Shown here: in pieces, positions 1 to 64,000 of the stretch
How the letters are laid out: each line of letters begins with the position of its first letter
Numbering within the stretch: the first letter of the stretch is position 1
NCBI GenBank assembly: GCA_964352735.1
Contig: CAYGTC010000007.1
Coordinates: 22,379-86,378 of the forward strand
Direction of reading: 5' to 3'
From: an uncultured Alcanivoracaceae bacterium
GTDB taxonomy: Bacteria > Pseudomonadota > Gammaproteobacteria > Xanthomonadales > Marinicellaceae
Length of the DNA stretch: 64,000 nucleotides
Notes under the pieces: model-generated
Seen by the model: only the letters and a program-made list of their open reading frames with translations
Told to the model about the DNA's origin: nothing
Database searches by the model: none
Program-made: the position numbers and the translations under genes

Positions 1-139
1 TAAAGACTTTTTCAACCTGTTGAGTTTTTATCTGTACTTCATTTGAATCGTGATGCTTTGCTTCAACTGGCTTTATATTACTGCTGATAAACGCAGCAAT
101 AACCATTAACACCATGCATTTTTTACTGATTGATATCAT
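1..139 (-). CDS. hypothetical secreted protein, N-terminal fragment (gene runs off the window start)
   Basis: The reverse complement reads ATG (139-137) then MISISKKCMVLMVIAAFISSNIKPVEAKHHDSNEVQIKTQQVEKVF, with no stop before the window edge. The N-terminus is hydrophobic and signal-peptide-like, and AAGG lies 7 nt upstream. It is absent from the ORF track because it is truncated. Confidence 0.3.
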   Translation of the reverse strand, partial: MISISKKCMVLMVIAAFISSNIKPVEAKHHDSNEVQIKTQQVEKVF

Positions 140-378
140 TTTTATACCTTATTTAGTTTGCGCATGCGATTTTATACCCATCATATTAACCAAACAATAG
201 GCTAATAGTCACTGAACATTGAAAATATTATTTTTTATGTTAATCACATGCAATGGGTCAATCTATTAACAACATCAACATACGCATTAATGTACTATTA
301 AGTACTTAATAATTTAAAATAAATATTTATTAACACAATTCATCATGCGCAGCTTTTTCGCACGATAATAAATTAAAT

Positions 379-537
379 GAGACCTCTGCATAAGTCTGGG
401 TCTTTGGAAAAAAGAATTGAAAAGTTCAAGTTCAAGGCAGGAAACGCTATGAATAGCTGGCTATTGATGAGTTTTCTAACGCAGAAATTGAGCTTTTCAA
501 ACTTTTTTACATGATTCACGACTTATGTAGAGGTCTC
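379..537. repeat. 159-bp imperfect palindromic intergenic element (MITE/ERIC-like)
   Basis: The termini GAGACCTCTGCATAAGTC (379-396) and GACTTATGTAGAGGTCTC (520-537) are reverse complements with one G/A (G-U compatible) mismatch. The arms stay similar inward for about 60 nt. The symmetry centre is AATAGC-TG-GCTATT (452-465). The right arm recurs at 17795-17855. Confidence 0.75.
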
Positions 538-843
538 TAAATTGTTATTACTGACTATAGACAATATTAAGTGCGATTGTAACAGTTGCGTTAAAAAGAC
601 AATTACATTAATATATTTTTACATTTTTGTACATTTTATTTGCAATAATCATCGCCATCAACTAAATTAACAAGCGCGACAATTTGGTATAGTTACCACT
701 ACCGATGCCATAGGTATTGTTCAAAAAGTCAATTACCGATGTGCGGGGCTGTCGTAATACTAGTCAAACTGACAACAATTGCGTCTATTACAAAGTGCAT
801 TTTTTATGCCGATAATGATTTAAAGTGCAACCCCACTGTACGG

Positions 844-880
844 AAAACCAAGTTCAAGTAATTTGAACTTGGTTTTTTTA
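844..880. terminator. bidirectional rho-independent terminator hairpin
   Basis: A 14-bp stem (AAAACCAAGTTCAA 844-857 with TTGAACTTGGTTTT 863-876) has loop GTAAT. An A-run and a T-run flank it. It abuts the stop codon (878-880) of the minus-strand LysM/FecR gene. Confidence 0.7.
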
Positions 881-2224
881 TTGAGCCATTATTTTATAAG
901 TGTATTGGGAAATATTATCAAGATGATCAACAGCTTTGACGACAAAAGTTTTTGCACCTGAAGAGAGTCTGACAGGTGCGTCATGCCAATCTTGCCACAA
1001 ACCATTATCCCACCGATAGTGAACGCTATTAACTCCTGACTGCCGATCATAACTGAGAATATTAAATATTGTATTGGGCGAAACAACCACAACCCCATCA
1101 ACAGTTTTTTTTGTACCCAAGACGTCCAAAGCAACCAGTGGACCAGCTTCATCTGCTGAAGCATCTGCAATCACTAATGATTGTGCTTGAGACCTAAACC
1201 CAACAATATCATTTTTATCTATTCCGGCTACTCTCCAATAGAATTGACCAGAACGATTAAGATCAGCGATTTGCCAGATATTATTGGTCACTTTTTTCTG
1301 CAGAACGACCTGATTACAATCAATATCAATACAAATTTCCACCAAATAACTGTCGGCCTTATTGATTCCTTTCCACAATAATTTTGGATTAGAATAATTG
1401 AACACATCATCCAGTTTAGACAACAGTGGCGCTTTTAATAATCTTGTTGGTTTCGGCGGCGCCTGTCCTTTCTTAACCTTCATACCCATGCCTTCTGCAA
1501 TGGCCACTTGTTTGCCAGCAGATTCTACTTGAGAGTCACCTTTATAAACCGAAATCACTGAATTCCCATCTTCTAAAACACCTGTTCTCAGCGCAGTTTT
1601 TATGCCTTTTTGTGTTGAAGGCTGTAATGTTGTTGACCCTGAAATAATGGAAATTTCAGATTTTGCTACATCAAGATTATCCCAACTTAATTCAGCATCA
1701 CCTTTGATAATTTCTATAGTTGCTGTATCTGTCCCGCGCAAAGTCGTCTCTCTTGATTGCAAAAATACTTGAGAAAATTCCAAAATTTTAAATTGTGATG
1801 CATTATTTAACTTTAATAAAACCGACGATTTATCAAAAGTTCTTACACCTTCTTTTTGAATCAGCTGATCCCCTTTTGATGCTTGCAACCAATCACCAGT
1901 GTTCTTTTTTCTTTGCACTTTATTAACAACTTCAAGCATGGTTGCTTTTTGCGCAGGTATTTCTCGTTGTTTGATAATGATCAACTCTTCACCTATGGTC
2001 AAAACATGGGGGTCTTGAATATGGGGATTGAGTTTCCAGTTTTCTTTCCACAATATATCGGTTCCTAAATAGCTTCTGGTAATTGAATGTAAGGTCTCAC
2101 CTGATTTAACGGTATGCGTGATTTTGGTATCAATAACCTGAGCATAGACAAACATATATGGGTTTAACATGACAATCAGCACAATCAATAACAACTGATA
2201 TTTTGTTTTATTATTTTCCATCAT
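878..2224 (-). CDS. secreted LysM + FecR-like domain protein with C-terminal Ig-like module
   Basis: 448-aa ORF with an N-terminal signal/anchor (LLLIVLIVMLNPYMFVYAQ) and a LysM-like block (HTVKSGETLHSITRSYLGTDILWKENWKLNP...LTIGEELII). The central region resembles FecR sensor domains (IEIIKGDAELSW...VISVYKGDSQVESAGKQVAIAEGMGMKVKKGQAPPKP). The tail has an AVDHLDN Ig-like motif. It overlaps the upstream gene by 14 nt. Confidence 0.6.
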   Translation of the reverse strand: MMENNKTKYQLLLIVLIVMLNPYMFVYAQVIDTKITHTVKSGETLHSITRSYLGTDILWKENWKLNPHIQDPHVLTIGEELIIIKQREIPAQKATMLEVVNKVQRKKNTGDWLQASKGDQLIQKEGVRTFDKSSVLLKLNNASQFKILEFSQVFLQSRETTLRGTDTATIEIIKGDAELSWDNLDVAKSEISIISGSTTLQPSTQKGIKTALRTGVLEDGNSVISVYKGDSQVESAGKQVAIAEGMGMKVKKGQAPPKPTRLLKAPLLSKLDDVFNYSNPKLLWKGINKADSYLVEICIDIDCNQVVLQKKVTNNIWQIADLNRSGQFYWRVAGIDKNDIVGFRSQAQSLVIADASADEAGPLVALDVLGTKKTVDGVVVVSPNTIFNILSYDRQSGVNSVHYRWDNGLWQDWHDAPVRLSSGAKTFVVKAVDHLDNISQYTYKIMAQ

Positions 2225-3293
2225 TTTTTGCTCTGAATTTTAATTTTGTTTTCACTTTATTTCCAAATTGATCTTCTGCTATGACTTTAATGAAATTGCG
2301 TCCTCTTTTAAAAAAAGTGAAATTTTGCGGTAAAGGCTCCCACTGTTTTCGAACACTGAAATATTTGGCATATTTTAGTGATGTGTCATCTTCCACTGTA
2401 AGAAATATGTCTTGGTTGGTATTAACAATATACTTATGTCTTTTGGTGTCTAACGTTTGACCATCAATTTTGATTATAATGCTTGGTTTTTTATCATCAA
2501 CATTCCAAGCTATCGTTTCAGTGCTGCTATTACCAAGCTTATCCTCAGCCACCAATACACTGTTATTTTTGACTTTCATCTCAACTGAGTTACCATTAAT
2601 TTTATCGCCATTTAAGGTAAGTGAAGTCACTCCTACATCATCGATTGCTTCAACTCTTATCTGAGCTTTTGAACCAGCCAACCACTTTCCATTCTGCTTT
2701 ACAGCAGGCCCCAGCAACTCCCAATTGAATTGTGGCCCTTGAAAGTCAGCAATTAACCTTTCTTGTTTGATGTTTTCATTGCCAAAATAATCACTCGCTT
2801 TTACCGTAACAAGAGACGAATCTTTGGAAAATTCAACGCCCTGCTCATTATCTACGGCTTCACCATCAATCTGCACTGAAACATTACCTGAATCATCAAC
2901 AGCAACCCATTTCATCCTACTTTTAGGGCCAACAATTGTTTTATCACCCTTGTTAAATGTATTTGACCAAGTCAAATCTATGTCAGGCCCTATATCATCA
3001 ATCAATAAAATATTATCATTCGATTTAAGTTCTTTTGCCCCTTGCACTTGGATATCATGAACAACAATCCTATCCTGAGCATCTTTTATTAACAATTGAT
3101 ATTGACCAGCAGCCAAATCATTCAAACCTTCATCAATCGATTTAAAAACTCCACCATTGATGGCCCAAGTATTTGAATCTACCAACTGCAGCTGATTAAC
3201 AATATCTTTGGCCGATGAGAAGGTTAACGATTGCGCATTAATGTGAGTCGTTGCGATTATCAGACATGACAGTAGTATTTTCACTGCTTGCAT
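2211..3293 (-). CDS. secreted protein with tandem Ig-like repeats
   Basis: 360-aa ORF with a strong SD (TAAGGAG, 7 nt upstream of ATG 3293) and signal peptide MQAVKILLSCLIIATTHINAQS. Beta-sandwich-type motifs recur: VAVDDSGN, ASDYFGN, AIDDVGV, AEDKLGN, AEDQFGN. Confidence 0.5.
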   Translation of the reverse strand: MQAVKILLSCLIIATTHINAQSLTFSSAKDIVNQLQLVDSNTWAINGGVFKSIDEGLNDLAAGQYQLLIKDAQDRIVVHDIQVQGAKELKSNDNILLIDDIGPDIDLTWSNTFNKGDKTIVGPKSRMKWVAVDDSGNVSVQIDGEAVDNEQGVEFSKDSSLVTVKASDYFGNENIKQERLIADFQGPQFNWELLGPAVKQNGKWLAGSKAQIRVEAIDDVGVTSLTLNGDKINGNSVEMKVKNNSVLVAEDKLGNSSTETIAWNVDDKKPSIIIKIDGQTLDTKRHKYIVNTNQDIFLTVEDDTSLKYAKYFSVRKQWEPLPQNFTFFKRGRNFIKVIAEDQFGNKVKTKLKFRAKNDGK

Positions 3294-5190
3294 AAATAAG
3301 CTCCTTAGATGATTGAATGCCTGCTAACTTGGCATTCCAATGTGGTTTTTGTGGCGCTGCATCGGAAATCATGCGTGCTACTTCAGCTGCTGTTTCTGGT
3401 CGATTATCAGGGTTTTTATCCAACAATTTCAGAATTACTGTTATTAACTTTTCGGATTGTTTTGTAATCATTTTCTCTGGAAATAAAACTTTTTTAATAA
3501 GTGTATTACTTCTGGTTGTGTGCACTTTCTTAGCCAGGAAAGGGTTTTTACCTAACAAACATGTTGCAATCAATGCCCCCAAAGCAAATAAATCACTTTT
3601 CACGCTGACTGTTCCATGCTCATATATTTCAGGGGCAATGTATCCACTTGTTCCAGTCACATGATCTTTGGTTAAAGTTTGCAATAATGCTGTTGTGCCA
3701 AAATCAGTGATTTTAATGTCGCCATTAATGCCCAATAAAATATTTTCAGGTTTGATATCTCTATGCACAAAACCAAGTTCATGTGCACTATGCAGACCTT
3801 TAGATATGGCAATGGCGATGACTATGGTGTGTTCAATTGTTAATCTTTTATTTCTGTGTACAAAAGCATGCAAGGTTTCTCCATCAATGTATTCCATGGC
3901 AATAAAAGCAGTGGTATTAGTCGAGACCACATCAAATATGGAAACGACATTACGATGAGATATTCTGGCAGCAGTAATCGCCTCCTGAACCAACGTTTCA
4001 CTCATATTCCTGCGACTACCAAATGCACTCTTTATGGGCAATGTTTTTAAAGCCACATGTCTTTTTAACCTAGGGTCCCAACCCAAAAATACCGATCCCA
4101 TACCGCCCATACCAATTTGACTGATCACTTGATAACGATCAACAAAAATCTGACTCAAGGCATTTCTATTATCTATGTGTTTACTGATGGTTTCAAAACT
4201 TTTTTCTAAAGCTGTTACCTCACTGCCTTGCCATTGGCCTTGTTGAGTTTGTTCACCCAAGAGACTTTGGTAAGCATTAATGACTCTTCTTAATGGTTTA
4301 ACCCAAGAAATATAAGCCCAAAGTATTAAAAATATCATGGCCATCAGGATAAAAATAAAAACTTTACGAGCAGTGTCAACCATTTTACTGGCTGCTGCTT
4401 CGGCAAATTTTACAGGTTGTCTAGATATGATTGACCACTCTACGTTCTTAATTGAGGCTATGGCAAATATGCTTTTTTGTCCTTCTAGTTCATAACGATT
4501 GGCAGAATCAATTATATTCCCAGATCTGAGTTGTTGAGATAAAGACTTTGGAAGAGCGAACGCACCTTGTCCTGAGTGCTTTATTAAAAGCCCATCATTT
4601 TCAATCAATGACAAACTTGCAAAGTCCCCCAATAAACTTGGATTAAGCACATCATCAATCTTTAGGGATAATAAAGCAGAGAGATACACTTGTGGTCTGG
4701 CAGTTTTTACATGAATAACCAACTGCCTCTGATTTGTTAGAGAGACCAAAAAAATGGGTTGATCAATCTTTTTTGTGATCAGATCCTGGGCTACTTGAGA
4801 ATCTACTTGGTTTTTTTTAACCAACTGAATAATATTATTTTGAGTACTGATTTCTCGCGTTACCAACCCAATCGCATTGATATTATTTTGCGCAATTAAC
4901 GTTGACTTTAATAATTCTGCAGCACCTTCGGAATCTGGTTGCAAATAAATCGTCGGATTATTGCCCAAGGCTTCAAGTGTTGTGATGTATTGATCAAGCA
5001 AGTTCTCCATTCTATCTGCCGTAGCCCTAGAAACGATCATATGAGATTTTTGCGATTGATTAATGATCGCTTCTTGTGAATTGTTAATTTGGTACCATGA
5101 TAACAAAAAAGGTAAAATTCCCATTGCCAATAAAGTTAAAAATACCCAAATAATGATAGACCTATTTTTAAATTGCACTCTACACCCCAA
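3238..5190 (-). CDS. transmembrane Hanks-type Ser/Thr protein kinase with N-terminal extracytoplasmic Cache-like sensor
   Basis: TM1 (IIIWVFLTLLAMGILPFLL) is followed by a ~240-aa predicted periplasmic region and TM2 (VFIFILMAMIFLILWAYISWV). All kinase motifs are present: GMGGMGSV, VALK, HRDIKPENILL, DFG, GTSGYIAPE, DNRP. There is no in-frame ATG at the 5' end, so the start is TTG 5190 or GTG 5178. Confidence 0.85.
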   Translation of the reverse strand: MGCRVQFKNRSIIIWVFLTLLAMGILPFLLSWYQINNSQEAIINQSQKSHMIVSRATADRMENLLDQYITTLEALGNNPTIYLQPDSEGAAELLKSTLIAQNNINAIGLVTREISTQNNIIQLVKKNQVDSQVAQDLITKKIDQPIFLVSLTNQRQLVIHVKTARPQVYLSALLSLKIDDVLNPSLLGDFASLSLIENDGLLIKHSGQGAFALPKSLSQQLRSGNIIDSANRYELEGQKSIFAIASIKNVEWSIISRQPVKFAEAAASKMVDTARKVFIFILMAMIFLILWAYISWVKPLRRVINAYQSLLGEQTQQGQWQGSEVTALEKSFETISKHIDNRNALSQIFVDRYQVISQIGMGGMGSVFLGWDPRLKRHVALKTLPIKSAFGSRRNMSETLVQEAITAARISHRNVVSIFDVVSTNTTAFIAMEYIDGETLHAFVHRNKRLTIEHTIVIAIAISKGLHSAHELGFVHRDIKPENILLGINGDIKITDFGTTALLQTLTKDHVTGTSGYIAPEIYEHGTVSVKSDLFALGALIATCLLGKNPFLAKKVHTTRSNTLIKKVLFPEKMITKQSEKLITVILKLLDKNPDNRPETAAEVARMISDAAPQKPHWNAKLAGIQSSKELIYASSENTTVMSDNRNDSH

Positions 5191-5492
5191 AATTCAATGT
5201 CGACATTATAAAGAATTTTACTCAACTGAGGTATCAAATTAACGTTTCTTTACAATTTATTCAATATATTTTTTGTGACGCATATCACAAATAAAAATAA
5301 ATAAATATAAGTTATTGTAATGCAATCTATTTATTGTATTTTGATTTTTACACTTAATTTAAATATCCCTAATAATCTAACCCTTGGTCATCCGTGAATT
5401 TATTTGGTGGCTATCAATCGCATTCTGAGGAAGATCAAACTCATCAATCTCATGCAGTGCTAAACTTTCCAACGAGCACAGCGATCAAACTG

Positions 5493-5532
5493 AAAGTAAC
5501 AAAGTAACAAAGTAACAAAGTAACAAAGTAAC
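5493..5532. repeat. perfect tandem octamer repeat (AAAGTAAC) x5
   Basis: Five uninterrupted copies were read directly. They lie in the 419-bp gap between the nlpD stop and the kinase operon start. Confidence 0.95.
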
Positions 5533-5609
5533 ATTTTATATAAAAACTCTTAAAATAGCACCCGTAATTGAAAAGAGAGTAAAAACCTGAAATAGCTCAA
5601 TAAATAAAG

Positions 5610-6551
5610 CTATTTTTTAGGCAAATATTTCAAAGGGTTAACGGGTTGGCCATTTTTTCTGATTTCAAAATGCAGTAACGATTTACCATCATTGCCCTTA
5701 CCAGATTTAGCAATATGTTGGCCTTGTTTAACTGTTTGTCCTTCTTTGACCAATCTTTGAGAATTATGTGCATAGGCACTGAGAAGATTATCGGTGTGTT
5801 TGATAATGATCAACTCTCCATAACCTCTTAGACCGTCACCACTGTAGACCACCGTTCCATTATTGGTAGCCACTACAGTTGTGCCTTGACTGGCACTAAT
5901 ATCGATGCCTTTCCTAGACACATCTGCAGCAGAAAAGGTACTGATAACACGTCCATTAAGAGGCCACACCCATTTTGAACTGGCAGGTTTGACTGGCTGA
6001 GTTACTGGTTTTTTTACAATTGGCCGTGATTGAGGCTTATTCACAGGTTTAGTCACTGGTTTTTTTGCCACTGGCTTTGTAACATTAGGCTTTTTTGAGA
6101 CTTGAATAGGTTTCTTTACCGCAGGCTTTTTATTGTAGTTTTGCTTGGGTATTTTTGCTGGAGGTGTTGTTTTTCTAACAACAGTACCTATGGGTTTCGG
6201 TTTGATGCGAACAGGATGTGATCGGGCTTGCGCTACTTGGTTCCTTTGACGGCCTTTTGATTTTTTTAATCGCAGTTTTTGCCCAGGATAAATGTTATAG
6301 GGTGACTTTATTCGATTAATGCTGGCCAATTTTTTATAATCAATGCTGTATTTAAAACCCAAAGCATAAAGCGTATCACCTTTTCTAACAACCACCTCAT
6401 CAGGCACAAATCGTTTGGTCATTCTCTTTTGATGAACCCGATTGTATTTTCGAGGCTTGACTTCCTTAACAGGTGCAGGTGAATGAGGAGAGCAAGACGT
6501 CATAAGAACAAAGCTCAATAATATCAAACTGTGTAAAACAGCAGACCTCAT
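5610..6551 (-). CDS. nlpD: murein hydrolase activator NlpD (LysM + degenerate M23 peptidase lipoprotein)
   Basis: Lipoprotein-type signal (LMTSC), a LysM block (VVRKGDTLYALGFKYSIDYKKLASINRI) and a K/P-rich linker. The M23 domain has degenerate metal ligands (KGIDI, LLHFEI), as in E. coli NlpD. It follows surE-pcm. Confidence 0.85.
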   Translation of the reverse strand: MRSAVLHSLILLSFVLMTSCSPHSPAPVKEVKPRKYNRVHQKRMTKRFVPDEVVVRKGDTLYALGFKYSIDYKKLASINRIKSPYNIYPGQKLRLKKSKGRQRNQVAQARSHPVRIKPKPIGTVVRKTTPPAKIPKQNYNKKPAVKKPIQVSKKPNVTKPVAKKPVTKPVNKPQSRPIVKKPVTQPVKPASSKWVWPLNGRVISTFSAADVSRKGIDISASQGTTVVATNNGTVVYSGDGLRGYGELIIIKHTDNLLSAYAHNSQRLVKEGQTVKQGQHIAKSGKGNDGKSLLHFEIRKNGQPVNPLKYLPKK

Positions 6552-7207
6552 CCGCGTATCACACCCTCTAAAAATGGTACGAACATGACCGGTTCCAATT
6601 TATCGGTATAATAACCATTTTCAGTTTTAGTAATTTTAAACAAATTCTGTTGACGATTATCACCCACTGGCAAAATCATTACACCACCAACACACAATTG
6701 ATTCATCAGTGATTCAGGGATTTTTTCAGGTGCAGCAGTAGCGATGATAACATCATATGGCGCCTCATTTGGCCACCCTTCAAATCCATCACCTGTTTTT
6801 GTTCTGACGTTCAAATAACCCAATTTTATGAATCGCCTTCTTGCCATTCTGGTCAAATCATCAATTCTTTCAACACTGAAAACTTGTGGCACCAATTGGC
6901 CCAATATGGCCGCTTGGTAACCTGAGCCAGTACCCACTTCCAGAATCTTTTTTGGGTTTTGTTCAACAACAATTTCTGTCATTTTAGCAACCACCCATGG
7001 TTGTGAAATCGTTTGGCCATAATTGATCGGTAAAGCCGTATCTTCATATGCTCTATGTGACATAGCCTCATCCATAAACAAATGTCTTGGTACTTTGGCC
7101 ATTGCAGCCAGCACTTTTTCATTGTTGATGCCTTTTTCTCGCAACCTTACAACCATACGATCACGAGTACGTTGTGAAGTCATGCCTATACCAATTGCTG
7201 CATTCAT
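6548..7207 (-). CDS. pcm: protein-L-isoaspartate O-methyltransferase
   Basis: 219 aa with SAM-binding motif [12 protein letters not shown] and the QTISQP motif. It has 4-nt overlaps with surE and nlpD. Confidence 0.95.
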
Positions 7208-7959
7208 TGAATCAAATCACTCCACTTTCTCAATGCTTCTAATGCACTGTGTTTGGTCATATCAACTTTCATGGGTGTGATCGACACGTAACCATTTTTA
7301 ACCGCATGAAAATCAGTGCCTTCACCGGCATCTGCCTCAGCACCTGCAGCGCCAATCCAATAAATTTTACGCCCCCTTGGGTCTGTATCTTTGATGGCAC
7401 TTTCCGCTTTATGCCTATTGCCTAGTCTGGTAATTTTTACGCCTTTAACCTGATCGATAGGAACATTCGGAAAATTGATATTTAAGATACTGTCATCAGG
7501 CAGCGCATTGGTTTTAATGTGCTTGATGATTTTCTTGATATAATGCTGAGCCGTATCAAAATATCGCGGCTGACCATGCTTTGTCGCCAATGATAATGCT
7601 AAAGCAGGCAAACCCAAATATCGCCCTTCTATGGCAGCAGCCACAGTACCAGAATACAACACATCATCACCAAGATTCGCAGCATTGTTGATTCCGGAAA
7701 CAACCATATCAGGCTCTTCTGTCATAACACCAGTTAAAGCCATATGCACACAATCTGTGGGCGTCCCATTAACTGAATACCAACCATCAGACACTTGGTG
7801 TATACGAATAGGCCTATCTAAAGTCAAGGAATTACTGGCACCCGATCGATCTCGGTTCGGCGCAAAAACCGTAACTTGACCCATGTCATTCAATGTCTCA
7901 GATAACAACTTAATGCCAGTTGCAAAAACGCCATCATCATTACTGATTAAAAAGTGCAT
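7204..7959 (-). CDS. surE: 5'/3'-nucleotidase SurE
   Basis: 251 aa with the N-terminal ISNDDG motif and [22 protein letters not shown]. It sits in the surE-pcm-nlpD order. Confidence 0.95.
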
Positions 7960-8311
7960 AACAGATGTATTTAAAAAGGATTTATTATAGGTTACCTCTA
8001 TTAATTAATCAATCAACTCAGCTCGACATTGGGCAAGCATTATCAATGTTATCGTATTCTTATTAATAACACTCACAATTAAGAAAATATCGTCAGATTT
8101 CGACACCACTGTTACCAAAAATGGCTTACATCGATGCTGAATTAAGTCAATAAAAAATCCCTTTGCATCGCAAATGATATTAAGTAAAAGGCAATAATCG
8201 CAGTCACTATTTTTCAGTACAAATAGTAAAATAATTTTATTTTCTTTGTTTTGTTCATTCTTTTCATTTAGTGTGTAAAATGATGGTTTATTGTCATAAA
8301 TTTTTATCCCG

Positions 8312-10549
8312 ATGTCGAAAATTCTTAATTTTGAAATCATGCCCATGGGCGAATACGCTGAAAAGGCTTATTTGGATTATTCCATGTATGTTGTTTTGGA
8401 CCGCGCCTTACCTTTTGTAGGTGATGGACTTAAGCCAGTACAAAGACGCATCGTTTATGCGATGAGCGAACTGGGCTTATCCGCCAAATCAAAACACAAG
8501 AAATCTGCACGCACCATTGGAGATGTGATTGGTAAATATCATCCACATGGAGATTCTGCCAGTTATGAAGCCATGGTATTGATGGCGCAGCCTTTTTCTT
8601 ATCGTTATCCTTTGGTAGATGGTCAAGGTAACTTCGGTTCACCAGATGACCCTAAGTCATTTGCAGCCATGCGTTACACCGAATCGAGACTGACGCCCTA
8701 TTCTAAAAGCCTGTTACAGGAAGTCCCTTTGGGCACCATTGATTGGCAACCCAATTTTGATGGTACTTTACAAGAACCCGTTTTTTTACCTGCGCGCTTA
8801 CCGAATATTTTACTCAATGGCGGTTCAGGTATCGCCGTCGGTATGGCCACAGATATACCTCCACATAATTTACGTGAGGTTTCAGCTGCATTGTTTCATT
8901 TATTAGATCATCCCGATGCCAGCATAGAAGACTTGTGTCAGCATATACAAGGCCCTGATTATCCAACATATGCCGAAATCATTACACCCAGAAAAGACAT
9001 TATTGACATTTATACTTCTGGCAAAGGCAGCATTAGAATGCGCTGCGTACATGAACGAGAGGATAAAAACATTGTCATTACAGCGCTGCCACACCAAGCC
9101 AGTCCTGCAAAAATATTAGAACAAATTGCCACGCAGATGCGCACCAAAAAATTACCGATGGTTGAAGATTTAAGGGACGAATCAGATCATGAAAATCCTT
9201 TTAGGCTGGTGATCATAACACGCTCTAATCGCATTGACTATGATGGACTAATGAGTCATTTGTATGCAACAACCGACTTGGAAAAGTCTTTTAGAGTCAA
9301 TTTAAATTTAATAGGCTTGGATAAGCGACCTCAAGTTAAAAATCTCAAGCTCATTTTACAAGAGTGGCTAAGCTTTAGAACTGAAACCGTAAGGCGCAGA
9401 TTGCAATATAGATTAGATAAGGTTGATGCCCGTTTGCATATTTTGCAAGGCTTGTTGATTGCTTATCTTGATTTAGATGAAGTGATAAGAATCATACGCG
9501 AAGAAGAACATCCTAAAGAAACCTTAATTGCCACTTTTAAATTATCTGAAATTCAAGCCGAAGCCATTTTAGAAACAAAGCTTCGTAACCTTGCTCGCCT
9601 CGAAGAAATGAAAATCAAAACTGAGCAAATGGAATTGATGGCAGAAAAAGATGAAATCACCGGCATATTGATGTCACGTGCCAAGTTAAAAAAACTGATC
9701 AAAACTGAAATCATGGAAGACACTGAACTGTATGGTGATGCCAGAAGAAGTATGATTGTAGATCGTGCAGCGGCTAAAGTATTTGATGAAACCAGTCTAG
9801 TACCCAATGAGCCAAACACCATCATCATGTCAAAAGCCGGTTGGGTTCGCGCAGCAAAAGGCCATGATATTGACACCCAAAAATTAAGCTTTAAATCCGG
9901 TGATGAATATGCCCACCATGCGAGAGGACGCAGCAATCTTAATGCAGTATTCTTGACCAATAACGGTCGCAGCTTCTCTCTACTTTCGCACACCCTACCC
10001 TCCGCAAGAGGGCAAGGTGAAGCGTTAACCACGAAGTTTAAATTACCTGAGGACAGTCAATTTGTCGCGACAGTCTGCGAACAAGCCGATACCATTTTAC
10101 TAATGGCAAGCTCTGCTGGTTATGGGTTCATTACAGAAACTGAAAACCTTTATTCCAAAGTTAAAGCAGGCAAACAATGTATTTCTGTACCCAAAGGTTT
10201 TACCACCATACCACCCAAAGTTATCAACAATATAGATGAGGACTTTATCATTTGTGTAACCAGTGCCGGATATCTTTTGGCCTTTCCCGTGCGAGAATTA
10301 CCTCATTTAACCAAAGGTAAAGGCAATAAAATGATCAACATACCACCAAAGTTGCTCAAAGCTGGCGATGAAAAAATGATTGATATGATTGTGGTCAGTG
10401 AAAACCAATCCTTTTTAGTGTGGGCAGGTGCCAGATACATCAGAATAAAATGGAAAGATCTACAAAACTTTTTGGGATATCGTGCCAAACGTGGTAGCCT
10501 ATTACCTAAAGGGTTTAGAAATGTTGATCGACTGGAAAAAGAAACTTAA
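8312..10549 (+). CDS. parC: DNA topoisomerase IV subunit A
   Basis: 745 aa, near colinear with E. coli ParC as I recall it ([32 protein letters not shown]..., [10 protein letters not shown] catalytic Tyr region). It is shorter than GyrA. Confidence 0.93.
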
Positions 10550-11363
10550 GTTCATATTGATACCGATATCAGGTCAATGTCTGGCATTGCCTGATATCCC
10601 CAGCCTACAAAATTGTCCTGACAACATTTTTCATGCCAGTTTTCAAAATGATTCCCAACCCAGCAATGGTGCTGGTGGCGCAACAGGCAGCTTGACCAGG
10701 ATCATCAATTTTCCTGGAGGATCCAGTCTCTATTTTTTATACGTGCCTTCAACTTATGATCCTACAATACCCATCCCATTATTGATCACCTATCATGGTA
10801 CAGCAGGTGCTGGCAATGCCAGCCAACAAGCACAAGCGATCAGAAATTTTTGGCTACAAACCGCAGAGGACAATAACTTTATTGTATTGGCACAAACCGG
10901 CAGCAGTGCCAATGGCTCATGGACTGTTGGACTGGACTTTCCATTGATTAGGGATGAAATTCTGGATGAAGTTTTTGCCTTTTATAATATTGAGACAACA
11001 AGGACTTATGGTCATGGATTTTCAGCAGGCGGCCATGTCATGCACACCATGATGCTGTTTTATAATAACAATCGATTTGCCGCCTACACAGTCAGTGCTG
11101 GTGCTTTAGAACGAGATGCGATTCAGGAAGACCCCAATGTCCCAGCCAACAACAGTGTTGTACCCGTTTATATTTCGCACGGGCAGTTTGACAATATTGT
11201 GCCCATATCATTGGCCAATGACGATTATGCAAAATTTATACAAGCAGGTTGGCAAGACGGCAGAACGATATGGATAGATACTTTTAATGGAGGTCATACC
11301 ATTGAAGCAACTTTTCCTCAAAAAAGTTGGGATCAATTGTGTCGATTTACCACAGTTGACTAA
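10521..11363 (+). CDS. alpha/beta-fold esterase, PHB-depolymerase/LpqC-like family
   Basis: [27 protein letters not shown] followed by [10 protein letters not shown], with nucleophile elbow GHGFSAGG. The start is taken at ATG 10521. ATG 10482 would extend the overlap with parC further. Confidence 0.6.
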
Positions 11364-11387
11364 AAGACTCAGTAAGTCGATTGAAGA

Positions 11388-11420
11388 CAAAAAAACCTGA
11401 AAAATATTCAGGCTTTTTTA
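11388..11420. terminator. bidirectional terminator between convergent esterase and LTD genes
   Basis: Stem CCTGAA (11396-11401) pairs with TTCAGG (11407-11412). An A-run lies upstream and a T-run downstream. Confidence 0.7.
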
Positions 11421-11435
11421 TTAGGATTATGGTGT

Positions 11436-12059
11436 TTATTCAACAGAAAAATTCATCAATTCCACTGGCAATAAACCCAGCGTTTTGACACCCAAATCAT
11501 CAAACGTGTCTTGTGGGAATGAAGACCATTCAATTGAAGGATCATAGGGATCATTGACATTGGTATCGCCGCCACAGGTTAATGCATTTCTTCTCAACGT
11601 TTCATTTTGCGTGCCTACACCACCAGCATTCCACTCTGAGCCTGGGTCACCCAGTAGATCTCCTATACTGTCTATTGTAAGCGCACCATTGCGCAATTCA
11701 ATGGTATCATCTCCATTAAAAGTCATGACAGTTGACGAGGTTAGCTGATCTGCCAAAGCAAGGAGAGAGGCATTTGCTGAATTGTTGGCAACAACAAATA
11801 CATCGTTATCTGCTATCGAGCCACTGAGTGAAAGAGAAGACGCACCACCAGTACCGCCATTAGTGTTTCTGATCAATGTGTAACTGGTCAAATCAACAAG
11901 TGCACCTGTTCCATTGTAAATTTCTATGGCTTTATTGTTACCACTGCCCTCAACATACTCAGAAATGATTAAATCCTCCTGTAAAAGAGGACACCCACCT
12001 GCTGCGACAGTAAATGATGAGATCAATGCAAAACCAGTAACCAATATTTTGTGTGTCAT
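11436..12059 (-). CDS. secreted lamin-tail-domain (LTD) protein, paralogue 1
   Basis: 207 aa with a signal peptide (LVTGFALISSFTVAA). The LTD signature matches the N-terminus of ExeM/NucH-type extracellular nucleases (LIISEYVEGSGNNKAIEIYNGTGALVDLTSY...DVFVVAN...FNGDDTIEL...DSIGDLLGDPGSEW...NETLRR). It ends in LPVELMNFSVE. Confidence 0.75.
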   Translation of the reverse strand: MTHKILVTGFALISSFTVAAGGCPLLQEDLIISEYVEGSGNNKAIEIYNGTGALVDLTSYTLIRNTNGGTGGASSLSLSGSIADNDVFVVANNSANASLLALADQLTSSTVMTFNGDDTIELRNGALTIDSIGDLLGDPGSEWNAGGVGTQNETLRRNALTCGGDTNVNDPYDPSIEWSSFPQDTFDDLGVKTLGLLPVELMNFSVE

Positions 12060-12175
12060 AGAAGTATTTCCTTTAAGTTAAGCCTCATGGATATTATCAA
12101 AATAGTAAGCTTTTCACAATATGTGCTTTGAAACAAGCTTGGAAAACACCATAGGAAAGCCATTGAATACAGGCA

Positions 12176-12210
12176 ATAAAAAACCTGAGAAAATCTCAGG
12201 CTTTTATTTT
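12176..12210 (-). terminator. rho-independent terminator of LTD paralogue 2
   Basis: Stem CCTGAGA (12184-12190) pairs with TCTCAGG (12194-12200), and a T-run follows on the minus strand. It is sequence-related to the hairpin at 11388-11420. Confidence 0.7.
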
Positions 12211-12233
12211 AAAAGTGAATTGACAGAAAATAA

Positions 12234-12887
12234 TTATTCAACAGAAAAATTTTCTAACTCAACGGGCAATTCTGTACCACCAGCACCACCATCAGCACCA
12301 GGTGTAGCAACCATTGTCGCATTAGCATTGCTACCGGAAATTATAGTCGTTTCCCAAAAACCTGTTGGAGAAGGGTCATTTGGTTTTGGAGATGGCGCAT
12401 TTATTCCAGTAGGAGTTGTTACTCCCCAAGAACCATCATTCGGTAATTGACTGGCTACTCTATGCGCCACTACATTTGAAGCAAAAGTATCAGTACCACC
12501 AATGCGATCAACTCCAAAACTATCAACAACAGATGTACCATTAAAAAGGTCATATTTGTCATTGCCATTATGGTTAATCGAGGTACTGACTTGATCCACA
12601 GTGCCAGCGCCGAATAACGTGTTAACATCTGTCGGACCAACCACATAAAAACCACCAGCAGGTATGACTCCGGTCAAAGTCACGGTTGTCGGAGTCGTTC
12701 CCCCATTACTGTAACGACGCAATTGCCACCCATCAACACTAAAATCAACAGCAGCACCACTGTTATGTAATTCAACAAACTTTGCAATACCGCCATTGGA
12801 CTCAAAAACTTCAGATATAAGTACATCCGCAGACACCGACGCCGACAATAAAACCGACAAACTGGCCAAAATTATTTTTTTATTCAT
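12234..12887 (-). CDS. secreted lamin-tail-domain (LTD) protein, paralogue 2
   Basis: 217 aa with signal peptide (ASLSVLLSASVSA/DV) and a divergent LTD (VLISEVFESNGGIAKFVELHNSGAAVDFSVDGWQL...GFYVV...NGNDKYDLF...DSFG). It ends in LPVELENFSVE. Confidence 0.7.
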   Translation of the reverse strand: MNKKIILASLSVLLSASVSADVLISEVFESNGGIAKFVELHNSGAAVDFSVDGWQLRRYSNGGTTPTTVTLTGVIPAGGFYVVGPTDVNTLFGAGTVDQVSTSINHNGNDKYDLFNGTSVVDSFGVDRIGGTDTFASNVVAHRVASQLPNDGSWGVTTPTGINAPSPKPNDPSPTGFWETTIISGSNANATMVATPGADGGAGGTELPVELENFSVE

Positions 12888-13228
12888 TTCTCAAAATACT
12901 CCACAATTTTTATACGGAAAATAAGTTGTTCAATTTTCCTATTACTCAGTCTTACACTTACCATGAAGACACTAATTAACATCTCATTATAAAACATACG
13001 ATCATCAAGTCAAGTGATTCAATGTTGCCAACATCATCCAATGAACTCTTTGGCTCCACTGGGCAATTTGCAACATAAATGTAACACCATTATTGATTTA
13101 CCTAGGGACAAAATTTTATGACATTGTGATATTTCGTTAAATTATTCAACAAACTAATTTAACAATGTTAAAATAATGTAGTGTAATCCTATGAGTTAAT
13201 AATTGAGTCATCAAAATAAACCAAAAAT

Positions 13229-16200
13229 ATGAATAAAAAATTCATCACTTTATGCATTATAAGATTCAAGCCTATCGTTTTAATTTTACTGTTTTACTGC
13301 CTCACAGCACATGCATGGTGGGACAGTGACTGGAATCATCGTGTCAACATAACAGTTGACAACACATCAGCCACCGCTGTAACCAGCTACGAAGTTAAAC
13401 TCACCATTGATGCCAGCAATGCGCCAAACTTCGATTGGAGCAACAACGGAAATGATATTCGCTTTATTGACAGCGATGACATGACAATGTTAGCTCACTT
13501 TATTGAGTCATACGATGGCATTGCAGAAATCGCCACAGTTTGGGTGAACGTACCTAATATAGCTGCAATGGACTCTGCCAATTTATTTTTTTATTATGAC
13601 AACAGCACAGCTACTAATACGACTGATGCCAGTGCAACATTCTCCCAAAGCGGCCTCAAATATCATACACGCAACAGCACATTAGACCCAGACAGTTTGG
13701 CCACAGCTCAGTCTACTTTTGATGGCATAGCCGATGGCACAACAGGATTTGGTTGCAGCAATGTCACTGCATTTACCTCTTTAGAAAACAGCGAACTTTA
13801 TGGCAGCAATAACGCCATGGCTTTGACCTCTGAGGTATTCTTTAACATGCCATCTGGCGGCACATTACAACTCAGATTAGGAGGCGATTTTGGTGATGGA
13901 GGTGGATTATATGTAGACAATACCGTTATAGAAGAGTTATGGGGACCTGTTGGCACAGGTGATGACATGTGGTGGGCCAACACTTGGGCCAGCTTTACAA
14001 CTTCACAAGAAATACTTTATGGATCAATTGTTCTATCTGCGGGTTACCATGTCCTCAGACACATTGGTTTTGAGCAATGTTGTGATGGTGATGCTACATT
14101 GGAATACCGCATCGGCACCACTGGCTCATGGCTGGCGTTCAATACCAGCAATTTATCATTGGTCAGCCCTCAATGCCCTGTTAGCACTGCTGCAAGTTTT
14201 GCCGCCGAAGAAACATTCGATGCAATCATCGGCTATGTTTCATCACAATTTCACGATCAACATGTGCTGATAGAATGGCAATCGAACTCTGAAAGTTTTA
14301 ATGTGGGATTTAATATATGGATACAAGATCACACCGGCAAATGGCTTAAATCTAACGCAGAACTGATCCCATCAGAAAAAATTAACAGCCTCACACCTTT
14401 ACAATACCATTACCGTGTTGACAATATGTCTATTGAACATTTTCAAATCAGTTCAATCAATATCCATGGAAAAGAGGAATTTTATCGCACTTATGAAGTA
14501 AAAAAATCATATGGAAGGAAAACCACAACACAATCCATTGATTGGTCGATAGTCAATCAACAAAATAACACTAAGATTAAGCAAAGAAATCTGCTCAAAA
14601 ATTCACAGCTCACCCAGATCGATCAACAGGATCTTGTCGCCAATATTAAAACCAGCAAAACCGGCATAACTAGGGTTTATTTTGACCAGTTGATGGCCGC
14701 TGGCTTGGATATCACTCAGTTTGATGACAATAATTTAGCCGTTAGCTTTAAAGGTCGTGCAATCGCGCGTAATGTACATATTGATCATAATTCTGAAAAC
14801 AGTTACGTGGAATTCTTCGCCCAAACTCTGAATAATATTGATGCCTTATACCTCTCACAAGCCATTTACCAAATTTCAAATCAGCCAGATTTAGTAAAAC
14901 ACAGCAAAAACAACCGAATTCATAGACCTCTCACATTAACACAATCATATAACACAACAGATACCCGAGATAATAATGTTGTGTATAATTTTGCCAGCAG
15001 CAGCTCAGATCCTTGGTTTGAAAAATTATTAGCCAATTTTGGAAATGGGGCCACTCATCGCATTGAATTGACAAAACCAATTGATTTAGCGCTAAATGAT
15101 AACATCAACATAACGTTAAAAATGATGGGATTAACAGATTATCCTGGTAATGCTGCGATTAATCCAGACCATCACCTTAAAGTCATTCTCAATAATAACA
15201 CAGTCATATTTGATGGATTTGAAGATGGCATAGTTGATTGGCACATCAGCATACCTCTTACCAGCCAACAATTAGAGGATGGCGTCAATACATTAGATTT
15301 AACCTTGGTCAGTGATACTGGTTTTAGTGCTGATATGGTTTATTTTGACAAACTTGAGATCGATTATACAAAACCTCTGGCTAAAAATAATCAGCCGCTA
15401 TTATTCTCTACAGACCAAAAAAATACAGAATTTGAATTATCAGGCTTCATAGACAAAAATTTTATCGCCTATGCGCACAGCGCTTCAGGAGATTTGTTTG
15501 AACTGTACATTGATGACGAACCCTCAAATATCGATCGAATATTTATGGATCAATTTGAAATTCAGCTCACTCAACACCATTATGTTGATGCAATCAATGC
15601 CACTGGCAGTCACCAGTATTGGTTTTCTGATGCCGATACAGCACTAGCGGTTGATGAAATTCATATCACCAGCAAAGAAAAAATAACATTAGATAATAGC
15701 CATTACTTAATCATATCTGACACCAATTTTATCAATCACGATCTTGAACGCTTTAAAAATGCGAAGCAACAACAAGGACTTAAAACGTCCATTATCAGTT
15801 GGCAAGATATCATTGAAAAAAACGGAAATGGCTACGCTACCCCAGAAACTTTGACACGCTTTTTGAGTTCAACTTACCAGCATTTTCGCTTTACACATGT
15901 CTTGTTGGTTGGTGCTCAAACATATGATTACAATAATTACCTCGGGTTAAACACCGTCAATTTTATTCCAACGCATTATATGAAAACCAATGGGAACTTC
16001 CATTACACGCCGACTGATTTTCCATATACGGACATCAATAAGGATGGCTATCCAAATTTTGCACTGGGTCGCTGGCCAGTAAGAACAACACAAGAACTGA
16101 ACACCATTGTCAACAAAACCCTCACATGGCAACAACAACACCCATCAAATACCATCAATTCATTATTAATTGCTGAACAACAAGATCAAAACCTCATCAA

Positions 16201-16753
16201 TTTTGCCGAACAAGCTGACAGTGTTGCAAATACTTTACAGCTTGACGCTGATTTAACCCAAAAAGTATATGTGGATGATTACCTCGCTTCTTCCTCGGAT
16301 GATCCGATTGCTGAGGCAAAAAACGACTTAATCAACCACATCAATGGTGGCGTTGACTTGGTTATATTTGATGGCCATGGTAGCCCCACCACCTGGGCAT
16401 ATCAAAACTTATTCAATACACAGGATGTTGTGCAATTAACTAACATAAATCATCCATTTTTATTATCTCCATTGAGTTGTTATACCACATATTATGAAAA
16501 CCCCAGCACCAATACTTTAGCCCATCAAATGTTATTTTCAGGACAGAATGCTGCAGTAGCCATTCATGGCGCCATGGTATTAAGCCAATACTTATCCAAT
16601 CAAAACATGGCCACAACCACTTTGAAAGATATGATTGAGCGACAAAGCACCTTGGGAGAAGCCATAATGCGTGCTAAAATTGACTTATATCATGCCATTG
16701 ACGATAATATCCTCAACTGGAGTCTACTTGGTGATCCTGCAATTACGCTGTAA
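13229..16753 (+). CDS. large secreted multidomain protein: DUF2341 + PA14-like + beta-sandwich + C-terminal peptidase C25 (gingipain/PorU-like) domain
   Basis: 1174 aa with a signal peptide ending AHA. DUF2341 signature WWDSDWNHRVNITVDN...IRFID...VWVNVP...FFYYDN. PA14-like block LQLRLGGDFGDGGGLYVDNTVIEELWG. The C25 block runs from YLIISDTNF (about 15704) to LLGDPAITL, with GHG (His codon 16376-16378) and LSC (Cys codon 16478-16480). Confidence 0.75.
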   Translation: MNKKFITLCIIRFKPIVLILLFYCLTAHAWWDSDWNHRVNITVDNTSATAVTSYEVKLTIDASNAPNFDWSNNGNDIRFIDSDDMTMLAHFIESYDGIAEIATVWVNVPNIAAMDSANLFFYYDNSTATNTTDASATFSQSGLKYHTRNSTLDPDSLATAQSTFDGIADGTTGFGCSNVTAFTSLENSELYGSNNAMALTSEVFFNMPSGGTLQLRLGGDFGDGGGLYVDNTVIEELWGPVGTGDDMWWANTWASFTTSQEILYGSIVLSAGYHVLRHIGFEQCCDGDATLEYRIGTTGSWLAFNTSNLSLVSPQCPVSTAASFAAEETFDAIIGYVSSQFHDQHVLIEWQSNSESFNVGFNIWIQDHTGKWLKSNAELIPSEKINSLTPLQYHYRVDNMSIEHFQISSINIHGKEEFYRTYEVKKSYGRKTTTQSIDWSIVNQQNNTKIKQRNLLKNSQLTQIDQQDLVANIKTSKTGITRVYFDQLMAAGLDITQFDDNNLAVSFKGRAIARNVHIDHNSENSYVEFFAQTLNNIDALYLSQAIYQISNQPDLVKHSKNNRIHRPLTLTQSYNTTDTRDNNVVYNFASSSSDPWFEKLLANFGNGATHRIELTKPIDLALNDNINITLKMMGLTDYPGNAAINPDHHLKVILNNNTVIFDGFEDGIVDWHISIPLTSQQLEDGVNTLDLTLVSDTGFSADMVYFDKLEIDYTKPLAKNNQPLLFSTDQKNTEFELSGFIDKNFIAYAHSASGDLFELYIDDEPSNIDRIFMDQFEIQLTQHHYVDAINATGSHQYWFSDADTALAVDEIHITSKEKITLDNSHYLIISDTNFINHDLERFKNAKQQQGLKTSIISWQDIIEKNGNGYATPETLTRFLSSTYQHFRFTHVLLVGAQTYDYNNYLGLNTVNFIPTHYMKTNGNFHYTPTDFPYTDINKDGYPNFALGRWPVRTTQELNTIVNKTLTWQQQHPSNTINSLLIAEQQDQNLINFAEQADSVANTLQLDADLTQKVYVDDYLASSSDDPIAEAKNDLINHINGGVDLVIFDGHGSPTTWAYQNLFNTQDVVQLTNINHPFLLSPLSCYTTYYENPSTNTLAHQMLFSGQNAAVAIHGAMVLSQYLSNQNMATTTLKDMIERQSTLGEAIMRAKIDLYHAIDDNILNWSLLGDPAITL

Positions 16754-16790
16754 AGTATACGACTTCATCATTCTGATATGAGGCATAACA

Positions 16791-17780
16791 ATGAAAACCA
16801 TTTTATTTTTACTGACACTAATGAGCAATACAATCATGGCAAAAGAACACCAACTGGCCATTGTCATCCACGGTGGTGCGGGCACAATCCTCAAAAAAAA
16901 TCTCAGTGATGAAAAGGAAAAAGCCATCAAATTAAAACTCCAAGAAGCCCTTGATGCTGGTTATAAACTGTTGACTGAAGGAAAATCATCAACAGATGCT
17001 GTGGTTGCTGCCATTAATGTTTTAGAAGACTCTGCGTATTTCAATGCTGGCAAAGGTGCAGTTTATACCACCGAAGGCAAACATGAATTGGATGCATCAA
17101 TCATGCGTGGCAATGACCTTCAGGCTGGGGCAGTAGCAGGCGTGAGTAATGTTAAAAACCCAATCAATGCTGCAAAAGCGGTTATGTTGAATTCGCCACA
17201 CGTCATGCTTTCCAATAATGGTGCTGATCAGTTTGCCAGTTCTCAAGGACTGGAAACTGTTGAGAATAGCTATTTTGACTCAGAATACCGTTATCAACAA
17301 TGGCAATCAGTATTAAAGAAGGACAGCATTTCCCTATCTGAAGATTTACTGAAATCCGATCACAAATTTGGCACTGTTGGGGCCGTAGCTATTGATAAGA
17401 ATGGCATCATCACTGCTGGCACATCAACAGGTGGCATGACCAATAAAGCCTTTGGTAGAATTGGAGACTCTCCAGTCATTGGCGCAGGCACTTACGCCGA
17501 TGACCGCAGCTGTGGCATTTCAGCAACTGGACATGGTGAATACTTCATCCGATATGCTGTGGCTCATGACATATGTGCCAGATCATTATACAAAGAAATT
17601 TCGCTGGCTGAGTCTGCTGATCAAGTCATTAAACATGATTTAAAAAATGCAGGAGGCAGCGGTGGTATAGTCGGCTTAGACAACAAAGGCAATGTTGTGA
17701 TGAGCTTCAATACTGCAGGCATGTACCGAGGGTATAAAACAGCAACCTCAACTGTCCAAGTATTCATCTATAAAGACTGA
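16791..17780 (+). CDS. iaaA: periplasmic isoaspartyl peptidase / L-asparaginase (Ntn hydrolase)
   Basis: 329 aa with a signal peptide, IVIHGGAGT, the autoprocessing site HKFGTVGAVA, and the GHGEYFIR and GGSGGIVGLD motifs. Confidence 0.85.
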   Translation: MKTILFLLTLMSNTIMAKEHQLAIVIHGGAGTILKKNLSDEKEKAIKLKLQEALDAGYKLLTEGKSSTDAVVAAINVLEDSAYFNAGKGAVYTTEGKHELDASIMRGNDLQAGAVAGVSNVKNPINAAKAVMLNSPHVMLSNNGADQFASSQGLETVENSYFDSEYRYQQWQSVLKKDSISLSEDLLKSDHKFGTVGAVAIDKNGIITAGTSTGGMTNKAFGRIGDSPVIGAGTYADDRSCGISATGHGEYFIRYAVAHDICARSLYKEISLAESADQVIKHDLKNAGGSGGIVGLDNKGNVVMSFNTAGMYRGYKTATSTVQVFIYKD

Positions 17781-17794
17781 TTCATTTCAATCGT

Positions 17795-17855
17795 TAACGC
17801 TGATTGAAAACCAGCAAAACTTTTTTACAAGATTCATGACTTATGCAGAGGTCTC
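17795..17855. repeat. solo half copy of the palindromic element at 379-537
   Basis: TAACGC...CTTTTTTACAAGATTCATGACTTATGCAGAGGTCTC aligns with 477-537. The lengths are equal (61 nt), and the last 40 nt differ at only 3 positions. Confidence 0.75.
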
Positions 17856-18031
17856 AGAATTACAATAAAGATATTTTTTAACTGAATTCATCATAATTAT
17901 TAATTGCTTGTAATAATTACTCACCACATTGGGTCATGCAATCGAATGAATTGTGAAAATGATGTATTTCACATTTATTACACAATTGTTCATTACAATT
18001 TGTCTAATCACCCTTTGGTACTTTAAACTTC

Positions 18032-19228
18032 ATGTTCAAAAAAAATGTTATTCTCCCATTTTTGTTGTTAATAGCAACAGCGGCTTTAATTTGGTTTATA
18101 TTCAATAACAAACCCTCAGCAAAGAAATTTCGTCAAGCCCCTGTACAAAAAATCAGAACCACTGCCATACAACCCGTTGGTCAGTCTTATACCGTATGGA
18201 TACCCACATTTGGTGTCATACAACCAAAAGATCAAAGCCTTATGATTGCTCAAGTTTCAGGACAAGTAACAGCCGTCAGCGACCGCTTTCGTGATGGTTC
18301 TTTTTTTGAAAAAGGTGATTTATTACTGAGCATCGATGATACCGATTATCAAGCACAATTGACCATTGCCAAAGCAGAACTCAAGCAAGCAGAGTTTACT
18401 TATGCCGATGAAAAGGCTCGCTCTGATCAAGCCGTTAAAGACTGGTACAAATTGGGCAATAAATCAAATCCACCCACTTTGGTTTCCAGGGAATTACAAC
18501 TAAAATCATCTCTTTCTAATTTACAGGCCAGTAAAGCCAAGGTACAACAAGCGCAGCTCAACGTTGACAGAGCCACAATATACGCACCATATGCCGGCAG
18601 AGTCATGAACTTAAATGTCAATGTAGGCCAAGTGGTTAATTTAGGCAATACATTGGGCGAGGTTTATGCTGTTGATTCTGCTGAAATCAGACTTCCTTTA
18701 AAATCACAACAATTACATCACATCAATTTACCTGAATCATACAGAGATAATGAAAACGGTGCCTCCTCATTAGCCGTTCGATTTTCTATTGAAAGTGCGG
18801 GTCAATCGTATGATTGGCAAGCGACCATTAACAGGGTTGAAGGAACCATTGACACTCAAACCAGGCAACTTTACGTGGTTGCAGAAATTGAAAACCCTTA
18901 CGGGTTTCGAGAAGATGGTTCTCCTCCAGTAAAAATTGGCCAATTCATTAACGCCATGATCAAAGGCAATGAGCTGGAGAATGTGGTATTACTGCCCCAC
19001 GCATCGGTATATTCTGACAATTACATCAATATTATCAATAATGGAATTTTAGAACGCCGTAGCATTGAACCTTTATGGGAAGATGACACACATGTCATCA
19101 TTGCAGATGAATTTACTGAAGGACAAATGATAGCAACCACACCACTTGGCGATGTCATCAGTGGGACTGCTGTAGAAATTGTAGAAACAAAGACCCAAGC
19201 CAATAATGGTGAGAGCAGTTATGAATAG
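18032..19228 (+). CDS. RND efflux periplasmic adaptor (HlyD/MFP family)
   Basis: 398 aa with an N-terminal anchor, a coiled-coil hairpin (YQAQLTIAKAELKQAE...SNLQASKAKVQQAQLNV) and the IYAPYAGRV lipoyl-type motif. Confidence 0.85.
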   Translation: MFKKNVILPFLLLIATAALIWFIFNNKPSAKKFRQAPVQKIRTTAIQPVGQSYTVWIPTFGVIQPKDQSLMIAQVSGQVTAVSDRFRDGSFFEKGDLLLSIDDTDYQAQLTIAKAELKQAEFTYADEKARSDQAVKDWYKLGNKSNPPTLVSRELQLKSSLSNLQASKAKVQQAQLNVDRATIYAPYAGRVMNLNVNVGQVVNLGNTLGEVYAVDSAEIRLPLKSQQLHHINLPESYRDNENGASSLAVRFSIESAGQSYDWQATINRVEGTIDTQTRQLYVVAEIENPYGFREDGSPPVKIGQFINAMIKGNELENVVLLPHASVYSDNYINIINNGILERRSIEPLWEDDTHVIIADEFTEGQMIATTPLGDVISGTAVEIVETKTQANNGESSYE

Positions 19229-22200
19229 CGGTTTCATACAGTGGTTTGCAAAGAACCATGTGGCAGCCAATCTACTGATGGTCAGTATTGCATTCATAGG
19301 TCTGATGTCCCTAAACACCAGAATACCTTTAGAGGTTTTTCCTTCGATAGAACTTGACATAGTCAATATCAATACCAGCTTACCCGGATCTACGCCCAGC
19401 GAAACAGAACAAGGCATCACCATTCGTGTTGAAGAAGCCATCAGTGATATTGAAGGCATTGAGGCCATTACTTCACGTTCATCTGAAGGACAATCCTCGG
19501 TATCTGTTGAATTATCATCCAGTTACGACGCCCAGGTTATTCTGAATGAAATAAAAAATCGCGTAGATGCCATCAATACTTTTCCACAAGATATAGAAAA
19601 CCCGGTAGTCAATCAAGCCGTAAGGCAGCGTGAGGTCATTTCCGTTGTCGTATCAGGAGATGTATCTGAAAAAGAATTACGACTGGTCAGTGAACAAGTA
19701 AGAGATGATATCATTGCCATTGAAGGTATCACACAAGTTTTTTTGGAAAACGTCAGACCCTTTGAAATCGCCATTGAAGTGGATCAAAGTACCCTGAACG
19801 AATACGGCATAAGCATCAATACCATTGCAACAGCAATCAACAATAACTCCATAGATTTATCAGCAGGAAACATCAAAACTGATGCTGGGGAAATATTGAT
19901 CAGAACACAAGGACAAGCCTATCAACGTCAACAATTTGAAGACATCATCATCAGTAATAGAGAAGATGGTTCACTGCTGCGCTTGGGTGATATTGCTGCA
20001 GTCAATGATGGCTTTGAAGAACAATCCATTTTAACGCGTTTTAATGGAAAACGCGCCATGGAAGTTGAAGTCTACAGTGTCGGTAAACAGAGCGCCATTA
20101 CCGTTGCAGACAAAGTTAAAGACTACATTAGCTCCAAAAAACCTCAATTGCCACAATCCATTGAACTGGGGTATTGGAGAGACCGGTCCCAAATCGTTAA
20201 AAACCGCCTCAGCACTTTAATTAATAGCGCCATACAAGGCGGCTTATTGGTGATCATTCTTTTGACCATATTTTTAAGACCAAAAGTCGCCTTTTGGGTG
20301 GTCATAGGTATTCCCATTTCATTTTTAGGGGCTTTATCATTACTGCCTTTTTTTGGTATTACCATCAATATTGTCAGTTTATTTGCTTTCATATTAGTGC
20401 TTGGAATTGTCGTTGATGATGCCATTGTTACGGGAGAAAACATCTATACGCACATGAAACGCCATGGTGATGGACTTAAAGCCGCAATTGAAGGCACCAA
20501 AGAAGTCGCAACACCTGTGACCTTTGGTATTTTGACCACTGTAGCGGCTTTCATACCGTTAACCCTTATTGAAGGTGGACGCAGTGTCTTTTTCAAACAA
20601 TTGCCCTATGTGGTCATCCCTGTATTGCTGTTTTCACTGATTGAATCTAAATTTGTTTTACCTGCGCACTTAAAATATCTTAAACCTTACAGTAAAAACC
20701 CCTCTCGCTTCACACAATGGCAAAGCCGTTTTGCTGATGGCTTAGAAAGTTTCATCGAAAGATTCTATCAACCACTATTAATAAAAGCATTGCATAATAG
20801 GTTCTTGACCTTAAGTGTTTTTTTCAGCATCACTTTATTGGTTTATGCCATGGTATTCAGCGGCTGGACCCGCTTTATCTTTTTCCCCAGGGTTCCAAGC
20901 GAAATCGCAAGAGCCACGTTAGTTATGCCAATTGGCTCACCATTTGAATTAACCGATCAATACGTACAGTTAATCACAGATAAAGCGCAAATCCTGCAAG
21001 AGAAATACCGTGATGATGAAACAAATGAAAGCCTCATTCTTAACATCATGTCCAACTCAGGTGCTTCAGGTGGCACAGGCGCTGGTCAATCTCACATCGG
21101 TCGGGTAATGTTCCAAATTGTTGCGCCAGAAAAAAGAGAAAGCACCGTATCAAGTGCTGAACTGGTCAGAGAATGGCGGAAACTAATCGGCCCAATTCCA
21201 GGTGCGCAAGACGTCAATTATCGGGCCGAAATTGGCAGATCAAGTAACCCGATAGACATTCAACTCAGTGGCCAAGACTTACAACAATTGAAAGATCTTG
21301 CGCTGAATGTCAAACAAAAACTTCAACAATACCCCAACGTTTTTGATATCACCGACAGCTTATCCAATGGCAAAAGCCAAATTGAATTACAACTTAAACC
21401 ACAGGGGCAATTACTGGGCATTAGCTTATCAGATTTAGCCAGACAGGTCAGACAAGTTTTTTTTGGTGCACAAGTGCAACGCATTCAGAGAGGACGAGAT
21501 GATATCCGCGTAATGTTGAGATATTCTCTGGCAGAGAGAAGTCGTGTGAATACACTGAGCGAAATACTCATTGATGCACCTAATGGTATTCAAGTACCTT
21601 TTGACCAAGTCGCTTCAGTGATTAATAGCAAAAGTCCTTCCGTGATTAATAGGGTAGATCGCCGTCGGACGGTTAACATCACAGCTGATGTCAACAAAGA
21701 AAACATAAACATGGCAGCTGTTAATACAGAGATGCAAAGTTATTTACAACAATTAACCAATCCATTGTCTGGAGTAGATTTTGAGTTCGCCGGCGAAGCA
21801 GAAGAACAAAGAGACTCATTTGGCACATTGTTTTATGGTTTGATTGCGGTATTGTTTGTCATTTATGCCTTGTTGGCTATTCCATTTAAATCGTACATAC
21901 AACCCATTATCGTCATGTCAATCATTCCTTTTAGCCCAGCAGGTGCCATTATCGGGCACTGGATAATGTCTATGGATTTAACCATCTTAAGCTTAATGGG
22001 AATGCTTGCCCTTACAGGTGTTGTGGTCAACGATTCCTTAGTATTGGTTGATTATATTAATAAGAAAAAAGAAGCTGGAATGGATTTATTCACAGCCATA
22101 AAAACTGCTGGCATGGCCCGTTTCAGGCCTGTATTATTGACATCACTGACCACTTTTGTTGGATTAATGCCTTTGATTTTTGAAAAAAGCACACAGGCTC

Positions 22201-22355
22201 AATTTTTAATACCCATGGCTGTTTCATTAGGGTTTGGCATTATTTTTGCCACATTGATGACATTGTTTTTAATACCAGTTAATTATTACTTACTCAGTGA
22301 TGCAAGTAAATGGTGTCAAAATTTATTAAAAAAACAAGATTCTAAAACAGCCTAA
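19221..22355 (+). CDS. RND family efflux transporter permease (AcrB/HAE-type)
   Basis: About 1044 aa with 12-TM architecture, two large periplasmic loops and VVDDAIV/VVNDSLVLVDY motifs. The start is taken at ATG 19221 (MNSGFIQWF). ATG 19206 is possible. Confidence 0.9.
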   Translation: MNSGFIQWFAKNHVAANLLMVSIAFIGLMSLNTRIPLEVFPSIELDIVNINTSLPGSTPSETEQGITIRVEEAISDIEGIEAITSRSSEGQSSVSVELSSSYDAQVILNEIKNRVDAINTFPQDIENPVVNQAVRQREVISVVVSGDVSEKELRLVSEQVRDDIIAIEGITQVFLENVRPFEIAIEVDQSTLNEYGISINTIATAINNNSIDLSAGNIKTDAGEILIRTQGQAYQRQQFEDIIISNREDGSLLRLGDIAAVNDGFEEQSILTRFNGKRAMEVEVYSVGKQSAITVADKVKDYISSKKPQLPQSIELGYWRDRSQIVKNRLSTLINSAIQGGLLVIILLTIFLRPKVAFWVVIGIPISFLGALSLLPFFGITINIVSLFAFILVLGIVVDDAIVTGENIYTHMKRHGDGLKAAIEGTKEVATPVTFGILTTVAAFIPLTLIEGGRSVFFKQLPYVVIPVLLFSLIESKFVLPAHLKYLKPYSKNPSRFTQWQSRFADGLESFIERFYQPLLIKALHNRFLTLSVFFSITLLVYAMVFSGWTRFIFFPRVPSEIARATLVMPIGSPFELTDQYVQLITDKAQILQEKYRDDETNESLILNIMSNSGASGGTGAGQSHIGRVMFQIVAPEKRESTVSSAELVREWRKLIGPIPGAQDVNYRAEIGRSSNPIDIQLSGQDLQQLKDLALNVKQKLQQYPNVFDITDSLSNGKSQIELQLKPQGQLLGISLSDLARQVRQVFFGAQVQRIQRGRDDIRVMLRYSLAERSRVNTLSEILIDAPNGIQVPFDQVASVINSKSPSVINRVDRRRTVNITADVNKENINMAAVNTEMQSYLQQLTNPLSGVDFEFAGEAEEQRDSFGTLFYGLIAVLFVIYALLAIPFKSYIQPIIVMSIIPFSPAGAIIGHWIMSMDLTILSLMGMLALTGVVVNDSLVLVDYINKKKEAGMDLFTAIKTAGMARFRPVLLTSLTTFVGLMPLIFEKSTQAQFLIPMAVSLGFGIIFATLMTLFLIPVNYYLLSDASKWCQNLLKKQDSKTA

Positions 22356-22534
22356 GCCAATCAAAAACTGATTACATTTGAATGAAAACACCTTAATACA
22401 TGGATACAAATCATGTACAACCTACTATTTATTAAGCAATTGATGTTTTTTAGAATCAACTGATTATGGTTATAAAATTTACTGAGCGATTTATAATAAA
22501 GCGACTCAACCCCGTATTGCAACACAAAATAAAG

Positions 22535-22567
22535 AAGATAAAGCGATATTTTTTCTCGCTTTATCTT
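22535..22567 (+). terminator. 12-bp stem hairpin between the RND operon and clpS (possible terminator or leader structure)
   Basis: AAGATAAAGCGA (22535-22546) pairs with TCGCTTTATCTT (22556-22567), with a T-rich 9-nt loop. No clear downstream U-tract. Confidence 0.35.
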
Positions 22568-22621
22568 GAAATTTGGACAAAATAGCTCAAAATTATACTC
22601 AAGATAATATGTAATACGAAT

Positions 22622-22942
22622 ATGACAGACAAAGATTTATCATGGGATAACCAGTCACTGGTTTTCGATGAAACAGAACAACAAATTAAAGAGCCTTCTA
22701 TGTATAAGGTGTTCATCATCAATGATGACTTTACACCTATGGATTTTGTTATAGAAGTTTTGGTACGCTTTTTCAAAATGGATGAAGAAAGAGCTACACA
22801 AGTGATGATGCATGTCCATACCAGAGGCAAAGGTTTGTGTGGCATTTTTACACATGAAATTGCAGAAACAAAAATGATGCAAGTAAACCATCATGCTAAA
22901 GATCACGCCCACCCCCTATTGTGTGTAATGGAGTCAGTCTGA
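22622..22942 (+). CDS. clpS: ATP-dependent Clp protease adaptor ClpS
   Basis: 106 aa with the core YKVFIINDDFTPMDFVIEVL...MDEERATQVMMHVHTRGKGLCG. Confidence 0.95.
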   Translation: MTDKDLSWDNQSLVFDETEQQIKEPSMYKVFIINDDFTPMDFVIEVLVRFFKMDEERATQVMMHVHTRGKGLCGIFTHEIAETKMMQVNHHAKDHAHPLLCVMESV

Positions 22943-25218
22943 TGTTAGATAAAGAACTTGATCAATGTATTGGAAAAATTTACCAACAAGCTGTTTTCAA
23001 CCGACATGAATTTTTAACCGTTGAACACCTCATGCTTGGACTATTAAAGAACTCATCTGTTATCAACGTCCTTAACGATGTTGTTTGCGATATTCCTTTA
23101 CTCAAGTCAGAATTGCTACAACACATAGAACAGCATGTGGAAAGCATGCCCAAAGATATTGATGTGACACCGCAACCCACAACCGCATTTCAACGGGTGA
23201 TGCAACGGGCCATTTATTCGTCGCAATCGGCTGAAGTGGCCACTGTAACTGGTGATCGTGTTTTGGTGTCTTTTTTTGAAGAACCAGAATGTCACGTGGT
23301 TTACTTACTAGCCAAACAAGGCATTGAAAGGTTTGATATTGTCAGCAGTGTTGCTCATGGCAGCAATTCATCTGTAGAAGAATATGAAAACGACACAGAA
23401 TCACAAGAACAACCCAATGAAGATAACATTGATCAATACCTGATAAATCTCAATAAAAAAGCTGAAAAAGGCTTAATTGACCCGCTCATCGGCCGTCACC
23501 AAGAGCTGGAACGTGTCATTCAAATTCTATTGAGAAGAAGTAAAAACAACCCTTTATTGATCGGCGAACCAGGTGTTGGTAAAACAGCGGTTGCTGCTGG
23601 ATTGGCCAAACGCATCGTCGATAAAGAAGTACCTGAATTAATTCAAGATGCAATCGTGTTATCACTGGATTTAGGCAATTTACTGGCAGGAACAAAATAC
23701 CGTGGTGACTTTGAGAAACGCATGAAAAAAGTCATCAAACATGTCCAAAGCGTCGAAAATTCGATTTTATTCATTGATGAAATTCACACCATTATTGGAG
23801 CAGGCTCAGTTTCTGGCGGCACCATGGATGCATCCAATATGTTAAAGCCCGCATTAAGTACAGGCGAGTTACGTTGTATTGGCGCAACCACAGCACAAGA
23901 AGCCCGCACTGTTTTTGATAAAGACAGAGCTCTGGCCAGAAGATTTCAAAAGGTGACCATAGCTGAACCCAGCGTTCCTGAAACCATAGAAATCCTACAA
24001 GGTTTAAAATCACAATTCGAAAAACACCATCAAGTCAGCTACCACAATGAGGCCATTACTGAGGCGGTAAAATTGACATCAAGGTATTTGAATGAGAAAT
24101 TTTTACCTGACAAAGCCATTGATGCCATAGATGAGGCAGGATCATGGCAAAGAATCAAAAACAAACAAGAATCAACAATCAATGCATCAGATATTCGTCG
24201 TGTGGTTGCTTCAATGGCGAAAATCCCATTAAATGACCTGAATGGCGATGACATTCAGCGTTTACAATCAATCGAAAGAAATTTAAAAATGGTCATTTTC
24301 GGCCAAGATGAAGCCATAGATGCCTTATCTACTGCCATCAAAATGTCTAGAGCAGGCATGGCCAGAGCAGACAAACCGATTGCAAATTTATTATTCTCCG
24401 GCCCCACGGGTGTTGGCAAGACAGAGGTGGTCAAACAACTCTCACACTTACTCGGTTTAAAGTTACTGCGTTTTGACATGTCTGAATACATGGAGGCACA
24501 CAGTGTCTCAAAATTGATAGGCTCACCTCCAGGCTATGTAGGACACGAGAGCGGTGGCTTATTGACAGATAAAGTTCATCAGAACCCTCACTCTGTCGTC
24601 TTGTTGGATGAAATTGAAAAAGCCCACCCAGATATTTTCAATGTACTGCTGCAAGTCATGGACCGAGGCATGCTCACCGATTCCAATGGTCGCGAGTCCG
24701 ATTTCAGGAATGTTTTATTAATCATGACAACCAATGCTGGCGCTAAAGAACAATCGCGTGCTTCAATGGGCTTTACCCTTCAGGATAATACAAGCGACTC
24801 AATGCAGGCTATAACAAGGCTGTTCAGCCCAGAATTTAGAAACAGACTTGATTCAATCATTCAATTCAAGCCTTTACTGTCTTCCCATGTGCTTAAAATA
24901 GTTGATAAGATCATGATAGAACTCGAAGCACAATTATCTGAAAAATCCATAAAATTCAAACTCAGTCAAGCTGCAAAACAATGGCTGGTTACTAAAGGGT
25001 ACGATAAATTAATGGGCGCACGTCCCATGCAACGCGCCATAGAACAATACATTAAGAAGCCCATCATAGATGAGATACTGTTTGGTAAATTGGTCAATGG
25101 AGGATTGGTAAAAGTTAACGTGATCAATAAGAAACTGAACTTTAATATTGAGAGCAGATTACCATTACTGACCAACAGCAATACACTTAACTCTAACCAA
25201 ACACAAGCAACGGATTAA
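22942..25218 (+). CDS. clpA: ATP-dependent Clp protease ATP-binding subunit ClpA
   Basis: Two AAA+ modules ([16 protein letters not shown]). The N-terminus MLDKELDQ...[14 protein letters not shown] aligns with the E. coli ClpA start. ATG 22942 overlaps the clpS TGA by 1 nt. Confidence 0.95.
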
Positions 25219-25235
25219 AACAACCTGATTAGATA

Positions 25236-25268
25236 CTGCACATTTCACCTCTATAGTGAAATGTGCAG
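25236..25268. terminator. 13-bp perfect hairpin between convergent clpA and infA
   Basis: CTGCACATTTCAC (25236-25248) pairs with GTGAAATGTGCAG (25256-25268). It shares the 11-mer CATTTCACCTC with the hairpin at 48883-48920. Confidence 0.55.
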
Positions 25269-25341
25269 ATTAATTACGAGAAATTATGATTAAACCGTTA
25301 CTTCATGTTCGAGATAACGGTGTTGCCTTCGCGGCTGAATA

Positions 25342-25560
25342 TTATTTCTTACGAAAAGTGATTCTTCCCTTACTGAGATCATAAGGTGTCAATTCAACAG
25401 TAACGGTATCACCTGTTAAAATGCGGATATAGTGTTTACGCATACGACCTGAGATATGAGCAGTGACCAAATGGCCATTCTCAAGCTCAACCCTAAACAT
25501 AGTATTAGGTAAAGTCTCTAAGACTTTTCCTTCAAATTCGATTACATCTTCTTTTGCCAT
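25342..25560 (-). CDS. infA: translation initiation factor IF-1
   Basis: 72 aa: [30 protein letters not shown]... Confidence 0.97.
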
Positions 25561-25652
25561 AATTTCCTGTGTATAGATAAAAAACGTGGCGGATTTTAGC
25601 AGATTAAGCTGAATATTTCATTAACGAACAATGTTTATTGCCATTAAATTGA

Positions 25653-26315
25653 TTAACAGCCCATATTTTGCGGTAAATACTTCTTAAATTGCCGAATAGA
25701 AATCAATTCAGCGCCCATAGATTCCAAATGTTCACTGTGGGCCTGGCAATCCAAAACGTGATAGTTATTGCGACTTAAATACTGACATAACTCATACAAA
25801 GCAAATTTCGATCCATTGGTTTGATCACTGAACATTGATTCTCCAAAAAATATTTGCTGTAACGCAACGCCGTAAATACCACCAACCACTTTGCCCGAAA
25901 CTTCAACTTCTAAACAATGGGCAATGCCATGTTTGAATAAATCAATATAAGCCTGTTTCATTTCATCAGTAATCCATGTGCCCAAGCCATCTTTTCTGGT
26001 GAGCGAACAAGCATTAATCACATATTCAAAATCTCGATCAAAAAACACTTGATAAGCTGTTTTTTTAATCGCCCTTTTAAAACTTCGAGAAAGGTGAATT
26101 TTATCAGGGTACAAGACCATTCGTGGATTTGGCGACCACCATAAAATGGGCTCATTCTCAGAATACCAAGGGAAGATACCCCTCGAATAAGCTGCAACCA
26201 AAGTTTCAACTGACAAGTCTCCGCCAAAAGCCAACAAACCATTTGGCTCACTTAAGGCTTCTTCTATTGGCGGAAAGTCAGACCGACCATCCATTGTTGG
26301 CAAGCAGATTTTCAT
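25653..26315 (-). CDS. aat: leucyl/phenylalanyl-tRNA--protein transferase
   Basis: 220 aa with GLLAFGGDLS, GIFPWY, WWSPNPR and GESMFS motifs. It is adjacent to infA and clpSA, as in many gammaproteobacteria. Confidence 0.9.
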   Translation of the reverse strand: MKICLPTMDGRSDFPPIEEALSEPNGLLAFGGDLSVETLVAAYSRGIFPWYSENEPILWWSPNPRMVLYPDKIHLSRSFKRAIKKTAYQVFFDRDFEYVINACSLTRKDGLGTWITDEMKQAYIDLFKHGIAHCLEVEVSGKVVGGIYGVALQQIFFGESMFSDQTNGSKFALYELCQYLSRNNYHVLDCQAHSEHLESMGAELISIRQFKKYLPQNMGC

Positions 26316-26379
26316 AGAGGGTCACACGACTGTGTTATTTTCTAACAATGGAGTAGTGCGACCTATGAATTCAATAATG

Positions 26380-27363
<984 letters not shown>

Positions 27364-27501
27364 TTAATGACGGTATTCTAACAAAATCTACAGATTCTGC
27401 AATTATGATTTTTTTATCATCATATTCGATTTTGTCAATGTTTGTATTGGGGTTAGATTATTAACGCAAGCGACCTTTATTTGGCCACAATGCTGACAAA
27501 T

Positions 27502-28158
27502 TTATTCTTCTAATTGAATATTATCGGTATTTATTTGGGGCGCTTGCACCTTTTGTTTCTCAACCAATATAACACCGACTTCATCCATACTCAGAGAAGA
27601 TATATCCAAATCCGGCTCTTGAATTTTTTGTTTTTCAGCAAATATCGCACCCACTTCATCAAGGCTCAAATCAGAAATATCAAGTTGCACTGGTTCAATC
27701 GGCTTTTTTTCAACAATCTGAGTACCCACTTCATCAATATCTAACTCACCAATATCAAACTCGACTCTTTCAACGGGTTTAAATTGCACCAATTGAACGC
27801 CAGCTTCACCTAATGACAAGTTCGATGTATTAAAGTGTTGTGGTTGAATAAAAGGTTTATTGACAAGAACCACACCAGGCTCTGATAAAGTCAATGCATT
27901 TTTATTCTGTTGACCTTTTTCTGAGACTTGTTTTGCTAATGAAACCCTCAATCCAGCTTTCTTTAATGCCGCTCTAAAATGATTGGCCTTTTCTAAACTT
28001 AAAGATTTTTTTAATGTTCTGGACTTGCCATCAAAAAACTGTTCTGCCTTGTTGTTAGGCAACTTAAATAATTTAGAAAAATGCGCAATAGCACGGGATC
28101 GATCGATGGTGTTGATAAATTTACCTTTAAAAACCACATCAAATAACACTTCACTCAT
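27502..28158 (-). CDS. hypothetical protein: ~90-aa basic N-terminal domain + five tandem 25-aa acidic repeats
   Basis: 218 aa. It has a 4-nt overlap (ATGA) with the upstream acyltransferase gene. The repeat unit is LS(L/M)DEVG..(I/L)VEK.K(I/V)..P...(D/N)(I/T)S. Confidence 0.6.
   Translation of the reverse strand: MSEVLFDVVFKGKFINTIDRSRAIAHFSKLFKLPNNKAEQFFDGKSRTLKKSLSLEKANHFRAALKKAGLRVSLAKQVSEKGQQNKNALTLSEPGVVLVNKPFIQPQHFNTSNLSLGEAGVQLVQFKPVERVEFDIGELDIDEVGTQIVEKKPIEPVQLDISDLSLDEVGAIFAEKQKIQEPDLDISSLSMDEVGVILVEKQKVQAPQINTDNIQLEE
27520..27894 (-). repeat. 5 x 75-nt in-frame coding tandem repeat
   Basis: The marker CTTCATC/CTTCACC recurs at 27579, 27654, 27729 and 27804, which is an exact 75-nt period. 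Confidence 0.85.
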
Positions 28159-29018
28159 GATAACCTCTTATCTATTTCTTGCCATCGATCATTCAACCAT
28201 TGTTGCAATTCTTTTCTGAATGATAGATCTGTAATGTAATTTTTATTTTTCAATTGTTCTGGAATGGATACAGTGCTGATTTGAACATGAACACTTTCAA
28301 ACCGTCCCGTCAGATAATCCCACACTCCTGGTGTTTTGGGGCGATACTTTATACTGGTCAATACCAAAAATTTAATCTGAGCCCCCATAGAGCCCAACAC
28401 AAACCCAACACCACCTGACTTAGGTTTCAATAAATGCTTAAATTTGGCATGCTGCTTTTTTTGTTTTGCTTCAGAAAATCTGGTACCCTCGACAAAATTA
28501 AGCACTGAAATTGGAAAATCCTTAAATTTTTCACAAGCTTTTTTTGTCACTTCTAAGTCTTTGCCCTCCATGTGTGGATTTTTAGCCAAGTAATCAGCAG
28601 AAAATCGGCGCATAAAAGGAAAGTCCAAAGCCCACCATGCCAGCCCTAAAAACGGCACCCAAATCAATTCTTTTTTTAAGAAAAACTTTAAGAAGGGAAT
28701 TTTTTTGTAAAAAACATTCTGTAATATGGGTATGTCGGCAGCAGCCCTGTGATTACTGATGACCAAATACCAATCGTCAATGGCCAAATCATCAATACCA
28801 CTGACCGTAACTTTTTTACCATGAATCATTTCATGCGAAACCGTATTGACCCAAATCCAACTGTTTGCTATCGTCACCAAAAAACGCGACAAGGCATTTT
28901 GAAAAATTTTGATTGGAACGATCAACTTGATCAAAGAAAAGAATACCAGTATGGGTACCCAAAACACAGTATTAACAACCACAACAAGTAAACAAATAAT
29001 TCCTTTAATGACAGGCAT
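28155..29018 (-). CDS. lysophospholipid/glycerolipid acyltransferase (PlsC/YihG-like)
   Basis: 287 aa with an N-terminal TM segment, the H(X4)D motif in SNHRAAADIP, and the FVEGTR motif. Confidence 0.75.
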   Translation of the reverse strand: MPVIKGIICLLVVVVNTVFWVPILVFFSLIKLIVPIKIFQNALSRFLVTIANSWIWVNTVSHEMIHGKKVTVSGIDDLAIDDWYLVISNHRAAADIPILQNVFYKKIPFLKFFLKKELIWVPFLGLAWWALDFPFMRRFSADYLAKNPHMEGKDLEVTKKACEKFKDFPISVLNFVEGTRFSEAKQKKQHAKFKHLLKPKSGGVGFVLGSMGAQIKFLVLTSIKYRPKTPGVWDYLTGRFESVHVQISTVSIPEQLKNKNYITDLSFRKELQQWLNDRWQEIDKRLS

Positions 29019-29180
29019 ATGATAATGAATCTAAAAAACTTTCCATCATTTTAGACCGTTTATGCTTAATTTTCATCAATATAATCCATTAATTACCAAA
29101 AGATGCACAAATTAATTACACTTTTTAAACAGCTGCGCATATAATATATCTCTTTATTCGAACATAGAGATATAACAAAC

Positions 29181-30338
29181 ATGAGCGATTACCTTTTTAC
29201 CTCGGAATCCGTATCCGAAGGACACCCAGATAAAATAGCCGATCAGATTTCTGACGCCATATTAGACGCCATATTGACACAAGACAAATCTGCAAGAGTC
29301 GCCTGTGAAACCATGGTAAAAACCGGAACTGCTATCATTGCTGGTGAAATCACCACCAGTGCATGGGTTGACCTAGACAATGTTGTAAGAAAAGTCATTA
29401 CCGAAATTGGCTATGACAACTCTGACGTTGGTTTTGATGGTCAAACCTGTGCTGTTATGTCGTTAATTGGCAAACAATCAATTGATATCAACCAAGGTGT
29501 TGACAGATCAAGTCCTGAAGAACAAGGTGCTGGAGATCAGGGCCTAATGTTTGGCTATGCCTCCAATGAAACTGACGTATTGATGCCAGCACCAATTACT
29601 TACTCTCATCGATTGGTTGAAAAACAATCACAAATCCGTAAAGCAGGCATTCTACCGTGGTTACGCCCTGATGCAAAAAGCCAGCTAACTTTTAGGTATG
29701 TCAACAACAAGCCTGTCGCTATCGATGCAGTGGTATTATCAACACAACATGACGATGATATATCAATGAAGGATTTACAAGAAGCCGTCATGGAAGAAAT
29801 CATCAAACCAGTATTACCAGAACATTGGATAGACAAAAACACCAAATTCCACATCAATCCTACCGGCAAATTTGTCATTGGTGGCCCAGTTGGAGATTGT
29901 GGGTTAACAGGCAGAAAAATCATCGTTGATACCTATGGAGGCATGGCCCGTCATGGTGGTGGTGCATTTTCAGGAAAAGACCCATCAAAAGTCGATCGTT
30001 CTGCAGCATATGCTGGCAGATACGTAGCAAAAAATGTGGTTGCAGCTGGTTTGGCTGACAAATGTGAAGTACAAATTTCATATGCCATTGGCGTCGCACA
30101 ACCAACATCAATCAGCGTTACCACATTTGGCACCAACAAAGTGCCCGAGGCCAACATCGAAAAACTGATCAGACAGCACTTCAATTTGACACCATATGGC
30201 ATTATTACGGAATTGGATTTAATTCGACCAATTTATCAAAAAACTGCTGCATATGGTCACATGGGACGAGAAGATGCAGATTTCACATGGGAAGCCACAG
30301 ACAAAGCCGCACTATTAAAAGACGCTGCAGGACTGTAA
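29181..30338 (+). CDS. metK: S-adenosylmethionine synthetase
   Basis: 385 aa with [25 protein letters not shown] and GGGAFSGKD. Confidence 0.97.
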
Positions 30339-30391
30339 GCCTCTTATAACAAACATTTATACATACAAAATTAAACAACAGAGAAACCAAT

Positions 30392-31813
30392 ATGACACAA
30401 ACTAACGTAAAACCAATGTCTCCAGATTATATTATTGCCGACATCGGCCTTGCAGAATGGGGACACAAAGAGTTCCGCATCGCCGAAACAGAGATGCCTG
30501 GATTAATGGCCATCAGAGATGAATACAAAGATTCACAACCTTTAAAAGGTGCTCGTATCGCTGGTTCATTACACATGACTGTTCAAACAGGCATTCTGAT
30601 TGAAACACTTCGCGCTTTAGGTGCAGATGTTCGCTGGGCATCGTGCAACATTTATTCTACTCAAGATCATGCAGCTGCCGCCATTGCAGATCAAGACATC
30701 CCTGTATTTGCTGTAAAAGGTGAAACACTCGATGAATATTGGGAATACACACATAGAATCATGCAATGGTCAGATGGTGGCACTCCCAACATGATCTTAG
30801 ATGATGGTGGCGATGCTACCATGTTATTGATGTTAGGATCAAAAGCTGAGAAAGACCCTTCTGTTCTTGATAACCCATCATCAGAGGAAGAAGTCTGTTT
30901 ATTCAATGCTATCAAGAAAAGATTACCAACCAGTAATGGCTGGTATACAAAAGCATTGGCTGGCATCAAAGGTGTTACAGAAGAAACCACCACAGGTGTG
31001 CACCGTTTATATGAATTAGCCAAAGCTGGTGATTTACCATTTCCTGCCATCAATGTGAACGACTCCGTTACCAAATCAAAATTCGATAACCTTTATGGCT
31101 GTAGAGAATCTTTGGTTGACGGCATTAAGCGTGCAACAGATGTGATGATTGCGGGTAAAGTTGCCGTAGTTTGTGGCTATGGGGATGTTGGTAAAGGTTC
31201 AGCACAATCATTACGTGGCCTTGGCGCTTCTGTATTGGTGACAGAAGTTGATCCAATTTGTGCATTACAAGCCAGCATGGAAGGTTTCCGTGTTGTGACG
31301 CTAGACGATGTTGTTGATCAAGTTGATATCGTTGTAACAGCCACAGGTAATTACAATATTGTTACTTTCGATCATATGAAGAAAATGAAAAACCAAACCA
31401 TTGTTTGTAATATCGGCCACTTTGATAATGAGATTGATGTTGCCAGCCTTGAAAAGCATTGTGAATGGGATGAAATCAAACCACAAGTTGACCATGTCAT
31501 TTTCGAAGACGGTAAAAAAATCATCTTATTAGCCCGTGGTAGATTGATCAACCTAGGTTGTGCAACTGGCCACCCAAGCTTTGTCATGTCAAATTCTTTC
31601 ACCAACCAAGTATTGGCTCAAATCGAACTTTTTGTTGATGGTCAAAAATACAACAATGAAGTATTTGTATTGCCGAAAAAACTTGATGAAAAAGTTGCCA
31701 GATTGCACTTAGATAGAGTTGGAGTGAAATTAACTGAGTTATCTGAAGATCAAGCCGCTTATATTGGTGTCACTACTGATGGCCCATACAAGCCTGATCA
31801 TTATAGATATTAA
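30392..31813 (+). CDS. ahcY: adenosylhomocysteinase
   Basis: 473 aa with [11 protein letters not shown] binding, [10 protein letters not shown] and a C-terminal KPDHYRY. Confidence 0.97.
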
Positions 31814-31833
31814 TTGCTGATTAATCGATTCTA

Positions 31834-31856
31834 AAAAGCCAAGGACAGGCTTTTTC
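31834..31856 (+). terminator. weak rho-independent terminator after ahcY
   Basis: AAAAGCC (31834-31840) pairs with GGCTTTT (31848-31854), followed by TCTG. Confidence 0.4.
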
Positions 31857-31931
31857 TGAACCGACTGATCATTAAATATTTGGGTCAACACCATGGTGTT
31901 GGCCTAAATCTCATCAACCATAAAGAAGAAC

Positions 31932-32768
31932 ATGAAGACGAAAGCCCAATTTAGTTTTGAATTTTTTCCAGCCAGAACAGATGAACAAAAAGTAGTTCTT
32001 AAAAATACCCAAGAGAAGCTGCGCTTACTAGACCCAGACTTTTTTTCAGTCACTTTTGGAGCTGGCGGCTCAACAGTAGATGCCACAACCGAAACCGTAC
32101 TAGAATTAAAAAAGCACAAAAGCCCTTTGGTCATTCCTCATTTATCATGCATGGGTGGCACACCTGACTCCATTAAAGTGTTGTTGCAAAAATACCTCGA
32201 TAATGGCATTCAGCATATCTTAGCTTTAAGAGGGGATGTTCCCTCTGGCATGGGTTCAGTCGGCTACTTTCGATACGCCAACGAATTAATAGAGTTCATC
32301 AAAGAAGAATTCGGCAACGCTTTTCACGTCACCGTTGGTTGTTATCCAGAAATACACCCTGAATCCAATAACAAAGAGAGCGAACTCAAATATTTTAAAC
32401 AAAAAATACAGACTGGTGCTGATCAAGCCATTACACAATTTTTCTTTAATGCAGACGCTTACTTTGCTTATTTAGATGAATGCCAGAAAGCCAATATCGA
32501 CATACCCATCATACCTGGCATTATGCCAATTACCAATTACACAAATATCAATCGCTTTTGTGGTTTCTGTGGCGCCGAGATGCCACGTTGGCTCAAGTAC
32601 AAACTACAAAGTTATGGAGATGATCGTCAATCAATACAAAAATTTGGCACAGAATTCATTACAAATTTATGCGAACAACTATTAAAAGGTGGAGCACCAA
32701 GCTTACACTTTTACACATTAAATAGAGCAAAGGCCACACTTGATATTGTTAAAAACTTAATTGACTAA
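31932..32768 (+). CDS. metF: 5,10-methylenetetrahydrofolate reductase
   Basis: 278 aa with FSFEFFP, FFSVTFGAGGST and ILALRGD motifs. It follows metK-ahcY. Confidence 0.9.
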   Translation: MKTKAQFSFEFFPARTDEQKVVLKNTQEKLRLLDPDFFSVTFGAGGSTVDATTETVLELKKHKSPLVIPHLSCMGGTPDSIKVLLQKYLDNGIQHILALRGDVPSGMGSVGYFRYANELIEFIKEEFGNAFHVTVGCYPEIHPESNNKESELKYFKQKIQTGADQAITQFFFNADAYFAYLDECQKANIDIPIIPGIMPITNYTNINRFCGFCGAEMPRWLKYKLQSYGDDRQSIQKFGTEFITNLCEQLLKGGAPSLHFYTLNRAKATLDIVKNLID

Positions 32769-32899
32769 ATTTTTTTGTAATTATTTTTTTTTAATTCATG
32801 TCTTAGCTAACCTATCATTCATTGATAATTAATTAGATTAGCGTAAATTTTACAACGCTATGAGGTATCGAAATATCTATAGACACATTAAAAAGCACC

Positions 32900-33421
32900 A
32901 TGAATAAAAAAAATTTAACACATCCTTTACTCATTTTATTTATGAGTACGACAGCTCTATCAATTACACAAACACACGATGATTAGCCAATGATTAATCT
33001 AACAGTCGGAAAAATTAGCGTGTTTGATGACAAACCGATGAAAGCGAATAGGCATAGCATAGAATATAGAGGAAAAGAAATAACCAAGAGAAAACTCATC
33101 CCAGCCTTTGGCTATTCATGGAGTATCAATGGTACTAAATACTTATACCACGATTTAAAAAAGGATTGGCCATTTGACAATAACTTGGTATTTACTTTGA
33201 GCTTAGGCACAGGTTTTTTCGATAATAACTCAAACCTTGATCCAGGACATGCCATCGAGTTTAGAACAGGACTAGAGTTAACTTACCGATTCAGACAAGG
33301 TTATCGATTAGGTATAGCTGCTTATCATTGATCTAACAGCAGACTATCAAATTTCAACCCGGGCACTGAATCTGTTGTGTTAAGCTTTTTAACGCCTCTG
33401 AAGAAACTATTTGGGAAATGA
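32900..33421 (+). pseudogene. PagL-family lipid A deacylase (acyloxyacyl hydrolase) pseudogene with two in-frame stops
   Basis: A single reading frame contains MNKKNLTHPLLILFMSTTALSITQTHDD, then TAG (32984-32986). The 113-aa ORF follows, ending ...LGIAAYH, then TGA (33329-33331), then SNSRLSNFNPGTESVVLSFLTPLKKLFGK and a stop (33419-33421). The C-terminus parallels P. aeruginosa PagL ...VRAIHYSNAGLKQPNDGIESYSLFYKIP. Confidence 0.7.
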
Positions 33422-33662
33422 ACTTTAAATCATCTCATTCACAGGTCTACAAAACAAGTTATTTAGATGATTAAATTGTAGAACAACCACAATTACCCTG
33501 CATTTCCCTTCAATTAACAACAACTATGCCATTTCACTCCCACTTTATGACACCAAATGACAAAAAAACAAGATTTTGTTATTTTTCATAAAGTTACATT
33601 AAATAATTAAAGCTAAATATCAATCAAATATTTGATTTCATTGAATTTTTTACTTGTAGCAG

Positions 33663-33724
33663 TTGACACTAAGCCCCTTAAAAGATAAAGTGCATTTATG
33701 TGGGAAAAAGTGTCAATTTGTGGA
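33663..33724 (+). promoter_or_regulatory. dcw (Pmra-like) promoter with a four-repeat MraZ-box operator
   Basis: -35 TTGACA (33663-33668), a 17-bp spacer, then -10 TAAAGT (33686-33691). GTG-led pentamers follow at exactly 10-bp phasing: GTGCA 33690, GTGGG 33700, GTGTC 33710, GTGGA 33720. Confidence 0.65.
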
Positions 33725-33732
33725 AAAAAACA

Positions 33733-34182
33733 ATGTTTTATGGCGAAACAGCACTAAATTTAGATGCGAAAGGTCGCTTAGCCATTCCGGTTAAGTATCG
33801 CGACTTAATTGCTGACGCCTGCGAAAACAAATTAGTTTTGACATATAACCCTTATGAAAATGATTCTTTATGGCTTTATCCACAGCATGAATGGGAAAAA
33901 GTTCGGGATTCAATCAGTGCTTTAAGCACATTCAATCCCTCTCATCGTGCTTTACAAAGAAGATTAATAGGCAGTGCATATCATATAGAAATTGATAAAG
34001 GTTCACGCATATTACTTCCTGTAACATTAAGGCAGGTCACATCTATGGATAAAAAAGTGGTCATGCTTGGATTGGGCAATAAATTTGAAATTTGGAACGA
34101 AGAAGCAATGATCAAAGCCAGGCACATTATACCTGAGCTGAGTGAAGACCCTTCTGAATCCATGAATAACTTAGTACTATAA
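33733..34182 (+). CDS. mraZ: division/cell wall cluster transcriptional regulator MraZ
   Basis: MFYGETALNLDAKGRLAIP aligns with the E. coli MraZ N-terminus. The second SpoVT/AbrB-like half contains IDKGSRILLP. ATG 33733 is preferred over the upstream GTG 33700. Confidence 0.93.
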   Translation: MFYGETALNLDAKGRLAIPVKYRDLIADACENKLVLTYNPYENDSLWLYPQHEWEKVRDSISALSTFNPSHRALQRRLIGSAYHIEIDKGSRILLPVTLRQVTSMDKKVVMLGLGNKFEIWNEEAMIKARHIIPELSEDPSESMNNLVL

Positions 34183-34187
34183 AAATA

Positions 34188-35108
34188 ATGAACGGACAAC
34201 ATAAAACAGTACTGTTAGATGCTGCAGTAGAAGCTTTAGCGATTAATAAAAATGGGCACTATGTTGATGCCACATTTGGCCGAGGTGGGCACAGCGAAAA
34301 CATATTGCGTCATCTAGATACACAACAAGGCAAGTTGTTGGTCATAGATAGAGATCCACAAGCCATACAAGTTGCCAATGCTCTGGCTGAAAGAGATAAA
34401 AGAGTGATTGTTGAGCACCAAGCATTCGAGCAGCTTGGCCAAGCCATCTCAAAACACTTTGATGGCAAGGTTGATGGCATATTGTTTGATTTAGGTGTTT
34501 CATCTCCACAAATAGATCAAGCAGACAGAGGGTTCAGCTTTAATCAAGATGGTCCTTTGGACATGAGAATGGACAGCAGCAGTGGTGAAACTGCAGCCCA
34601 ATGGCTGAACACTGCAGACTGGAAAGAGATGTCAAAAGTATTTTGGCGTTATGGTGAAGAAAAAAATGCAACCAAAATTGCCAAAGAAATAGTTATTTAT
34701 AGAGAAAATGTAAAAACATTAGAAAGAACCAGTGAACTGGTCAGAATCGTCGAAAAAATTAATAAAAAAAAGAACAAACACCCCGCTACAAGAACCTTTC
34801 AGGCGATCAGAATTTATTTAAATAGAGAACTTGAACAAATAGAAAATGTATTACCTGTTGCCATTGACAACCTTAAAATTGGAGGTCGTCTGGCAGTGAT
34901 CAGCTTTCATTCACTGGAAGACAGAATTGTCAAAAGGTTTATGAAGAAACAGTCAAGCGCTGGTCGATATGATAAACGCATGCCTATAGCTCCGGCCAAT
35001 GAAGCACGTATTAAAATTATTGGCAAAGCCATCAAGGCAAATCAGCAGGAATTAAATGAGAATCCTCGTGCAAGAAGCGCGATCATGAGAACAGCAGAAA
35101 AAACATGA
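34188..35108 (+). CDS. rsmH: 16S rRNA (cytosine1402-N4)-methyltransferase
   Basis: 306 aa with HKTVLL, DATFGRGGHS, DLGVSSPQ and ISFHSLEDRIVK. Confidence 0.95.
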   Translation: MNGQHKTVLLDAAVEALAINKNGHYVDATFGRGGHSENILRHLDTQQGKLLVIDRDPQAIQVANALAERDKRVIVEHQAFEQLGQAISKHFDGKVDGILFDLGVSSPQIDQADRGFSFNQDGPLDMRMDSSSGETAAQWLNTADWKEMSKVFWRYGEEKNATKIAKEIVIYRENVKTLERTSELVRIVEKINKKKNKHPATRTFQAIRIYLNRELEQIENVLPVAIDNLKIGGRLAVISFHSLEDRIVKRFMKKQSSAGRYDKRMPIAPANEARIKIIGKAIKANQQELNENPRARSAIMRTAEKT

Positions 35109-35377
35109 AAATAAAAAATTTGTTGTTGACGGTTGCACTGGCAACGTTATTGCTTTTTGTGATTATAAATTATATTTATTTACAACATAAAAGCCGAAAT
35201 ACTTTTGTAGAGTTACAAGCACTAATTGAACAGGAACACCACCTGAATACCGAATGGGGGCGACTGCAAATTGAGTACTCAACACTGGTGAACAACAGTC
35301 GCATTGAAACTAAAGCAACCAAACTGCTGGGCATGAAATTGCCAGAAAACGAACAGATTCTTAACATTAAAAGATGA
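35105..35377 (+). CDS. ftsL: cell division protein FtsL
   Basis: 90 aa with a single TM segment plus a coiled coil. It sits between rsmH and ftsI with 4-nt overlaps. Confidence 0.85.
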   Translation: MKIKNLLLTVALATLLLFVIINYIYLQHKSRNTFVELQALIEQEHHLNTEWGRLQIEYSTLVNNSRIETKATKLLGMKLPENEQILNIKR

Positions 35378-37113
35378 TAAAAAAAGCAGATAAAAAAAAT
35401 AGAGTAAAAAACATTAAAGAAATCAATATCAATATGCGCACATCTATTGTTATTGCTTTTTTGATGTTGTGCTTTGTTACGATTGTGGTTCGCGCATTCT
35501 CCATACAAGTCAAAGGCAAAGAGTTTTATTCCAAGCAAGGGGATATGCGACAAATTAGAGCGATTGATTTAGATGTACCCCGAGGCACCATATTTGATAG
35601 AAACAACGAACCACTGGCCATCAGTACACCTATGGTTTCCGTTGGCATTCAACCAGCACAATTGATTGAACACATCGCAAGAATTGAACAATTGGCAGAA
35701 GCATTAGAGCTGGACCCAGAGAAACTAAAAAATTTAATTGTTGATAAAAAACACAAACAATTCATATATATCAAACGCCGTATACCACCTTATATTGCAG
35801 ATTCTGTTCGAGCGCTCAATATCAAAGGCGTCGAATTCCGGAAAGAATTTAAAAGGTTTTATCCAGCAGGCGAAATTGCTTCTCAACTGATTGGTTTTAC
35901 AGATGCAAATGACATAGGTAAAGAAGGCATCGAAAGCACATATGATCAATGGCTATCAGGCACAACAGGCCGTAAGCAAGTCATGCAGGACCGTTTTGGT
36001 CATATCATCAAAGATGTCAAGGAAATCACCACCGCAGAGCCTGGTAAAGATGTCATTCTAAGTATAGATCGTCGCTTACAATATGTCGCATATAAAGCCC
36101 TTAAAACAGCTGTCTATCAACACAAAGCAGAAAAAGGAGCCGCCATTATATTGGACATTGCAACAGGAGAGATTCTTGCTATGGTCTCTCAACCGTCTTA
36201 CAACCCCAACAACATCAATAAAGATTCTATTGGAGGCATGCGCAATAGGGCTTTGCAAGACATATATGAGCCTGGTTCTGTTATTAAACCATTTACCGTT
36301 ATTGCAGGTATGCTCAGCGGTGAGTATGATGAGCAAAGCACCATAGATACTACCCCATTCGAAGTTGATGGCTTCAAATTCAGTGATGCCAGAAACTATG
36401 GTGAAATCAACTTAGAAACACTGTTGAGTAAATCAAGCAACATTGGCGCAGCCAAAATTGCTTTAAGTTTAAGTAAAAATCACTTGTGGGACACATTCAA
36501 GCTTTTTGGTCTAGGAACCAGTACCAACAGCGGCATTATTGGAGAATCATCGGGTTTTTTACCAGATTTCAACAACTGGAGCCGCTCAAGACATGCAAAC
36601 ATATCATTTGGTTACGGCTTACAAGTCACCACCATACAACTGGCTGCAGCCTATGCCGCTATTGCCAATAATGGTCGTTGGCGGGCCCCAACATATATCA
36701 AAGGCAACATCAATGATGATAAAGCCATCATTGATCCTTTAATTGCACTTTCGGTAAGCAAAATGTTACGCAATGTTGTCAGCGAATACAACACTGGCAA
36801 AAGAGCAGCGATTGAAGGTTACAGCGTTGCCGGTAAAACAGGGACTGCAATCATTGCTTCCAAAGGAGGCTACTCTAATAAATATATAGCCAGTTTTGTT
36901 GGCTTTGCCCCTGCCAACAGCCCTCGTTTAGTGGTTGCTGTATCTATCACTGACCCAGTTGGAGAAGACTACGGTGGCGGCGTCGTTGCAGCGCCTGTTT
37001 TTCAACAGATTATGAAAAACAGCTTGCGTATACTTAACATTTCTCCTGAAGAAATTCCAGCTGCTGTTGCGGTGACAGAAGCAGATCAACTTGTTGAGGT
37101 TCATGATGAGTAA
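35374..37113 (+). CDS. ftsI: peptidoglycan D,D-transpeptidase FtsI (PBP3)
   Basis: 579 aa with an N-terminal TM segment, the PBP dimerisation domain, and the transpeptidase motifs SVIKP, SSN and KTGT. Confidence 0.93.
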   Translation: MIKKADKKNRVKNIKEININMRTSIVIAFLMLCFVTIVVRAFSIQVKGKEFYSKQGDMRQIRAIDLDVPRGTIFDRNNEPLAISTPMVSVGIQPAQLIEHIARIEQLAEALELDPEKLKNLIVDKKHKQFIYIKRRIPPYIADSVRALNIKGVEFRKEFKRFYPAGEIASQLIGFTDANDIGKEGIESTYDQWLSGTTGRKQVMQDRFGHIIKDVKEITTAEPGKDVILSIDRRLQYVAYKALKTAVYQHKAEKGAAIILDIATGEILAMVSQPSYNPNNINKDSIGGMRNRALQDIYEPGSVIKPFTVIAGMLSGEYDEQSTIDTTPFEVDGFKFSDARNYGEINLETLLSKSSNIGAAKIALSLSKNHLWDTFKLFGLGTSTNSGIIGESSGFLPDFNNWSRSRHANISFGYGLQVTTIQLAAAYAAIANNGRWRAPTYIKGNINDDKAIIDPLIALSVSKMLRNVVSEYNTGKRAAIEGYSVAGKTGTAIIASKGGYSNKYIASFVGFAPANSPRLVVAVSITDPVGEDYGGGVVAAPVFQQIMKNSLRILNISPEEIPAAVAVTEADQLVEVHDE

Positions 37114-38587
37114 ATCATTGAATACAATTCTTGAGTATCTCAGCATAAAACCCCTGGATCATGAAGTATTGATCAGTGATTTGAGCATTGACAGCCGTGA
37201 TAACCAAACAGGCGGACTGTTTATTGCACTGGCAGGGGAACAACACCATGGCATAAATTTTGCACACCAAGCTCAGGACAATGGCGCTCACGCGATTTTG
37301 AGCGAACCATATGGAATGGAATATCAAGAACAAGTAACATCTCTGAAGATACCTGTGATTGTGGTTAAACAACTGAACAAAAAAGCCGCTGACATTGCCA
37401 TGCAGTTTTATGATCATCCATCACAACAATTAACGGTAATTGGCATCACAGGCACCAATGGAAAAACTTCTAGCGCCTGGCTTTTATTACAAGCTTGGCA
37501 ACATTTGGGCATAAAAGGGGCCTATATTGGCACACTGGGTTACGGAACACTCAACACACTCAAAAAACTTGATAATACAACGCCTCCTGCTTTAGTCGTA
37601 CAAAAAATTCTTGCTCAATTTGTATGTTCTGGTATCACACATGTGGCGATGGAAGTTTCATCTCATGGTATTGCACTGAAGCGCATTAAGGGGCTCAAAT
37701 TAACAGGGGCTGCACTCACAAACATCAGCAGAGACCATTTGGATTTTCATCACACCATGGAAGCCTATGCCAATACCAAGAAAAAGCTCTTCACTGATGA
37801 AAATCTTAACTATTCAGTCATCAACCGTAATGATGCATATGGTAGATCGTGGATCGATCAATTAAAAGCCAATGTTTCCAGTTTTGCCATTGATGATGCG
37901 CATGCTGAACTCAATGTGACACAGATAAAATTATCATTAAAAGGCACTGAATTCACTGCAAATCATAAAGGCGAAACATACCAACTCTTCAGCCCATTAT
38001 TGGCACGATTTAATGTTGAAAATGTATTATTGGTCATCTCACTCCTGTTACAAGAAAAGCACGAGTGGAAAGATATCATTACAGCTATAGAAAACCTTAC
38101 ACCCGTTCCAGGGCGCATGAATACGCTGGATAAACATGATCATGCACCCCTAGTGATTGTAGATTATGCACATACACCAGATGCATTAGAACAAGTATTG
38201 ATCACCATCAATCAGCACCAACCAAAAAATATATGGTGTATTTTTGGCTGCGGAGGAGACAGGGATCCAGGGAAAAGACCATTGATGGGCAAAGTAGCTG
38301 AAAAACTCGCTTATCATTGCATCATTACTGATGACAACCCACGCACAGAAGACAGCAATAAAATCATCACAGACATTCTAAAAGGAATGAATGGCGATCA
38401 AATCACTGTCATGAACGATCGCAAAAGTGCGATCAGTTTCGCAATTGATCAAGCTGACGAAGATGATGTCGTACTCATTGCCGGAAAAGGTCATGAAAAC
38501 ACCCAACAAATAGGCATGCAATTTCACCCTTTTGATGACAGATTAATTGCTTCAAAAATATTAAGCCAAGCAGGGTCACGCATATGA
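37103..38587 (+). CDS. murE: UDP-N-acetylmuramoyl-L-alanyl-D-glutamate--2,6-diaminopimelate ligase
   Basis: Mur ligase P-loop GITGTNGKTS and a DNPR motif (DDNPRTED). The start is ATG 37103 or 37106, overlapping the ftsI end. Confidence 0.93.
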   Translation: MMSKSLNTILEYLSIKPLDHEVLISDLSIDSRDNQTGGLFIALAGEQHHGINFAHQAQDNGAHAILSEPYGMEYQEQVTSLKIPVIVVKQLNKKAADIAMQFYDHPSQQLTVIGITGTNGKTSSAWLLLQAWQHLGIKGAYIGTLGYGTLNTLKKLDNTTPPALVVQKILAQFVCSGITHVAMEVSSHGIALKRIKGLKLTGAALTNISRDHLDFHHTMEAYANTKKKLFTDENLNYSVINRNDAYGRSWIDQLKANVSSFAIDDAHAELNVTQIKLSLKGTEFTANHKGETYQLFSPLLARFNVENVLLVISLLLQEKHEWKDIITAIENLTPVPGRMNTLDKHDHAPLVIVDYAHTPDALEQVLITINQHQPKNIWCIFGCGGDRDPGKRPLMGKVAEKLAYHCIITDDNPRTEDSNKIITDILKGMNGDQITVMNDRKSAISFAIDQADEDDVVLIAGKGHENTQQIGMQFHPFDDRLIASKILSQAGSRI

Positions 38588-39924
38588 TCAACATGACTCT
38601 TTCACAAGCAGCAAAAATTGCCAATGTTTCATTACTGGGCAACGACCTATCATTTACGGGCATCAGCATCGATTCAAGAGCAGATTGTACCGGCACCCTT
38701 TTTGTTGCCATCAAAGGTAAAAACTTTAATGCCGAAGATTTTTGTCAACAAGCATTAGATAATGGTGCCAATGCAGTATTAGTGAGTCAAGATATTGGTC
38801 TATCAGCTCCACAGTTAATTAGTAAAGACGTCATATCAAGCTTGACTTCAATGGGCCAATACTGGGCAAAACATTGTCCTGCCAAAATTATTGCGATCAC
38901 AGGTTCAAATGGCAAAACCACAGTGAAAAACATGCTGAAATCGATTTTCACAATAGCACACAAATGTTGTGCAACAGTTGGCAATTTCAACAATGAATTG
39001 GGTGTACCTTTGACATTATGTAATATCGGTATTGACGACGATTATGCTGTGATAGAAATGGGCGCGGCAAAACTAGGAGATATCAGCCATCTTATTGCTT
39101 TGGTGGAAGCCACGACTACCATTTTAACCAACGCATCTCCCGCCCACATTGGAAGATTTGGATCATTTGAAAATATCGTTAAAGAAAAAGGCCAAATTTG
39201 CGCTCAATTAAACGAAAATCAACACAGTATATTACCCATTGATGACGACAATTATGATTATTGGTTTAAACATACCAACGCATCTGTCAGCAGCTTTGGT
39301 TACAACGAAAATGCCGATGTTAGAGCCATCATTAAGGAAAAAAGTTTTGACATTATCAGCAATACATCCACAATAAAAGACATTCACCTACCTGTTGCAG
39401 GGACACACAACAAAATCAATGCCGCTTGTGCATGTGCAGCAGCATTAACGTTCGGAATAGCACCTTCACAAATAAAACAAGGTCTTGAGCAATTTACTCC
39501 TGAAAAAGGCCGTTTACAAAACATGGGCATTGTCAATGGTAATGAATTGATTGACGACAGTTACAATGCCAATTCAGCTTCCGTAAAAGCTGCCATTGAT
39601 GTTTTAGCACAATACAAAAGTACCACCACACTTGTTTTTGGAGACATGGCCGAACTTGGAGAAGAGTCAGATACGCTTCATCAAATGGTTGGAAAATATT
39701 GCAAAGACAAAAACATTTCACATTTATTGACCATAGGCAAAAAATCATTACAAGCCAGTTTAACATTCTCAAATGAAGTCAAAAACTTCAATGATATTGA
39801 ATCATTAAAAACCCATTTACTACACAACTGGGAGCAATATGGCACGATTTTAGTCAAGGGCTCAAGAAGCATGCATCTTGAAGACTTAATCACTGCCTTA
39901 ATTAACGTGGAGAAAACGGCATGA
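38584..39924 (+). CDS. murF: UDP-N-acetylmuramoyl-tripeptide--D-alanyl-D-alanine ligase
   Basis: 446 aa with P-loop ITGSNGKTT, in the dcw position after murE. Confidence 0.93.
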
Positions 39925-41003
39925 TACTTTGGTTAGCACAATATTTTCAAGAACAACATACTTGGTTGAATCTGTTTTCATACCAAACATTCAGAGCCAT
40001 AATGGCAGCACTAACCGCGCTGATCATTTCATTAGTCTCTGGCCCAATGTTCATCAGAAAACTGCAAGAAAAACAGATTGGTCAACAAGTAAGGAAACTT
40101 GGCCCAGAATCACATTTATCCAAGCAAGGCACACCAACCATGGGTGGCGCATTGATAATAATATCCATCATTGCATCGTGCTTGCTGTGGGGAGACCTCA
40201 GTGTCAATTATATTTGGGTATGTATGTACGTACTGTTTGGTTTTGGATTAATTGGCTGGCTTGATGACTATCGCAAATTAATATTAAAAGATTCAGCAGG
40301 TCTTTCTGCACGTTGGAAATATGCTTTACAATCTCTTTTTGGCATGAGCGCCGTACTTTATTTGTATTTCTATGGAGATACAAGCCTTACCACCCAGATG
40401 GTCATACCATTTATCAAAGATTTAAACTGGTCTTTGGGACTTTTGGTTATTCCATTGGGATACTTTGTAATGGTTGGCTCTTCAAATGCAGTCAACCTAA
40501 CCGATGGCCTTGATGGCCTGGTCATTATGCCCGTAATACTCGTGGCCGCAGCCCTAGGCGTTATTGCTTATTTATCCGGCCACGCAGTATTTTCTCATTA
40601 TTTATACATACCATTCATACCAAATGCTGGAGAGATGGCCATATATTGCGCTGCAATAATTGGCTCCGGATTGGGTTTTTTATGGTTTAACACATATCCA
40701 GCAGAAATGTTCATGGGAGATGTAGGCGCATTATCATTGGGCGCAGCATTAGGTATAGTTGCCATCATCACACGACAAGAATTGGTGTTTTTTGTCATGA
40801 GTGGTGTTTTTGTCATGGAAACTGTATCAGTAATATTACAAGTTGGCTCTTATAAATTACGCAAAAAAAGAATTTTCAAAATGGCTCCTATCCATCATCA
40901 TTTTGAATTAAAAGGCTGGCCTGAGCCCAAAGTTGTTATTCGATTTTGGATCATGGCCCTGATTATGGTTCTGATTGGTTTAGCCACTCTTAAAATTAGA
41001 TAA
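39921..41003 (+). CDS. mraY: phospho-N-acetylmuramoyl-pentapeptide-transferase
   Basis: 360 aa, polytopic membrane protein with [19 protein letters not shown] and PIHHHFE. Confidence 0.96.
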
Positions 41004-41005
41004 AG

Positions 41006-42196
41006 ATGATTATGTCAAGCAAACAAGCCAATAAATTATCTTCCAATAGCTACTTAGTTGTTGGTGTTGATTTTTGGTTGATGATATCAGCGGCTTGCCT
41101 GGTGGCCATAGGCATCACAATGGTGGCCTCATCTTCATTTGCCATCGCAGAAAAATACAATCACGATGCCTTTTATTATCTGAAAAGGCACCTCATTTTT
41201 TTGACCATCGGCGGTTTACTCAGCTGCATTATATTGGCCATGAAAATGGACTGGATGCAACAACTCAGCCGCATATTTATTGTCATTGCCATCATATTAC
41301 TGATTGCAGTTTTATTTCCCGGCTTTGGCGTTAAAGTGAATGGGGCACGCCGATGGATCAACTTGGGCATTTCTAGATTTCAAGTAGTAGAAGCCGTAAA
41401 GCTTGCGTTGATTGTTTACCTGGCTGGTTACATTGTCAGGCACAAACAAGGATTACAAAATAAATTCTTTGGCGTAATAAAACCATTATTTTTGGCCGTT
41501 TTATTGGCATTTTTATTATTGCTTCAACCAGACTTTGGATCTGCTGTATTACTAATGACCATCACACTATTCATGATTTATATTGCTGGCGCACGTTATC
41601 GTGATTTGACGGTATTGGCCATATTCTCTATTTCATCCATGGCCATACTTGCCAAAGCAGAACCCTATAGAATGCAAAGATTAAATAGTTTCCTTAATCC
41701 ATGGGCCGACCCATTTGATGGTGGTTTCCAGTTGATACAAGCCTTGATTGCCATTGGCAGTGGCAAATTATCAGGAATTGGTATAGGCGGAAGCGTACAA
41801 AAACTGTTTTATTTACCAGAAGCCCATACTGATTTTATTTTTTCTGTTTTTGCTGAAGAGATGGGTTTTATTGGAGTCATTGCATTGATTGCAATTTACA
41901 TCACCTTGATCTGTCGAATTTTTGCCATTGCCAAACAAGCACTTAACAACGGCAAAGAATTTGCTTTTTTTGCTTGCTCAGGTATTGGCGTTTTGATAGC
42001 CTTACAAACTTTTTTAAGCATGGGTGTAAATTTAGGATTATTGCCAACAAAAGGATTAACCTTACCCTTTATCAGCTCTGGTGGCTCGGCAGTGATGATG
42101 AATTTATTAAGCCTGGCCATAGTCATACGGGTTTCCTATGAAAATCGTCGACACAACCTCAAAGCCATTCCCAAAAGCAGTGAGGCAACATCATGA
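41006..42196 (+). CDS. ftsW: peptidoglycan glycosyltransferase / division protein FtsW (SEDS family)
   Basis: 396 aa, a 10-TM SEDS protein with QPDFGSA, LPEAHTDFIF and LPFISSGGSA. It begins 2 nt after the mraY stop. Confidence 0.9.
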   Translation: MIMSSKQANKLSSNSYLVVGVDFWLMISAACLVAIGITMVASSSFAIAEKYNHDAFYYLKRHLIFLTIGGLLSCIILAMKMDWMQQLSRIFIVIAIILLIAVLFPGFGVKVNGARRWINLGISRFQVVEAVKLALIVYLAGYIVRHKQGLQNKFFGVIKPLFLAVLLAFLLLLQPDFGSAVLLMTITLFMIYIAGARYRDLTVLAIFSISSMAILAKAEPYRMQRLNSFLNPWADPFDGGFQLIQALIAIGSGKLSGIGIGGSVQKLFYLPEAHTDFIFSVFAEEMGFIGVIALIAIYITLICRIFAIAKQALNNGKEFAFFACSGIGVLIALQTFLSMGVNLGLLPTKGLTLPFISSGGSAVMMNLLSLAIVIRVSYENRRHNLKAIPKSSEATS

Positions 42197-43239
42197 AAGT
42201 TGCAATCATGGCAGGAGGAACAGGCGGACACATATTTCCAGGCTTAGCCGTAGCAAAAGAATTGAATAAAAGAAATGTACAAGTCGTATGGCTGGGTGCT
42301 GTGGGAGGTATGGAAGAAGAATTGGTTAAAAAACATAACATTCCCATTAAACTTTTAAACATAAAAGGCCTCAGAGGTAAAGGCATCAAAGGATTAATTA
42401 CCATGCCATTTAGATTACTCGGTGCCACATGGAATGCCAGTAAATATTTCAAACAACAACAAGTCAATGCAGTAATCAGCATGGGTGGATATGTGGCCGC
42501 TCCAGGTGGACTAGCAGCCAAATTAAAAAAATTGCCATTGCTGGTGCATGAACAAAACAGTAAATTTGGCATGACCAATAAATACTTGTCAAAGTGGGCA
42601 AAAAAAGTGCTGACCGGCTTTGACTTGAAAGGCTTGTATGGTTCACAATGGGTAGGCAACCCAGTACGAAAAAATATTGAAGAAATGAATATGCGTAACG
42701 ACCAATCCGAGCGCATCAATGTACTGATTATCGGCGGTTCACTAGGGGCCAATGCATTAAATACAATATTGCCACCCCTACTCAAACCGTTATTGAACAA
42801 TAAAAAAATTGCCATTAAACATCAATGCGGTAAAAATAAGCAAGAGCCCACACAACAAGCCTATAACACACATGACCATTTAGAAATCATGCCATTTATT
42901 GATGACATGAGTACCGCTTATGCATGGGCCGACTTCATCATCGCCAGAGCTGGCGCACTGACCATTGCAGAAATCAATGCCACAGCATTACCAGCAATAT
43001 TGATTCCCTACCCTCATGCGGTGGATGATCATCAAACTGAAAATGCCAAAAACATTGTTGACAATGATGCAGGATTTATTTGGCAAGAACATCAAGAAGT
43101 CGCATTATTAAATGAATTCATTACCACCCTTGTGAATGATGAAAAACGTCGAAAAAACATGGCAGTTCAATCACAGAAATTACATAAAAAGGATGCAGCA
43201 GCACAAGTGGCTCAAATATGCATGGAGATGATTAAATGA
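42193..43239 (+). CDS. murG: undecaprenyldiphospho-muramoylpentapeptide beta-N-acetylglucosaminyltransferase
   Basis: 348 aa with GGTGGHIFPGLAVA and the C-terminal RAGALTIAE...Q.EN motif. Confidence 0.95.
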   Translation: MKVAIMAGGTGGHIFPGLAVAKELNKRNVQVVWLGAVGGMEEELVKKHNIPIKLLNIKGLRGKGIKGLITMPFRLLGATWNASKYFKQQQVNAVISMGGYVAAPGGLAAKLKKLPLLVHEQNSKFGMTNKYLSKWAKKVLTGFDLKGLYGSQWVGNPVRKNIEEMNMRNDQSERINVLIIGGSLGANALNTILPPLLKPLLNNKKIAIKHQCGKNKQEPTQQAYNTHDHLEIMPFIDDMSTAYAWADFIIARAGALTIAEINATALPAILIPYPHAVDDHQTENAKNIVDNDAGFIWQEHQEVALLNEFITTLVNDEKRRKNMAVQSQKLHKKDAAAQVAQICMEMIK

Positions 43240-44687
43240 GTTATTTAACTCCCAACAATCGTTTCGTTAACCGCATGCAAAAAATACACCTCATCGGTAT
43301 AGGCGGCAGCGGCATGAGTGGCATTGCAGAAGTTTTGCATAATTTGGGTTTTGCTGTCACAGGATCAGATCTGCATAACAGCGAAGTCGTTAATCGACTG
43401 ATCAATATGGGCATTACAGTTTTCATTGGTCATGATGCTAAAAATATCATTTCTGCTAATGTTGTGGTCATATCTTCTGCCATACCCGAACACAATCCAG
43501 AACTTACAGCTGCGCGCGCACAGAAGAAAGCGATTTTATCACGCGCGGAAATGTTGGCTGAACTCATGCGTTTCAAAATTGGCATTGCTGTTGCAGGAAC
43601 GCATGGTAAAACAACCACTACTTCTTTGATCGCCAGCGTATTGGCTGCTGGTCACTTAGACCCAACTTTTGTTATTGGCGGACTGCTCAACTCTGCAGGA
43701 ACAAATGCTGGACTCGGTACCAGTGAATACTTAGTAGCAGAAGCAGATGAGAGCGATGGCTCTTTTCAACTCCTACAACCTATATTGGCAGTAGTTACCA
43801 ATATTGATGCCGATCATATGCAGACCTTTGAAGGGAAATTTTCATTATTAAAACAGGCATTTGATAATTTTTTACACCACTTGCCTTTTTATGGCGTGGC
43901 CATATTGTGTGTTGATGATGAACATGTAGCAGAACTGGCATCAAGTATTATTCGTCCAACCATAACTTATGGTTTATCCGAAAACGCCATGATCAGGGCA
44001 ATAAATATCACTCACCACAAACAAAACATGTCCTTTGATGTTCAGCAAAATGATACCACAATTGCTGAAAAAATAATCATCAACCTGCCCGGCTTGCATA
44101 ACGTTCAAAATGCCCTAGCTGCAATTGCAATTGGTATTGAGTTGGGAGTAGATATTGCTGACATCAAATCAGGACTTCAACAATTCGCTGGTATAGGAAG
44201 AAGGTTTAATTTAAACAATAATATCAAATGCGCGAAAGGCACTTTTACACTGGTTGATGATTATGCCCATCACCCAACTGAATTAACAGCCGCCATAAAA
44301 GCTTGTCGTGGCGGCTGGGACAACAGATTAGTTGTGGTATTTCAACCACACAGATACAGCAGAACCAGAGACTTGTTCGATGAATTTACCCAAGCGCTCA
44401 ATAATGCAGATGTTTTAGTCATTACTGATGTTTATGCAGCTGGAGAACCCCCCATCTCTGGTTATAGCTCTGGAGACCTATGTCGCAGTATACGTACCAG
44501 AGGAAAAATTGATCCTATATATATCGCAAACATCAACAACCTCAACAAAGACCTGGATAACATCATTAACAATGATGACTTGGTGTTAGTTGTTGGTGCA
44601 GGTAGCATTGGCCAAGTCAGTCAAAATATCATAAAAAACAAAGGACTGATTCACAATGATGAAGAAAATGGAGTTGAAAAAAAATGA
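43236..44687 (+). CDS. murC: UDP-N-acetylmuramate--L-alanine ligase
   Basis: 483 aa with HLIGIGGSGMSGIAE and P-loop AGTHGKTTT. Confidence 0.95.
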   Translation: MSYLTPNNRFVNRMQKIHLIGIGGSGMSGIAEVLHNLGFAVTGSDLHNSEVVNRLINMGITVFIGHDAKNIISANVVVISSAIPEHNPELTAARAQKKAILSRAEMLAELMRFKIGIAVAGTHGKTTTTSLIASVLAAGHLDPTFVIGGLLNSAGTNAGLGTSEYLVAEADESDGSFQLLQPILAVVTNIDADHMQTFEGKFSLLKQAFDNFLHHLPFYGVAILCVDDEHVAELASSIIRPTITYGLSENAMIRAINITHHKQNMSFDVQQNDTTIAEKIIINLPGLHNVQNALAAIAIGIELGVDIADIKSGLQQFAGIGRRFNLNNNIKCAKGTFTLVDDYAHHPTELTAAIKACRGGWDNRLVVVFQPHRYSRTRDLFDEFTQALNNADVLVITDVYAAGEPPISGYSSGDLCRSIRTRGKIDPIYIANINNLNKDLDNIINNDDLVLVVGAGSIGQVSQNIIKNKGLIHNDEENGVEKK

Positions 44688-45607
44688 ACTTTACTGATTT
44701 ATCTATTGCCGTTATTATGGGAGGACAATCTGCTGAAAGAGCCGTGTCTTTGCGCTCAGGTCAAGCCATTGTTAACGCATTGAAAGCACAAAAAATTCAA
44801 GTAACAGCCATTGATGGTATTGATCAGTTATTACACAGCTCATATCATGAATTTGATGCTGTATTTAATATTTTGCACGGTGAAGCTGGTGAGAATGGCC
44901 AGTTAGCAAGTTTATTATCTTCATTGAAAATAAATTATACAGGCTGCGATGTAACTGGAGCAGTACTGAGTTGGAATAAAGACATAGCAAAAACACTGGT
45001 CGCTGCGAAGGGTATAAAAACACCACATGCGCAAATATTAACCAATGCAGAAAAACTTGTCATTAAAAATGATGGGCCATGGATAGTAAAACCAACAAAA
45101 GAAGGTTCAAGCGTTGGTTTATATTATGCCGACAATGAACAAGCATTGAAAAATGCAGTTCAAAATGCCTTGAATGACGTAGACTCAATTTTAGTCGAAG
45201 ATTTTATTGAGGGTACTGAATGCACAGTATCAATAATCAAAGGCAAATCTCTACCTGTAGTAAAAATTAAACCCAGCGAAGGACTGTATGATTATCAAGC
45301 AAAATATGAAAGCGCAGAAACACAATATTTTTGCCCAAGCGGATTTGATGAGCAGACTGAGAAAGCACTACAATCAGATGCTTTAATTGCTTATAACGCG
45401 CTCAAATTAAAGGGTTGGGGTAGAGTCGATTTTATCGTTGACAAACATGGAAATCGTTGGTTTTTAGAGGCAAATACTACACCTGGCATGACGCAAACGA
45501 GTTTGGTTCCCAAAGCTGCTAAAGCATTTGGATGGGATTTCAAAAAACTGGTGTTGGAAATCCTATCGACTGCTTTTCACAATGATGAGGATAAGCATGA
45601 TGTCTAA
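44684..45607 (+). CDS. ddl: D-alanine--D-alanine ligase
   Basis: 307 aa ATP-grasp enzyme with GGQSAERAVSLRSG, EGSSVG and NTTPGMT. Confidence 0.95.
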   Translation: MNFTDLSIAVIMGGQSAERAVSLRSGQAIVNALKAQKIQVTAIDGIDQLLHSSYHEFDAVFNILHGEAGENGQLASLLSSLKINYTGCDVTGAVLSWNKDIAKTLVAAKGIKTPHAQILTNAEKLVIKNDGPWIVKPTKEGSSVGLYYADNEQALKNAVQNALNDVDSILVEDFIEGTECTVSIIKGKSLPVVKIKPSEGLYDYQAKYESAETQYFCPSGFDEQTEKALQSDALIAYNALKLKGWGRVDFIVDKHGNRWFLEANTTPGMTQTSLVPKAAKAFGWDFKKLVLEILSTAFHNDEDKHDV

Positions 45608-46340
45608 AGGTAGCAAATTATCATTATTATTAATATCACTGACCATTCTTTTGATGGCTGCATTGATGTCAGGAATGATTCAATCCGAACATTGGCGCAT
45701 TACAAATATTGTATTAAATGCACAATTTAAACGTGTCAATTCCGAACAAATCAGGGTCAGTGTTGCGTCACACCCGAATCGCTCTTTCTTCAAAGTAAAA
45801 GCAGATGTGATCAGAGAAAAAATCACTCAAATTCCATGGGTACAACAAGTCAGTGTAAACAAAAAGTGGCCAGATAGTTTAATCATTAAAGTGATCGAAC
45901 ATGAAGCCGTTGCTGTTTGGAATGACGACAAATTATTGAATGACAAAGGAGAGATTTTTGAAGTTGATAGCATTGATGACCTCACTGCATTGCCGCACAT
46001 CACTGGTAATGACAACAATTCTCAACATATTTGGGAAAAATACATTCGGTTCAACAACATCATTAAAAACACTGGTTATGATATTCAATCGGCCTCAGTC
46101 AGTAACAGAGGGAGTTGGCAATTAACATTATCAAATGGCATGAGTATGAACTTGGGATCACAACAAATGGATGCTAAATTGGTGAGACTCACAGATACAT
46201 GGACTCAACTGTTAAAACTAAAACAAAAAAGCCCTGATCACATAGACTTAAGATACACCAATGGATTTGTGGTCAAATGGCCACAGCCAATCATTGACCT
46301 AACAGATCAAACCTACATGAAAGGAAAAACTAATGGCTAA
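45597..46340 (+). CDS. ftsQ: cell division protein FtsQ
   Basis: The start is taken at ATG 45597 (MMSKGSKLSLLLISL...). One TM segment plus POTRA-like and FtsQ domains. It lies between ddl and ftsA. Confidence 0.85.
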   Translation: MMSKGSKLSLLLISLTILLMAALMSGMIQSEHWRITNIVLNAQFKRVNSEQIRVSVASHPNRSFFKVKADVIREKITQIPWVQQVSVNKKWPDSLIIKVIEHEAVAVWNDDKLLNDKGEIFEVDSIDDLTALPHITGNDNNSQHIWEKYIRFNNIIKNTGYDIQSASVSNRGSWQLTLSNGMSMNLGSQQMDAKLVRLTDTWTQLLKLKQKSPDHIDLRYTNGFVVKWPQPIIDLTDQTYMKGKTNG

Positions 46341-47556
46341 AAAAATTGATAACAACTTAGTGGTAGGGCTAGACATTGGCACATCAAAAATTGTTGCCAT
46401 AGTTGGAGAGCATCACAAAGATGATTCTTTAGAAGTTGTTGGAATAGGATCATCTCCCTCAAGAGGCTTAAAAAAAGGCGTCGTCGTAGATATTGAATCG
46501 ACGGTTCAATCCATCAGACGAGCTGTAGAAGAAGCAGAATTGATGGCTGGATGTGAGATACAATCGGTTTATGCAGGCATTGCGGGCAGCCATATTAACA
46601 GCATAAACTCTCACGGCATAGTTGCCATAAAAGACAAAGAAGTCAGCGCCAGTGATGTAGAAAAAGTACTTGATGCAGCAAAAGCGGTACCTATTTCTGC
46701 AGATCAAAGAGTTTTACATGTCTTGCCCCAAGAGTACGTCATTGATGGACAAGATGGCATCAGGCACCCAATTGGAATGTCAGGTGTAAGATTAGAGGCC
46801 AGAGTACACTTGATAATTGGATCAGATTCAGCAGCACAAAACATATCCAAATGTGTAGCGCGTTGCGGCCTTAATATCGATCAACTCATAGTTGAACAAC
46901 TCGCTTCATCTGAGTCAGCATTGACCGATGACGAAAAAGAGTTGGGTATTTGCTTGGTGGACATCGGTGCTGGTACTACAGATATTGCAGTTTTCACCAA
47001 TGGCGCAATCAGGCATGCATCTGCCATACCCATTGCTGGTGATCAAGTAACTAATGATATAGCCGTAGCGATGCGCACACCAACACAATATGCAGAAGAA
47101 ATCAAACTTAAGTATGCTTGCGCTTTACGCCAATTGGCTTCAGCAGAAGAAACCATTTCTGTACCCAGTGTTGGAGACAGAGCACCACGAAGATTAGCCA
47201 GACAAACACTGGCTGAAGTCGTCGAGCCTAGGTATGAAGAATTATTCACTTTGGTTCATGCAGAACTACAAAGAAGCGGATATGCCGAATTGATTGCAGC
47301 AGGAATCGTATTAACAGGCGGAGCCTCAAAAATGGAAGGCACTGTTGAATTAGCAGAAGAAATTTTCCATTTACCAGTAAGAATTGGCAAACCACAAAAT
47401 ATTTTAGGGCTAAAAGAAGTGGTCAATAACCCAGTTCATTCAACCGGTGTTGGATTATTACTCTATGGCACAAAAAATGAGCGTCATGGGGATAGCATTA
47501 ATGAATCGCCCAATTGGTTTAGCAGATTCAAAAGATGGTTTTTTTCAGAATTTTAA
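46333..47556 (+). CDS. ftsA: cell division protein FtsA
   Basis: 407 aa, actin-like, with VGLDIGTSKI, DIGAGTTDIAV and LTGGAS. It has a C-terminal amphipathic helix. Confidence 0.96.
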   Translation: MAKKIDNNLVVGLDIGTSKIVAIVGEHHKDDSLEVVGIGSSPSRGLKKGVVVDIESTVQSIRRAVEEAELMAGCEIQSVYAGIAGSHINSINSHGIVAIKDKEVSASDVEKVLDAAKAVPISADQRVLHVLPQEYVIDGQDGIRHPIGMSGVRLEARVHLIIGSDSAAQNISKCVARCGLNIDQLIVEQLASSESALTDDEKELGICLVDIGAGTTDIAVFTNGAIRHASAIPIAGDQVTNDIAVAMRTPTQYAEEIKLKYACALRQLASAEETISVPSVGDRAPRRLARQTLAEVVEPRYEELFTLVHAELQRSGYAELIAAGIVLTGGASKMEGTVELAEEIFHLPVRIGKPQNILGLKEVVNNPVHSTGVGLLLYGTKNERHGDSINESPNWFSRFKRWFFSEF

Positions 47557-47667
47557 TGAAAAAAAATGAGAGATCAATCAAAGATATGAGCATATTTAAA
47601 TAATTAATATGCATAATGATTTACAATAACAATAATTGTTAATTGAAACATTTTCGGAGGTAATAAA

Positions 47668-48846
47668 ATGTTTGAAATTATGGAAACTGACAGCACAGGT
47701 GCTGTAATAAAAGTAATAGGCCTTGGTGGTGGTGGTGGCAACACTGTCCAACAAATGGTCGAAGCCGATATCAACGGCGTAGAATTCATATGTGCCAATA
47801 CAGATGTACAGGCTCTGGATAAAACCAGATGTAAAAACATCATTCGTATTGGTCAGAACGTCACCAAAGGTCTTGGAGCAGGCGCTAACCCTGAAGTAGG
47901 CAGACAAGCCGCTTTAGAAGACAGAGAGCGTATCAAAGAAGTTTTGACTGGCACAGACATGGTATTTATCACAGCCGGCATGGGCGGCGGAACAGGTACT
48001 GGTGCTGCACCTGTAGTTGCACAAATTGCCAAAGAAATGAACATTTTAACCGTAGCTGTTGTAACCAAACCATTCCCATTTGAAGGCAAAAGGCGCATGA
48101 TGGTTGCGGATAAAGGCATCCAAGAACTAGAAGAGCATGTTGACTCATTAATAACCATTCCTAATGGCAAACTACTGACCCATTTCGATCGCGATGTTAC
48201 ATTATTAAATGCCTTCAAAGCATCAAATGACGTATTACACGGTGCTGTACAAGGAATTTCTGATTTAATTACCTGTCCCGGCATGGTTAATGTCGATTTT
48301 GCAGATGTAAAGACTGTTATGTCAGAAATGGGCATGGCCATGATGGGCACAGGCATAGGTAGAGGCGATGACAGAGCCGCAGTAGCCACTGAACTGGCCA
48401 TCAACAGTCCATTGTTAGAAGACATAGACATGCATGGAGCCAAAGGAATATTGGTCAATGTAACCGCTGGCATGGATTTAAGCTTAGGTGAGATTCAAGA
48501 AATTGGAGAAATGGTCGAAGAATACACGTCAGAGACATCTACAGTGGTCATTGGAACAGCCATAGATATGGATCTTGATGGTGAAATTCGCGTAACCGTT
48601 GTGGCCACAGGTCTCAATGGCGGCTTAAATGCAGAAAGAAAAGTCAAATTAGTTCAACCAAAGACACAGGAAAAAGTTGAAATATCTCCATATTACAAGA
48701 GCCCAAGAGCGACAATATCAGCTGGTCAAAATACCGCTCAAAAAATAGAACGTACAGAAGATGAAATCATTAAGGCAGACAAAGATCCAATGATGTCTGA
48801 AGACTATCTTGATATACCCGCCTTTCTACGTAACCAGGCGGATTGA
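47668..48846 (+). CDS. ftsZ: cell division GTPase FtsZ
   Basis: 392 aa with GLGGGGGN, the tubulin signature GMGGGTGTGAAP, and the C-terminal DYLDIPAFLR peptide. Confidence 0.98.
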   Translation: MFEIMETDSTGAVIKVIGLGGGGGNTVQQMVEADINGVEFICANTDVQALDKTRCKNIIRIGQNVTKGLGAGANPEVGRQAALEDRERIKEVLTGTDMVFITAGMGGGTGTGAAPVVAQIAKEMNILTVAVVTKPFPFEGKRRMMVADKGIQELEEHVDSLITIPNGKLLTHFDRDVTLLNAFKASNDVLHGAVQGISDLITCPGMVNVDFADVKTVMSEMGMAMMGTGIGRGDDRAAVATELAINSPLLEDIDMHGAKGILVNVTAGMDLSLGEIQEIGEMVEEYTSETSTVVIGTAIDMDLDGEIRVTVVATGLNGGLNAERKVKLVQPKTQEKVEISPYYKSPRATISAGQNTAQKIERTEDEIIKADKDPMMSEDYLDIPAFLRNQAD

Positions 48847-48882
48847 TATTATACTCAAGAGAAATAATATCGGCCCAACTAT

Positions 48883-48920
48883 AAATCGCAGTCATTTCAC
48901 CTCCGAAATGACTGCGATTT
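48883..48920 (+). terminator. 16-bp perfect hairpin after ftsZ (REP-like or terminator)
   Basis: AAATCGCAGTCATTTC (48883-48898) pairs with GAAATGACTGCGATTT (48905-48920). It shares CATTTCACCTC with the clpA-distal hairpin. Confidence 0.55.
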
Positions 48921-49042
48921 GAATCGTTTGTGGTATAAAACCCACACAACGTTGTGCAAAAACAACTGAGATTTTGTTAATATTAAAAATATGTGATAAG
49001 ATTCTCACTTCTTAGAGTTGTAATAAGTTTCATAATACAAGA

Positions 49043-49948
49043 ATGATAAAACAAAGAACCCTGAAAAACACGGTGAGAGCTACCGGTGTCGGAATACATA
49101 CTGGCAAAAAAGTATACATTACATTAAAACCAGCGCAAATAGACACTGGAATCACCTTCACAAGAACCGATTTATCTCCTTCTGTTACAGTCAAGGCCAA
49201 TGCCAATCTTGTGGGTGACACAAGCATGTCTACCACATTGATCAAAGATGGTGTCAGAGTATCTACTGTCGAACACCTTATGGCAGCATTCAGTGGTATG
49301 GGCATTGATAATTGTGCAGTTGAATTAAGCTCTTCAGAAGTGCCCATTATGGATGGCAGCGCAGGCCCATTTGTTTTTTTGATTCAGTCTGCTGGCATAC
49401 AAGTTCAACAAAAGGCTAAAAAATTTATTAAAATCATCAAGCCTGTAGAAATCAAGCATCAAGATAAAGTTGCAAGATTTACGCCGCATGATGGCTACAA
49501 ACTCAGATTCGATATTGAATTTAAACACCCCGCATTTTCAGACCACACAAAATCAAAAATAATAGACATCAGCACCAATGCTTTTATCAAAGAAATCTCA
49601 CGTGCACGAACATTTGGTTTCATGAGAGACATTGAAATGCTCAGAGAAAACAACTTGGCCATTGGTGGCAGCATGGACAACGCGATTGTTCTTGATGACT
49701 ACAGAGTCCTAAACCAAGACGGCTTACGTTATGAAGACGAATTTGTCAAACATAAAATTTTAGATGCCATCGGTGACATTTATCAATTAGGACACCCAAT
49801 TATTGGTGCTTTCTATGGGTATAAATCAGGTCATGCACTGAACAATCAATTGGCCCGAAAACTTTTAGAACAAACAGACTGTTGGGAACTGGTGACTTAC
49901 GAACACAGAAAGCAAAAAGAAGAAGCACTCTATCCCGTCTTTGCCTGA
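49043..49948 (+). CDS. lpxC: UDP-3-O-acyl-N-acetylglucosamine deacetylase
   Basis: 301 aa with MIKQRTLKN...[15 protein letters not shown] and HKILDAIGD. Confidence 0.96.
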
Positions 49949-49974
49949 TAAAGACTAAATATATCACGGTATAG

Positions 49975-50400
49975 TTGATGAATGGCCAACAATCCAAGTT
50001 GCTGATACTACTGATCATAGTGCTTTCTTTGTATGGTTGTCGATCTGGCTTTTCAGATCAACCTAGATTTCAGGCCATTCAAGATTACATTGACAAAAAC
50101 ACCCTGCCCTCTGTTCCTCAGGTCAATGCTTTTGTTTTTCAAGGCTGGGAATCATTGGACAATCGCCATGTAACCATTCTTAGCAATCAAGGAAGAAGTT
50201 ATTTGGTGTCCCTAATCAATTTTTGTAATGATTTAAGCTTCACACAAAATTTGACGCTGAAACAGGCCATCAGTAGCCAGTTAAGCACGCAATTTGATGC
50301 CATCATTGTCAATAAACAACATTGTCGAATCAAATCAATCCATCAAATCAACACCCAACAACGTAATGACTTACTCAATCTTGCAAAAAAGATCCGTTAA
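49975..50400 (+). CDS. hypothetical lipoprotein
   Basis: 141 aa with signal plus lipobox LSLYGC. No recognisable catalytic motif. Confidence 0.55.
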   Translation: MMNGQQSKLLILLIIVLSLYGCRSGFSDQPRFQAIQDYIDKNTLPSVPQVNAFVFQGWESLDNRHVTILSNQGRSYLVSLINFCNDLSFTQNLTLKQAISSQLSTQFDAIIVNKQHCRIKSIHQINTQQRNDLLNLAKKIR

Positions 50401-50612
50401 CCTTATTCACACACTGAGTAAAATTAATACGAACCCCTAATAAAATTGGTTGTCCAACAATGTAAAAATTTGCAATATATCTGTAATCTGTCACAGATAT
50501 ATTTGTATTATTGATATATAATTGGTAATATTATTATGTAAGTGGTGGGTTTACTTGAATTAACTGTCGTAAATATATGTTACAGTTATATTTTTTGGGG
50601 ATTAAGATAGAA

Positions 50613-51440
50613 ATGAAGATTAAATATGTGGCCATTTTTGTTGTTTTTATGCTGAGCGTGAATGATGCTCATGCTGAAGGCAATGGTGTGCTTAATTTTA
50701 ATAATTTCTATACTCCGTATTCAAATAACGCAGGCATCATTAATCCATCTATCAATTTGGCTCCAAATTCAGGCGATGATTGGATAAAAATCAAAAGCAG
50801 TGAAAATAATCTTTTCTCAGTTGCGAAGAATCAAGACCTCACATTTGGTGAAGAACTTGCCATTGCATGGAATTTATCTGATTCATTAAGTGTAAACTTG
50901 AGCGTCTTTGAAAATCAATTGTCAAACAATTATACTGCATCTAATGACCAAGCAGGATTAGCAGGTGTCAACAATAGACTGGGTTTCAACAAAAATTTAG
51001 TGAACAAAAGCATCAATGATTTATCAGCACAGCAGCCGGTATTAGATGCCAATAGGAACTTAACTGGTTATAAACTTGGGATTTCTTCTCAATTAGGACT
51101 GGGCAATGACTATAAGCTCAACATCAATTTTGATTATGGGCAAGTCGAAGGCGCAAACCTTGAAGGCTTTCAAAATCGAGACATCAATACCACTTCATTT
51201 GCTTTAGGTATACGTAAAGCAAAATTTGGCGCATCATTAAACACAGACATGTACTTACAGGAAGACGTTGATTTAATCGACAGATCTCGGTTAGGCCTAG
51301 AGTTTGACTGGCATTTTTCTGATGACACCAGCATTTCTTTTGGCACCAAACAACGGTTGAACAAAAACACCAATCGAGCCAGTACATTAGACAGTATTAC
51401 CGGCAATGTTCAATACATAAAATTCAAGCACAATCTATAA
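50613..51440 (+). CDS. hypothetical secreted / putative outer-membrane beta-barrel protein
   Basis: Signal peptide MKIKYVAIFVVFMLSVNDAHA starts at ATG 50613. The body is N/S/G-rich with alternating-polarity strands (YKLNINFDYG, TSFALGIRKAKFGASLN, LGLEFDWHF). Confidence 0.45.
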   Translation: MKIKYVAIFVVFMLSVNDAHAEGNGVLNFNNFYTPYSNNAGIINPSINLAPNSGDDWIKIKSSENNLFSVAKNQDLTFGEELAIAWNLSDSLSVNLSVFENQLSNNYTASNDQAGLAGVNNRLGFNKNLVNKSINDLSAQQPVLDANRNLTGYKLGISSQLGLGNDYKLNINFDYGQVEGANLEGFQNRDINTTSFALGIRKAKFGASLNTDMYLQEDVDLIDRSRLGLEFDWHFSDDTSISFGTKQRLNKNTNRASTLDSITGNVQYIKFKHNL

Positions 51441-51609
51441 CCACCCCTACTAGATTGTCATAACCCCCGCAAATATTACATGCTTCTCATCTGATTCATA
51501 AGTCACTATTCAAAATCAATTATTTGTTTTATTAACTGACGATCTGATAGTGATTAATCACAGCTTTTGTTATAGTCTAAGTTCTTTAACTGAATAATTT
51601 TTTGATATC

Positions 51610-54072
51610 ATGTTAGTACAAAAATTTGGCGGAACCTCACTTGCAACTACAGAAAACATTAAACGAGTCGCTCACATCATTAAAGAGACCAGTAAAACAT
51701 CTAAAAAAACAGTTGTTGTGTTATCAGCCATGGGTAAAGTTACTGATGACTTGATAGACATCATTGATCTGGCTCAAAGTGGTGACCAATGGCAAACTCT
51801 TTTAGAAGATTTACAGGCCAAACACTTACAAACACTGAATGAAATTAGCAGTCAATCAGAAATTGAAACCTCCAGCCAAAAACACAATATTACTGAACTG
51901 GTTCAAAAGGCATCCAGTTACTTACAAGGGATTGCTTTATTAGGCCAGTGTCCAAATGACATATATGCATCATTGATCACGCTGGGAGAGCAATTGTCAG
52001 TCATTCTTATGAAAACACAATTGATTTCAATGAACTTGTCTGTCAACATTATTGATGCACAATCCAGTATAATTACCTGCGATGACACTTTTGCCGGTCA
52101 AGTGGACTTGCAAGCTACGATAAAACGCATGAGCACGTATAAAGATATGGATACACAAATACTTCTTATGCCAGGCTTCACATCATCCAATCACGCAGGA
52201 AAGCCAACCACATTAGGAAGAAATGGTTCTGACTACAGCGCAGCATTAGCAGCGGTCAGCTTGGACGCAAAAGAATGTCAAATTTGGACGGATGTGGATG
52301 GTGTATTTAATGCCAATCCAAAAGAAGTTGAATCTGCCTATTTAATCCCGCAACTCAGCTACTATGAGGCCATGGAACTGTCCTATTTTGGAGCCAGCGT
52401 ACTACACCCGAAAACCATAACACCATTGATGCATGCACAAATTCCATGTTGCATAAAAAACACATTCAAGCCACAATCAACCGGCACCACAATCAGCAAT
52501 AAGAGCCAGCAATCCAATAATGTTGCAACAGCCATATCCAGCTTGCAAGACATCACAATGGTAACTGTAAGTGGTCCAGGCATGAAAGGAATGGTTGGCA
52601 TGGCATCAAAGGTATTTGAAAGCATTTCAAAACAAAATATCAGCATTGTATTAATTACACAATCTTCTTCAGAATATTCAATCAGCTTTTGCATTGAATC
52701 AGAACAAAAAAACAATGCGCAAAAATGCCTTGAAGAAACCTTTGCACTTGAATTAAAAAATCACTTACTAGAACCGATCCAGTTTAAACATAATTTGGCA
52801 ATCATCAGTTTGATTTCTGATAACATGAAAAAACGCAGGGGCACAGCGGCTCACTTTTTTCAATCATTGGCAATTGCCAACGTGAATATTGTTGCCATTG
52901 CACAAGGTTCAAACGAGAGATCTATTTCTGCTGTTGTTGAATCAGACAGAGTAATTCGTGCTCTCAACAGCTGTCATCAACGATTTTTTGATAGTACCCA
53001 ACAAGTTGAAATCATCCTTATTGGTTGCGGTCTGGTTGGTGATGCTTTTTTGCATCAAATATTAAAACAACAAAACCATCTCAAGCAACAAAACATCAAC
53101 ATCAAAGTGTGTGGCATTATCAACAGCAAAGGTGCTTTGCTTAATGAAAATGGCATAGATATAAGCAATTATAAGGTTCAATTACAGTCTGAATTACATG
53201 AAATAAACAGAAACCAATTAAAAATATTCAGACAGCAAAACAACATGATCAATCCAATCATAGTTGACTGTACTTCCTCAACATCAGTAGCGGAAGCCTA
53301 CTTGGATTTTTTCAGCGCTGGATACCACATCATCGCAGCCAATAAAAAAGCAAATACCTTGAGTCTTGACTATTATCAACAATTAAAACACACCGCTTTA
53401 CAATACAACCGACAATTTCATTACGAAACAAATGTGGGAGCTGGTCTACCGGTTATTGATACTTTTAGAAATTTGATACGTGCTGGTGATCATTTAAATA
53501 CATTTGAAGGAATTCTTTCTGGCTCAATGTCTTATATTTTTGGCAAACTTGATGAAGGTTTATCATTATCAAAAGCCGTAATAAAAGCCAAAGAAAAAGG
53601 TTTCACAGAACCAGATCCCAGAGATGACCTGTCTGGGACAGATATCGCCAGAAAAGTATTAATCATCGCCAGAGAAGCCGGTATGACTTTAGAATTAAGC
53701 GACATCACAATTGATTCACTGTTAACAGACGAATTGATTGATTGTCAAAGCGTTGAGGAATTTATGTCTTCATTAGCAAGCATAGATGATGAAATCGCTT
53801 TACGCAATGAGCAAGCCAAAAGAAAAGGTTGTGTATTGAGGTTTGTTGGCACAATCGATAATTCTGGCTGCAGCGTTTCTATTAAAGAAATCGATAAATC
53901 CTCAGCCTTATATGACATCAAAGATGGAGAAAATGCCATGGCCTTTTTCAGTGAATATTACCAACCCATTCCAATGGTACTCAGAGGCTACGGAGCAGGA
54001 TCAGCCGTGACAGCTGCAGGAGTGTTTGCAGATGTAATGAAAATTTTACCCACCAAAAGCAGTTTTATATGA
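51610..54072 (+). CDS. thrA: bifunctional aspartokinase / homoserine dehydrogenase
   Basis: 820 aa. Starts with MLVQKFGGTSL (aspartokinase), followed by ACT-like regions. The C-terminal homoserine dehydrogenase has ANKK and GAGLPVI motifs. Confidence 0.9.
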   Translation: MLVQKFGGTSLATTENIKRVAHIIKETSKTSKKTVVVLSAMGKVTDDLIDIIDLAQSGDQWQTLLEDLQAKHLQTLNEISSQSEIETSSQKHNITELVQKASSYLQGIALLGQCPNDIYASLITLGEQLSVILMKTQLISMNLSVNIIDAQSSIITCDDTFAGQVDLQATIKRMSTYKDMDTQILLMPGFTSSNHAGKPTTLGRNGSDYSAALAAVSLDAKECQIWTDVDGVFNANPKEVESAYLIPQLSYYEAMELSYFGASVLHPKTITPLMHAQIPCCIKNTFKPQSTGTTISNKSQQSNNVATAISSLQDITMVTVSGPGMKGMVGMASKVFESISKQNISIVLITQSSSEYSISFCIESEQKNNAQKCLEETFALELKNHLLEPIQFKHNLAIISLISDNMKKRRGTAAHFFQSLAIANVNIVAIAQGSNERSISAVVESDRVIRALNSCHQRFFDSTQQVEIILIGCGLVGDAFLHQILKQQNHLKQQNINIKVCGIINSKGALLNENGIDISNYKVQLQSELHEINRNQLKIFRQQNNMINPIIVDCTSSTSVAEAYLDFFSAGYHIIAANKKANTLSLDYYQQLKHTALQYNRQFHYETNVGAGLPVIDTFRNLIRAGDHLNTFEGILSGSMSYIFGKLDEGLSLSKAVIKAKEKGFTEPDPRDDLSGTDIARKVLIIAREAGMTLELSDITIDSLLTDELIDCQSVEEFMSSLASIDDEIALRNEQAKRKGCVLRFVGTIDNSGCSVSIKEIDKSSALYDIKDGENAMAFFSEYYQPIPMVLRGYGAGSAVTAAGVFADVMKILPTKSSFI

Positions 54073-54635
54073 TACAAAAAAAAATAAAACAAAAGATCTT
54101 TATTATCTTCATTTTGATAACATTATCTGCATGCCACCATAAAAAAAATATCAAAAAAAACATTGATTGGCAAGAAAGATCATCATGGTCAGTCAATGGT
54201 AAAATTGCCATTAAAGGTGGGCAAGAAAGTGGCAGTGGTAGAATTTTATGGCAAGTTGAGAATGGAACCATTCATGCACAATTTAAAGCTCCACTGGGAC
54301 AAGGCAGCTGGGAGATCACAGAAAACAATCAAGAAGCCATACTGAACTCCTCTAAATATGGAAAAAAAATTGGCTCAAATGCTGAAACATTGATTTCACA
54401 GGAATTGGGCTGGCAATTCCCATGGAAGAAACTCTCCTTGTGGTTAAGAGGCGTCAAAAACCCAGAACAACTGAATAATCTTACCAACAAACAATCTCAA
54501 TTTTTTGATCAAGGATGGCACATAATATTTGATAAATGGCAGGAAACATCATTAGGACTATTGCCTAAAAAAATAACAGCTACCAAACCACCATATTCGG
54601 TTAAATTAATCATTTACGGCTGGGAAGCCAACTGA
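54069..54635 (+). CDS. lolB: outer-membrane lipoprotein insertion protein LolB
   Basis: 188 aa with lipobox LSAC and size and position upstream of ispE typical of lolB. It has a 4-nt overlap with thrA. Confidence 0.75.
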   Translation: MIQKKIKQKIFIIFILITLSACHHKKNIKKNIDWQERSSWSVNGKIAIKGGQESGSGRILWQVENGTIHAQFKAPLGQGSWEITENNQEAILNSSKYGKKIGSNAETLISQELGWQFPWKKLSLWLRGVKNPEQLNNLTNKQSQFFDQGWHIIFDKWQETSLGLLPKKITATKPPYSVKLIIYGWEAN

Positions 54636-54641
54636 AAAAAG

Positions 54642-55463
54642 ATGCAAAAAATCATTCATCAATTAAGTCCAGCCAAAATCAACTTAATGTTAAGAATACT
54701 GGGGCAAAGATCCGATGGATATCACCTGCTTCAGACATATTTCCAATTATTAAATTGGGGAGATGACATCACTTTTAAATGCACTAAAAATGATAATATT
54801 CATATTAATGGAAACTTCAAAAACCTAAAAATTGAAAACAACCTCATTTTTAAAGCCATTCAATTATTAAAGCCTCATAGAACGATTCACAGTGGACTAG
54901 AGATATCTGTGCATAAAAGAATCCCCCAAGGATCCGGATTAGGCGGAGGCAGTTCTAATGCAGGCATCACACTCAGCACTATTAACCAATTGTGGCAATG
55001 CCAACTCAACCAACAACAATTACTAAAAATGGCATTACAACTGGGTGCAGATGTACCTATATTCGTTTCTAATCAATCAGCCATGGCCTATGGTGTGGGA
55101 GAACAATTGGTCCCATACCAACTAAAATCGATGCATTATTTTGTGTTAATTTTTCCATCAGTCAGCATAAACACTGTTGAAGTTTTCAGTCATGAAACAT
55201 TATTTAGAGAAGACAAAACCATAGATGAGCAAAAAATTCACAATAAAGAATACTGGACAAATACCTGCCTGCCTGTGGTGCTCGAACACTTTCCAGAAGT
55301 TGCTGAAATCTATCGTACGGCTTCAAAAATAACACCCACATATATGTCAGGTACAGGCTCCACCCTATTTTGTAGTTTTGATTCATTACATGATGCCAAA
55401 CAATTTCTGAGCCTCTGCCCAAAGCACTGGCAAACACAAATATGCCAAAGTGCAAAAAATTAA
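54642..55463 (+). CDS. ispE: 4-diphosphocytidyl-2-C-methyl-D-erythritol kinase
   Basis: 273 aa, GHMP kinase, with PAKINL and PQGSGLGGGSSNAG. Confidence 0.92.
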   Translation: MQKIIHQLSPAKINLMLRILGQRSDGYHLLQTYFQLLNWGDDITFKCTKNDNIHINGNFKNLKIENNLIFKAIQLLKPHRTIHSGLEISVHKRIPQGSGLGGGSSNAGITLSTINQLWQCQLNQQQLLKMALQLGADVPIFVSNQSAMAYGVGEQLVPYQLKSMHYFVLIFPSVSINTVEVFSHETLFREDKTIDEQKIHNKEYWTNTCLPVVLEHFPEVAEIYRTASKITPTYMSGTGSTLFCSFDSLHDAKQFLSLCPKHWQTQICQSAKN

Positions 55464-55560
55464 AAAAAAACAACAAATAGTCTTTTATTTATAAAATAAC
55501 ATGTATATAATAGCCCACCTTGTTTGAGGGAGCTCAGACCCATAAAAGAGCTTCATATAA

Positions 55561-55636
55561 TGGGATGTCGTCAAGTGGCTAAGACACCAGATTTTGATTC
55601 TGGCATTCGCAGGTTCGAGTCCTGCCATCCCAGCCA
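55561..55636 (+). tRNA. tRNA-Gln (anticodon UUG)
   Basis: The cloverleaf was checked by hand. Acceptor TGGGATG pairs with CATCCCA, then discriminator G and an encoded CCA. The anticodon stem is CCAGA/TCTGG with loop TTTTGAT. The T-arm is GCAGG-TTCGAGT-CCTGC. It resembles E. coli tRNA-Gln. Confidence 0.95.
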
Positions 55637-55641
55637 TATTC

Positions 55642-55683
55642 ATGCCTACAATCATTTAATTGATTGTAGGCATATTTGTTTTT
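55642..55683 (+). terminator. rho-independent terminator after tRNA-Gln
   Basis: A 13-bp stem (ATGCCTACAATCA 55642-55654 with TGATTGTAGGCAT 55661-55673) is followed by ATTTGTTTTT. Confidence 0.75.
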
Positions 55684-55786
55684 GGACAGTGTTAATAGCA
55701 ATAGTCAAATCAATGATTTACTTCAACCGATATGAGTATTAAAATGTCGCACACATTATGCAATAATCCAAGTTGAGCAAGTAATC

Positions 55787-56746
55787 ATGATAGTTGATAG
55801 CAATAGCATTAAACTTTTTACTGGAAACGCGAACCCAAAATTAGCAGAAAAAATTGCTAAATTTTTAGGAACACCACTTGGTAAAGCCAATGTTGGTAGA
55901 TTTAGCGACGGTGAAGTTGCGGTTGAGATCATTGATAATGTTCGCGGACAGGATGTTTACATTATTCAACCGACTTGTATGCCTACTGCTGATAATTTTA
56001 TGGAATTATTGGTTATGGTTGATGCATTAAAAAGGGCTTCATGTAATTCAGTCACTGCGGTAATGCCTTATTTTGGTTATGCTAGACAAGACAGAAGACC
56101 TCGGTCATCACGGGTACCTATAACATCAAAAGTTGCCGCAAAAATGATCGCAGCTGTTGGTACTGACAGAGTACTGACCATTGACCTTCATGCAGATCAA
56201 ATTCAGGGCTTTTTTGATATCCCAGTTGATAATGTCTATGCTTCTCCATTGACACTCGCAGACATATGGTGTCGTTACGACTCTAATGACGTAGTGGTGG
56301 TTTCACCAGACATTGGCGGTGTAGTCAGAGCACGTGCTGTCGCAAAAAGAATTGGTGCTGACTTAGCCATCATTGACAAGCGACGTCCTAAAGCCAATGT
56401 GGCTACAGTCATGAATATCATTGGAGACATTGAAAACAAAATATGCATACTTGTTGATGACATGATCGATACAGCAGGTACCTTGTGTGCTGCATCAACA
56501 GCATTGATGGAAAGAGGATCCAAAGAAGTTGTGGCTTACTGTGTCCACCCTATTCTTTCAGGAAAAGCCATCAGCAATATTGAAAAATCAGGCCTTAAAG
56601 AATTGGTTGTTACAGATACCATACCATTAAATGAACAGGCCATGAACTGTAAAAAAATCAGGCAATTAAGTGTGGCCGAAATGCTGGCTGAAACCATCAG
56701 AAGAATTGCCAATAAAGAATCCGTCAGTGAAATGTACGTCGACTGA
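55787..56746 (+). CDS. prs: ribose-phosphate pyrophosphokinase
   Basis: 319 aa with [17 protein letters not shown] and the PRPP loop [10 protein letters not shown]. Confidence 0.96.
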
Positions 56747-56867
56747 TGACTATTATGTCAATGATATAGACGCTGATTAAAGGTTTTACTTGGTCGCAAA
56801 GTAAAACATATCATGAATAGTTTGAATATTATTCAAATGTAAAATAACCTCTTATTAGGAGATACAA

Positions 56868-57509
56868 ATGTCAATTTTTAAAATCGATGCAGAATTACGT
56901 GAAGATTTGGGGAAAGGTGCGAGCCGCCGCCTACGTCGCGAAAATAAAGTTCCTGCAATTATTTATGGTGGAGATAAAGACCCACGCTCCATATCAATCC
57001 TTCACCACAAAGTATTGAGATACATTGAAGACGAAACGTTCTTCACCAGTATTCTTGAATTGAAAGCAACTGGTGGTAAAAGACAAAAAGTCATCTTACG
57101 TGATATGCAACGTCATCCATCCAAGCCCGTTGTTATGCATATGGATTTCCAACGCATTGCAGATGACGTTGAGCTAACACTTAATATTCCTTTGCACTTC
57201 TTGAATGAAGAAAATTCTCCTGCAGCTAAAACAGCTGGCATTATTGTTTCTCATCAGTTAACTGAAGTTGAAGTAAGCTGTTTGCCAAATGATCTGCCTG
57301 AATTCATCGACGTAGACTTGAATGATTTTAAAGAAGGCGATATCATCAGACTCAGCGACATTGAGTTACCAAAAGGCGTTACACTAACTGCCTTCACACA
57401 TGGCGATGAAGAAGAGCATAATGAAGTTGTGGTATCAACCACTCATGTACAATCATCAAGCTCAACAGATAGCAGCGAAGAGACTTCTGAAGAAGCCCCG
57501 GTTGAATAA
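56868..57509 (+). CDS. rplY: 50S ribosomal protein L25 / general stress protein Ctc
   Basis: 213 aa with GKGASRRLRRENKVPAIIYGG and an acidic, Ser-rich C-terminal tail. It lies between prs and pth. Confidence 0.9.
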   Translation: MSIFKIDAELREDLGKGASRRLRRENKVPAIIYGGDKDPRSISILHHKVLRYIEDETFFTSILELKATGGKRQKVILRDMQRHPSKPVVMHMDFQRIADDVELTLNIPLHFLNEENSPAAKTAGIIVSHQLTEVEVSCLPNDLPEFIDVDLNDFKEGDIIRLSDIELPKGVTLTAFTHGDEEEHNEVVVSTTHVQSSSSTDSSEETSEEAPVE

Positions 57510-57540
57510 GCCTATTTAATTGATGATTTTATCAGTAAAA

Positions 57541-57570
57541 AAACAGCCTCTGATTGAGGCTGTTTTTTTA
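57541..57570 (+). terminator. rho-independent terminator after rplY
   Basis: ACAGCCTC (57543-57550) pairs with GAGGCTGT (57556-57563), followed by TTTTTT. Confidence 0.85.
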
Positions 57571-57668
57571 TGTTTACTGTATAAAACCACGTAAATAAGT
57601 AAAATGCATTTATATACATTAAGGCATGATAAAATGCCACGCTAATTGATCAAAAAGAAACCAATGAT

Positions 57669-58244
57669 ATGAGAACCATCAAACTAATAGTCGGTCTTGG
57701 CAACCCTGGCATAAAGTACACACAAACACGTCATAATGCAGGTTTTTACTTTATTGATGCCCTATGCCAAAAATATGGATTTCAACTCAAAGAACATAAA
57801 AAGTTTTATGGGCAGGCTGCAAAGGTCACCATAGGCGATCATGATTTATGGCTCTTAAAACCCGAAACATTCATGAATCATTCTGGTAAATCAGTAGCCA
57901 GTATCGCCAATTTCTATAAAATCGCACCTGAACAAATTTTAGTCGCTTATGATGAACTAGACTTAGACCCTGGTGTTGCTAAATTAAAAAAAAGCGGCGG
58001 CCATGGCGGACACAATGGCTTAAGGGATATCATTGCATTGACTGGCTCTAATCAATTTTACAGACTCAGACTTGGCATAGGCCATCCTGGACATAAGAGT
58101 CAAGTGGTGTCATGGGTATTGAACCGCGCTACTCAAGACGATGAAATCAGCTTGCAACAATCGATTGATAAATCACTCAGCATCTTAGAAGATTTATTGG
58201 CAGGTAAAACAGAAAAAGCCATGAAGGATTTACACACCAAATAA
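57669..58244 (+). CDS. pth: peptidyl-tRNA hydrolase
   Basis: 191 aa with LIVGLGNPG...TRHNAGF and GGHGGHNGLRD. Confidence 0.96.
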   Translation: MRTIKLIVGLGNPGIKYTQTRHNAGFYFIDALCQKYGFQLKEHKKFYGQAAKVTIGDHDLWLLKPETFMNHSGKSVASIANFYKIAPEQILVAYDELDLDPGVAKLKKSGGHGGHNGLRDIIALTGSNQFYRLRLGIGHPGHKSQVVSWVLNRATQDDEISLQQSIDKSLSILEDLLAGKTEKAMKDLHTK

Positions 58245-58346
58245 AATACATTGACTGATCCGATTGACCAAATTAAACACTCCTTGTGTTAATTCTTCTT
58301 GAGATCAACCTCAAAACTGATTATTTTTTGAAGCTCAGCAAAATTA

Positions 58347-59402
58347 CTAAACATTTTTATTTTCAACCAATTTTAGCAAACCCAATAAGCCACCTTGCAT
58401 GCTATAAACATCATAGCCCAAGGTTGCTAATAAAAATGCTGCGGAGGCACAACGCATACCCGTATTTGAACAGGTTATAACGGTCATACTCTTATCTAAC
58501 ATTTCATCACATTTTTCTCTCAGATGCCCCATTGGAATATTGACACAATCCTGAAAACCAATATTTCTAAATTCATCTACTTCTCTAACATCTAATAATA
58601 CTGCACCTTCAAGTATCTTTTCATAGGCAGCATCAACTGTTAACCACCTGACCACATGACTTTTTAGCAAGGAAGAGAATTTTTTACCAATCATCTTCAT
58701 TAAAATTCCATTGCTTTTCATTCTTACTGATGCTGTACGAGGCTCCTTACTGACCAGTGCATTTTCACCGAACATCACCCCTTCACCTAATGTTGCTACC
58801 AGATCTTCACCATCAGCAACACATTTGTAAACATTGGCCTCCCCTTTTACAATGATGTAGCAATAATCACCTGAATCTCCTTCAGAAATAATTTCTTCAC
58901 CTTCATTGACATAAACAGGCTCGAGGTTTTTAAAAATTTGATCGACATGACCTCTAGGCAGCATTTGCACCGCTTTTGATAACAATAAACCCACCACCCA
59001 ACAGTATGACTGATGACCTCTTAATGGACTGTCTGCACTTGTTTCTTTGAATAAATTATCCCATACTGTGAAATGATCAAGAAATATATTATTCATCATC
59101 ATTACTTTAGCGTCATCAGATTCCACAGATGATGTGAGCTTTTTCTGCGAATTGACCTCACCTATGGGGTAATAGGATTGTAATGAAGTTGATTTGACCG
59201 ATTTTACCCGGCCAGAAGGATAATTTACCTTTACCGTACCACCAATAACATATTTGGCATAAAGCTTATTATCATCATGCTTGAAAATATCATCATTTTT
59301 TTCAAAATCATAAACTTCAAACTGTTCCAATAATAAAGGCAGGAATTTTTCCTCCATTTTATTGAAAGGATAATAATTCTTTAATTCTTCAACTGTAATC
59401 AT
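58347..59402 (-). CDS. cyclic-nucleotide-binding (CAP_ED) domain protein with C-terminal rhodanese-like domain
   Basis: 351 aa. A canonical cNMP-binding block (EGDSGDYCYIIVKGEANVY...GEGVMFGENALVSKEPRTASVRM) is preceded by a degenerate one. The C-terminal rhodanese fold (LLDVREVDEF...) has active-site loop CSNTGMR. Confidence 0.7.
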   Translation of the reverse strand: MITVEELKNYYPFNKMEEKFLPLLLEQFEVYDFEKNDDIFKHDDNKLYAKYVIGGTVKVNYPSGRVKSVKSTSLQSYYPIGEVNSQKKLTSSVESDDAKVMMMNNIFLDHFTVWDNLFKETSADSPLRGHQSYCWVVGLLLSKAVQMLPRGHVDQIFKNLEPVYVNEGEEIISEGDSGDYCYIIVKGEANVYKCVADGEDLVATLGEGVMFGENALVSKEPRTASVRMKSNGILMKMIGKKFSSLLKSHVVRWLTVDAAYEKILEGAVLLDVREVDEFRNIGFQDCVNIPMGHLREKCDEMLDKSMTVITCSNTGMRCASAAFLLATLGYDVYSMQGGLLGLLKLVENKNV

Positions 59403-59512
59403 ATTTTTATCTTCACAACATCTTGATTTAACGATAGCATATTCATAAAAAAAATCAATAAAACCAGTTGCAACTTCAACAATAATTTATAAATTATGTG
59501 ATAATCAAACTC

Positions 59513-60745
59513 ATGATAAAATTTACAGACTCTAAGCGATTGTTTTATAAAAAAATAGTCATAGCTACATTATTAGGTATTAGCTCTGGATTACCACTGT
59601 ATGTGTTAATACAGACCATACCTGCATGGCTCAAAGATGCCGGTGTAGATCTGTCTTCTATTGGCCTATTTCAATTAATTGGAATTCCCTACACATTAAA
59701 ATTTTTATGGGCGCCTTTATTGGAGAGATTCTCTGTACCCGTATTGGGACAACGCAGGGGTTGGATGCTCTTATCACAGATACTTTTAATCTTCTTTATC
59801 GCTACCATTGGTTTTTTTAATCCAAAAGACAACATTACCATTGTTGTGTATGTAACCCTAGCTATGACCACTGTCAGTGCTACACAAGATATTGTCATAG
59901 ATGCTTATCGCAGAGAGATGCTAAACGATGATGAATTAGGAGCTGGCAACGCATGGTTTGTTAATGCCTATCGATTCTCTTCTTTAGTTCCTGGATCATT
60001 CGCACTGATTTTGGCGGATAATATTGATTGGCAATTCGTATTTCCAATTGTTGCATTGTTCATGTTTATAGGTCTTATCACCACTTTATACGTCAAAGAA
60101 CAAATCAACTTAGAAAAACGCGTCACTACCATTGCTGCAGCAGTTATTGAGCCATTGAAAGATTACCTCGAACGTAACACAATAACAAAAGGCATCATTT
60201 TTATTGTATTTTTAATGTTGTATAAATTTGGAGACTCAATGGCAACAGCATTATCAACACCGTTTTATCTTGATATGGGCTATAGCAAAACCGTCTTAGG
60301 TACGGTGGTCAAGTTTGCAGCGCTGTGGTCTTCTATTGCTGGTGCATTTATTGCTGGGGCCATCATGAGAAAGATATCCATCAATCAATCATTGTGGATT
60401 TTTGGCTTCTTTCAAATGGTTACCATTTTGGGGTTTGCTTGGTTATCACAATTACCAGAACCTGATAAAATCAGCTTATTTATTGTCGTAAGTCTTGAGT
60501 ATTTAGGAGTCGGCATGGGTACAGTGGCTATCGTTTCATTCATGTTCAAAACCAGTAGTAAAGTATTCGCTGCTTCACAAATTGCCTTATTTACTGCCAT
60601 TACAGCGATTCCAAGAACCTTCATCAGTTCAACTACGGGTTTCATTATTGAAGCAGTAGGGTATACTGAATTTTTTCTCATTTGTACAGCATGTGCTATT
60701 CCTGGTATGTTGTTACTGTTTTATGTCGCACCGTGGAGAGAATAG
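59513..60745 (+). CDS. ampG: AmpG-family MFS muropeptide permease
   Basis: About 410 aa, polytopic, with the AmpG-type N-terminus (GISSGLPLYVLIQTIPAWLKDAGVDLSSIGLF...LKFLWAPLLERF...GQRRGWML). ATG 59513 is preferred over GTG 59498. Confidence 0.75.
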   Translation: MIKFTDSKRLFYKKIVIATLLGISSGLPLYVLIQTIPAWLKDAGVDLSSIGLFQLIGIPYTLKFLWAPLLERFSVPVLGQRRGWMLLSQILLIFFIATIGFFNPKDNITIVVYVTLAMTTVSATQDIVIDAYRREMLNDDELGAGNAWFVNAYRFSSLVPGSFALILADNIDWQFVFPIVALFMFIGLITTLYVKEQINLEKRVTTIAAAVIEPLKDYLERNTITKGIIFIVFLMLYKFGDSMATALSTPFYLDMGYSKTVLGTVVKFAALWSSIAGAFIAGAIMRKISINQSLWIFGFFQMVTILGFAWLSQLPEPDKISLFIVVSLEYLGVGMGTVAIVSFMFKTSSKVFAASQIALFTAITAIPRTFISSTTGFIIEAVGYTEFFLICTACAIPGMLLLFYVAPWRE

Positions 60746-60805
60746 GACCTATTGACTCATGATTTATTGTATAATGCCAATCCGATTGATCACGCATAAT
60801 TGAAT

Positions 60806-61486
60806 ATGATAGAAAACCCCAAACAATTCCCAGAAAAAGATTTTTTTATTGAAGGACCCAGCGGTAAACTGGAGTGCTTATCTGGCTTTCCTAGTAAAGC
60901 AGAAGATGACAGATTAACAGTTGGGATCATATGTCACCCTCATCCGCTTTTTGGCGGTACCATGCATAACAAAGTCACTCATATGATTGAAAAAGCATTC
61001 AAAGAGCTTAATCTGCATACGGTCCGTTTTAATTTTAGAGGGGTTGGCGAATCAGAGGGCGAATTTGATAACGGTATCGGCGAAACCGATGACCTGATCG
61101 CCATTTACAAATGGGTAAAACAAGTATTACCTGAACACAAAATATGGTTGGCGGGTTTCTCATTTGGCTCCTATGCGGCGCTGAGGGCATGTGAAGAAAT
61201 TCAACCCGAACAATTTTTAACTGTGGCTCCACCAGTTGAAAGGTACGACTACACCGATGTGGTTGCACCAGAATGTCCATGGCTTGTCATTCAAGGCGAA
61301 GATGATGATGTTGTCACACCAAAAGCCGTTTATGATTATGTCAACAGTATGGATCCTCGACCCCAATTGGTCACATTTAAAGCGGGTCACTTTTTTCATC
61401 GTCGCTTAATAGACCTCAAAGGGGCAATTAAAAACGGTATACTGCGACAATTACCACAACAAACAGATGACAAAGAAGAGTCGTAA
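60806..61486 (+). CDS. alpha/beta hydrolase (COG2945-like)
   Basis: CHPHPLFGGTMHNKV motif and nucleophile elbow GFSFGS. The start is ATG 60806 (TTG 60800 possible). Confidence 0.7.
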   Translation: MIENPKQFPEKDFFIEGPSGKLECLSGFPSKAEDDRLTVGIICHPHPLFGGTMHNKVTHMIEKAFKELNLHTVRFNFRGVGESEGEFDNGIGETDDLIAIYKWVKQVLPEHKIWLAGFSFGSYAALRACEEIQPEQFLTVAPPVERYDYTDVVAPECPWLVIQGEDDDVVTPKAVYDYVNSMDPRPQLVTFKAGHFFHRRLIDLKGAIKNGILRQLPQQTDDKEES

Positions 61487-61497
61487 AAACGACATTT

Positions 61498-62547
61498 ATG
61501 AATCCACTAGCCATTTATCAACAAAAACTCGATGAAGGTCAAATCAAGGAAGATACCTTGCAAAATGAAGTGGTATTGGCATTTGACAGCCTTTACCAAC
61601 AATTAAAAGCACCTAAAGTACCATGGTATTTGAGGCCATTTACCAGTACAGATCAAAGCCCAAATGGCATCTATATTTATGGTTCTGTCGGTCGTGGAAA
61701 AACCTTCTTGATGGATTTATTTGTATCCACAATACCTGAGAGAATAGTCAAAAGACAACACTTTCATGCATTTATGTTATGGTTACATAAACAATTACAC
61801 AGTATCAAAAATCAACAAAATCCAGTTGATATCATCATCAAAAGACTGTCATCAGAAATCAAGGTATTGTGTTTAGATGAGTTTTTAGTGCATGACATCA
61901 CTGATGCCATGATTTTGGCAAGCCTGTTACAAACTATGGAAAAGTATCACATCAAACTGGTCACCACATCAAACATAAACCCTATTGACCTTTATCATGG
62001 AGGCTTACAAAGAAAGAAATTCCTTCCTGCCATCGATTGGATACAACAAAATATGTCAGTCCTTAAACTCGATGGTATGTACGATTACAGGACAAAACAA
62101 AAAAACCAAGAAAAAAAGTGGCTCCACCCGATCTCAAATCATCAACAACAACATTTTGAGCAGACCTTCAACCATTTGGTTGCCAATAACAGGCTCTATA
62201 TTTCTCCAATCAGCATCAATAAACGTTCTATGAATGTCATCAAAAGGAGTGACCATCATGTTATGTTTGAATTTGAAACCCTGTGCAAACAACCCAGAAG
62301 TGCCAGTGATTACATAGCTCTGTGTGAACAGTACGATTCTATCAGCTTGGTCATCAGTAATCCGATAGAAGATGATGATCGCAATACTGCTAAACGTTTC
62401 ATTACTTTAATTGATGTCATGTATGATACACAAACCACTTTATATGTACTTTCACAGGTAGATTTCATCGATATTTATACTGGACAAGACTTCTCATTTG
62501 AGATGCAAAGAACACATTCTAGATTGACTGAAATGCAATCTTATTAA
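61498..62547 (+). CDS. zapE: cell division protein ZapE (AFG1-family ATPase)
   Basis: 349 aa with Walker A GSVGRGKT and Walker B VLCLDEF. Confidence 0.85.
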   Translation: MNPLAIYQQKLDEGQIKEDTLQNEVVLAFDSLYQQLKAPKVPWYLRPFTSTDQSPNGIYIYGSVGRGKTFLMDLFVSTIPERIVKRQHFHAFMLWLHKQLHSIKNQQNPVDIIIKRLSSEIKVLCLDEFLVHDITDAMILASLLQTMEKYHIKLVTTSNINPIDLYHGGLQRKKFLPAIDWIQQNMSVLKLDGMYDYRTKQKNQEKKWLHPISNHQQQHFEQTFNHLVANNRLYISPISINKRSMNVIKRSDHHVMFEFETLCKQPRSASDYIALCEQYDSISLVISNPIEDDDRNTAKRFITLIDVMYDTQTTLYVLSQVDFIDIYTGQDFSFEMQRTHSRLTEMQSY

Positions 62548-62720
62548 CCTGAATCCAGTCTATAATGGTGTCGGATTAATAATGTATTTTAACACTGACG
62601 CCATACCTAATTATCTACTGAATGTTTCAAGATTTACAAATTGACCTAGTTTGATGAAATATTCAGACTAGTATAAATTATCATATAAAATTTGATCGCT
62701 TTTGGTTTATACTATGCCGC

Positions 62721-63407
62721 ATGATTAAGTTTAACAGAGTTTCAAAAAGTTACGGCAAAGACAACAAAGCTTTAAAAGACATAAGTTTTGAAGTTGAAGC
62801 CGGTGAAATGTTATTCTTAACAGGCCACTCTGGTGCTGGCAAAACCACCATTTTAAAATTGTTGATGTTGATGCAAAATGTCAGTTATGGACGAATCACA
62901 GTTAACCGACAAGACATCTCAACACTAAGCAGTAGAAAGATACCTGCCTATCGACGTAATATTGGCATGATATTTCAGGATCACCGACTGCTTGAAAATA
63001 AAACTGTATTGGATAACATTGCATTGTCCTTACAACTCAGGGGGTATTCTGATAACTACAGTTTTAAGAGTGCTCTTGCTGCCTTAGCTCAAGTCGGCAT
63101 CGCTGACAAAGCCCCATTTTATCCTCAAGAACTTTCAAGCGGCCAACAGCAAAGGGTCGGTATTGCCAGGGCGTTTGTTGCCAAGCCTGAGATCATACTT
63201 GCAGATGAACCAACAGGAAACCTTGATCCTGACTTGTCACTCGATTTGATGAAAATATTTGAAAAGTTAAACAAACAAGGCATGACCATTATCATTGCCT
63301 CGCATGACCTGTTTCTTATCAAAAGATTACAAAAAAGGGTTTTAGTGATGGATAAAGGTGAGCTCATTGACGACTTCAGTCCTCAAAATGACATGTATAG
63401 CCCATGA
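62721..63407 (+). CDS. ftsE: cell division ATP-binding protein FtsE
   Basis: 228 aa with Walker A GHSGAGKTT, ABC signature LSSGQQQR and Walker B ILADEPTGNLD. Confidence 0.95.
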   Translation: MIKFNRVSKSYGKDNKALKDISFEVEAGEMLFLTGHSGAGKTTILKLLMLMQNVSYGRITVNRQDISTLSSRKIPAYRRNIGMIFQDHRLLENKTVLDNIALSLQLRGYSDNYSFKSALAALAQVGIADKAPFYPQELSSGQQQRVGIARAFVAKPEIILADEPTGNLDPDLSLDLMKIFEKLNKQGMTIIIASHDLFLIKRLQKRVLVMDKGELIDDFSPQNDMYSP

Positions 63408-64000
63408 TCAAAAGTGCAAAAAAACCACACCTGATTTCACGATACATCAGAGGACATAAAAGGGCGTTTTATGAAGGAGTCGTTATGCCATGGAAGCATC
63501 CCGTAAAAACCATGGTTACCATTCTAACACTGGCAATTTGTTTTTATATTCCATTATTGTTGTGGACTTTATGGCTTAATTATGAGGAGTTGAAACAAAA
63601 CTGGCAAAGCCAAGGCAGTATTGCGGTATTCATTTCACCACAAACTGATGCTCAAAAAACCAAGGCTTTATTAGCAGAAATTGAAAATTTCACCATCGTT
63701 TCTTCAACAAAACTTCAAGACGCAGAAGTCATCAAATCACAGTTGGCAAATGATGAACAACTCTCACAAATCATCGATATTATAACGGCACAAGATTTAC
63801 CCAAACAAGTTTCACTCAACATCACTACAGAAGCCAGCCCTGAACAAATGCAAGAATTACTCAATGCATTGGATAACAATCCTCAAGTTGAATACATCAG
63901 TTATGACAGGGAGTGGCTCAGTCAAATTCAGGCCTTAACACACACGTTATTACAAATGGCACGCGTCAGTGCTGTGATTTTCATTCTGATTATTATGGTC
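63404..64000 (+). CDS. ftsX: cell division permease FtsX (partial, runs off the window end)
   Basis: ATG 63404 overlaps the ftsE TGA (ATGA). I translated it by hand as MIKSAKKPHLISRYIRGHKRAFYEGVVMPWKHPVKTMVTILTLAICFYIPLLLW...REWLSQIQALTHTLLQMARVSAVIFILIIMV, with no stop before 64000. It is absent from the ORF track because it is open-ended. Confidence 0.85.
   Translation, partial: MIKSAKKPHLISRYIRGHKRAFYEGVVMPWKHPVKTMVTILTLAICFYIPLLLWTLWLNYEELKQNWQSQGSIAVFISPQTDAQKTKALLAEIENFTIVSSTKLQDAEVIKSQLANDEQLSQIIDIITAQDLPKQVSLNITTEASPEQMQELLNALDNNPQVEYISYDREWLSQIQALTHTLLQMARVSAVIFILIIMV

What the first reader, a model, noticed from the sequence alone, without database searches (positions are those of the whole stretch)
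878..5190. Three-gene operon: Cache-sensor transmembrane Hanks kinase + secreted Ig-repeat protein + LysM/FecR protein
The kinase has inverted topology relative to classic bacterial PknB-type kinases. The sensor is N-terminal and extracytoplasmic, between two TM segments, and the fully intact kinase domain is C-terminal (about 3360-4140), which is the layout of a histidine kinase. It is co-transcribed, with overlapping reading frames, with two exported proteins. One of them combines LysM (peptidoglycan binding) with a FecR-like sensor domain. FecR-domain proteins are known partners of transmembrane signalling proteins. No PP2C phosphatase, FHA protein or T6SS gene is nearby, although these are the usual gammaproteobacterial partners of Hanks kinases. 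This could be an envelope- or peptidoglycan-sensing phospho-signalling module.
Basis: partly seen in the sequence, partly recalled or inferred. Interest (0 to 1): 0.7.

Follow-up and report, generated by a model that had tools for sequence, protein, structure and literature searches.

The report
Cache-sensor Ser/Thr kinase with two exported partners
A marine gammaproteobacterium carries a tightly packed three-gene operon for a membrane Ser/Thr kinase with an outward-facing double-Cache sensor and two exported partner proteins, one of which binds the cell wall; the trio is always found together, so it is probably one uncharacterised envelope-signalling device built from known parts.

Summary
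Three overlapping minus-strand genes at 5190-878 encode:
- a TM1-dCache-TM2-HAMP-Hanks kinase;
- a signal-peptide protein (g2) with three Ig-like repeats;
- a signal-peptide protein (g3) with LysM, FecR-like, FN3-like and Ig-like domains.

A 14-bp hairpin follows the last stop codon.

The modelled periplasmic region (pLDDT 86.8) matches only dCache ligand-binding domains in the PDB. The kinase-g2-g3 order holds in all 23 related loci wherever the contig extends, with unrelated flanks. Six kinases only 25-31% identical still have a g2-like or g3-like gene directly downstream, and in one of them g3 and g2 are fused.

The "inverted topology" is not new, because dCache_1-Pkinase is a published architecture. 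Exported FecR or LysM-FecR proteins next to membrane receptors are also published, but with CHASE2 sensors.

In this family the usual distal Cache pocket is the least conserved part, and the amino-acid motif is absent. The LysM and FecR-like region of g3 is the most conserved periplasmic part. I therefore favour g3 and g2 as wall-anchored co-sensors of the kinase.

The input signal, any physical contact and the kinase substrates are all untested. I rate this a new variant of a known kind, of moderate interest.

The parts
5191..5609 (-). AT-rich intergenic region between nlpD and the kinase gene. It is the presumed promoter region and holds a perfect TATAAT at 5210-5205 and an SD-like GGGGTG just upstream of the GTG at 5178.
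   Evidence: Sequence read. The promoter scan found no more sites than in shuffled sequence, so the promoter is not established.
3238..5190 (-). Gene 1: the TM1-dCache-TM2-HAMP-Hanks Ser/Thr kinase. It is 650 aa from the TTG at 5190; the likely true start is the GTG at 5178, giving 646 aa.
5086..5166 (-). TM1 (residues 9-35).
   Evidence: Hydropathy 2.67. It lies within the long N-terminal helix 11-76 of the model. The LPF.LSWYQ motif is conserved.
4384..5085 (-). Periplasmic double-Cache domain (residues 36-269). The distal module is about 104-181 and the proximal module about 192-259.
   Evidence: Model pLDDT is 86.8. Foldseek PDB hits are all dCache domains, E 1e-8 to 1e-6. Pfam dCache_1 hits 27 of 32 members. 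A PDB profile search hits Mlp24.
4291..4383 (-). TM2 (residues 270-300).
   Evidence: Hydropathy 2.68. It lies within helix 260-310 of the model.
4156..4290 (-). HAMP-like linker (residues 301-345), with conserved P299, R301, G312, E324, L328 and F332.
   Evidence: Pfam HAMP hits 5 of 32 members. NCBIfam SiaA similarity covers 229-341. The model shows helix-loop-helix at lower pLDDT, 53-71.
3391..4134 (-). Hanks-type kinase catalytic domain (residues 353-600). It is an RD kinase with a Thr-rich activation loop.
   Evidence: Pfam Pkinase E 8.5e-51.
2211..3293 (-). Gene 2 (g2): an exported protein with a signal peptide (residues 1-21), an N-terminal domain, and three Ig-like repeats at residues 99-180, 182-261 and 264-354.
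   Evidence: The repeats match the g3 C-terminal domain profile with i-E 6e-6, 1e-5 and 3e-8. There is a sub-threshold NCBIfam OmpL47-type hit. PDB profile hits to the SiiE, Bap and SRAP Ig-like domains are weak.
878..2224 (-). Gene 3 (g3): an exported protein with a signal peptide (about residues 1-29), LysM (37-83; nt 1976-2116), a FecR-like beta-rich region (about 95-260; nt 1445-1942), an FN3-like domain (about 276-355; nt 1160-1399) and an Ig-like domain (356-447; nt 884-1159).
   Evidence: LysM scores 26 bits against a cut-off of 20.9. FecR hits 11 of 30 family members. Model pLDDT is 88.7. Foldseek returns tandem FN3/Ig matches. The LysM is closest to TsaP.
844..876 (-). A perfect 14-bp hairpin that starts 1 nt after the g3 stop codon, flanked by an A-run and a U-run. 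It is the likely intrinsic terminator of the operon.
   Evidence: -17.4 kcal/mol, z -4.58, and 0 of 200 shuffles fold as well.

Best explanation
This is a self-contained three-gene envelope-signalling operon.

Gene 1 is an inner-membrane receptor kinase. It has a periplasmic double-Cache domain between two membrane helices, a HAMP-like linker and an intact cytoplasmic Hanks Ser/Thr kinase.

Genes 2 and 3 are exported through Sec signal peptides. g3 is anchored to peptidoglycan by a TsaP-type LysM domain. It extends a FecR-like, an FN3-like and an Ig-like domain as a rod. g2 is a chain of three copies of the same Ig-like domain.

My inference is that g3, with g2, acts as the primary periplasmic sensor or co-receptor. 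It would contact the kinase's Cache domain, probably at the conserved membrane-proximal module and stalk. A change in the wall or envelope, or a ligand captured by g3, would then pass through TM2 and HAMP to switch the kinase, which phosphorylates cytoplasmic substrates that are still unknown.

Shown here: the gene structure, the folds, the topology logic and the obligate genetic linkage.

Inferred only: physical contact, the nature of the input signal, the direction of regulation and the output.
For: Operon structure:
- The three ORFs overlap by 56 and 14 nt, and a terminator hairpin follows the last one.

Sensor fold:
- The model is confident and matches only dCache domains.
- The kinase motifs are intact.

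Linkage:
- The kinase-g2-g3 order is invariant in 23 loci wherever the contig extends. These come from Marinicella, 'Alcanivoracaceae' and Lysobacterales MAGs.
- The flanks are unrelated housekeeping genes, and no fourth gene is conserved.
- The sensor region retrieves 156 clusters. Of the 131 that are 400-900 aa long, 124 carry the Hanks motifs.
- All six distant members whose contigs could be read (25-31% identity) have a g2-like or g3-like gene starting within or just after the kinase stop codon.
- In L025, g3 and g2 are fused into one 606-aa protein.

Where the constraint lies:
- The distal Cache module (residues 104-181) is the least conserved part of the receptor, with a mean top-residue frequency of 0.31.
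- The amino-acid-binding motif is absent in all 82 members examined.
- The N-terminal stalk helix, the inter-module linker and the proximal module carry the near-invariant residues Q45, H50, R60, P85, G188, A191, W252, S256, Q258 and P259.
- In g3 the LysM and FecR-like regions are the most conserved periplasmic parts of the whole module (0.76 and 0.67). They hold 78 positions at 90% or more.

Precedent for exported FecR proteins as receptor partners:
- LysM-FecR (COG4254) sits next to a CHASE2 histidine kinase in Burkholderia and in P. aeruginosa PA4035 (PMC5192318).
- A FecR-domain protein sits next to a CHASE2 adenylate cyclase in Campylobacterota (PMC9239204).
Against: - No direct evidence of contact exists. 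AlphaFold-Multimer could not be run.
- Correlations of pairwise identity among the sensor, g2 and g3 (0.81-0.91) are no higher than those with the kinase domain (0.78-0.90), so they show only shared phylogeny.
- dCache domains normally bind small molecules directly. A lineage-variable pocket is equally compatible with diversifying ligand specificity.
- The FecR assignment is weak for the window protein itself: no hit even at E 10, and hhalign against one FecR protein gave a probability below 1%.
- No substrate, phosphatase or regulator is linked to the operon, so the output is unknown.
- The signal peptides were judged by eye, not by a predictor.
Confidence: 0.55

Rival explanations
1. The kinase is an ordinary ligand-binding receptor. 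Its dCache domain binds a diffusible small molecule directly. g2 and g3 are merely co-expressed envelope proteins, for example wall-associated or adhesive proteins made together with the sensor, or part of its output. They are not part of the input.
For: The dCache fold is confirmed. dCache_1 domains of Ser/Thr kinases have been shown to bind amino acids directly (PMC8915833). Synteny alone cannot separate a co-sensor from a co-expressed cargo.
Against: The distal pocket is the least conserved part of the receptor, and the amino-acid motif is absent in all 82 members. The linkage survives down to 25% identity and includes a g3-g2 fusion with 4-nt start/stop overlaps, which is tighter than usual for a regulator and its cargo. 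Exported FecR proteins recur next to receptors of other output classes (PMC5192318, PMC9239204).
Confidence: 0.25
2. g2 and g3 are structural parts of an envelope or surface assembly, such as a secretin- or pilus-associated ring like TsaP, or an Ig-repeat adhesin. The kinase monitors or controls assembly of that structure rather than sensing the wall itself.
For: The LysM of g3 is most similar to TsaP, the type IV pilus secretin-associated protein (3jc8 at E 7.6e-9 and 6ve2 at E 5.8e-8). The Ig-like repeats resemble adhesin domains of SiiE, Bap and SRAP, and OmpL47-type surface-protein domains.
Against: The similarity to TsaP is confined to the 47-residue LysM. No pilus, secretin or secretion gene is conserved next to the module in 23 loci. 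The adhesin hits are weak (E 3e-4 to 1e-3). g2 and g3 are small (360 and 448 aa) compared with repeat adhesins.
Confidence: 0.12
3. The module is an anti-phage defence system of the Ser/Thr-kinase type (PD-T4-6 or MADS-like) that senses infection at the envelope.
For: PADLOC PD-T4-6 and mad6 models hit the protein strongly, E down to 5e-65. Distribution among species is patchy.
Against: The hits cover only the generic kinase domain, residues about 323-646 at most. g2 and g3 hit nothing in PADLOC. The flanks are housekeeping genes such as surE-pcm-nlpD, parC, BipA, AdoHcyase and MTHFR, not defence islands. The described PD-T4-6 kinases, as I recall, lack a periplasmic sensor.
Confidence: 0.03

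Closest known systems
dCache_1-containing bacterial Ser/Thr kinases (Pfam architecture dCache_1-[HAMP]-Pkinase), e.g. the Enhygromyxa salina kinase WP_106093935.1 (PMC4822843, PMC8915833)
   Same: The topology is the same: an N-terminal extracytoplasmic double-Cache domain between two membrane helices, with a C-terminal cytoplasmic Hanks kinase. The fold is the same.
   Different: The amino-acid-binding motif is absent in all 82 members, and the distal pocket is poorly conserved. The window protein is below Pfam's dCache_1 cut-off. This subfamily is always followed by g2-like or g3-like genes, which has not been described for Cache kinases.
Operons pairing a LysM-FecR protein (COG4254; PA4035-like) with a CHASE2 histidine kinase, as in the Burkholderia 'BiofilmReg' operon, and FecR-protein plus CHASE2 adenylate-cyclase clusters (PMC5192318, PMC9239204)
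   Same: In both cases a signal-peptide protein with an N-terminal LysM followed by a FecR-type domain is encoded directly next to a membrane receptor that has a periplasmic sensor domain.
   Different: Here the receptor's sensor is dCache, not CHASE2. The output is a Hanks kinase, not a histidine kinase with response regulator or a cyclase. g3 carries extra FN3-like and Ig-like domains. A second Ig-repeat protein (g2) is part of the unit. No response regulator is linked.
PASTA-Hanks kinases (PknB, StkP, PrkC)
   Same: Both are membrane Hanks kinases that plausibly report on the state of peptidoglycan.
   Different: The topology is opposite: in PASTA kinases the kinase is N-terminal, there is one TM helix, and the PASTA repeats are C-terminal. 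Wall fragments bind the kinase's own PASTA repeats. Here any wall binding is delegated to the LysM on a separate protein. The NCBIfam PknB_PASTA model matches only the kinase domain (237 bits against a cut-off of 450).
PpkA with the periplasmic accessory proteins TagR/TagQ or RtkS, in type VI secretion (PMC10482370, PMC6082577)
   Same: Both are Gram-negative membrane Hanks kinases whose activity depends on separately encoded periplasmic accessory proteins.
   Different: PpkA has an N-terminal kinase and sits in T6SS clusters with a PP2C phosphatase and an FHA substrate. None of these is conserved near this module.
FecA-FecR-FecI cell-surface signalling
   Same: Both use a FecR-type periplasmic domain to relay an envelope event to the cytoplasm.
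   Different: g3 is soluble or wall-bound, with no transmembrane anti-sigma part. No ECF sigma factor or TonB-dependent transducer is conserved in the unit. The relay would end in Ser/Thr phosphorylation.

Membership tests
Hanks-type (eukaryote-like) Ser/Thr protein kinase, Pfam PF00069 | The profile match is above cut-off, and the catalytic motifs are intact: G-loop, VAIK Lys, alpha-C Glu, HRD...N, DFG and APE. | tested here: met
   173.3 bits against a cut-off of 31.7. Motifs are GMGGMGSV360, K382, E403, HRDIKPEN476, DFG496 and APE519, invariant across the family.
dCache_1 (PF02743) extracytoplasmic sensor | The Pfam profile match is at or above the gathering score. | tested here: not met
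   The window protein scores 21.5-24.3 bits against a cut-off of 45, and only residues 40-81 match. At family level, 27 of 32 members hit at E<=0.01, with a best of 2.9e-11.
dCache_1 (PF02743) extracytoplasmic sensor | The double-Cache fold: a long N-terminal helix, two alpha/beta modules and a C-terminal helix running into the membrane, all located between two TM helices. | tested here: met
   Model pLDDT is 86.8, with H11-76, strands 104-175 and 192-259, and H260-310. The top solved-structure Foldseek hits are all dCache domains, with E values from 2.4e-8 to 1.6e-6; ranks 1-2 are integrative models of the B. subtilis chemoreceptors McpB, McpC and YvaQ.
dCache_1AA amino-acid sensors | The conserved amino-acid-binding motif in the distal module (Y...R.W[Y/F]...Y...D). 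| tested here: not met
   None of 82 family members has R.W[YFW] or Y..R.W in the distal module.
HAMP domain (PF00672) | A profile match and a helix-connector-helix of about 50 residues right after TM2. | tested here: inconclusive
   There is no Pfam hit in the window protein, but 5 of 32 members hit and P0037 is annotated PF00672. The model shows two helices with a loop at 311-323, at pLDDT 53-71. The P299/E324/L328/F332 pattern is conserved.
LysM (PF01476) | The profile match is above the gathering score. | tested here: met
   g3 residues 37-83 score 26 bits against a cut-off of 20.9. All 30 family members hit. PDB profile hits are TsaP LysM domains.
FecR domain (PF04773) | The profile match is above the gathering score in the protein itself. 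| tested here: not met
   The window g3 has no hit, even for the isolated region at E<=10. At family level, 11 of 30 members hit at E<=0.01. Only P0155 is above the cut-off, at 27.4 bits against 24. hhalign against one FecR protein was not significant. The fold was not separately tested.
COG4254 LysM-FecR protein with a CHASE2 receptor | The neighbouring receptor carries a CHASE2 sensor domain. | tested here: not met
   The neighbouring receptor has a dCache fold. No CHASE2 hit was returned for the window kinase at E<=0.1 or among the five families listed for the 32 family sensor regions at E<=0.01.
PASTA kinases (NF033483 Stk1/PknB) | C-terminal extracellular PASTA repeats, and a full-length model score above cut-off. 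| tested here: not met
   237 bits against a cut-off of 450, and only the kinase region 347-643 matches model positions 3-292.
T6SS PpkA-type threonine phosphorylation pathway | Linked PP2C phosphatase, FHA-domain substrate and T6SS genes. | tested here: not met
   None is present among the ten nearest ORFs. None is conserved in the 23 loci.
PD-T4-6 / MADS kinase defence systems (PADLOC) | Full-length similarity and a defence-island context. | tested here: not met
   Only the kinase domain matches, g2 and g3 have no hits, and the flanks are housekeeping genes.

The most novel reading that the evidence does not exclude
The trio could be a previously unrecognised kind of trans-envelope relay. 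It would work like cell-surface signalling, but the read-out would be Ser/Thr phosphorylation rather than an ECF sigma factor. A rod-shaped LysM-FecR-FN3-Ig protein anchored in peptidoglycan, together with its Ig-repeat partner, would be the actual sensor. It might report wall integrity or the distance between the wall and the inner membrane. The dCache domain would be repurposed as a protein-docking adaptor instead of a small-molecule pocket.
Probability: 0.3. Interest if true: 0.65.

Novelty: new variant of a known kind. Interest (0 to 1): 0.45.

Why it matters
What Gram-negative Hanks kinases sense is largely unknown outside type VI secretion, and no signal has been assigned to the stand-alone exported LysM-FecR proteins in the two papers read here. 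This module joins the two. An obligate LysM-FecR/Ig partner pair for a Cache-type Ser/Thr kinase offers a tractable case for two questions. The first is how accessory periplasmic proteins feed Cache receptors. The second is whether peptidoglycan state is signalled by Ser/Thr phosphorylation in diderm bacteria, as PASTA kinases do in monoderms. A cultured host exists: Marinicella litoralis KMM 3900, kinase WP_133566518.1. The finding is still built from known domains. It appears confined to a modest group of mostly marine, uncultured gammaproteobacteria and metagenomic relatives. Its function is entirely inferred.

Tried and rejected
1. Mirror-tree style co-evolution. Spearman correlations of pairwise identities among the periplasmic domain, HAMP, the kinase domain, g2 and g3 were all 0.76-0.91. 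The sensor showed no excess correlation with g2 or g3, so this reflects shared phylogeny only.

2. Metagenome scan seeded with the sensor alignment A3. I used six single look-ups of distant kinases instead.

3. Fold assignment of the FecR-like region. The whole-protein Foldseek search of g3 was swamped by tandem FN3/Ig matches. The isolated region gave nothing in the PDB by sequence or in Pfam. hhalign against one FecR protein was not significant.

4. A conserved fourth partner. All-against-all clustering of ORFs in 23 loci found only clade-specific housekeeping synteny: transporters, AdoHcyase, MTHFR, BipA and Dus.

5. Defence-system reading. PADLOC hits are generic to the kinase domain, so I rejected it.

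6. FecR-type Gly-Thr autocleavage site. G164 is invariant, but the following Thr is replaced by Val or Arg in distant members, so I did not pursue it.

7. Rfam search of the flanking non-coding DNA gave no hits.

8. The sigma-70 promoter scan was not above the shuffled background.

9. Exact look-ups of the window kinase and of P0001 found no record, so the source contig could not be retrieved.


Full report
**1. Observation**

The window carries three long ORFs head to tail on the minus strand at the stated coordinates:
- 5190..3238, 650 aa from a TTG;
- 3293..2211, 360 aa (g2);
- 2224..878, 448 aa (g3).

The first pair overlaps by 56 nt and the second by 14 nt.

Upstream on the same strand are surE, pcm and nlpD. 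They are separated from the kinase gene by a 420-bp AT-rich spacer.

Alignment with homologues and an upstream GGGGTG point to the GTG at 5178 as the real start (MQFKNRSIIIW...). The database copy, P0001, starts 22 codons downstream of the TTG, which would truncate the first membrane helix.

One nucleotide after the g3 stop codon a perfect 14-bp hairpin begins, flanked by A and U runs (nt 876-844). It folds at -17.4 kcal/mol with z = -4.6. The unit therefore looks like one transcript with its own terminator. The promoter was not established.

**2. The kinase**

Pfam Pkinase covers residues 353-600 (E 8.5e-51). Every catalytic motif is present and invariant across the family.

Two strongly hydrophobic segments, residues 9-35 and 270-300, enclose about 235 residues.

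The window protein is below Pfam's dCache_1 cut-off, but 27 of 32 family members hit it and 5 hit HAMP. A family profile finds the dCache chemoreceptor Mlp24 in the PDB.

An AlphaFold model of residues 1-345, built on a 32-sequence alignment, is confident (pLDDT 86.8, pTM 0.74). It shows the canonical layout: a long helix, a distal alpha/beta module, a proximal alpha/beta module, a long helix, then a helix-loop-helix.

The solved structures among the leading Foldseek hits in the PDB are all double-Cache ligand-binding domains. They include Mlp24, Mlp37, Tlp3, PctC, TlpQ and the HK1S-Z histidine-kinase sensors, with E from 1e-8 to 1e-6.

The histidine-kinase-like layout, including a HAMP-like linker, is real.

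**3. The two exported proteins**

g3 begins with an n-h-c signal peptide. It then has:
- a LysM domain above Pfam's cut-off, whose nearest solved relatives are the LysM domains of the type IV pilus protein TsaP;
- a beta-rich region that 11 of 30 family members match to Pfam FecR, although only one is above the gathering score and the window protein itself does not hit;
- an FN3-like domain;
- a C-terminal Ig-like domain.

The g3 model has pLDDT 88.7, and Foldseek returns tandem FN3/Ig proteins.

g2 has a signal peptide, a short N-terminal domain and three tandem copies of the same Ig-like domain that ends g3 (i-E 6e-6, 1e-5 and 3e-8). Each copy carries the D..GP.I ... D..GN signature. Hits to OmpL47-type, Big_13 and SiiE/Bap domains are weak.

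'LysM/FecR protein' and 'Ig-repeat protein' are thus right. The caveat is that FecR is a family-level call.

**4. Linkage**

A genome scan seeded with g3 returned 21 loci. They come from Marinicella litoralis, M. sediminis, and MAGs labelled Marinicella, Alcanivoracaceae, Lysobacterales, Xanthomonadaceae and Oceanospirillales. Two look-ups seeded with the kinase added two more loci.

In every locus where the contig extends, the order is kinase-g2-g3. Clustering of all ORFs shows that nothing else is shared by all loci. What is shared within clades is housekeeping.

An exhaustive HMMER search with the sensor region alone found 156 clusters. Of the 131 that are 400-900 aa long, most are 630-680 aa and 124 carry the Hanks catalytic motifs. 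This sensor is therefore essentially dedicated to this kinase.

Six distant members (25-31% identity) could be placed on contigs. All six have a g2-like or g3-like gene starting within or just after the kinase stop codon. L026 keeps the full trio, and L025 has g3 and g2 fused into one 606-aa protein.

The second refutation test, 'never linked elsewhere', clearly fails. The gene fusion is independent support for a joint function.

**5. How it probably works**

Three observations shift the likely sensing role from the Cache pocket to the partners.

a. The membrane-distal Cache module, which usually binds ligands in dCache_1, is the least conserved part of the receptor (mean top-residue frequency 0.31). 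None of 82 members has the amino-acid motif. Near-invariant residues cluster instead in the stalk helix, the inter-module linker and the membrane-proximal module.

b. The LysM and FecR-like parts of g3 are the most conserved periplasmic sequence in the module (0.76 and 0.67). They are more conserved than the kinase's own periplasmic domain, whose mean pairwise identity is 0.35 against 0.46 for g3.

c. Exported FecR or LysM-FecR proteins are recurrent neighbours of membrane receptors of other output classes (PMC5192318, PMC9239204).

I therefore favour a relay in which wall-anchored g3, with g2, docks on the Cache domain and controls the kinase through TM2 and HAMP.

Contact, signal identity, sign of regulation and substrates are all inferred. 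The main rival is direct small-molecule sensing with g2 and g3 as co-expressed envelope proteins, and it cannot be excluded. Pairwise-identity correlations were uninformative.

**6. Comparison with what is known**

The 'inverted' topology is a published architecture class. dCache_1 occurs in Ser/Thr kinases, and one such domain has been shown to bind amino acids (PMC4822843, PMC8915833).

The partner idea has precedent only with CHASE2 receptors. I found no paper combining FecR, LysM and Pkinase.

The module is not a PASTA kinase, a T6SS PpkA system, a FecIRA system or a PADLOC defence kinase. For each of these a defining feature was tested and not met.

**7. Verdict**

The trio is a genuine, conserved and uncharacterised signalling unit assembled from known parts, so I rate it a new variant of a known kind.

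Interest is moderate (0.45). It is testable in a cultured Marinicella. It could show how accessory proteins feed Cache receptors and Gram-negative Hanks kinases. Nothing here is mechanistically surprising yet.

Noticed in passing
window 5493-5533: A perfect tandem repeat, AAAGTAAC x 5.1, lies in the 420-bp AT-rich spacer between nlpD and the kinase gene. Its function is unknown. It could be a regulatory or phase-variable element upstream of the operon.
   Followed up: no
window 5610-7959 (minus strand): The operon sits immediately downstream of surE-pcm-nlpD. In many gammaproteobacteria rpoS occupies that position (my own knowledge). No ORF of 80 aa or more lies between nlpD and the kinase gene here. 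Adjacency to nlpD is not conserved in the other loci.
   Followed up: partly
window 140-843: About 700 bp of AT-rich DNA (31-34% GC) downstream of the terminator has no ORF above 48 aa and no Rfam match.
   Followed up: partly
window 11436-12059 and 12234-12887 (minus); 13229-16753 (plus): Two adjacent small Lamin-Tail-Domain proteins lie next to a 1174-aa protein with DUF2341 and a C-terminal Peptidase_C25 (gingipain-type) domain. This is an unusual trio of exported-looking proteins.
   Followed up: no
P0159-P0307 (sensor-family kinases): Many distant family members are non-RD kinases, with HHD or HQD instead of HRD in the catalytic loop, e.g. HHDVKPAN in 18 and HHDVKPGN in 13. The window protein is an RD kinase. 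This suggests different activation-loop requirements within one sensor family.
   Followed up: no
L025 3119-4372 (minus); L030 385-6836 (minus): Signalling genes lie divergently upstream of two distant family kinases. In L025 it is a sigma-54 activator with an unassigned N-terminal region of about 107 residues. In L030 it is a PAS histidine kinase, a response regulator, an RR-GGDEF and an RR-PP2C cluster. These are possible output partners but are not conserved.
   Followed up: partly
L001 1-2948; L002 2441-6570: ECF sigma-factor genes lie a few kb upstream of the module in two loci. In L001 the ECF sigma is followed by an 877-aa TPR-Pkinase protein. In L002 it is followed by a FecR anti-sigma and an 826-aa protein. 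This arrangement is not seen in the other loci.
   Followed up: no
window 10482-11363 (plus): A 293-aa ORF overlapping the end of parC has no Pfam match at E<=1e-5.
   Followed up: no

Follow-up and report, generated by a model that had tools for sequence, protein, structure and literature searches.

What connects two small exported lamin-tail-domain (LTD) proteins with the large exported C25 peptidase encoded beside them is the question raised by a segment between parC and iaaA in an uncultured gammaproteobacterium. We describe the genes of this segment, a short C-terminal tag common to the two LTD proteins and to many unrelated exported proteins, and the likeness of the peptidase to PorU, and then weigh whether a PorU-like enzyme could be the reader of the tag.

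Organization of the segment between parC and iaaA

The window, meaning the whole 64-kb stretch of DNA that was analysed, was the subject of an earlier note that placed four genes between parC and iaaA, and all four are found as open reading frames. The conserved left flank is parC (topoisomerase IV subunit A; 8312–10549, + strand, a 745-aa ORF), with ORFs or fragments 87–92% identical in related loci L001, L002, L041, L106, L184 and L193; the right flank is an iaaA-like isoaspartyl peptidase gene (16791–17780, + strand; Pfam Asparaginase_2, E 1.6e-111). Between them lie a gene for an exported alpha/beta-hydrolase esterase (10521–11363, + strand), the genes for the exported lamin-tail-domain proteins LTD1 (11436–12059, − strand, 207 aa) and LTD2 (12234–12887, − strand, 217 aa), and the gene for the exported, multidomain C25 peptidase (13229–16753, + strand, 1174 aa), with signal peptides and export assigned by eye and with a hydrophobicity heuristic only. 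The LTD2 and C25 genes are transcribed divergently, as had been described, from the − and + strands respectively, and are 341 bp apart. On informal inspection, the remaining ORFs of the window look like housekeeping genes.

Both of the related terminator hairpins reported previously are present. The first is a bidirectional terminator-like element between the esterase gene and LTD1 (11389–11420; AAAAAACCTGAAAAATATTCAGGCTTTTTT) with the core CCTGAAAAATATTCAGG at 11396–11412, and the second, related to it and also terminator-like, lies 3' of LTD2 (12178–12210; AAAAAACCTGAGAAAATCTCAGGCTTTTATTTT) with the core CCTGAGAAAATCTCAGG at 12184–12200. A and T runs flank both hairpins, so each should be able to act in both directions. 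A promoter-like site 5' of LTD2 (12986–13013, − strand) reads TTGACT-16-TATAAT and agrees with the consensus at 11 of 12 positions; it is a consensus match only.

The segment had been called an accessory island, a term that composition and synteny make inaccurate. The G+C content from the esterase gene to the C25 gene is 0.35–0.45, the same as in the flanks, and parC, the esterase gene and one LTD gene are syntenic among relatives, with the C25 gene coming and going. The esterase ORF shares 29 nt with the 3' end of parC and therefore appears coupled to it; it follows parC in every related locus covering that flank, with homologues 43–92% identical in L001, L002, L041, L105, L106, L184 and L193. 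Given this overlap and its retention after parC, it stands outside the variable part of the segment.

By its sequence the esterase is a generic alpha/beta-hydrolase esterase, and the esterase part of the earlier assignment stands, with LC-Est1C (3wyd, E 4e-11) and feruloyl esterases as the closest PDB relatives and a GFSAG nucleophile-elbow motif that can be read in the sequence. The more specific assignment as a PHB depolymerase is not supported: in NCBIfam profile searches the protein falls far under the curated cut-offs of both NF050058 (53.6 bits, cut-off 150) and TIGR01840 (36 bits, cut-off 107.85). The Pfam Abhydrolase_2 and BD-FAE matches are weak and under cut-off.

A C-terminal tag on exported proteins

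The two LTD assignments, like those of DUF2341 and Peptidase_C25 discussed below, are borne out by Pfam matches above the gathering scores. PF00932 (gathering score 34.3) matches LTD1 with 54.6 bits (E 1.6e-14) and LTD2 with 50.5 bits (E 3.2e-13), and the N-terminal LTD of ExeM (NF033680) matches them with E 3e-29 and 3.5e-18, respectively. LTD1 and LTD2 are paralogues, about 35% identical; they have the N-terminal LTD in common with ExeM/Xds-type nucleases, but are LTD-only and have neither the nuclease domain nor the GlyGly-CTERM. LTD homologues elsewhere end in a T9SS CTD or in PEP-CTERM-like tails, and Pfam and NCBIfam searches give no T9SS CTD (PF18962/TIGR04183) in LTD1 or LTD2.

LTD1 ends in LPVELMNFSVE-stop (11439–11471, − strand) and LTD2, following a Gly-rich linker, in LPVELENFSVE-stop (12237–12269, − strand). 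More small LTD proteins bear the identical ending, and in alignment A1, where the LTD bodies are 28–35% identical, the last 10–11 residues follow the invariant pattern LPVELxNFSV(E/D)-stop. The AF2 model of LTD1 (mean pLDDT 87.8) has a confident beta-sandwich core (residues 28–190, pLDDT above 92) and ends in about 17 residues with pLDDT 63–65 and no secondary structure; as modelled, the tag of LTD1 is a flexible extension detached from the LTD core.

A tag scan of 185,579 species genomes gives 97 stretches, 87 of which (88 by a second count) terminate ORFs 100 aa or longer. The carriers are mostly Acidobacteriota, Sumerlaeota and Lysobacterales, a hydrophobic N-terminus is present in 71 of the roughly 87 tagged ORFs, and multiple tagged genes per genome are common, sometimes in tandem. 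Position −7 is Leu in all tagged ORFs, under a search pattern that also permitted Ile, Met and Phe there. The tag ends are real protein termini: each of the three stop codons occurs after the tag, and a domain-like continuation past the stop is found in just one of 88 tagged ORFs. The passengers are unrelated to each other and include choice-of-anchor J (E 3e-35), ExeM/NucH-type nuclease (in L096), P-domain and LTD proteins, which are kinds known to swap anchors; at least ten unrelated passenger families in several phyla keep the 11-mer with its terminal acidic residue. Near some tagged genes other genes are seen: one tagged family of the Acidobacteriota is followed by genes of the SurA/PpiC-like and sulfatase-TPR types, and in L007 a Rotamase_2 gene lies upstream of the tagged LTD gene.

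The tag resembles the T9SS CTD and the PEP-CTERM/exosortase, GlyGly-CTERM/rhombosortase, LPXTG/sortase and IPTL-CTERM systems in being modular and C-terminal on exported proteins, in its several copies per genome, and in its choice-of-anchor, LTD and ExeM-type passengers. It differs from these known sorting tags in having 11 residues at the extreme C-terminus with an acidic end and no hydrophobic helix, basic cluster or folded domain. Identity with PEP-CTERM, GlyGly-CTERM, IPTL-CTERM or LPXTG is rejected, the stop codon coming right after FSV(E/D) with neither helix nor basic cluster, and so is identity with the T9SS CTD, which is a folded beta-sandwich of 70–90 aa rather than 11 residues and whose models (PF18962/TIGR04183) give no match. 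No Pfam or NCBIfam model covers the tag in the proteins scanned. From its sequence and spread we infer a role for the tag as a modular signal at the C-terminus.

A C25 peptidase resembling PorU

The 1174-aa protein begins with a putative signal peptide, followed by a DUF2341 domain (residues 73–139; 13445–13645, + strand; PF10102, 58.1 bits, cut-off 23.4) and a CCXG-type domain (residues 144–312; 13658–14164, + strand; NF038118, 89.8 bits, cut-off 90). These are followed by a beta-sandwich that opens the conserved C25 module (residues 332–429; 14222–14515, + strand; AF2 strands with pLDDT of about 74–88), a PorU-like beta-rich middle region seen in NF033707 and Foldseek alignments (residues 531–825; 14819–15703, + strand), and the Peptidase_C25 catalytic domain (residues 826–1174; 15704–16750, + strand), to which PF01364 matches with 215.2 bits (E 2e-63, cut-off 23) across profile positions 1–374 of 374. 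The PA14-like module proposed in the earlier note is not supported: Pfam PA14 (PF07691) has no match in the protein at E<=0.1, and residues 144–312 are nearest NF038118. A precomputed PA14 match exists only for P0007, a distant homologue. Membership of the NF038118 CCXG PEP-CTERM family is itself rejected, with a score just under cut-off, an internal position and no PEP-CTERM tail, and the AF2 model of this region is only partly confident.

The predicted catalytic residues His1050 (FDGHGS; 16376–16378) and Cys1084 (LSCYT; 16478–16480) form an intact dyad, and both are invariant among 13 divergent family members. The C25 domain is modelled with pLDDT mostly 80–95, and its Foldseek match to the gingipain RgpB (4ief) has E 3.8e-18, TMt 0.66 and rmsd 3.6. 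By sequence and predicted fold, the protein is a clan-CD C25 peptidase closer to PorU than to the gingipains. PorU (PG0026 of Porphyromonas gingivalis, PDB 6ZA2), the T9SS C-terminal signal peptidase/sortase, shares the C25 clan-CD fold and the His/Cys pair and is the best match in both sequence and fold, with similarity that runs beyond the catalytic domain. The T9SS_sortase profile NF033707 aligns residues 531–1174 to profile positions 97–732; a PDB profile search gives E 3.5e-47 for PorU (6za2, PorU residues 283–785) and 6e-29 for gingipain R; and the Foldseek alignment to 6za2 extends over about 825 columns (E 2e-25), with a TM of only 0.37–0.40 and an rmsd of about 10 Å. RgpB and Kgp have the catalytic fold (TMt 0.59–0.66) and the Pfam C25 family in common with the window protein, but are weaker matches than PorU, and the gingipain prodomain, adhesin architecture and CTD are absent from it.

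Compared with PorU, the window protein has an N-terminal DUF2341/CCXG passenger, an extra beta-sandwich and no T9SS CTD of its own; PF18962 and TIGR04183 have no match, and the C-terminus is that of the C25 domain (…LLGDPAITL). It is not placed in the T9SS sortase PorU family, with an NF033707 score of 142.6 bits against a cut-off of 420 and no T9SS CTD.

The module of beta-sandwich, PorU-like region and C25 domain makes up the last 850 or so residues and is widespread. At E<=1e-30 its family numbers 14,400 clusters, a size that makes taxon overlap with the tag weak evidence, and its members usually bear long, variable N-terminal passengers of their own. Thermoanaerobaculia and metagenome proteins designated 'C25 family cysteine peptidase' share an approximately 830-aa C-terminal module with a tag-like first strand and variable passengers, whereas the window clade is rare, with only four full-length relatives at >=47% identity in a word-indexed search, and its first strand is degenerate. 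The nearest named full-coverage C25 relatives are from the Thermoanaerobaculia, the class richest in tags, which speaks for a connection of tag and enzyme. One Thermoanaerobaculia C25 relative is surrounded by mreBCD-pbp2-rodA genes.

Candidate readers of the tag

In sequence the tag matches the strand with which the conserved C25 module opens and for which the consensus is PTAVxLxSFxA / TPVTLSYFxA. When a PSSM made from the first strands of 99 enzymes is run against the 87 tagged proteins, its best match falls on the tag in 73, as it does in both LTD proteins of the window. The tag likewise corresponds to the opening strand of the domain ahead of the T9SS CTD in a Bacteroidota-type LTD homologue, which also speaks for a signal. 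The equivalent strand in the window peptidase (residues 332–342, AIIGYVSSQFH) is degenerate across its clade. With an invariant C-terminal tag on a predicted flexible end, and with that tag matching a strand of the C25 module, the LTD proteins look like cargo.

We put the probability at roughly 0.45 that the 11-mer is a modular tag for sorting or docking, placed at the C-terminus and plausibly read by an enzyme of the PorU-like C25 type. A tagged passenger would first be exported via Sec. The tag, acting as a minimal signal for sorting or docking, would then be recognised by pairing of beta strands and bound by a PorU-like C25 enzyme, for which the 1174-aa protein beside the LTD genes is an example. 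Cutting at the tag or just before it, the enzyme would free the passenger or hand it to a surface acceptor. The scheme would be analogous to the action of PorU on T9SS CTDs, operating without a T9SS, a system that is not known from the gammaproteobacteria, the group of the host.

Several features of the enzyme bear on this proposal. PorU works on C-terminal signals that have no transmembrane helix (PMC4560394), and it recognises a folded CTD and prefers to cleave ahead of a small residue (PMC4560394, PMC11285876). The candidate signal here is an 11-mer, a very different substrate from the folded CTD of 70–90 aa that PorU recognises, and this counts against the C25 enzyme as reader. So does the AF2 model, in which the window enzyme has a complete beta-sandwich that includes its own first strand (pLDDT 81–88) and leaves no obvious vacant slot for the tag.

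The gene neighbourhoods tell in both directions. The earlier note had suggested a surface-processing module, and the PorU-like C25 enzyme with its invariant His and Cys and the cargo-like tagged LTD proteins agree with it, but the pairing is not general. In the neighbourhood survey, tagged LTD and C25 genes adjoin, divergently, only in the window and in L001 within the lineage, and nowhere else in the loci surveyed. Four loci (L041, L184, L185 and L193) have a tagged LTD gene and no C25 gene, which speaks against the enzyme as reader, and in the first three of these iaaA lies directly beside the tagged LTD gene; in L002, L105 and L106 the C25 gene is partnered with a different small protein. 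On the favourable side, the same divergent position in the sister clade is occupied by a further small exported protein, whose C-terminal tail is anchor-like. Beyond the lineage, no C25 homologue is found within loci of up to 8 kb around the approximately 87 tagged genes of other phyla, and no tagged ORF in 79 metagenome loci with DUF2341/C25 relatives or beside P0142 or P0144. In PorU-type systems the cargo genes are normally scattered, so the idea of an enzyme and its substrate is weakened by these results and not refuted.

The same neighbourhoods fit a reading that we regard as a serious possibility, in which the tag is a real C-terminal signal read by other machinery (such as a receptor in the outer membrane, a chaperone or a step of secretion), and the C25 enzyme is unrelated, having its own N-terminal passenger or other proteins as substrates and adjoining the LTD genes through a shared, fast-changing slot. 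The C25 and tagged LTD genes vary independently at this slot, with four loci that have the LTD only and three that have another C25 partner, and no tag–C25 co-localization is seen in any other lineage surveyed. The SurA/PpiC-like and sulfatase-TPR genes by the one tagged family of the Acidobacteriota and the Rotamase_2 gene in L007 are also consistent with it, as are the long N-terminal passengers usual in the C25 family. This reading, however, gives no account of why the tag so closely matches the strand that opens the C25 module, no alternative partner conserved across phyla is found in the tagged loci, and PorU-type enzymes are the only ones in diderm bacteria known to process C-terminal signals without a transmembrane helix (PMC4560394).

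It is unlikely that the tag has no signalling role and is the leftover first strand of a truncated beta-sandwich (plus CTD), kept to cap or stabilise the preceding domain or linker. This origin is suggested by the tagged LTD protein P0022, which is 45% identical end to end with P0078, a Bacteroidota-type homologue composed of LTD, beta-sandwich and T9SS CTD; in that alignment the tag falls on the opening strand of the beta-sandwich, the domain that precedes the T9SS CTD. Against it, the 11-mer with its acidic end is borne by the many unrelated passenger families of several phyla, it stays invariant though LTD bodies fall to about 30% identity, in the AF2 model it stands off the LTD core, and repeated independent truncation at one exact residue is implausible. 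We give very little credence to a donor-strand role, in which an acceptor domain would lose one strand to the C25 enzyme and the resulting groove would be filled by the following subunit's tag, polymerising or docking LTD proteins in the manner of type V pili, whose assembly is gingipain-dependent and uses a donor-strand mechanism: the tag is strand-like with a pattern identical to a beta-sandwich edge strand, a C25 peptidase adjoins and tagged genes occur in tandem, but the passengers are diverse enzymes and binding domains and not pilin-like, no strand-lacking acceptor domain is identified (the enzyme's own sandwich being complete in the model), and co-localization is not conserved.

The segment is thus not a foreign island but a variable slot for secreted proteins within a conserved neighbourhood of an uncultured marine gammaproteobacterial lineage. 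The tag may be a sorting signal not described before, since it ends many unrelated secreted proteins and matches a strand of the C25 module; its link to the neighbouring peptidase is putative.

Gene content of the parC–iaaA interval

The ORF list exactly reproduces the gene map given in the earlier note. Following parC (8312–10549, +) are a 280-aa esterase ORF (10521–11363, +), two leftwards-transcribed genes coding for small exported lamin-tail-domain proteins, LTD1 (207 aa; 11436–12059, −) and LTD2 (217 aa; 12234–12887, −), and a divergently transcribed gene coding for an 1174-aa protein (13229–16753, +), with the Asparaginase_2/iaaA gene (16791–17780) flanking the segment. Pfam supports an LTD domain in each of the small proteins and, in the 1174-aa protein, both DUF2341 and Peptidase_C25 (E 2e-63); the PA14 assignment for the large protein finds no match in the HMM search and is dropped. 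The esterase had been described as of PHB-depolymerase type, for which there are model matches, all of them weak and scoring well under the PHB-depolymerase cut-offs; a PDB comparison places it nearest, among solved structures, to LC-Est1C and feruloyl esterases. Both of the related terminator-like hairpins can be confirmed, each with A and T runs on either side.

The G+C content of the segment is the same as that of its flanks, and synteny with relatives covers parC, the esterase gene, an LTD gene and iaaA, which together rule out a foreign island and overturn the description of the segment as an accessory island. The segment is a conserved chromosomal slot with genes for an exported esterase, LTD proteins sharing a C-terminal tag, and a PorU-like C25 peptidase. 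The start of the esterase gene lies on the end of parC, with a 29-nt overlap in the window (10521–10549) and in the related locus L041 (about 5406–5434), and further related loci likewise have the esterase ORF abutting or overlapping the parC end, an arrangement suggesting that the exported esterase is translationally coupled to the topoisomerase gene. Elsewhere in the window (878–5124, −) there are three successive ORFs of 448, 360 and 628 aa, the first two with signal-peptide-like N-termini, lying upstream of ORFs that by eye resemble nlpD and, after it, pcm and surE.

A short C-terminal tag on unrelated passengers

When LTD1, LTD2 and the single LTD protein of L001, the most closely related locus, are aligned, their bodies are only 28–35% identical and the 11-residue ending LPVELxNFSV(E/D)-stop is invariant. 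Profile searches find more small LTD proteins with this ending, and other LTD homologues whose endings are a T9SS CTD, PEP-CTERM-like tails or a short WGxLKAx(F/Y)R. The last of these endings, as (S/T)WGxLKAx(F/Y)R-stop, characterizes a second LTD-only family of about 200–217 aa (P0039, P0045, P0047, P0049, P0050, P0055, P0056, P0061, P0065, P0071, P0083, P0094, P0095, P0099, P0104, P0112 and others), and may be another short helix-less C-terminal tag on the same passenger domain.

A scan for the back-translated ending and stop codon, using one genome per species from 185,579 species, returned 97 stretches, compared with about a dozen expected by chance from the information content of the pattern. 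Of 96 usable matches, 87 (88 by another count) end ORFs of 100–1100 aa, and the other nine end very short ORFs, consistent with chance. A hydrophobic N-terminus is present in 71 of the 87 tagged ORFs, and position −7 of the tag is always Leu, though the pattern admitted Ile, Met and Phe too. All three stop codons are used and the sequence past the stop has a domain-like continuation in only one of 88 tagged ORFs, by which we reject a read-through site or a pseudogene artefact. The main hosts are Acidobacteriota (Thermoanaerobaculia, Holophagales, Vicinamibacteria), Sumerlaeota and Lysobacterales/Rhodanobacteraceae, with a few other Gammaproteobacteria, Hydrogenedentota and other groups as minor hosts; there are up to four tagged genes per MAG, some of them in tandem.

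The passengers, the parts of the proteins ahead of the tag, are mutually unrelated, and include choice-of-anchor J (E 3e-35), ExeM/NucH nuclease, P-domain and LTD proteins, a small Cys-rich family, and several families without annotation. The AF2 model of LTD1 has a confident LTD core, and its last ~17 residues, including the tag, are of low confidence (pLDDT) and have no secondary structure; together with the presence of the tag on unrelated passengers, this excludes it from the LTD fold. Such features typify modular sorting or docking tags at the C-terminus; this one differs from those already known in having no hydrophobic helix and in not being a folded domain. None of the Pfam or NCBIfam models matches the tag in the proteins scanned, and we found nothing relevant in the literature on the motif, on LTD plus C25, or on C25 outside Bacteroidota.

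Tandem tagged pairs recur, in L010, L027, L185 and the window (11436–12887), sometimes with differing passenger subtypes. The L185 pair consists of a classic LTD gene and, after it, a gene whose 253-aa tagged product is of another type with no Pfam or NCBIfam match; both proteins end LPVELMNFSVE. The Lysobacteraceae locus L043 codes for a P-domain protein with the LPVEL tag.

The C25 module and its first strand

The clan-CD C25 domain proposed for the 1174-aa protein is borne out not only by Pfam but by its catalytic residues and fold. In a profile of 13 divergent family members His1050 and Cys1084 are invariant, and the best PDB match of the profile is PorU (6za2, E 3.5e-47), with gingipain R at 6e-29. 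In Foldseek, ~825 columns of the AF2 model (mean pLDDT 76.9) align to PorU (E 2e-25), with RgpB matched by the catalytic domain (TMt 0.66). Among NCBIfam models, residues 531–1174 align to T9SS sortase PorU at 142.6 bits against a cut-off of 420, and for residues 144–312 the match is to the 'CCXG family PEP-CTERM protein' domain, where the score of 89.8 bits falls just short of the cut-off, 90. The protein has a predicted signal peptide (by eye and hydrophobicity) and is without a T9SS CTD or other C-terminal anchor.

PorU-like C25 peptidases are very common outside Bacteroidota. In an exhaustive profile search the C-terminal ~830 residues, made up of a beta-sandwich, PorU-like domains and the C25 domain, form a very common module found in 14,400 clusters at E<=1e-30; among the best 150 of these the module is C-terminal in all, nearly always at the extreme end, and is preceded by N-terminal regions of 0 to >3000 residues. 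The clade of the window protein is rare, with only four full-length relatives at >=47% identity in a word-indexed search. Giant C25-module proteins (1000–4800 aa) are encoded in two- or three-gene tandem arrays on freshwater and sediment metagenome contigs (L107, L110, L111, L112, L134), and in Thermoanaerobaculaceae the gene for a 1647-aa C25-module protein (L187/L188, 10001–14944) has mreB-mreC-mreD-pbp2-rodA-rng on one side and asnB-glnS on the other, a housekeeping-type location kept in five contigs.

The module opens with a strand resembling the tag, PTAV(E/D/T)LxSF(T/S)A in metagenome family members and, in the consensus of the 150 best representatives, TTPVTL(S/A)(Y/S)FxA, some 830 residues ahead of the C-terminus. 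A PSSM built exclusively from 99 enzyme first strands has the C-terminal tag as its top match in 73 of the 87 tagged proteins, and the same holds for LTD1 and LTD2 of the window. Moreover, the tagged LTD protein of the related locus L184 can be aligned over its full length (45% identity) to a longer LTD protein in which the tag-aligned LPVELSIFK opens a beta-sandwich followed by a T9SS CTD. The PSSM matches and this alignment together argue, at the level of sequence, that the tag is homologous to the first strand of the domain opening the C25 module, a domain that can also precede the CTD in T9SS cargo. In the window enzyme the equivalent strand is degenerate (AIIGYVSSQFH), and the AF2 model still puts it inside the sandwich; a vacant slot for the tag there (strand complementation) is unsupported, since the modelled sandwich is complete with its own first strand, which would still be compatible with strand exchange.

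Neighborhoods and candidate readers of the tag

Slot content varies among the eight related loci compared, all of which except L105 and L185 include part of parC (87–92% identical). In the window and L001 tagged LTD genes are divergent from the C25 gene; in L041, L184 and L185 they adjoin iaaA with no C25 gene, as is also the case in L193, where ycaO takes the place of iaaA. In L002, L105 and L106 the C25 gene is instead divergent from a gene for an exported, 238–243-aa proprotein-convertase P-domain protein (6234–6965, 6139–6855 and 8973–9689, respectively; all −), with a tail of VPS(L/V)SFYG, a hydrophobic helix and a basic cluster, KQKRR. An IPTL-CTERM assignment for the L106 protein is a resemblance by eye with no HMM support, its only matches being weak ones to midcut_by_XrtH and DUF7534.

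The co-localization of LTD and C25 genes anticipated in the earlier note is confined to adjacency in two close genomes and is absent outside the lineage, which leaves an obligate gene pair unsupported; the esterase–LTD pairing is the more conserved. Outside this lineage no C25 homologue is found near tagged genes within tagged loci of at most 8 kb, and none near tagged LTD genes on the long contigs L004–L007, a 1175-aa gene upstream in L004 and L006 being unrelated to the C25 protein. Conversely, no tagged ORF neighbors P0142, a Thermoanaerobaculaceae enzyme, or P0144, and none occurs in 79 metagenome loci with DUF2341/C25 relatives, a scan seeded on DUF2341 in which most matches are DUF2341 proteins without a C25 domain. 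The survey removes neighborhood support for an enzyme–substrate relation without refuting it, because PorU cargo genes are scattered too in Bacteroidota. Two observations speak weakly for such a relation: each of the two clades has, divergent from C25, a gene whose small exported product bears a sorting-like feature at its C-terminus, and Thermoanaerobaculia, the most tag-rich class, supply the nearest named relatives of the enzyme with full coverage.

ORF clustering finds no machinery gene common to tagged loci across phyla, only lineage-specific neighbors, for example a PPIase-like gene and a sulfatase-TPR gene in Acidobacteriota. One tagged family ending …NAIFRVTGDNLPVELMxFSID (L019, L026, L042, L071, L080, L083; Acidobacteriota) has on its 3' side, in the same orientation, genes for a SurA/PpiC-like protein of ~560 aa and for a sulfatase+TPR protein, and in L007 a Rotamase_2 gene (8966–9835) is directly upstream of a tagged LTD gene; these neighbors could reflect a dedicated periplasmic chaperone.

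By analogy with PorU, which cleaves CTDs via a sortase-like mechanism (PMC4560394), the best mechanistic reading, to which we give a probability of about 0.45, is that the tag would be a minimal C-terminal signal read via beta-strand pairing, with C25-module enzymes its most plausible readers or processors. The main rival, which is distinctly possible, is that the tag is real and is read by other machinery, the LTD–C25 adjacency being a by-product of a variable secretome slot; the varying slot content and the scarcity of C25 genes near tags fit this, and the resemblance between the tag and the module's first strand favors the C25 enzymes. A purely vestigial strand, compatible with that homology and set against a tag recurring on unrelated exported passengers, is improbable, and a pilus-like strand-exchange assembly, which the strand-like tag would suit and the complete sandwich of the enzyme does not favor, is very improbable; both are less likely than the other two. 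A more inclusive form of the C25-reader interpretation, which we consider doubtful, holds that LPVELxxFS(V/I)(E/D)-COOH would be an undescribed minimal sorting signal without a transmembrane helix that mimics the first beta-strand of the PorU-like C25 module, and that the enzymes would be T9SS-independent sortases or signal peptidases, with processing in cis of the N-terminal passengers they carry and in trans of tagged cargo, across Acidobacteriota, Sumerlaeota, Lysobacterales and certain marine Gammaproteobacteria.

C-terminal sorting tags decide which proteins reach the bacterial surface and, to our knowledge, the tag–enzyme pairs discovered to date (sortase, exosortase, rhombosortase, PorU) have each led to a new field and to protein-engineering tools. 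Here the yield is a very short helix-less tag on ~87 proteins in several poorly studied phyla, together with a concrete candidate reader, a huge uncharacterized family of PorU-like C25 peptidases whose module opens with the same strand. If the link between tag and C25 is false, the tag would be an orphan signal whose machinery is searchable by phylogenetic profiling; if it is true, it would give a function to thousands of proteins annotated as 'C25 family cysteine peptidase', and would reveal PorU-type processing without a type IX secretion system.

What the first reader, a model, noticed from the sequence alone, without database searches (positions are those of the whole stretch)
11436..12269. 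Identical extreme C-terminal tail LPVEL(M/E)NFSVE on two otherwise diverged LTD paralogues: candidate novel sorting signal
The two LTD proteins are only roughly a quarter to a third identical by eye, yet both end ...LPVELMNFSVE* and ...LPVELENFSVE*. At the DNA level the last 18 nt (AATTTTTCTGTTGAATAA) are identical. The preceding Pro, Val, Glu and Leu codons differ only synonymously (CCA/CCC, GTG/GTT, GAA/GAG, TTG/TTA). That pattern indicates purifying selection on the peptide rather than recent gene conversion. The tail has no hydrophobic helix or basic anchor, so it differs from the LPXTG, PEP-CTERM, GlyGly-CTERM and MYXO-CTERM classes, and it is far shorter than a T9SS C-terminal domain. 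Its position next to a C25 (PorU-family) peptidase suggests a cleavage or ligation tag.
Basis: partly seen in the sequence, partly recalled or inferred. Interest (0 to 1): 0.85.

Follow-up and report, generated by a model that had tools for sequence, protein, structure and literature searches.

The report
New C-terminal 'PVEL' protein-sorting tail
Two small secreted proteins share an 11-residue tail that proves to be a widespread, unannotated C-terminal tag on dozens of unrelated secreted protein families in several bacterial phyla; it matches the first beta-strand of a domain otherwise seen in type IX secretion cargo, so it probably directs docking or processing at the cell envelope.

Summary
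Two tandem lamin-tail-domain (LTD) genes, 31% identical, end in LPVELMNFSVE* and LPVELENFSVE*.

The tail is not a quirk of these paralogues. Database and DNA-pattern searches show [VLI]-P-V-E-L-M-x-F-x-V-[ED]-COOH on at least 43 unrelated families of signal-peptide proteins. These come from Gammaproteobacteria, Acidobacteriota and many soil and sediment metagenomes. The motif always sits at the extreme C-terminus, and some loci carry up to five tail genes.

No Pfam or NCBIfam model and no searchable paper covers it. AlphaFold places it outside the LTD fold.

The tail matches strand A (PLPVELxSFTA) of an unnamed FN3-like domain that lies just before the T9SS type A C-terminal domain (CTD) in Bacteroidota cargo. 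Four tail loci encode small lipoproteins that carry this domain without strand A.

Recurrent neighbours are SurA/PpiC-like isomerases, sulfatase-TPR lipoproteins, ASPIC/FG-GAP proteins and PorU-like C25 peptidases. Two C25 lineages only 21-24% identical both sit beside tail genes; one is the window's.

Best reading: a new trans-recognised docking or sorting tag, probably bound by beta-strand addition, with C25 as the associated protease. Cleavage, ligation and localisation are untested. The link to C25 is real but not general.

The parts
11439..11474 (-). Tail of LTD1: LLPVELMNFSVE (aa 196-207), followed by TAA at 11436-11438
   Evidence: AF2 pLDDT is 50-60 with no secondary structure. Aligns to positions 3-11 of the FN3-like domain HMM.
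11436..12059 (-). LTD1 gene, 207 aa. Signal peptide with a lipobox-like ...VAAGGC, LTD fold at aa 28-133 (nt 11661-11978), a linker, then the tail.
12237..12272 (-). Tail of LTD2: ELPVELENFSVE (aa 206-217), followed by TAA at 12234-12236
12234..12887 (-). LTD2 gene, 217 aa. Signal peptide (...SASVSA|DV), LTD at aa 16-126 (nt 12510-12842), a Gly/Ala-rich linker, then the tail.
   Evidence: An orthologue fragment, P0158, keeps the tail.
13229..16753 (+). 1174-aa secreted PorU-like C25 cysteine peptidase, transcribed divergently from LTD2. Domains: DUF2341 (nt 13445-13645), CCXG-like (13658-14164), FN3-like beta-sandwich (14228-14497), C25 catalytic domain (15704-16750).
14228..14497 (+). FN3-like domain inside the C25 protein (aa 334-423), a weak relative of the LPVEL pre-CTD domain. 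It has its own strand A (aa 334-342, IGYVSSQFH).
   Evidence: HMM positions 16-96, E 0.1-6, at the same place in three orthologues. It is the best-predicted part of an otherwise poor AF2 model, with strands 334-342 and 345-352 forming a hairpin.
16376..16480 (+). Catalytic dyad of the C25 domain: His1050 (DGHGS, nt 16376-16378) and Cys1084 (LSCYT, nt 16478-16480)
   Evidence: Aligned to the GHG and Cys positions of PorU 6ZA2 and gingipain R 1CVR. Invariant in 5 orthologues.
11396..11412 (.). Bidirectional terminator-like hairpin CCTGAAAAATATTCAGG between the esterase gene and LTD1
12184..12200 (.). Near-identical hairpin CCTGAGAAAATCTCAGG downstream of LTD2
10482..11363 (+). Secreted PHB-depolymerase-like esterase. 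Conserved syntenic neighbour (parC-esterase-[tail cargo]-C25) in L007, L012 and L013. No tail of its own.

Best explanation
The tail [VLI]-P-V-E-L-M/x-x-F-x-V-[ED]-COOH is an autonomous C-terminal tag on Sec-exported proteins, and envelope machinery recognises it in trans.

It corresponds to strand A of an FN3-like beta-sandwich. In Bacteroidota that domain sits between cargo domains and the T9SS type A CTD. The most likely way the tail is read is beta-strand addition: the flexible tail inserts as the missing edge strand into a cognate acceptor. In other lineages that acceptor is a small lipoprotein carrying the same domain without strand A. Docking would tether or present the cargo at the envelope.

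A PorU-like C25 cysteine peptidase, encoded next to the two LTD genes here and with an intact His/Cys dyad, is the associated processing enzyme. It may trim, release or ligate the cargo.

Shown:
- The tail exists, is conserved, and is strictly C-terminal.
- It occurs on unrelated secreted families.
- Its sequence matches strand A.
- Strand-less lipoproteins and C25, PpiC and sulfatase-TPR genes lie in tail loci.

Inferred:
- Docking by strand complementation.
- Any cleavage or ligation by C25.
- The final location of the LTD proteins.

No acceptor lipoprotein lies within this 64-kb window. The C25 protein's own FN3-like domain already has a strand A.
For: 1. Conservation and spread.
- Orthologues keep the tail.
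- A strict DNA pattern found 7 matches in GTDB species genomes. All are true C-termini of signal-peptide proteins of different families, in Acidobacteriota, Marinicellaceae, Alcanivoracaceae and a Chitinophagaceae MAG.
- At least 120 metagenome loci carry it. They yield 131 tail ORFs in 43 unrelated clusters. 90 of 97 complete ORFs have a signal-peptide-like h-region. 11 loci hold two or more tail genes, up to five.

2. Strict C-terminal position without requiring a stop codon.
- All 55 significant hits of a tail profile against 1.84 billion proteins end at the C-terminus. The distance from F to the end is 3 aa in 47, 4 in 5 and 5 in 3.
- All 11 hits of the earlier word-indexed profile search also end at the C-terminus.

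3. Not part of the carrier fold. AF2 gives the LTD core pLDDT above 90 and the tail 50-60 with no structure.

4. Modularity.
- The same LTD core ends in the PVEL tail (4 homologues), in WGxLKAxYR (39), or in a T9SS CTD (about 21).
- P-domain homologues carry either the PVEL tail or an IPTL-CTERM-like tail.

5. Equivalence to strand A.
- A 95-aa domain beginning PLPVEL(L/T)SFTA lies directly before the TIGR04183 CTD in 11 of 11 Bacteroidota proteins examined.
- Tails align to HMM positions 2-12 of that domain and to nothing else in it.
- The conserved positions P, V, E, L, F and the small or hydrophobic residue at +2 mirror each other.

6. Acceptors. Lipoproteins in L082, L100, L126 and L130 have a lipobox, an unconserved polar linker of about 45 aa, then the domain starting directly at strand B (NTLRWKTASEVDNFGF...; E from 1e-9 to 1e-7). 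Each lies 0.1-2 kb from a tail gene.

7. C25.
- It is adjacent to tail genes in two lineages 21-24% identical to each other; within the second lineage L076 and L100 are 39% identical with conserved gene order.
- Its best PDB match is PorU, and the catalytic His and Cys align.
- L100 and L130 hold both C25 and the strand-less lipoprotein.
Against: - All evidence is computational. No protein-level data exist.
- Only 4 of 127 tail loci show the strand-less lipoprotein and only 3 show C25, although most loci are under 5 kb.
- None of the lipoprotein, PpiC, sulfatase or ASPIC genes lies in the window.
- The window C25's FN3-like domain appears complete, so it is not an obvious acceptor (the model is poor overall, mean pLDDT 39.8).
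- In L013 the orthologous C25 neighbours an IPTL-like cargo and no PVEL tail.
- Four other C25 homologues have no tail genes nearby.
- The tail-to-strand-A match covers only about 10 residues, and the domain HMM was built from 10 sequences.
- The far commoner PpiC and sulfatase-TPR neighbours may be the real readers.
Confidence: 0.42

Rival explanations
1. The tail is a purely linear sortase-type signal. The PorU-like C25 peptidase recognises PVEL..F..E as a sequence motif, cleaves at or upstream of it, and releases the cargo or transfers it to an envelope acceptor. The resemblance to strand A reflects only evolutionary origin from a truncated T9SS-cargo module.
For: - C25 lies adjacent to tail genes in two deeply diverged lineages, with an intact dyad and PorU as best structural relative.
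- PorU acts as a sortase-like transpeptidase and prefers a small residue followed by V/L/I after the cut (PMC4560394). Tails are preceded by G/N/D/S-rich linkers and a V/L/I residue before the Pro.
- Bacteroidota homologues of the LTD core use a T9SS CTD.
Against: - C25 is absent from most tail loci: only 3 of 24 loci of 8 kb or more have it.
- L013 has the C25 without a tail gene.
- This reading does not explain the strand-less domain lipoproteins in tail loci.
- PorU cleavage is described as sequence-independent and guided by the CTD fold (PMC4804311 abstract).
Confidence: 0.25
2. The tail is a periplasmic chaperone or modification signal. A SurA/PpiC-like isomerase, or the TPR domain of the sulfatase-like lipoprotein, binds it (a carboxylate clamp on ...V-E-COOH). 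That binding guides folding, export or a phospho-transfer-type modification. C25 and the lipoprotein are accessory or unrelated.
For: - PpiC-like genes occur in 18 tail loci and sulfatase(-TPR) genes in 11, often immediately adjacent. For family A, 9 of 12 loci have PpiC and 7 of 12 have the sulfatase.
- The neighbours weakly resemble the EpsD isomerase and the PrsT TPR lipoprotein of the PEP-CTERM system (PMC1569441).
- The strict distance to the free carboxylate and the acidic last residue fit recognition of a C-terminus.
Against: - None of these genes lies in the window.
- The large EFRVNTYTT tail family has none of them nearby in 36 loci.
- The HMM hits to EpsD and PrsT are far below their cutoffs.
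Confidence: 0.18
3. The tail is a vestigial stub left after loss of an FN3-like domain plus CTD. It has no present function, or is merely a spacer.
For: The tail is homologous to the first strand of a longer domain. Stop codons are unusually often TAG, which could hint at nonsense-mutation origin.
Against: - P, V, E, L and F are near-invariant across phyla and 43 unrelated families, while flanking sequence is unalignable.
- The end point is always the same.
- Wobble positions vary.
- Loci hold multiple tail paralogues.
Confidence: 0.05
4. The identity of the two tails in this window results from recent gene conversion or duplication of the 3' end, or from chance.
For: The last 18 nt are identical, and similar terminator hairpins follow both genes.
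Against: - Four synonymous differences and one replacement lie within the tail.
- The pattern gives 0 matches in shuffles.
- The same tail occurs in distant phyla on unrelated proteins.
Confidence: 0.01

Closest known systems
C-terminal architecture of Bacteroidota T9SS cargo (unnamed FN3-like 'LPVEL' pre-CTD domain plus type A CTD, TIGR04183), processed by the C25 sortase PorU
   Same: - The tail matches the first strand (PLPVELxSFTA) of the pre-CTD domain.
- The cargo has a Sec signal peptide.
- A PorU-like C25 peptidase with a conserved His/Cys dyad is encoded beside the cargo.
- Homologues of the same LTD core carry a T9SS CTD in Bacteroidota.
   Different: - Only about 11 residues remain. 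Strands B-G and the 70-100-aa CTD that serves as the T9SS export signal are absent.
- The hosts (Gammaproteobacteria, Acidobacteriota) are not known T9SS phyla (my knowledge).
- No T9SS gene or CTD-like ORF was seen in the window or the tail loci.
- The C25 proteins score far below the PorU cutoffs.
Tripartite C-terminal sorting signals: LPXTG/sortase, PEP-CTERM/exosortase, GlyGly-CTERM/rhombosortase, MYXO-CTERM/myxosortase, IPTL-CTERM
   Same: - A short conserved C-terminal signature on many unrelated secreted proteins, with several per genome or locus.
- The signature is swapped between homologues ('choice of anchor').
- It occurs in soil and sediment bacteria.
- Neighbouring TPR lipoprotein and PpiC-type isomerase genes recall PrsT and EpsD of the PEP-CTERM system.
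- The signature begins [VIL]-P, like VPEP.
   Different: - No transmembrane helix and no basic cluster. The protein ends 3 (rarely 4-5) residues after the invariant Phe, with an acidic residue.
- No sortase, exosortase or rhombosortase gene is among the recurrent neighbours.
Donor-strand complementation or exchange in chaperone-usher pili and in Bacteroidia type V pili (lipoprotein pilins, a strand removed by a C25 gingipain, the C-terminal strand of the next subunit inserted). This comparison rests on my own knowledge, not on tests here.
   Same: - A terminal beta-strand would complete an incomplete Ig/FN3-like fold in trans.
- The proposed acceptor is a lipoprotein.
- A C25-family protease is encoded in the same loci.
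   Different: - No pilin fold and no evidence of polymerisation.
- The donors are diverse enzymes and binding proteins rather than identical subunits.
- The acceptor lacks strand A natively instead of losing it by proteolysis.
- Nothing has been shown experimentally.

Membership tests
Lamin tail domain proteins (PF00932) | Pfam LTD match above the gathering score, with a lamin Ig-like fold | tested here: met
   54.6 and 50.5 bits against a cutoff of 34.3. The AF2 model matches lamin A/C and B1 Ig domains (Foldseek E about 2e-4, probability 1.00).
T9SS cargo (type A/B CTD) | C-terminal 70-100-aa beta-sandwich sorting domain (TIGR04183 / TIGR04131) | tested here: not met
   No CTD hit for LTD1 or LTD2 at E<=0.1 or for other tail proteins at E<=5. 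The control P0082 hits TIGR04183 at 51.6 bits. The tail is only 11 aa.
T9SS cargo (type A/B CTD) | The genome encodes the T9SS core (PorK/L/M/N, SprA/Sov, PorV) | not testable with these tools
   Only 64 kb of the genome is available. No such gene was seen in the window's ORFs, and a small local CTD HMM found nothing in about 0.8 Mb of tail loci.
PorU (T9SS sortase, NF033707) | Full-length HMM score above the curated cutoff (420 bits) | tested here: not met
   Window C25 scores 142.6 bits. L076 and L100 score 210 and 216 bits.
Peptidase family C25 | C25 catalytic domain with the His-Gly / Cys dyad | tested here: met
   PF01364 scores 215.2 bits. DGHGS (His1050) and LSCYT (Cys1084) align to the PorU 6ZA2 and RgpB 1CVR catalytic positions and are invariant in orthologues.
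Tripartite sorting signals (LPXTG, PEP-CTERM, GlyGly-CTERM, IPTL-CTERM, MYXO-CTERM) | Signature motif followed by a hydrophobic transmembrane segment and a basic cluster | tested here: not met
   Read directly from the sequence: the protein ends F-S-V-E-COOH. No CTERM model hits. As a control, the L013 P-domain protein gives IPTL-CTERM at 17.4 bits.
FN3-like 'LPVEL' pre-CTD domain of Bacteroidota (unnamed; not in Pfam or NCBIfam) | Strand A motif L-P-V-E-L-x-x-F-[TS]-[AV] | tested here: met
   Tails align to HMM positions 2-12. Column frequencies are compared.
FN3-like 'LPVEL' pre-CTD domain of Bacteroidota (unnamed; not in Pfam or NCBIfam) | Strands B-G (V.L.W.TASE.NN.GF.VERS.DG..F ... YYRL.Q.D.DG...YSP) | tested here: not met
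   Absent, because the stop codon follows strand A. These strands are present separately in the strand-less lipoproteins of L082, L100, L126 and L130.
T1SS substrates / OMP beta-signal | No N-terminal signal peptide (T1SS); a C-terminal aromatic residue (OMP beta-signal) | tested here: not met
   90 of 97 complete tail ORFs have a signal-peptide-like N-terminus by a simple heuristic. The last residue is E or D in 126 of 127.

The most novel reading that the evidence does not exclude
The tail and the strand-less lipoprotein are the two halves of a split FN3-like domain. Diverse Sec-exported proteins would be displayed or sorted by donating their C-terminal strand A to a lipid-anchored acceptor. 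This would be a T9SS-independent surface-tethering system spanning several phyla, possibly assisted by a PorU-like C25 protease as in type V pilus strand exchange, and evolutionarily linked to the stalk domain of T9SS cargo.
Probability: 0.33. Interest if true: 0.95.

Novelty: new variant of a known kind. Interest (0 to 1): 0.85.

Why it matters
Short C-terminal sorting signals (LPXTG, PEP-CTERM, GlyGly-CTERM, T9SS CTD) have each opened up a protein-sorting pathway. This tail marks at least dozens of unrelated secreted protein families in Gammaproteobacteria, Acidobacteriota and abundant soil and sediment bacteria. No curated model annotates it, and it has an unprecedented format: 11 residues, no membrane anchor and an acidic free end.

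Three observations give directly testable hypotheses for how non-Bacteroidota diderms tether or process exoproteins:
- The tail is homologous to strand A of a T9SS-cargo domain.
- Strand-less copies of that domain exist as lipoproteins in tail loci.
- Tail genes are linked to PorU-like peptidases, PpiC-like isomerases and sulfatase-TPR lipoproteins.

The data also bear on how T9SS cargo architecture relates to other systems. A simple regex or HMM would immediately improve annotation of many 'hypothetical' secreted proteins.

Tried and rejected
- Gene conversion or chance: rejected.
- Tail as an integral LTD strand: rejected. 116 of 120 homologues lack it, and AF2 leaves it unstructured.
- Known CTERM, Pfam or NCBIfam models: none hit the tail or the main tail families.
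- Literature searches for LPVEL, PVELM, VELMNF and similar strings, and for C25/PorU sorting signals outside Bacteroidota: nothing relevant.
- A conserved DNA element or stop-codon readthrough behind the tail: no conserved downstream sequence apart from the next tandem paralogue, and in-frame extensions are unremarkable.
- TGG at the stop position of the metagenome pattern: 0 of 132. I judge this uninformative about internal occurrences, because the pattern could only see those followed by Trp. The unbiased evidence is.
- Window C25's FN3-like domain as the strand acceptor: unlikely, because AF2 and orthologue conservation indicate it has its own strand A.
- Contexts of four distant C25 homologues (P0140, P0141, P0144, P0146): no tail genes.
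- A solved structure of the LPVEL domain: none.
- Identifying the organism by cluster look-up gave no names. The nearest labelled relative is the syntenic MAG 'Alcanivoracaceae bacterium NORP309' (L007).
Full report
**1. The observation**

The window (38.6% GC) carries two tandem minus-strand ORFs. One is 11436-12059 (207 aa) and the other is 12234-12887 (217 aa). Both are Pfam lamin-tail-domain proteins, and both resemble the N-terminal LTD of the nuclease ExeM. Each has an N-terminal signal peptide.

They share 31% identity over the first 137 aa and nothing alignable after that. Yet they end ...LLPVELMNFSVE* and ...ELPVELENFSVE*. The degenerate DNA pattern occurs twice in the window, against 0 in 100 shuffles. 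In six-frame translation the peptide motif is found nowhere else.

Orthologues at 78%, 59% and 52% identity keep the tail. A related metagenome contig has two adjacent tail proteins.

**2. The tail is a class, not a local curiosity**

A strict back-translated pattern (PVELxNF[ST]V[ED]+stop) was scanned over one genome per GTDB species. It gave 7 matches; by my calculation about 1 is expected by chance. All 7 are genuine C-termini of signal-peptide proteins from different families. The hosts are four Acidobacteriota MAGs, a Marinicellaceae MAG, an Alcanivoracaceae MAG (L007, syntenic with the window) and a Chitinophagaceae-labelled MAG.

From all fetched loci I extracted 131 tail ORFs:
- 99 are complete, with a median length of 276 aa.
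- They fall into 43 clusters unrelated by BLASTP.
- 90 of 97 complete ORFs have a signal-peptide-like h-region (heuristic).
- 11 loci hold two or more tail genes, with up to five in tandem.

The consensus from 127 non-redundant tails is [VLI]-P(127)-V(126)-E(127)-L(126)-M(118)-x-F(123)-x-V(122)-E(110)/D(16)-COOH. Wobble positions vary with GC content and nothing downstream is conserved, so selection acts on the peptide.

**3. Position**

The DNA patterns force a stop codon, so they cannot show that the motif is terminal. Two searches without that constraint can.
- A tail profile against the word-indexed protein database returned 11 hits, all ending at the C-terminus.
- An exhaustive HMMER search of 1.84 billion representative proteins returned 55 hits at E<=0.001, and every one has the motif at the extreme C-terminus. 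The invariant Phe is 3 residues from the end in 47, 4 in 5 and 5 in 3.

**4. Not part of the carrier fold, and modular**

AF2 with 48 aligned sequences gives the LTD core pLDDT above 90 and a lamin-like fold. Residues 191-207 have pLDDT 50-60 and no secondary structure.

Of 120 LTD1 homologues:
- 4 have this tail.
- 39 end in a different conserved tail (...WGxLKAxYR*).
- About 21, from Bacteroidota-type sequences, carry a T9SS type A CTD.

Proprotein-convertase P-domain proteins likewise carry either the PVEL tail or, next to the orthologous C25 gene in L013, an IPTL-CTERM-like TM tail. This 'choice of anchor' behaviour is what known sorting signals show.

**5. Known or not**

No Pfam or NCBIfam model (release of June 2026) touches the tail or the main tail families. 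Full-text searches for the peptide strings and for related concepts found nothing.

The tail lacks the TM helix and basic cluster of LPXTG/PEP-CTERM-type signals. It lacks the beta-sandwich of T9SS CTDs and the terminal aromatic residue of OMP beta-signals. Its carriers have Sec signal peptides, unlike T1SS substrates.

**6. What the tail resembles**

I recalled a motif 'LPVELLSFTA...W.TASE.NN.GFEVERS.DG' from Bacteroidota proteins and tested it.
- A from-memory consensus hit 31 Bacteroidota plasmids by tblastn, with E down to 9e-28.
- In all 11 cases fetched, the roughly 95-aa domain lies immediately N-terminal of the last 72-90 aa.
- In the three proteins scanned against NCBIfam, the only match was the T9SS type A CTD model (TIGR04183), on the last ~70-77 residues.
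- The domain itself is in neither Pfam nor NCBIfam, and it has no solved relative.

The pattern of a Trp in strand B and YYRL...DG in strand F suggests an FN3-like fold; that is my inference.

The domain's first strand is L(10/10)-P(10)-V(8)-E(6)-L(10)-x-x-F(10)-T(7)-A(9). This is the tail motif. In an HMM of the domain, dozens of tails align to positions 2-12 and to nothing else.

**7. Strand-less partners**

The same HMM, run over six-frame ORFs of all loci, found a family of small lipoproteins in L100 (6892-7434, minus strand), L082 (1-594), L126 (2084-2575) and, frameshifted, L130. E-values range from 1e-9 to 1e-7.

Each has a lipobox Cys and an unconserved Pro/Ala/Ser/Gly/Glu-rich linker of about 45 aa. 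The domain then starts directly at strand B (NTLRWKTASEVDNFGF...YYYIESISMAGVRERFSPV). There is no strand A and no extra C-terminal strand. Each gene lies 0.1-2 kb from a tail gene, and in L082 the gap is 94 bp. A related protein lies next to a P-domain tail gene in L020.

So cargo carrying only strand A and lipoproteins carrying only strands B-G are co-encoded. That is the basis for the strand-complementation model.

**8. Other neighbours**

All-against-all clustering of neighbouring ORFs, with Pfam and NCBIfam annotation, gave these recurrent neighbours:
- SurA/PpiC-like isomerases in 18 loci.
- Sulfatase-family proteins, often TPR-fused lipoproteins, in 11 loci.
- ASPIC/FG-GAP proteins in 5 loci.
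- PorU-like C25 peptidases in 3 loci (L076, L100, L130).
- Tricorn/S41 peptidases in 4 loci.

Typical gene orders are ASPIC - tail - sulfatase-TPR - PpiC (L006), C25 - sulfatase - PpiC - tail (L076), and C25 - sulfatase - lipoprotein - PpiC - tail - PpiC (L100). The linkage depends on the tail family. It is strong for 'family A' (9 of 12 loci with PpiC) and absent for the large ~420-aa GPEFRVNTYTT repeat family.

None of these genes except C25 is in the window.

**9. The C25 gene**

The 1174-aa protein (13229-16753) contains, in order:
- DUF2341.
- A CCXG-like region (89.8 bits against a cutoff of 90).
- A weak FN3-like copy of the LPVEL domain at aa 334-423.
- A C-terminal C25 domain.

Its best solved relative is PorU (6ZA2, E=2.4e-11). 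His1050 and Cys1084 align with the catalytic dyad of PorU and gingipain R and are invariant in orthologues. It scores far below the PorU cutoff (142.6 against 420 bits).

Only three full-length orthologues were found.
- L012 (71% identity) has one LTD gene with the tail MLPVELINFSVD* in the same position.
- L013 (47% identity) has TPR, ASPIC/FG-GAP and an IPTL-like P-domain gene there instead.

The C25 proteins of L076 and L100 are 39% identical to each other and 21-24% identical to the window's. Tail genes therefore sit beside C25 genes in two deeply separated lineages. Four other C25 homologues had no tail gene nearby.

AF2 of the C25 protein is poor overall (mean pLDDT 39.8). Its best region, aa 334-430, forms a seven-strand sandwich with its own strand A. 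It is therefore not an obvious acceptor for the tail.

**10. Interpretation**

The safest statement, at about 0.8 probability, is that this is a functional, autonomous C-terminal tag read in trans after Sec export.

For the mechanism I favour beta-strand addition to a cognate strand-less acceptor, with the PorU-like peptidase as the associated processing enzyme. The overall confidence for that combined model is about 0.4. The individual steps are inferred and are listed in the Best explanation section.

The rivals are:
- A purely linear sortase signal for C25 (0.25).
- A chaperone or TPR-read signal (0.18).
- A vestigial stub (0.05).
- Gene conversion (0.01).

For this particular window the acceptor is unknown, and C25 is the only candidate partner in view.

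**11. Novelty**

This is a C-terminal tag of a new format, evolutionarily tied to T9SS cargo architecture and to PorU-like peptidases. I file it as a new variant of a known kind, namely C-terminal sorting signals. If the split-domain docking model holds, it would be categorically new.

Noticed in passing
P0009-P0077 (homologues of window 11436-12059): 39 of 120 LTD1 homologues, mostly about 207 aa from MAGs (e.g. Krumholzibacteriia), end in another conserved extreme C-terminal tail, ...[ST]WGxLKAx[YF]R*. No NCBIfam model hits it. It may be a second unannotated C-terminal tag.
   Followed up: partly
L014-L133 (tail genes in metagenome loci): Tail genes use TAG as the stop codon far more often than their neighbours. 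At GC>=0.6 the counts are 76 of 98 for tail genes against 7 of 32 for confidently identified neighbour genes (Fisher p=2.6e-8, not corrected for phylogeny). There is no conserved downstream sequence and no readthrough ORF. In the AT-rich window both stops are TAA. Unexplained.
   Followed up: partly
L013 6234-6965 (-), next to the C25 orthologue at 7374-10874: A P-domain protein with an IPTL-CTERM-like TM tail (VPSLSFYGIILMMGLLIVMMVYRQKRRA; TIGR04174 17.4 bits, cutoff 20.5) occupies the position that PVEL-tail LTD genes hold in the window. TPR and ASPIC/FG-GAP genes lie just upstream.
   Followed up: partly
window 11991-12059 (-), N-terminus of LTD1: LTD1 and its orthologues have a lipobox-like ...[FV]-A/S-G-G/N-C-P at the end of the signal peptide, so LTD1 may be a lipoprotein. 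LTD2 has an ordinary ASVSA|D cleavage site.
   Followed up: no
window 11396-11412 and 12184-12200: Near-identical bidirectional terminator-like hairpins, CCTGA-N7-TCAGG with flanking A/T runs, follow both LTD genes.
   Followed up: partly
window 13658-14164 (C25 protein aa 144-312): This region scores 89.8 bits to NF038118 'CCXG family PEP-CTERM protein' (cutoff 90). The N-terminal half of the peptidase is therefore homologous to PEP-CTERM cargo (compare P0139).
   Followed up: no
L076 2617-6075 (+), C-terminal ~200 aa: The PorU-like C25 protein has a C-terminal region that weakly matches the TafC fimbrial family (E=2.8e-10, below cutoff). This is of interest given the role of C25 proteases in type V pilus strand exchange.
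   Followed up: no
L039 1240-7523; also L030, L038, L048, L083: Tandem arrays of up to five ~420-aa paralogues of a 'GPEFRVNTYTT...QDGS..GVFGQRY' repeat family. All have a signal peptide and the tail PVELM[HR]F[RG]VE. No Pfam family matches above gathering (only a borderline CopC match, E=1.4e-4).
   Followed up: partly
L143-L153 (Bacteroidota plasmids): The roughly 95-aa FN3-like 'LPVEL' domain that directly precedes the T9SS type A CTD is common on diverse cargo (choice-of-anchor L, LamG, RCC1, ice-binding and heparinase proteins), yet it has no Pfam or NCBIfam model.
   Followed up: yes
L006 4044-6182, L076 6173-8038 and other 'sulfatase' neighbours: The sulfatase-family lipoproteins next to tail genes have FDTTRADH in place of the C/S-x-P-x-R sulfatase motif. 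By my reading this suggests a Thr nucleophile, as in phosphotransferases and phosphodiesterases of the alkaline-phosphatase superfamily. Each is fused to a C-terminal TPR array.
   Followed up: no

What the first reader, a model, noticed from the sequence alone, without database searches (positions are those of the whole stretch)
14207..14335. Internal segment of the 1174-aa protein mimics the LTD tails and continues into a beta-sandwich the LTD proteins lack
Residues ~327-369 read EETFDAIIGYVSSQFHDQHVLIEWQSNSESFNVGFNIWIQD. The opening ETFDAIIGYV has the same alternating pattern as VELENFSVE (acidic, hydrophobic, x, x, aromatic/aliphatic, x, hydrophobic). What follows fits a pattern I recall from unrelated bacterial surface proteins: PVEL.SF.A, a few residues, then V.L.W.T..E.N..GF.(I/V). 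That recollection is from memory and unverified. If it holds, the LTD proteins stop exactly after the first strand of this domain. This raises the idea of strand donation or complementation, or of tail docking onto the large protein.
Basis: inference. Interest (0 to 1): 0.6.

Follow-up and report, generated by a model that had tools for sequence, protein, structure and literature searches.

The report
Fused form of split sorting domain
The flagged segment is the start of a complete fibronectin-III-like domain that sits in front of a PorU-like protease. The short tails on the neighbouring proteins match that domain's first strand, and they probably plug into a separate small protein that lacks that strand, which points to an undescribed protein-sorting system.

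Summary
The sequence is present as quoted, at residues 327-369 of the 1174-aa protein.

- **The domain.** It opens an unannotated FN3-like beta-sandwich (about residues 330-430; AF2 pLDDT 82-89). The family has 979 representative clusters and almost always sits directly in front of a PorU-like C25 peptidase module.
- **The tail match.** The family's first strand has the consensus [L/T]PVTLSxFxS.
- **This protein's own strand A.** The domain is complete and needs no donated strand.
- **Where the tails track.** Orthologues of the 1174-aa protein occur in tail-less genomes. The tails instead co-occur with a 128-aa secreted FN3-like protein that lacks strand A (18 of 18 tail genomes against 15 of 233 without tails). 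That protein co-occurs with a PorU-like C25 that lacks the domain (32 of 33 genomes, often adjacent genes).

Best reading: the window protein is the fused form of a split-domain sorting system. Tails probably complement the strand-less protein, not this one.

The scan reached the same split-domain reading before on other DNA (e1-772927, e1-1200569).

The parts
13229..16753 (+). 1174-aa secreted protein: signal peptide, DUF2341, CCXG-like domain, FN3-like domain, PorU-like C25 module
   Evidence: ORF. Pfam and NCBIfam matches. AF2 model. Best PDB fold match is PorU 6ZA2 (E 1.6e-25); sequence match to 6ZA2 has E 1.2e-10.
13445..13645 (+). DUF2341 domain (residues 73-139), part of the N-terminal 'cargo' region
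   Evidence: PF10102, E 1.3e-15.
13658..14164 (+). CCXG-family-like domain (residues 144-312; motif CCDG)
   Evidence: NF038118, 89.8 bits against a cut-off of 90. AF2 confidence here is low.
14216..14254 (+). Strand A of the FN3-like domain (residues 330-342, FDAIIGYVSSQFH). This is the tail-equivalent stretch in the family register, and it has drifted from the consensus.
   Evidence: Alignments. Column frequencies. PSSM score +1.5. DSSP strand 332-342.
14216..14518 (+). FN3-like beta-sandwich (about residues 330-430), complete; belongs to an unannotated domain family
   Evidence: No Pfam or NCBIfam hit at E<=1. 979 representative proteins match the profile. hmmsearch E 2.2e-30. AF2 strands at 332-342, 345-356, 358-366, 372-374, 391-398, 404-411, 416-423 and 427-429, pLDDT 82-89. 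hhalign to the FN3-fold small-protein family gives 97.4% probability.
14207..14335 (+). The finding's own coordinates (residues 327-369): linker end, strand A, strand B (HVLIEWQSNSES) and strand C (NVGFNIWIQ)
14819..16750 (+). PorU-like region (residues 531-1174). It includes Peptidase_C25 at residues 826-1174 (window 15704-16750), with His1050 (16376-16378) and Cys1084 (16478-16480).
   Evidence: NF033707, E 1e-41, below cut-off. PF01364, E 2.2e-63. H1050 and C1084 are invariant in 19 homologues.
12234..12887 (-). 217-aa secreted LTD protein ending LPVELENFSVE (tail codons plus stop at 12234-12269)
11436..12059 (-). 207-aa secreted LTD protein ending LPVELMNFSVE (tail codons plus stop at 11436-11471)

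Best explanation
Residues about 330-430 of the 1174-aa protein form a complete FN3-like beta-sandwich. It belongs to an unannotated family that links an N-terminal 'cargo' region to a PorU-like C25 cysteine peptidase module. The family's first strand ([L/T]PVTLSxFxS) is the same element as the PVELxxFx[VI][DE]-COOH tail. In this protein that strand has drifted but is still in place, so the protein does not need a donated strand.

The protein is best read as the fused form of a three-part system that the same genome also holds in split form:
1. Cargo proteins that end right after strand A. There are 12, including the two neighbouring LTD proteins.
2. A 128-aa secreted FN3-like protein that lacks strand A (own genome, contig C40:2011-2394). 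In relatives it is a lipoprotein.
3. A PorU-like C25 protein that lacks the FN3-like domain (own genome, contig C4:107856-110462).

Inferred mechanism: the tail completes the strand-less FN3-like protein by beta-strand complementation. This brings the cargo to the PorU-like enzyme, which cleaves it or attaches it at the cell envelope. In the fused protein the same contacts are made within one chain.

Shown here: the domain, the homology and register, the three architectures, the co-occurrence and the gene adjacency. Inferred: the physical complementation, the enzyme's action on the cargo, and where the cargo ends up.
For: **Domain and register**
- The profile of the segment hits 979 representatives. 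They begin at profile positions 5-9 with [L/T]PV[T/S]L and mostly lie 700-790 aa before the C-terminus, which is the length of the C25 module.
- The AF2 model gives a complete sandwich with its own strand A. The whole protein's best fold match is PorU 6ZA2.
- The tails match strand A in register and end at profile position 17.

**The small protein lacks strand A**
- hmmsearch aligns it only from profile position 20.
- hhalign of the two families gives 97.4% probability and E 1.5e-11, starting at strand B.
- AF2 (pLDDT 82) shows no strand before residue 39.
- Its fold matches FN3 domains.
- A paralogue matches Pfam fn3 only over model positions 14-80 of 84.
- So the tail (positions 7-17) and the small protein (position 20 onward) together tile one domain.

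**Co-occurrence in 251 genomes of the order**
- The small protein is in 33 genomes and the domain-less PorU-like C25 in 32 of those same 33. They are adjacent in G112, G204, G191 (twice), G047 and G031, and within 4-20 kb in about 20 more.
- Strict tails occur in 18 of 33 system-positive genomes and 0 of 218 system-negative ones. The relaxed pattern gives 23 of 33 against 3 of 218. The reversed-pattern control gives 0 hits (strict) and 8 singletons (relaxed).
- Within the window's genus, all 5 tail-bearing genomes have the domain-less PorU-like C25 and none of the 10 tail-less genomes do.

**Gene pairs**
- Tail-protein genes sit directly next to genes encoding a strand-A-less FN3 domain in G059 (four pairs), G035, G076, G175, G070 and G092.

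**All three architectures in this one genome**
- Fused: the window protein on C7, plus C18, C74, C92 and C1.
- Split after the domain: on C12, a 3275-aa ORF ends in the domain and is followed by a 745-aa PorU-like C25 with its own signal peptide.
- Split after strand A.
Against: - No complex was predicted or measured. Complementation is inferred from complementary profile coverage and from genomic association.
- The small protein has a conserved polar N-terminal segment (CGDQSAxPKEQR) with an invariant Cys. This may occupy the strand-A position itself.
- Ten system-positive genomes show no tail, even with the relaxed pattern.
- In this genome the small protein, the domain-less C25 and most tail genes lie on different contigs.
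- Genomes in the sample are related, so the Fisher values overstate the association.
- The two LTD genes do sit beside the 1174-aa gene here and in L001. My reading leaves that adjacency unexplained.
Confidence: 0.6

Rival explanations
1. The LTD tails dock onto the 1174-aa protein itself, either by displacing or swapping its weakened first strand in the FN3-like domain, or by entering its C25 active site. On this view the big protein is the dedicated processing enzyme for its two neighbours.
For: - The genes are adjacent in the window and in the 63%-identical locus L001, where the LTD protein also ends LPVELINFSVD.
- This protein's strand A has lost the Pro and Val that are 98% and 90% conserved in the family. 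That could make the strand easier to displace.
- N-terminal strand swapping is documented for FN3 scaffolds (PDB 4M6A, listed).
- The catalytic dyad is intact.
Against: - AF2 places the protein's own strand A in the sheet with pLDDT 82-89.
- The 48-50% orthologues carry the same drifted strand in genomes with no tails. Their neighbour there is an unrelated protein with an IPTL-CTERM-like end.
- Ten of the 12 tail genes in this genome are elsewhere.
- Tail presence tracks a different C25 protein and the strand-less FN3 protein.
Confidence: 0.12
2. The tail is a linear recognition or cleavage signal read directly by the PorU-like C25 peptidase, with no strand complementation. It resembles strand A only because it descends from a truncated C-terminal FN3-like sorting domain. 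The small FN3-like protein would then have another role, such as an anchor or an adaptor for the enzyme.
For: - Tails co-occur with the domain-less PorU-like C25 as tightly as with the small protein.
- The full domain occurs at the extreme C-terminus of cargo-like proteins elsewhere: P0131, P0125, P0112, and the 3275-aa ORF on C12 of this genome. Truncation is therefore a plausible origin.
- PorU in T9SS removes a C-terminal beta-sandwich signal (PMC4560394, PMC4804311, listed).
Against: - This reading does not explain why the partner protein is the same domain minus that strand.
- It does not explain why other strand-less FN3 domains are encoded right next to tail-protein genes that have no C25 gene between them.
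Confidence: 0.2
3. Chance resemblance. The tail and the domain's first strand are unrelated short amphipathic strands, and the internal segment is an ordinary Ig-like linker domain.
For: The motif is short. In this protein the direct similarity is weak (PSSM +1.5).
Against: - The PSSM ranking puts all 11 full-length tails among the top 14 of 5,260 C-termini.
- The reversed-pattern control gives 0 hits in 251 genomes.
- Tails co-occur strictly with the strand-less homologue of the same domain.
Confidence: 0.03

Closest known systems
PorU, the type IX secretion sortase of Porphyromonas gingivalis (PDB 6ZA2; NCBIfam NF033707), acting on C-terminal beta-sandwich signal domains
   Same: It is the best fold match for the whole protein (E 1.6e-25) and the best PDB sequence match (E 1.2e-10). 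It shares the C25 His/Cys dyad. In both cases a C25 enzyme is linked to cargo that carries a C-terminal beta-sandwich-derived signal.
   Different: - The NF033707 score of 142.6 is far below the 420 cut-off.
- The host is a gammaproteobacterium, outside the Bacteroidota.
- The protein has no C-terminal domain of its own and ends with the C25 module.
- Here the 'signal' is an FN3-like domain in front of the enzyme (fused form), or only its first strand (tail form).
Type V pilus assembly in Bacteroidota (FimA/Mfa): lipoprotein precursors, C25 gingipain cleavage, C-terminal donor-strand exchange (PMC4789730, PMC13655056)
   Same: The ingredients are similar: a C25-family protease, a lipoprotein-type subunit with an open groove, and a C-terminal beta-strand donated in trans.
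   Different: In type V pili the groove is opened when the protease removes an N-terminal strand, and the subunits polymerise. Here the acceptor is encoded without the strand, the folds are unrelated (FN3-like against pilin), and nothing suggests polymerisation.
Chaperone-usher pilus donor-strand complementation
   Same: An Ig-like fold is encoded one strand short and is completed by a strand from another protein.
   Different: There the missing strand is the C-terminal G strand and the donor is an N-terminal extension. The system uses a chaperone and an usher and has no C25 enzyme.
Fibronectin type III domain (Pfam PF00041)
   Same: The AF2 model of the segment is a beta-sandwich of eight strand segments. 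Its small strand-less homologue matches FN3 structures and, in one paralogue, Pfam fn3 positions 14-80.
   Different: The window segment has no Pfam fn3 hit at E<=1. The family has its own signature (PVTLSxFxS ... W.T.SE..N.GFN) and a fixed position in front of C25 modules.

Membership tests
Peptidase family C25 (PF01364) | Profile match above Pfam's gathering score | tested here: met
   215.2 bits against a cut-off of 23, residues 826-1174, full model length.
Peptidase family C25 (PF01364) | Catalytic His-Cys dyad | tested here: met
   H1050 (GHGSP) and C1084 (SCYTT) are invariant across 19 homologues.
T9SS sortase PorU (NF033707) | Score above the curated equivalog cut-off | tested here: not met
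   142.6 bits against a cut-off of 420. Only model positions 97-732 of 1095 are matched.
T9SS sortase PorU (NF033707) | PorU-like fold | tested here: met
   Foldseek top hit 6ZA2_B, E 1.6e-25, 826 aligned columns.
T9SS sortase PorU (NF033707) | Own retained C-terminal T9SS domain, and a T9SS in the genome | tested here: not met
   The protein ends with the C25 module (LLGDPAITL, Pfam match runs to residue 1174). No CTD hit appeared in Pfam or NCBIfam. Whether other T9SS core genes are present was not searched.
Fibronectin type III (PF00041) | Profile match | tested here: not met
   No fn3 hit for the 1174-aa protein at E<=1.
Fibronectin type III (PF00041) | Seven-strand FN3-type sandwich | tested here: inconclusive
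   The AF2 model shows a sandwich of eight strand segments at pLDDT 82-89. The homologous small protein (hhalign 97.4%) matches FN3 structures with probability about 1 but weak E-values (5.8e-3 and weaker). The window domain was not fold-searched on its own.
Donor-strand complementation acceptor (as in pilus subunits) | Acceptor fold encoded one strand short | tested here: not met
   For the 1174-aa protein, its own strand A is predicted at 332-342. For the separate 128-aa protein the feature is met by prediction.
Donor-strand complementation acceptor (as in pilus subunits) | Physical insertion of the donor strand | not testable with these tools
   No multimer prediction is offered, and chimeric sequences are not accepted by structure prediction.
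CCXG family PEP-CTERM protein (NF038118) | Score above cut-off, and a PEP-CTERM end | tested here: not met
   89.8 bits against 90, for residues 144-312 only. The match is an internal domain, with no PEP-CTERM at the end of the protein.

The most novel reading that the evidence does not exclude
Many Proteobacteria (here an uncultured marine 'Lysobacterales' lineage, plus Tahibacter, Dokdonella and relatives) may run an undescribed protein-sorting system built on a split FN3-like domain. Cargo would carry only the first strand as a 10-11-residue C-terminal tag. A small secreted protein or lipoprotein would carry the rest of the domain and capture the tag by strand complementation. A PorU-like C25 transpeptidase would then process or anchor the cargo. 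The 1174-aa protein and its paralogues would be natural single-chain versions, with cargo, domain and enzyme in one polypeptide, and they may process themselves at the same junction.
Probability: 0.45. Interest if true: 0.8.

Novelty: new variant of a known kind. Interest (0 to 1): 0.62.

Why it matters
C-terminal sorting signals and their enzymes (sortase, exosortase, rhombosortase, PorU) decide what sits on a bacterial surface. A tag that is literally one strand of a domain, with the rest encoded elsewhere, would be a new recognition principle for protein sorting. It would also extend PorU-like enzymes beyond the Bacteroidota.

The window protein matters because it shows the three parts joined in one chain, in the order the split model predicts. 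That gives independent 'gene fusion' support for the model. It also offers a simple construct for structural and autoprocessing tests.

The domain family (979 representative clusters) and the small-protein family currently have no Pfam or NCBIfam model.

Tried and rejected
- **Strict regex for an internal copy of the domain.** It found only the window protein in the genome. This was misleading: an HMM later found five more C25-linked copies and the strand-less small protein.
- **Word-indexed homologue search.** It found only two relatives. The exhaustive profile search was needed.
- **The 1174-aa protein as the tails' dedicated enzyme.** I first considered this and rejected it after the phylogenetic profiles.
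- **Tails within 10 kb of 26 related C25 loci (Arenicella and others).** None found except in L001. The strict pattern gives 0 hits in those genomes.
- **Neighbour of the orthologues as an LTD protein with a swapped signal.** It is not. It is a P_proprotein-domain protein with a sub-threshold IPTL-CTERM.
- **Literature searches.** I searched for a described PorU-like or tail system in Proteobacteria and for C25 in Xanthomonadales, and found nothing relevant.
- **Model coordinates.** They are not exposed, so I could not check whether the strand-A site on the small protein is open or covered.
Full report
**1. What is at the coordinates**

Window 14207-14335 (+) encodes residues 327-369 of a 1174-aa protein (13229-16753), with the letters exactly as quoted.

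The protein has these parts:
- a signal peptide;
- DUF2341 (residues 73-139);
- a CCXG-like domain (144-312; 89.8 bits against a cut-off of 90);
- a stretch at about 323-440 with no Pfam or NCBIfam match;
- a PorU-like region (531-1174; NF033707 E 1e-41 but far below cut-off), which contains a full Peptidase_C25 match (826-1174, E 2.2e-63).

His1050 and Cys1084 are invariant in 19 homologues.

Two LTD proteins are encoded divergently upstream, at 11436-12059 and 12234-12887 (both on the minus strand). They end LPVELMNFSVE and LPVELENFSVE.

**2. The segment starts a real, unannotated domain family**

- The word-indexed search found only two relatives, at 63% and 32% identity.
- A scan of genome contigs found 26 loci, mostly in Arenicella and in 'Lysobacterales' MAGs. 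Most align from about residue 322-350 to the end.
- A profile of residues 323-440 was searched against 1.84 billion representatives. It hit 979 proteins at E<=1e-3 and 208 at E<=1e-10.
- In nearly all of these the match begins at profile positions 5-9 and lies 700-790 residues before the C-terminus. So this domain is the fixed N-terminal neighbour of a PorU-like C25 module.
- Column frequencies for the first strand: L49/T31, P98, V90, T70/S19, L65/I22, S51, x, F68, x, S59. Then come W93, T98, E100, N87, G98 and F95.
- Free-standing and repeated copies exist, for example P0129 and P0130, and P0094 grades into classical FN3 repeats.

**3. Structure**

An AF2 model was built on a 19-sequence alignment (mean pLDDT 76, pTM 0.69).
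- Residues 330-430 have pLDDT 82-89.
- Strands fall at 332-342, 345-356, 358-366, 372-374, 391-398, 404-411, 416-423 and 427-429.
- The domain is therefore a complete sandwich, and its first strand is AIIGYVSSQFH.
- The whole model's best PDB match is PorU (6ZA2, E 1.6e-25, 826 columns), followed by the gingipains. By sequence, 6ZA2 is also the best hit.

**4. Does the segment mimic the tails?**

At family level, yes.
- A PSSM was made only from strand A of 150 representatives. It was applied to the last 11 residues of all 5,260 ORFs of at least 100 aa in the genome.
- All 11 full-length tail proteins rank in the top 14, at +2.5 to +11.7 against a mean of -28 and sd of 8.5. The C-terminus falls at profile position 17.

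For this particular protein, only weakly.
- In the family register the tail lies over FDAIIGYVSSQ (residues 330-340). Pro is replaced by Asp and Val by Ala, and the score is +1.5.
- The 32%-identical homologue has LPVNLDHFTSQ, which scores +21.8.
- The registers beginning at E328 or T329 score -30 to -36.

LTD homologues at 40-53% identity almost all keep the tail, and none continues into the domain.

**5. The tail is a genome-wide tag**

- Twelve ORFs in this genome end PVEL..F.[VI][ED]-stop. They are unrelated proteins with signal peptides, and one is a 56-aa fragment.
- The corresponding DNA pattern occurs in 18 of 251 genomes of the order. The reversed-pattern control gives zero hits.
- A relaxed pattern (PVxLxxFx[VI][DE]-stop) raises the counts: G033 22, G035 14, G112 12, G059 10. 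It reveals variants such as PVTLQSFSVE and PVSLQSFSVD, which are even closer to the domain consensus.

**6. The tails do not track the 1174-aa protein**

- Its 48-50% orthologues (G003, G007, G009, G012; L003) lie in genomes with no tails.
- Where the strand could be read (L003, and representative P0008) they have a similarly drifted strand, FDVTIAFINS.
- Their neighbouring gene encodes a P_proprotein-domain protein with a sub-threshold IPTL-CTERM end.
- Paralogues with the domain plus C25 occur in 13 of 14 genomes of the genus, with or without tails.

**7. What the tails do track**

First, a different C25 protein.
- It lies on own-genome contig C4:107856-110462 and is 864 aa.
- It is closer to PorU (NF033707, 226 bits) and lacks the FN3-like domain altogether.
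- It is present in all 5 tail-bearing genomes of the genus and in none of the 10 tail-less ones.
- In the order sample it is in 17 of 18 tail genomes against 15 of 233 others.
- It is often within 2-12 kb of a tail gene (G191, G072, G010, G048, and G000 contig C4).

Second, a 128-aa secreted protein on own-genome contig C40:2011-2394. An HMM of the domain run over all ORFs of the genome found the six C25-linked copies and also this protein, which matches only from profile position 20.
- It belongs to a family annotated only as 'hypothetical' or 'lipoprotein' in Tahibacter, Dokdonella and relatives, with no Pfam domain.
- Its conserved core starts CGDQSAxPKEQRLANTPKW, after a signal peptide or after a lipobox plus an Ala/Pro linker.
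- hhalign between the two families gives 97.4% probability and E 1.5e-11, aligned from strand B onward.
- AF2 (pLDDT 82) shows no strand before residue 39, and the fold matches FN3 domains.
- In the order sample it occurs in 33 genomes. Those include all 32 with the domain-less C25, and the two genes are frequently adjacent. They also include all 18 with strict tails.

Third, gene pairs in several genomes. Tail-protein genes there are immediately followed by genes whose products end in, or consist of, a strand-A-less FN3 domain: four pairs in G059, plus G035, G076, G175, G070 and G092. One of these products matches Pfam fn3 only at positions 14-80 of 84.

**8. Synthesis**

The tail covers profile positions 7-17 and the small protein covers positions 20 onward. 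Together they tile one domain.

This genome shows three architectures of the same parts:
- fused (cargo, domain and C25 in one chain): the window protein, plus C18, C74, C92 and C1;
- split after the domain: on C12, a 3275-aa ORF ends in the domain and is followed by a 745-aa PorU-like C25 with its own signal peptide;
- split after strand A: tails, small protein and domain-less C25.

The window protein is thus a natural fusion that supports a physical link between tail, strand-less FN3 protein and PorU-like enzyme.

The most likely mechanism is beta-strand complementation of the small protein by the tail, followed by PorU-like processing or anchoring. That step is inferred, not shown.

The main rivals:
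- Direct reading of the tail by the enzyme remains possible.
- Docking on the window protein is disfavoured by the complete domain and by the phylogenetic profiles. The adjacency of the LTD genes remains unexplained under my reading.

**9. Comparison with known systems and with the scan**

The closest systems are:
- T9SS PorU acting on C-terminal beta-sandwich signals;
- type V pilus assembly, which combines a C25 protease, lipoprotein subunits and a C-terminal donor strand (PMC4789730, PMC13655056);
- chaperone-usher complementation.

The window protein fails PorU equivalog membership on score and on its lack of a C-terminal T9SS domain.

I found no paper describing this system.

After I had reached this reading, the scan's notes showed that earlier agents came to the same split-domain and PorU-like interpretation in other genomes (e1-772927, e1-1200569). 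They had also flagged the tail on this window (e1-3957348). What this report adds:
- the fused architecture as supporting evidence;
- the size of the domain family;
- the correction of the register and of the acceptor.

Noticed in passing
own genome, contig C4:76350-77235 (outside the window): A 251-aa ORF (76350-77105) is followed, in another frame, by a 56-aa ORF that ends ...ATPVELINFTVE (77065-77235). This looks like a frameshifted paralogue of the neighbouring 296-aa tail protein (75372-76262).
   Followed up: partly
L030:5214-5936, L031:5244-5966, L032:5383-6132, L003:8973-9695: In tail-less relatives, the slot beside the orthologue of the 1174-aa gene holds a 240-249-aa P_proprotein-domain protein. 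It ends VPSLSFYG, then a TM helix, then RQKRR, which is a sub-threshold IPTL-CTERM. So the slot carries a surface protein with a different C-terminal sorting signal.
   Followed up: partly
own genome, contig C4:70000-113000; L049 (G010 C41): A gene cluster is conserved around the domain-less PorU-like C25. By eye it includes a tail protein of the '...GGQGFHGISLND...NAIFRVQGNV' family, large secreted or lipoproteins, and a roughly 1030-aa multi-pass membrane protein. Only the C25 protein and one tail protein from the cluster were run against family libraries; the tail protein had no match.
   Followed up: no
genomes G015, G129, G192, G030, G031, G047, G078, G094, G120, G150: These ten genomes have both the small strand-less FN3 protein and the domain-less PorU-like C25. 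They show no tail even with the relaxed pattern, so their tags may have diverged further.
   Followed up: no
P0131 (1098 aa), P0125 (319 aa), P0112 (210 aa): In some metagenomic proteins with DUF7507 or DUF11 repeats, the complete FN3-like domain sits at the extreme C-terminus with 4-37 residues left after it. This would fit a C-terminal sorting domain.
   Followed up: partly
window 13658-14164: Residues 144-312 match the CCXG family PEP-CTERM protein model at 89.8 bits against a cut-off of 90, as an internal domain. AF2 confidence there is low (pLDDT 26-59).
   Followed up: no
L050 (G072 C31) 8981-11359; L049 (G010 C41) 5293-6102: Proteins with IPTL-CTERM-like or PEP-CTERM-like ends (hydrophobic helix plus a basic cluster) are encoded right beside the domain-less PorU-like C25 gene.
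   Followed up: no
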